A stretch of 10,591 nucleotides of DNA from Octopus sinensis (Eukaryota): positions 1 through 10,591 of the forward strand of contig NW_021827381.1 in assembly GCF_006345805.1 (NCBI RefSeq). Reading direction: 5' to 3'. Below, in pieces: positions 1-10,591 of the stretch. The notes below the pieces were generated by a model. It ran no database searches, had not been told where the DNA came from, and saw only the letters and a list, made by a program, of their open reading frames with translations. The translations under genes were made by a program, and so were the position numbers. Within the stretch, counting starts at the first letter, position 1; each line of letters opens with the position of its first letter.

Positions 1-82
1 ATCTATCTATCTATCTATCTCTCTATCTATCTATCTATCTCTCTCTCTATCTATCTATCTATCTATCTCTCTCTCTCTTCTA

Positions 83-113
<31 letters not shown>

Positions 114-135
114 CTCTCTCTCTCTCTCTATCTAT
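1..135. repeat. Compound (ATCT)n/(CT)n microsatellite
   Basis: Direct tandem ATCT and CT units from the window start. Confidence 0.95.
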
Positions 136-181
136 CAATACTTCTGTATCTTTATGTATGCATACATGTATGTATAATAAT

Positions 182-244
182 AAAGAAGCCCATCAATTAT
201 GTATGTGTATGTATGTATGTGTGTGTGTGCGTTTGTGTGTCTGT
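182..244 (+). mobile_element. SINE-A internal fragment (end of head plus microsatellite), inverted relative to the neighbouring copy
   Basis: AAAGAAGCCCATC...(TG)n...GTTTGTGTGTCTGT matches the internal part of the plus-strand copy at 2615-3018. Confidence 0.7.
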
Positions 245-385
245 CTTTGTAAGCCCAGTGTTATTCTATCTGTCTCTTTTGCTGAACCACTAAGTTACGA
301 GGACGTAAAAACACCAGCATTGGTTGTCAAGCAATGTTGGGGGTACAAACACACACACACATACACATACACACACATACACATA

Positions 386-416
<31 letters not shown>

Positions 417-581
417 CGATGGGCTTCTTTCAGTTTCTGTCTACCAAAATCACTCACAAGCCATTGGTCAGCCCGATGCTATAGTAGAAGACACTTGCCC
501 AAGGTACCACGCAGTGGGACTGAACCCGGAACCATGTGGTTGGAAAGCAAGCTACTTACCACACAGCCGCTCCTGCACCTA
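245..581 (-). mobile_element. SINE-A copy lacking its 3' tail
   Basis: Aligns to the full copy at 6887-7287 from CTTTGTAAGCCCAGT to CTCCTGCACCTA. tRNA-like A/B boxes lie on the minus strand. Confidence 0.9.
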
Positions 582-771
582 TATATACATATATATACAT
601 ATATACGACAGGCTTTCTTTCAGTTTCCGTCTACCAAATCCACTCACAAGGCTTTGGTCAGCCCGAGGCTATAGGAGAAGACACTTGCCCAAGGTGCCAC
701 GCAGTGGGACTGAACCCGGAACCATGTGGTTGGTAAGCAAGCTACTTACCACACACCCACTCCTGCGCCTA
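582..771 (-). mobile_element. Second SINE-A 5' half (tRNA-like head up to the internal TA repeat) in tandem
   Basis: CGACAGGCTTTCTTTCAG...CTCCTGCGCCTA repeats 417-581 directly, joined through a TA/TACA tract. Confidence 0.9.
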
Positions 772-859
772 CATTTAAATTTAATTGTAGCTGATTTAAT
801 TTTTAAAACTTAATGAAATAAAATTCAGAAAATAAAATTTTTCTTTTCATTATTTCTTA

Positions 860-914
860 TTTTGTGCTTGTATTAAGCCTCCAAATGTGTCAGATCATTT
901 TGGTCCACCTTGTA
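860..914 (-). mobile_element. Possible solitary Tc1/mariner-type terminal inverted repeat
   Basis: Minus strand reads TA-CAAGGTGGACCAAAATGATCTGA, similar to the CAGGGTGTCCCAAAAGGCACTGA end at 7421 and abutting TA. No partner end is seen in the window. Confidence 0.4.
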
Positions 915-1510
915 TATAACTTTGAGTGCAGAAGAGGGGTCCTGGAAACTGAACCAGTGTCAGCCGGATAACAAGAGGAAAAAGCAATAATACTAAAAAA
1001 AAAAAAAAAGACTTTACAAGCAGCAGCCACGGATGGAAATTGCCAGAACAGCAAAGAGATGGATTCTCTTTTGGTGCTCAAAGATGAGGCAGTTGGCTCC
1101 TGTTACCTAGGTGACCTAATTAGCGTTTGCAGCTTGGTGGTGGGGGAGGGATGTTGTGGAAGGAGGCTGAATGGGGACCCCCCCTCCGCCATCGCCATGA
1201 AAGCGTAATAAAGACGGTGGTGGTGTCGGGGTGGGGGAGTTATTATCTCCTTTGCTGTTAAGAAAGGGGGCCCTTTTTTTGTTTCTTCCTAGTCGCCAAA
1301 TTGAAGGAAGCTTCTATGGACCCTTTTGAACAGACTTGTGGGGGGAGGGGGGGTGAATAAAAGGTTGAGAATATGGCGGTGGGGGGTGGGGGGTGAAGGA
1401 AATGTGTATCGTGGTGGTGGAAATATTATCCGGGGTGGGGGGTGATTTGGTGATTAAGGAATAATGTTGAAGTCTCCGGAACGGGTTGGGTTGCTGGGAT
1501 GCATTTTTTC

Positions 1511-1534
1511 GGGGGTGGGGTGGGGGTGGGGGGG
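1511..1534 (+). other. Canonical G-quadruplex-forming motif within a G-rich tract (about 1135-1550)
   Basis: GGGGG-T-GGGG-T-GGGGG-T-GGGGGGG: four G-runs with 1-nt loops. Sequence potential only. Confidence 0.6.
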
Positions 1535-1659
1535 AGCTGGCTGGGGGTGTTGATCACACTGCGAGGCATGTTAGAGAGGCAAGTAGCTTTCAACCGAAGC
1601 CCCTAAACAGAGAATTTGCTAGATGGGGACTGAAAGAAGCTTGTTGCACATGTATTATG

Positions 1660-1711
1660 ACAACAACAACAGTAACAACAACAACAACAACAACAACAAT
1701 AATAATGATAA
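1660..1711. repeat. (AAC)n then (AAT)n microsatellite abutting a SINE tail
   Basis: Direct tandem trinucleotides. Confidence 0.9.
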
Positions 1712-1949
1712 TACTCTTTTACTCTTTTACTTGTTTCAGTCATTTGACTGCGGCCATGCTGGAGCACCGCCTTTAGTCGACAAATCGACCCCAGGACTTA
1801 TTCTTTACAAGCTAGTACTTATTCTATCATCTATCTTTCTTTGCCGAACCGCTAAGTTACGGGGACGTAAACCACACCAACATCGGTTGTCAAGTGTTTT
1901 GGGGGGACAACACAGACACAAACATATATATATATTATAAATATATATA

Positions 1950-2115
1950 CTTTATTTAAAGCAGCAGAAAATTCAACAAATCAGCAACGAGAAAACTCAG
2001 AGTAACAGGTTTGTTGAATTTCTGCTGCTTTAAATAAGCATATTACTCTACCACACTGGTATTTGAGTACTCTTTTTTTTTTCCACCTTGTTTCACAATT
2101 TATGTGTTTACTCCG
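1950..2115 (+). mobile_element. Probable Penelope-like element terminal fragment with a short inverted duplication
   Basis: Inverted arms 1950-1980 and 2010-2038, the 3' half of a hammerhead-like motif (GAAAACTCAGAGTAACAG), and (TA)n on both sides. The family assignment is inference. Confidence 0.5.
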
Positions 2116-2143
2116 TACATATATATATATATATATATATATA

Positions 2144-2358
2144 AAGTTAATCCAAACAAGAAAGCACAAAAAAACACACACGCGAGGACTGGAACAAATA
2201 TAGTATTATTGGACGCTCAGGAAAGAAGGAGGGTTTAAGTTTCGAGCGGGCTCTTCGTCGGAAACATAGAGAAGGAAAGATCCAGAGAAGGGAAGATGGA
2301 GGGAAAAGAATTGCCAACGGTACACACGCGGTCACATCTTGAAAGACCGGAAGGAAAA
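2144..2358 (-). mobile_element. Probable Penelope-like element terminal fragment
   Basis: Bounded by (TA)n on both sides and contains a minimal type I hammerhead-like fold on the minus strand, as is typical of PLE termini. Confidence 0.55.
2233..2265 (-). ncRNA. Degenerate minimal type I hammerhead ribozyme motif
   Basis: Minus strand GUUU-CCGACGA-A-GAG(CCCG)CUC-GAAA-C-UU-AAAC: stem I GUUU/AAAC, CYGANGA core, stem II, GAAA. Stem III is nearly absent. Confidence 0.55.
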
Positions 2359-2370
2359 TATATATATATG

Positions 2371-2404
<34 letters not shown>

Positions 2405-2614
2405 CATATATACAAATCTACTCACAAGGCTTTGGTCGGATCGAGGCTATAGTAGAAGACACTTGCCCAAGGTACCACGCAGTTAGACTGAATCCGGAGC
2501 CATGTGGTTGGTAAGCAAGCTACTTACCACAGAGTCACTTAATAATAATAATAATAAAAAGAAGAAGAAAAAGAATAATAATAATATATACAACTATGAT
2601 GAAGAAGAAAAAAA

Positions 2615-3018
2615 GGCTGTGCGGTAAGTAGCTTGTTTACCAAGCACATGGTTCCGGTTCAGTCCCACTGCGTGGCCATTGGACAAGTGTCTTCTACTAT
2701 AGCCTCGGGCCGACCAAAGCCTTGTGAGGGATTTGGTAGACGGAAACTGAAAGAATCCCGTTCGTATATATATATATATATGTATGTGTGTGTATGTGTT
2801 TGTGTGTGGTCTGTGTTTGTCGCCCCTAGCATTGCTTGACAACCGATGCTGGTGTGTTTATGTCCCCATAACTTAGCGGTTCGGCAAAAAGAGACCGATA
2901 GAATAAGTGCTGGGCTTCCAAAAGAATAAGTCCCGGGGTCGAGTTGGTCGATTAAAGGCGGTGCTCCAGCATGGCCGCAGTCAAATGACTGAAACAAGGC
3001 AAAAAAAAAAAAAAGAGT
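2615..3018 (+). mobile_element. SINE-A near-full-length copy (first ~13 nt missing)
   Basis: A-box remnant GGCTGTGCGG, B-box GGTTCAGTCCC (2656-2666), internal TA/TG repeat, and 3' hairpins GCGGTGCTCCAGCATGGCCGC and CAGTCA-AA-TGACTG before an A-rich tail. Confidence 0.92.
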
Positions 3019-3330
3019 TACCGTGACGATCTCTAGTGGGAAATACGACGGTTGTGGTCAATGGGGAGAGTGGACATGGTACCAATAATAATTGGTGCAC
3101 TTGGAAGTACCAGCACTAAACTACCAGCATGGTTGAAAAAGATTGGTGCAAGTGTGGAGGTAGAACATCTACAAGAATCAGCATTGCTTGGAACTGCAAG
3201 AACTCTTCGCAGGGTTCTTGAAGCATGACCAGAAGACAAGTGTCACCTTAGTCCGCTGGCTTTGGACAGCTGACACTTTCCATCGACACCCAGCAAAATA
3301 AGAAGTGAATTTTTAACACATAATAAAAAT
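3019..3330 (+). mobile_element. 3' remnant of an RLE-type non-LTR retrotransposon (R4/Dong-like)
   Basis: 3037-3228 translates as WEIRRLWSMGRVDMVPIIIGALGSTSTKLPAWLKKIGASVEVEHLQESALLGTARTLRRVLEA*, resembling the C-terminus of a restriction-like endonuclease domain. The 3' UTR has an AAGTGTCA/TGACACTT stem and a TAA-rich end. Confidence 0.75.
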
Positions 3331-3525
3331 AATTATTTCTACTATAGGCCTAATAAAATTTGGGGAAGGGGAGTGGTCGATTACATCGACCCCAGTATTT
3401 CACTGGTATCTAATTTATCGACCCTGAAAGGATGAAAGGCAAAGTCGACCTTGATGAAATTTGAATCCAGAATGTAGCGATGGGCGAAATACCGCTAAGT
3501 ATTTTATTCAGCATGCTAATGTTTG
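3328..3525 (-). mobile_element. SINE-B (second tRNA-derived family)
   Basis: Minus strand shows a degenerate B-box (GGATTCAAATT), then GCCTTTCATCCTTTCAGGGTCGATAAATT (Deu/Nin-like central domain by recollection). The core recurs at 5719-5736 and 6668-6731. Confidence 0.75.
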
Positions 3526-3611
3526 TAATGCTCAATTAAATGGAGTTGCATGAAACGATCGTACTGCATCACCCCTGGACATCCTTGTTGCTTATTTTGA
3601 TTGATATATAT

Positions 3612-4042
3612 ATACTCTTTACTCCTTTACTCTTTTACTTGTTTCAGTCATTTGACTGCAGCCATGCTGGAGCACCGCCTTTAGTCGAGCAAATCGACCC
3701 CGGGACTTATTCTTTGTAAGCCCAGTACTTATTCTATCGGTCTCTTTTGCCGAACCGCTAAGTGACGGGGACGTAAATGCGCCAGCATCGGTTGTCAAAC
3801 AATGCTAGAGGGACAAACACAGACACACAAACACACGCACGCATATATTATATATATATATATAGATATATATAGATATACGACGGGCTTCTTTCAGTTT
3901 CCGTCTACCAAATCCACTCACAAGCATTGGTCAGCCCGGGGCTATAGCAGAAGACACTTGCCCAAGATGCCACGCAGTGGACTGAACCCGGAACCATGCG
4001 GGTTGGTAAGCAAGCTACTTACCACACAGCCCTCCACTCCTA
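3612..4042 (-). mobile_element. SINE-A full-length copy inserted in (TA)n
   Basis: Colinear with other copies, with three tandem tail units (ACTCTTTT-like) and TA repeats on both flanks. Confidence 0.93.
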
Positions 4043-4162
4043 TATTATATATATATATATATATATAGCAATAATAAATCTCTGAACGAGATGTAAACAG
4101 TAACCGCTCGACAACGCAAAGTATACTAGCCATCTCAATAGGGCTAACCACTAAGGGTGGGT

Positions 4163-4350
4163 GTTACTGTAGCTTTTAGCCCCAGGAGATCAACGTCTCC
4201 AGCTGGCTTTAGGCACACTTTCTGTCATCCCTCTCTTGTCAACCTAAGTGATACGCACGGACTGCAGTTCTAGGTATTTGCCTGTCTTCGGCGTACGGCA
4301 ATCACCAGTTCTCGATGAAAGGGAGACCTGTTTGCAAATACTTAATGTTT
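4163..4350 (-). mobile_element. Uncharacterised retroelement 3' end
   Basis: Minus strand ends CAGCTGGAGACGTTGATCTCCTGGGGCTAA, sharing motifs with the element at 4694-4805. The 5' boundary is uncertain. Confidence 0.35.
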
Positions 4351-4387
4351 TTCTAGTATACATATATATATATATGTTTGTATGTAT

Positions 4388-4458
4388 GGATCAAAACAGT
4401 TTGATTTGAATTTGTTGGTACTCTGAGTTTCAAGCATGATGCTAGTCTTCAAACATTG
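4388..4458 (-). mobile_element. Short probable Penelope-like remnant with a degenerate hammerhead-like motif
   Basis: Minus strand UUGAAGA-CU-AGCA(UCA)UGCU-U-GAAA-CUC-A-GAG-UA, embedded between microsatellites. Confidence 0.4.
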
Positions 4459-4497
4459 ATATATATCTGTATATGGATGTATGTATATATATGTATA

Positions 4498-4532
<35 letters not shown>

Positions 4533-4612
4533 GTATGTGTGTGTATGTGTGTGTGCATATATATGGTGTGTGTGTATGTATATGTGTGTATATATATATA
4601 TTATGTTTGAGT
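4459..4612. repeat. Compound (TA)/(TG)/(TATG) microsatellite
   Basis: Direct tandem units. Confidence 0.93.
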
Positions 4613-4693
4613 GTGTTTATATCCTATCTCTGTTACATTTTTTTGTTCGTTAACTACATTATCTAATGTATAGGAGTTAGTATTAGTGGTTAT

Positions 4694-4805
4694 AGTTGTT
4701 GCTTAGCCCCAGGTCAGTCCTGATCCAGACAGACCTATGATCAAAGACGTTCCAGCTGTGACCATCCCATCTATAATTCAGTCCTTGTGTATCTAGGACT
4801 ACATT
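4694..4805 (-). mobile_element. 3' end of a SINE/LINE with an (AAC)-type tail
   Basis: Minus strand ...CAGCTGGAACGTCTTTGATCATAGGTCTG...GACCTGGGGCTAAGCAACAAC has an AGGTC/GACCT stem followed by a short simple-repeat tail. Confidence 0.5.
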
Positions 4806-4824
4806 CTCTAGTGCATTGTATAGT

Positions 4825-4918
4825 AGGTAGTAGTAGTAGTGGCTTTAGGCATTATCATTGCTGTTGTTGACAGATCAGCTGTAGTTGCACAACAACAGTA
4901 CCACCACCACCACCACCG

Positions 4919-4949
<31 letters not shown>

Positions 4950-4966
4950 CGACAACGACAATAACA
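4825..4966. repeat. Trinucleotide cluster (TAG)n, (ACC)n, (AAC/GAC)n
   Basis: Direct tandem units. Confidence 0.88.
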
Positions 4967-5234
4967 CTGAATATATAAGCAACAAAAAAAAACAGACAAA
5001 AAATCCTATCTGTGTGTGTCGTCCGTGACCTGAGATGACATTCACCCGAAATATCTTGTTGAGGAATGTTTCCACCTTGTAAAACGGGTGGCGACAGAGG
5101 GGGAGGTGAGAGAGAGAGAGGGGGAGATTGGGGGAGGGGGGGCGGAGAAAAAGCCACAGAGAGCAGACTGTCATATTTTGACCTACTTTGCTGTAGTTTT
5201 TTTTTTTCTGCAGTGGCCACCACCTCTGAATTTC

Positions 5235-5290
5235 TGTGTATGTGTTTGTGTTGCGTGTGTGTGTGTGTTTATATATATACATATATATAT

Positions 5291-5371
<81 letters not shown>

Positions 5372-5401
5372 TATTATAAATATATATACATATATATATA
5401 T

Positions 5402-5441
<40 letters not shown>

Positions 5442-5525
5442 CATATCTTATCTATATACTGTATGTATGTATGTATGTATATATGTATGTAGTATGTATT
5501 ATATATGTATATATATGTATGTATG
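5235..5525. repeat. Long compound (TA)n/(TACA)n/(TATG)n microsatellite
   Basis: About 290 bp of tandem units. Confidence 0.96.
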
Positions 5526-5540
5526 AATTTATTATATTAT

Positions 5541-5615
5541 GTTGTCAAGCGAGTTGGGCGGGGCAACCACGACACACAAACATATATACACACACACGTA
5601 CATACATATATATAT
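5541..5615 (-). mobile_element. Degenerate SINE-A internal fragment
   Basis: GTTGTCAAGCGAGTTGGG...GACACACAAACATATAT resembles the body/microsatellite junction of SINE-A. Confidence 0.55.
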
Positions 5616-5718
5616 TTGTTCCCAGGCAGATCCTCCACCAGCTGGTTCCTGGGGCAGCCTGCACCCTGTTTATATTGCAAGCAAGGGAGCAAACCCCCAC
5701 CATCCTCTAGCAGGCAAA

Positions 5719-5799
5719 GGGGTCGATGTAATCAACTTAATCCCTTTGTCTGTCCTTGTTTGTCCCCTCTATGTTTAACCACCTGTGGGCAACAAAAAA
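5719..5799 (+). mobile_element. SINE-B 3' fragment with an alternative tail
   Basis: GGGGTCGATGTAATCAAC matches the reverse complement of 3376-3393 at 17/18 positions. The downstream tail differs. Confidence 0.6.
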
Positions 5800-5852
5800 T
5801 GTATATATGTATATATATATGTATGTGTATATATAAATGTATGTATATATAT

Positions 5853-6607
5853 GGCATCGCAGAGAACAAAAGTTGTTGTGTACCTGCTTGTGTACTGACA
5901 TCGCTTCTCTACTCATGTGAGACATGGACTCTGTACAAACGTCAGGTCAGGGTCCTTGAACGTTTTTCATCAGAGATGTCTCAGACACATTCTCAATGTT
6001 GGCTGGACCTCAAATTCCAGACACACAGATCCTGAGGACAGGCTGATATCTTGAGTCTGAGGTGATGTACACAAGCACCGGTTGCATAACATGTTACCTG
6101 AGCACTCTCGAAAGTGACCTGACATAATCTTCTTTAATCTTCGCCGATTTGCTGCCAATTCAAAGAATGGAGGATAGAAGGATTCCTAAGCAGATGCTCT
6201 ATGGAGAACTTGTGAATGGAAGGAGACTCTGACAGAAACCAAGGCTACGATTTAAGGACTGTGTCAAGTCCTCATTAAAGGCTTTTGATATGCAGGACAC
6301 TGACTGGGAGAACAATGCCTGTCATTGCCACAGATGGAAGAAGCAGGTTAAGGAGGGGATCAACACTTTTGGGAGAGCACGTATCCAGCATGAAGAACTT
6401 AAGCGAGCTGTGCGAAAGCGCACGGCTCGTATAGTGAATGGGGAAAGCTTGGTCTGCAATGTTTGCAGTCGTGTATGCTTGTCAGGAGCAGGGCTCATTA
6501 GCCGCCACGGAGCCGCAAATGCAAAATATAAGTTAATCCTAGAGCGCACAATGTTCCTGAAGGTCGGCAATGGTCTTCCTCGGTCACGAGTGGACGGCCA
6601 TCATCAT
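5853..6607 (+). mobile_element. 5'-truncated, decayed RTE-clade LINE (post-RT C-terminus, terminal zinc-finger-like motif, 3' UTR, (CAT)3 tail)
   Basis: With frameshifts corrected it reads ACVLTSLLYSCETWTLY...FHQRCLRHIL...RMEDRRIPKQMLYGEL...KPRLRFKDCVK...CNVCSRVCLSGAGLIS. Candidate TSD ATGTATGTATATATAT at 5837-5852 and 6606-6621. Confidence 0.9.
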
Positions 6608-6667
6608 GTATGTATATATATATGTGTGTGTGTTGATTATTTGAAGAATAATCTCCCTCAATGCCAA

Positions 6668-6731
6668 GTTGATTAGATCGACCCATTACACAGCTGGTAA
6701 TTAATTTATCGACCCCAAACGGATGAAAGGG
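6668..6731 (-). mobile_element. SINE-B core fragment
   Basis: GTTGATTAGATCGACCC...TTTATCGACCCCAAACGGATGAAAGG aligns to 3376-3439. Confidence 0.65.
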
Positions 6732-6886
6732 AAAAAATTATATATATATATAAATTAGAGAAGAACCACCTTTTATCATTTCAATAATGAAAAATTAAAT
6801 TATACCATCTAGATTTCCGGCTGCTTTTGTCTGTCTTCCGGGATGGACACCTGTCTGCTAGAAATAGCAAGAATTCATCCCATCTC

Positions 6887-7287
6887 ATACTCTTTTACTT
6901 GTTTCAGTCATTTGACTGCGGCCATGCTGGAGCACCGCCTTTAATCGAACAACTCGACCCCGGGACTTATTCTTTTGTAAGCCCAGTACTTATTCTATCG
7001 GTCTCTTTTGCCGAACCGCTAAGTAACGGGGACACAAACACACCAGCATCGGTTGTCAAGCAATGCTAGGGGGACAAACACAGACACACAAACACACACA
7101 CATATATATATATACATATATACGACGGGCTTCTTTCAGTTTCCTTCTACCAAATCCACTCACAAGGCTTTGGTCGGCCCGAGGCTATAGCAGAAGACAC
7201 TTGCCCAAGGTGCCACACACTGGGACTGGACCCGGAACCATGTGGTTGGTAAGCAAGCTACTTACCACACAGCCACCCCTGTGCCTA
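6887..7287 (-). mobile_element. SINE-A full-length copy (~400 bp)
   Basis: Complete head, internal microsatellite, body and tail. Used as the in-window reference copy. Confidence 0.95.
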
Positions 7288-7535
7288 CATATAAAAAATT
7301 AGTGACAGTCAGTCACAACAAGCAAAGAAACTAGTTCAGAAAATCTCTGTTAAGGATGAAAGCAGGAACAATAAATAGCGATAAGTAACCTTTATTGCAC
7401 AATCAATAAGGCTGTTTATCCAGGGTGTCCCAAAAGGCACTGATGCGTTTCAATTTTTTCTGACTTCCCAAACTTCACAAATAAATGCATGAAATTTTGA
7501 TACAATATAAATGACATAATGGAATTTAATATGCA

Positions 7536-8356
7536 TGGCAAAGGAGTTGCTGTGTGGTAAGTAGCTTGCTTACCAACCACAATGTTCCGGGTTCAGTCCC
7601 ACTGCGTGGCATCTTGGGCAAGTGTCTGCTGCTATAGCCCCAGGCCGACCAATGCCTTGTGAATGGATTTTGTAGACGGAAACTGAAAGAAGCCCATCGA
7701 TAATATATATATATAATATATATTATATACTCTCTTTTACATGTTTCAGTCATTTGACTGCGGCTATGCTGGAGCACCACCTTTAGTCGAGCAAATCAAC
7801 CCCGGGACTTATCCTTTTGTAAGCCCAGTACTTATTCTATCAGTCGGTCTCCTTTGCCGACCGCTAAGTGATGGGGACGTAAACACACCAGCATCGGTTG
7901 TCATGCAATGCTAGGGGGACAAACACACACACACATATATATATAAATACATATATATGACAGGCTTCTTTCAGTTTCCATCTACCAAATCCATTCACAA
8001 GGCATTGGTCGGCCTGGGGCTATAGCAGAAGACACTTGTCCAAGATGCCACGCAGTGGGACTGAACGCGCAACCATGTGGTTGGTAAGCAAGCTACTTAC
8101 CACACAGCCACTCCTGCGCCTATATATATATATATGTATGTATATATTTTTGTGTGACTGTTTGTCATTCCACCATTGCTTGGCAACTGATGTTGGTATG
8201 TTTATGTTTCCGTAACTTAGCAGTTCAGCAAAAGAGACCAATAAAATAAGTACTAGGCTTACGAAGAATATTTCCTGGGGTGAATTTGTTCAACTAAAGG
8301 CGGTGCTCCAGCATGGCCGCAGTCAAAGGACTGAAAGATTTGAAAGAATAAAAGAA
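7536..8356 (+). mobile_element. SINE-A copy in the left arm, interrupted by a nested SINE
   Basis: Head 7536-7700, body/tail 8123-8356, variant tail GGACTGAAAGATTTGAAAGAATAAAAGAA. Confidence 0.88.
7727..8122 (-). mobile_element. Full-length SINE-A nested in the internal (TA)n of the left-arm SINE
   Basis: Complete copy flanked by TA repeats, in opposite orientation to its host and absent from the right arm. Confidence 0.92.
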
Positions 8357-8376
8357 CAAATCCAAATTCTGCAACA

Positions 8377-8585
8377 CTATTTCATCACATTATAAATGGC
8401 ATCGCTTAAGTGGTGGCCATTTTCGGCTTTGCACACCCCGGGCTCTTTTCAGATCTTGCACCATAACACCCTCAAAAGTTTCGGACCCCATATCTCTGAT
8501 TCCTCTATTGATGTTCTCCTTCAGTTGCACCAGGGTCTCTGGTTTGTTGACGTAAACCCTCTCTTTCTGGTATCCACGATATAGA
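8377..8585 (-). pseudogene. Tc1/mariner transposase C-terminal remnant (inverted copy)
   Basis: GYQKERVYVNKPETLVQLKENINRGIRDMGSETFEGVMVQDLKRAR, then a +1 shift into an AENGHHLSDAI-type ending. Resembles the WGYLKxxVY...GxHLxDxIF terminus of DDxxD transposases. Confidence 0.8.
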
Positions 8586-8587
8586 CC

Positions 8588-8908
8588 TTTTGGCACCCGG
8601 CCATTCAAAACAGACCCCACACAGGGTTCCAGCAAGACGGGGCAACTGGTCACACCACAAGAGAAACAATGCAGTTTCTATGGCCATCCTTAGGGGAGAG
8701 AGAATAATGCCCCACTACAGCAATATCAACTGACCCTCATACACACAACTGAATAATGTTCTCCTGGTGCAACTGAAGGAGAAATCAGAGAAATCGGGGT
8801 CCGAAACTCTTAAGGGTGTTATGGTACAAGTTTTGGAAAGAGCCCGGGGTGTGTGAAGCCGAAAATGGCCACCACTTAAGCGATGCCATTTTTCCTGTGA
8901 TGAAATAG
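8588..8908 (+). pseudogene. Internally deleted Tc1/mariner transposase remnant
   Basis: FWHPAIQNRPHTGFQQDGATGHTTRETMQFL contains the second catalytic Asp motif (GAC 8636-8638). It is followed by LVQLKE...VMVQVLERAR/VCEAENGHHLSDAIFPVMK* (TAG 8906-8908). The third-Asp region is missing. Confidence 0.82.
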
Positions 8909-8924
8909 TGTTGCAGAATTTGGC

Positions 8925-9162
8925 TTTATTCTTTTATTCTTTCAAATCTTTCAGTCCTTTGACTGCGGCCATGCTGGAGCACTGCCTTTAGTCGAGCAAA
9001 TCGACCCCAGGATTTATTCTTTGTAAGCCTAGTATTTATTCTATTGGACAATTTTGCCGAAGTGCTAAATTATGAGGGGACATAAATACACCAACATCGG
9101 TTGTCGAGCAATGGTTGGGGGACAAAAACAGACACACAAACACATTGATACATACACACAAC

Positions 9163-9199
<37 letters not shown>

Positions 9200-9383
9200 A
9201 CACACACATATATATAAACGACAGGCTTCTTTCAGTTTCCGTCTACCAAATCCACTCACAAGGCTTTGGTCAGCTCGAGGCTACGGTACAAGACACTTGT
9301 CCAAGATGCCACGCAGTGGGACTGAACCCAGAACCATTTGGTTGGTAAGCAAGCTACTTACCACACAGCCACTCCTTTGCCAT
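8925..9383 (-). mobile_element. SINE-A copy in the right arm
   Basis: Same variant tail and same 5' junction (CATGGCAAAGGAG) as the left-arm copy. Confidence 0.9.
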
Positions 9384-9523
9384 GTATAGTAATTTCCATT
9401 ATGTCATTTATATTGTACCAAAATTTCATGCATTTATTTGCGAAGTTAAGGAAGTTATTAAAAATTGAAACGCATCAGTGCCTTTTGAGACACCCTGTAT
9501 GACACACACACACATGTGTATAT

Positions 9524-9741
9524 ATTCTTCTATTCTTTTACTCGCTTCAGACATTTGACTGCAGCCATGTTGGAGCACCACCTTTTAGTCAAGCAAATCG
9601 ACCCCAGGACTTATTCTTTGTAAGCCTAGTACTTATTCTATCGGTCTCTTTTGCCGAACCGCTAAGTTACAGGGACATAAACACACCAGCATCGGTTGTC
9701 AAGCAATGTTTGGGGGGACAAACACAGACACACAAATATAC

Positions 9742-9776
<35 letters not shown>

Positions 9777-9948
9777 ATATATACAACAGGCTTCTTTTAG
9801 TTTCCGTCTACCAAATCCACTCAAAAGGCTTTGGTCGGTCCAAGGCTATAGTTGAAGACACTTGCCCAAGATGCCACGCAGTGGGACTGAACCTGGAACC
9901 ATGTGGTTAGTAAGCAAGTTACTTACCACACAACCACTCCTATGCCTA
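9524..9948 (-). mobile_element. SINE-A full-length copy
   Basis: Colinear with 6887-7287 and ends GCCTA at 9948. Confidence 0.92.
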
Positions 9949-10032
9949 GAGCCACAAAAACTGCGAAAAAAATCTCTTCTTTTGAGATTGGATTTGATCC
10001 CTCATGATTCACTCGATCTCCATATATGGTGG

Positions 10033-10411
10033 GTGGAGGCGCAATGGCCCAGTGGTTAGGGCAGCGGACTCGCGGTCGTAGGATCGTGGTTTCGATTCCC
10101 AGACCGGGCGTTGTGAGTGTGTTTATTGAGCGAAAAACACCTAAAAGCTCCACGAGGCTCCGGCAGGGGATGGTGGTGACCCCTGCTGTACTCTTTCACC
10201 ACAACTTTCTCTAACTCTTACTTCCTGTTTCTGTTGTACCTGTATTTCAAGGGGCCGGCCTGTCACTCTCTGTGTCACTCTGATATCCCCGAGAACTACG
10301 TAAGGGTACACGTGTCTGTGGAGTGCTCAGCCACTTATACGTTAATTTTATGAGCAGGCTGTTCCGTTGATTCGGATCAACCGGAACCCTCGTCGTAACC
10401 GACGGAGTGCT
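10033..10411 (+). mobile_element. SINE-C, full-length tRNA-derived SINE with a perfect 14-bp TSD
   Basis: A-box TGGCCCAGTGG (10045-10055), B-box GTTTCGATTCC (10089-10099), two 3' stem-loops, and TSD TCCATATATGGTGG at 10019-10032 and 10412-10425. Confidence 0.92.
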
Positions 10412-10450
10412 TCCATATATGGTGGATATATAAACTGGGCTAATTTAATT

Positions 10451-10591
10451 ATTCGTCTCCCATACACAGAATGTTTATCTTCCTTGGGCATGGACATATT
10501 GAAGCCTAGATGTCTGGCAACAGCCTTGGGAGACACCCACAAGATTATCCACCATCTTTCCTACAACAACCTTAGGTACCTTTTGGAATTC
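10451..10591 (+). mobile_element. CR1-like LINE ORF2 C-terminal remnant, running off the window end
   Basis: IRLPYTECLSSLGMDILKPRCLATALGDTHKIIHH resembles the CR1 motif pattern LPYEERLxxLGLxxLxxRRLxxDLxxTYKII. Confidence 0.65.

Follow-up and report, generated by a model that had tools for sequence, protein, structure and literature searches.

The same SINE lies at the same place in both arms of a long inverted structure derived from a DNA transposon, which raises the question of whether a retroposon has become part of a mobile element that spreads by cut-and-paste. We addressed it in a window of 10,591 nucleotides of Octopus sinensis DNA, the whole stretch that was analysed. Our preferred answer, to which we assign a probability of roughly 60%, is that positions 7421-9497 hold a dead copy of an old non-autonomous fold-back element, in which a later SINE was duplicated between the arms by conversion or repair. 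The locus is ordinary genomic junk with one instructive twist, and no new kind of mobile element.

A reading of the sequence alone had described 7421-8534 and 8763-9497 as inverted copies of one module, composed of a terminal repeat, a SINE (SINE-A) and a transposase 3' end. Local alignment confirms both the arrangement and the composition of the module, pairing 7418-8534 with 9500-8763 at 85–92% identity, and an inverted-repeat search finds arms of 293 nt at 88% and 277 nt at 90% complementarity. By segment, the arms are 90.3% identical in the terminal repeat and UTR, 87.4% in the SINE head, 85.1% in the SINE tail and 91.6% in the transposase 3' end. A second SINE (7731-8120), inserted within the left SINE-A, accounts for the greater length of the left arm; relative to it, the right arm has lost 51 bp up to 8763 and 13 bp near 8783. 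The structure is a fold-back, with long inverted arms whose two outer termini both come from the 3' end of a single transposon family, as had been proposed.

The 27-nt terminus CAGGGTGTCYCAAAAGGCACTGATGCG has two exact occurrences in the window, at 7421 (plus strand) and 9497 (minus strand), where 200 shuffles lead one to expect none, and it forms terminal inverted repeats at both ends; its first 23 nt are conserved even in a distant relative, L010. The left 3' UTR and terminal repeat span 7421..7536 on the minus strand (terminus at 7421, CAGGGTGTCCCAAAAGG...) and the right ones 9382..9497 on the plus strand (terminus at 9497). By blastn the left segment is 75–82% identical to the 3' ends of L001, L002, L004, L005, L006, L011 and L012, and L015 and L016 match the left-arm 3' end at 75–77% across a wider region. 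Read directly from the sequence, the left flank (7419..7420) is TC, where a TA target-site duplication is expected, and the right flank (9498..9499) is TA. The TC had been named as a weak point of the element; it is real, but the weakness is minor, since eight other loci (L001, L002, L004, L005, L010, L011, L013 and L015; L012 was left out of the count for its degenerate terminus) continue with TA beyond the terminus (...CCCTG|TA or nearly so), and at about 10% divergence a single A>C change would account for the left TC. The predicted empty insertion site reads ...GGCTGTTTA|TGACACAC....

Between the arms, the region previously taken for a 228-bp spacer is present, but tblastn shows that it is transposase-derived from both arms and contains no foreign DNA. 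The fragment GYQKERVYVNKPETL extends the left arm on the minus strand (8575-8535), and FQQDGATGHTTRETMQFLWPSLGER lies on the plus strand (8627-8701) and runs on into the right arm, so that the spacer cannot be a mere extension of the left copy. The arms therefore meet head-to-head near 8600-8625. On the left side lies a frameshifted remnant of the transposase C-terminus (GYQKERVYVNKPETLVQLKENINRGIRDMGSETFEGVMVQDLKRAR / VCKAENGHHLSDAIY) with its UTR (8360..8576, minus strand), and on the right a remnant running from (W)FQQDGATGHTTRETMQFLWPSLGER... to the C-terminus, again with UTR (8625..8925, plus strand). The junction or linker was placed at 8600..8624 by direct sequence comparison, which also reveals that 8611-8623 resembles the 5' leader preceding WFQQDGA in the ~555-bp deletion derivatives L002 and L015.

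We found a degenerate terminus-like motif (CGGGTG--CCAAAAGGTC) at 8577..8599 (minus strand), on the inner end of the left arm; it is probably a remnant of the left element's own 5' terminal repeat. Its score is reached in 15 of 2000 shuffles for the window and in 41 of 2000 for the homologous place in L012 (p ~0.01–0.02), and the shuffle test at the homologous place in L013 is not significant; the motif is suggestive only, and lends weak support to an origin of the backbone from two elements. The possibility that this inner end encodes 'NWP' was dropped, a degenerate terminus being more likely.

Neither arm can supply the intact transposase that an autonomous element would have: both copies are broken by stops, frameshifts and deletions, no part of the N-terminal two thirds is present in the window, and the third catalytic residue is retained in neither arm. 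Pfam searches with the three transposase pieces, run separately and never read through a stop, gave no match, and nor did those with the other open reading frames of the window. The remnants nevertheless carry the motifs FQQDGA and GYLK.RVY.NKPETL, and they are homologous to the DDE/D transposases of the Tc1/mariner superfamily: an 87-aa piece retrieved 31 relatives and a profile search 1758. In a full-length relative, P0041, the catalytic domain matches those of Sleeping Beauty (5cr4, 1.4e-8) and SETMAR (3f2k, 7.5e-4), and the third catalytic residue, identified by alignment to the SETMAR third-position residue, lies 41 residues after the second. Judged by the catalytic spacing of this one relative, the family would be of the DD41D type. 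Full-length relatives also have an N-terminal helix-turn-helix (DUF4817).

The parent is a Tc1/mariner element of ~1.3 kb with a TA target and ends in CAGGGTGTCCCAAAAG, whose full-length relatives show DD41D spacing. The family includes deletion derivatives, one type of ~555 bp (L002, L011, L015) and another represented by L001 and L016, which keep the termini and lose the coding sequence. An initial assumption that natural 5' and 3' ends share only ~20 nt was dropped, as the ends of L006 share ~110 nt.

How deeply the SINE is built into the transposon can be judged from copies that lack it. It is absent from 12 of 12 other 3' ends examined (L001-L006, L011, both arms of L012, L013, L015 and L016), in which the transposase 3' end runs straight into the terminal repeat, and P0003 and P0004 read through the insertion site. 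Comparing the empty site (...TTTGACT(A/G)(G/A)TGCAT... in L001 and L013) with the filled one (...TTGGAT[SINE]ATGCAT...) leaves at most a 2-nt repeat as a candidate target-site duplication. In the window, 116 nt separate SINE-A from the terminus, and it lies on the inner side of the terminal repeat. The suggestion that the SINE became part of the terminal repeats is not supported, given that a SINE-less backbone exists and that the repeat was neither replaced nor extended.

These observations bear on the reading in which fold-backs with the SINE form a mobile composite family of their own, with a Pol III retroposon inside the long inverted arms and spread by cut-and-paste. Both terminal repeats are complete, the arms stop exactly at the termini with their TA/TC flanks, and the SINE-less backbone is dispersed, so that a SINE-bearing copy would in principle be mobilisable. 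We nonetheless consider this reading unlikely: none of the other 3' ends carries the SINE, the terminal repeat does not need it, and a second SINE-bearing copy was not found in collections that hardly sample the source genome. Within these collections, a 54-aa open reading frame across the junction of terminal repeat and SINE yielded no candidate among 5.8 billion proteins, and a scan of JGI metagenome contigs for the exact junction pattern yielded no match. A terminus-only pattern recovered a single match in the same contigs, the distant SINE-less relative L010, indicating that they are uninformative for the source genome. It is likewise unlikely that the SINE-bearing unit is a multi-copy family in the source genome; if it were, a retroposon would be hitch-hiking on a cut-and-paste element and would have gained a second mode of spread, and the ~700-bp inverted arms, should they be transcribed, would give long hairpin RNAs.

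The backbone, on the other hand, is multi-copy. L012 and L013/L014 have the same head-to-head junction with different flanks and no SINE, and a short variant segment adjoining it is common to the window, L012 and L013. Across this junction, the minus strand of the window is colinear with L012 (8739->8363 with 300-674) and with L013 (8739->8418 with 72-394); L012 and L013 are short contigs from other samples, ~70% identical to the window, and the homology of the junction extends over ~320–380 aligned bases. The sequence-only reading had held that a single-copy structure would mean a one-off local duplication, and the several backbone copies, with their different flanks, answer this point: the backbone is neither such a duplication nor an assembly artefact. 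Judging from the sequences compared, it is an old, dispersed, non-autonomous Tc1/mariner derivative, and its SINE-less copies, together with the SINE-less 3' ends, make the SINE a later passenger.

The two arms of the window are nevertheless far closer to each other (91% identity) than to the arms of L012 and L013 (71–74%), and the two arms of L012 are only 70.6% identical. In a phylogenetic tree, most of which is unresolved, the left and right arms of the window group together with 99/99 support, and a tree in which arms of the same type form a clade is rejected (lnL -20.9, p-AU 0.038, a moderately significant AU test). The long branches of the Logan-derived copies could owe part of their length to a different species or subfamily of origin, and not to age; A-to-I RNA hyper-editing was dropped as the source of the L012 and L013 branches, the substitution spectrum showing no A>G excess. 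The duplication that placed the SINE in both arms thus looks like a later homogenisation, separate from the event that created the fold-back. The most likely course is that one arm received the SINE and then served as template for the other, through gene conversion between the arms or templated repair. We obtained no alignment between the inner parts of the two arms, and for this reason no boundary of a conversion tract is directly visible; nor did any copy found have the SINE in just one arm.

The close relationship of the two arms would also follow if, at this locus, template switching or abortive gap repair had put an inverted copy of the 3' half of an ordinary SINE-bearing element in place of its 5' half, with the resemblance to L012 and L013 being coincidental. 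Non-autonomous DNA transposons are known to arise by abortive gap repair and by microhomology-mediated rearrangement (PMC3814204; PMC8277862; and PMC4877112, which cites Rubin and Levy 1997). However, L012 and L013/L014 share with the window both the junction and the adjacent variant segment, and independent origins would not reproduce both features. We therefore hold a de novo local event to be rather improbable.

That a single SINE insertion was duplicated with the arm is supported by the SINE itself. The left SINE-A comprises a head with box A/B-like motifs and the start of a central (TA)n tract (7537..7730, plus strand), followed, beyond the nested SINE, by central repeats and a tail with the arm-specific variant ...GGACTGAAAGATTTGAAAGAATAAAAGAACAA (8121..8359, plus strand). 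The right SINE-A (8926..9381, minus strand) occupies the same site in the same orientation relative to its arm, and has the same head and tail variants. The claims of a common junction and of a private tail variant are both upheld: the two copies start after ...CAT|GGCAAAGGAG, and GGACTGAAAGATTTGAAAGAATAAAAGAA occurs in both tails and in none of the six other tails of the window. In the junction string CATGGCAAAGGAG, 3 nt (CAT) belong to the transposon and the rest to the 5' end of the SINE itself, which is a variant of the GGCGCAGGAG of its family. When compared with the consensus of the other copies in the window, the two SINE-A copies have 13 derived bases in common, of which 7 are peculiar to them, as against 28 and 20 private changes. 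The nested SINE-B (7731..8120, minus strand) is a full-length copy that entered the left SINE-A later, within its (TA)n tract; 19 of 346 sites depart from the SINE consensus, and the arm alignment shows no counterpart of it on the right.

The SINE family is dispersed, with 10 heads and 8 tails in the 10.6 kb of the window and a common 5' end, GGCGCAGGAGTGGCTGTGTGGTAAG. The box-A/B-like motifs of its head, TGGCTGTGTGG and GGTTCAGTCCC, were spotted by eye only. ARAGORN found no tRNA in the window, Rfam (E-value mode) gave only sub-threshold microRNA-like matches on microsatellites and inverted SINE heads, and literature searches with SINE sequence strings returned no match.

Such saturation with SINEs, along with the target preferences of SINE integration, would favour two independent insertions of one subfamily at the same site in each arm. 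Yet the insertion point and relative orientation are identical to the nucleotide, the shared derived bases include those unique to the pair, and the non-SINE sequence of the arms is equally similar (~91%), all of which makes this a very remote prospect. Least credible of all is an error of assembly, for instance reads joined into a palindromic chimera: palindromic contigs do occur in assemblies, and L003 may be one, but the arms differ by 9–15% and by private indels, transitions make up about half to two-thirds of their mismatches, only one arm has a whole extra SINE, and the head-to-head junction recurs in independently assembled contigs from other samples.

Taking the anatomy, the family assignment, the SINE-less relatives, the junction in other contigs and the contrast between arm and copy identities as observed, we infer the order of events, the origin of the backbone and gene conversion as the mechanism. 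In our reading of a dead fold-back with a later, duplicated SINE, two internally deleted elements would have been joined head-to-head, so that both outer ends are 3' ends with terminal repeats. The origin that we favour is that a short derivative landed beside or inside another in opposite orientation and that the two outer ends were then used; such a unit could in principle be moved in trans by the transposase of the family. A SINE of ~420 bp may then have landed 116 nt from one terminus, with the transposase stop/UTR on one side of it and the terminal repeat on the other. Afterwards, the outer part of this arm (terminal repeat, SINE and ~170 bp of transposase 3' end) would have been copied onto the other, likely by arm-to-arm gene conversion or by templated double-strand-break repair between the inverted repeats, leaving the same SINE at the same place in both. 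Since then the arms would have diverged by 9–15%, the left gaining a second SINE, the right losing 51 + 13 bp, and the left TA changing to TC.

The value of the locus lies mainly in annotation and method: an apparent retroposon built into DNA-transposon ends resolves into three layered ordinary processes, namely deletion derivatives fused head-to-head, a nested SINE insertion and the homogenisation of inverted arms. It documents a fold-back derivative of a putative DD41D-type Tc1/mariner family, and offers a small, datable example of what would be arm-to-arm conversion copying an insertion within a transposon.

Among known systems, the closest in family would be the DD41D type of Tc1/mariner elements, called Visitor/rosa (bioRxiv 10.1101/2022.10.13.512200; PMC5490172). 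The TA of the right flank and the short conserved termini are in line with this type, as are, in the relatives, the 41-residue spacing, DUF4817 and Sleeping Beauty/SETMAR-like domain, whereas the window copy has neither an intact reading frame nor the third catalytic residue. Miniaturisation of Tc1/mariner elements through microhomology is described in Aedes (PMC3814204), and Bari and mariner MITEs are presented as non-autonomous derivatives in PMC4877112. The family studied here also has several derivatives that keep their termini and lose their coding sequence; unlike MITEs, two of them are fused head-to-head here, with both outer ends 3' and inverted arms of hundreds of bases. Pack-TIRs likewise hold foreign DNA between terminal repeats, and single-copy cases are reported to stem mostly from template switching or gap filling, not transposition (PMC8277862). 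The passenger here is instead a self-inserted retroposon that was then duplicated between the arms, not captured host sequence.

Foldback elements such as Drosophila FB and Galileo have arms of tandem subrepeats, and composite or macro-transposons (bacterial Tn5/Tn10, maize Ac/Ds macrotransposons) move from the outer ends of two neighbouring elements. Our locus resembles them in its long inverted arms, asymmetric centre, two equivalent ends and occurrence at several loci, but its arms lack tandem subrepeats, its transposase belongs to another family, and its mobility is indicated by dispersed copies only. Finally, large palindromes such as those of the human Y chromosome undergo gene conversion between their arms. 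There, as here, inverted arms are far more similar than their age predicts and an insertion in one arm can be copied across; the present arms measure hundreds of bases rather than kilobases to megabases, lie in a transposon, and would owe their similarity to a conversion that we deduce from sequence comparison.

Local alignment pairs 7418-8534 with 9500-8763, and an inverted-repeat search returns arms of 293 nt (88% complementarity) and 277 nt (90%), in agreement with the sequence-only reading of two inverted copies of one module. Between left and right arm, identity is 90.3% in the terminal repeat/UTR (JC distance 0.10), 87.4% in the SINE head (0.14), 85.1% in the SINE tail (0.17) and 91.6% in the transposase 3' end (0.09). 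The 27-nt terminus occurs in the window solely at 7421 (+) and 9497 (-), with 0 occurrences expected from shuffles. Both arms carry a SINE, SINE-A; on the left, its (TA)n tract also contains a second, nested SINE (SINE-B, minus strand, 7731-8120), which accounts for the ~380 bp by which that arm exceeds the right one. The left flank does read TC, as had been remarked; it most plausibly derives from TA by mutation, since TA follows the terminus (...CCCTG/TA or a close variant) in eight related contigs (L001, L002, L004, L005, L010, L011, L013 and L015), as well as at the right end in the window. At 9500-9530 this right terminus borders on a (TG)n tract and on the 3' tail of a further SINE (9523-9948), so the element sits, or landed, right beside an older SINE. 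L010 (116-1472, JAAUYE010010604.1) contains a distant relative that has terminal repeats of 29 bp, clean TA duplications and long ORF stretches resembling transposase. Its terminus begins with the same 23 nt as that of our element, CAGGGTGTCCCAAAAGTCACTGA, which points to this stretch as a probable transposase-binding site.

To assign the transposase, its reading-frame pieces were searched separately, with no stop read through. A search of 1.84 billion representative proteins with the 87-aa piece (8393-8653, minus strand) gave 31 relatives at E<=0.001, and a profile built from close relatives matched 1758 proteins; many of these are ~360 aa long, have an N-terminal DUF4817 helix-turn-helix and come mostly from arthropods. 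Over its catalytic domain, the full-length relative P0041 matched Sleeping Beauty (5cr4, 1.4e-8) and SETMAR (3f2k, 7.5e-4). From the SETMAR alignment, its second and third catalytic residues are spaced by 41, the DD41D spacing, which is attributed in the literature to the Visitor/rosa family (bioRxiv 10.1101/2022.10.13.512200, PMC5490172). L006 holds a degenerate full-length copy of ~1.33 kb inside a (TA)n tract, with terminal repeats of ~110-130 bp. Both ends of this copy (27-1353; same locus in L007-L009) are formed by the ~110-nt sequence of 3' type, and the ~555-bp derivatives L002, L011 and L015 have a different 5' end with only ~25-45 nt in common, so that the family seems to have two end architectures. 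Elsewhere in the window, the two most GC-rich non-SINE stretches (3030-3240 and 5900-6700) contain ORFs of 58-128 aa, e.g. ...IIGALGSTSTKLPAWLKKIG...LQESALLGTARTLRRVL, which gave no Pfam match and may be remains of other retroelements.

The window holds 10 heads and 8 tails of the SINE family, whose 5' end is GGCGCAGGAGTGGCTGTGTGGTAAG and whose tail terminates in ...GTCAAATGACTGAAACAAGTAAAAGAG(TA). The ~420-bp SINE saturates the window (246-779, 1712-1949, 2413-3010, 3620-4035, 6880-7293, 9523-9948); at the centre of every copy is a (CA)n/(TA)n microsatellite, and some copies are truncated or adjoining (heads at 560 and 750). Two inverted heads flanking an AAT/GAA-rich spacer form a hairpin at 2413-2765, which explains the sub-threshold Rfam matches there to MIR5048 and MIR4208 (62.6 bits, threshold 160); these are not microRNA genes. 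Box A- and box B-like motifs are seen by eye and neither ARAGORN nor Rfam gives a tRNA call for the SINE, so we only infer that it is tRNA-derived and transcribed by Pol III.

In nine related contigs (L001-L006, L011, L015 and L016) the transposase 3' end passes directly into the terminal repeat, and in two database proteins, P0003 and P0004, the reading frame runs on across the SINE-A site. Comparison with these SINE-less relatives sets the limits of SINE-A at 7537-8359 (SINE-B included) and 8926-9381, 116 nt inside each terminus, and the SINE is absent from L012 (both arms visible) and L013 (one arm visible). On these alignments the SINE is a secondary passenger in the transposon. Searches with the junction ORF and junction DNA matched no further SINE-bearing copies in collections that hardly sample this genome. 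In L016 (~640-748), a poly(A) run cuts the 3' terminal repeat short and is followed by GGTCCAGAGTTCTAATCCC, a tRNA-like sequence of another kind; here too a retroposon has inserted into a member of the transposon family.

Both arm copies of SINE-A start with GGCAAAGGAG, directly after the transposon's ...CAT, and both have the tail GGACTGAAAGATTTGAAAGAATAAAAGAA, present in 0 of the 6 other window tails; the single position, common junction and exclusive tail variant reported earlier all hold. When compared with a consensus built from the remaining copies, these two have 13 derived bases in common, 7 of them unique, and changes private to one copy number 28 and 20; for SINE-B, 19 of 346 sites depart from the consensus.

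The 228-bp centre, previously taken for a spacer, proved instead to be transposase-derived sequence from both arms. Using tblastn with relatives, FQQDGATGHTTRETMQFLWPSLGER was placed on the plus strand (8627-8701), continuing into the right arm, which has a 51-bp deletion ending at 8763, and GYQKERVYVNKPETL on the minus strand (8575-8535), prolonging the left arm. These placements put the head-to-head join of the arms at ~8600-8625. Two Logan contigs are colinear with the window minus strand right across this junction: L012 (run SRR11869390, contig 300-674, window 8739 to 8363, 70% identity) and L013 (run SRR11869384, contig 72-394, window 8739 to 8418, 72% identity; L014, from run SRR11869391, is the same locus). 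A short variant segment beside the junction is common to the window, L012 and L013, and the flanks of L012 and L013 are unlike those in the window and unlike each other. The backbone is thus multi-copy, and neither the single-copy structure nor the assembly artefact against which the sequence-only reading had warned. The start of the MEGAHIT contig L003 (1-87) repeats the contig's transposase 3' end (~385-470) in inverted orientation, and the junction is unlike that in the window; either L003 represents a fold-back of a second kind, or its assembly produced a palindromic artefact.

Regarding the origin of this backbone, a degenerate terminus-like motif, CGGGTG--CCAAAAGGTC, lies innermost in the left arm (minus strand, 8577-8599), with AAAAGCCACATTGATG at the homologous place in L012. 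Shuffle tests gave 15/2000 for the window and 41/2000 for L012; L013 was not significant. In the ~555-bp deletion derivatives L002 and L015, the 5' leader is similar to the 13 nt ahead of (W)FQQDGA in the right arm. Together, these likenesses suggest that two different deletion derivatives lay head-to-head, e.g. one inserted beside or within the other, and that transposition of the pair would then have used its two outer 3' ends. Such a backbone could alternatively come from abortive gap repair accompanied by template switching (PMC4877112, PMC3814204, PMC8277862).

If the fusion is older than the split between the window and L012/L013, the divergence between the arms within a copy should match or exceed that between copies. 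As expected, the arms of L012 are 70.6% identical over 109 bp (55% in a wider alignment), whereas the window violates this expectation: its arms are 91% identical to each other and 71-74% identical to those of L012/L013. In the maximum-likelihood tree the window arms are sisters (support 99/99), and grouping arms of the same type into a clade is rejected (delta lnL 20.9, p-AU 0.038). RNA editing does not account for the long L012/L013 branches, since an A>G excess is absent. In the simplest account, SINE-A would have inserted into one arm; gene conversion or templated break repair, acting between the inverted repeats, would then have overwritten the other arm with the outer part of the first, and both arms would afterwards have decayed, with SINE-B inserting later. 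Homogenisation would date to ~10-20 My, valid solely if the source genome rate resembles that of Octopus vulgaris, for whose repeats a published calibration equates JC 0.09 with ~25 My (PMC13282606).

Overall, what had been observed in 7421-9497 stands, amended for SINE-B and the spacer, and its interpretation stands in part. The element is a non-autonomous, rearranged derivative of Tc1/mariner in which SINEs are nested, and its sole instructive feature is a SINE probably duplicated by arm homogenisation.
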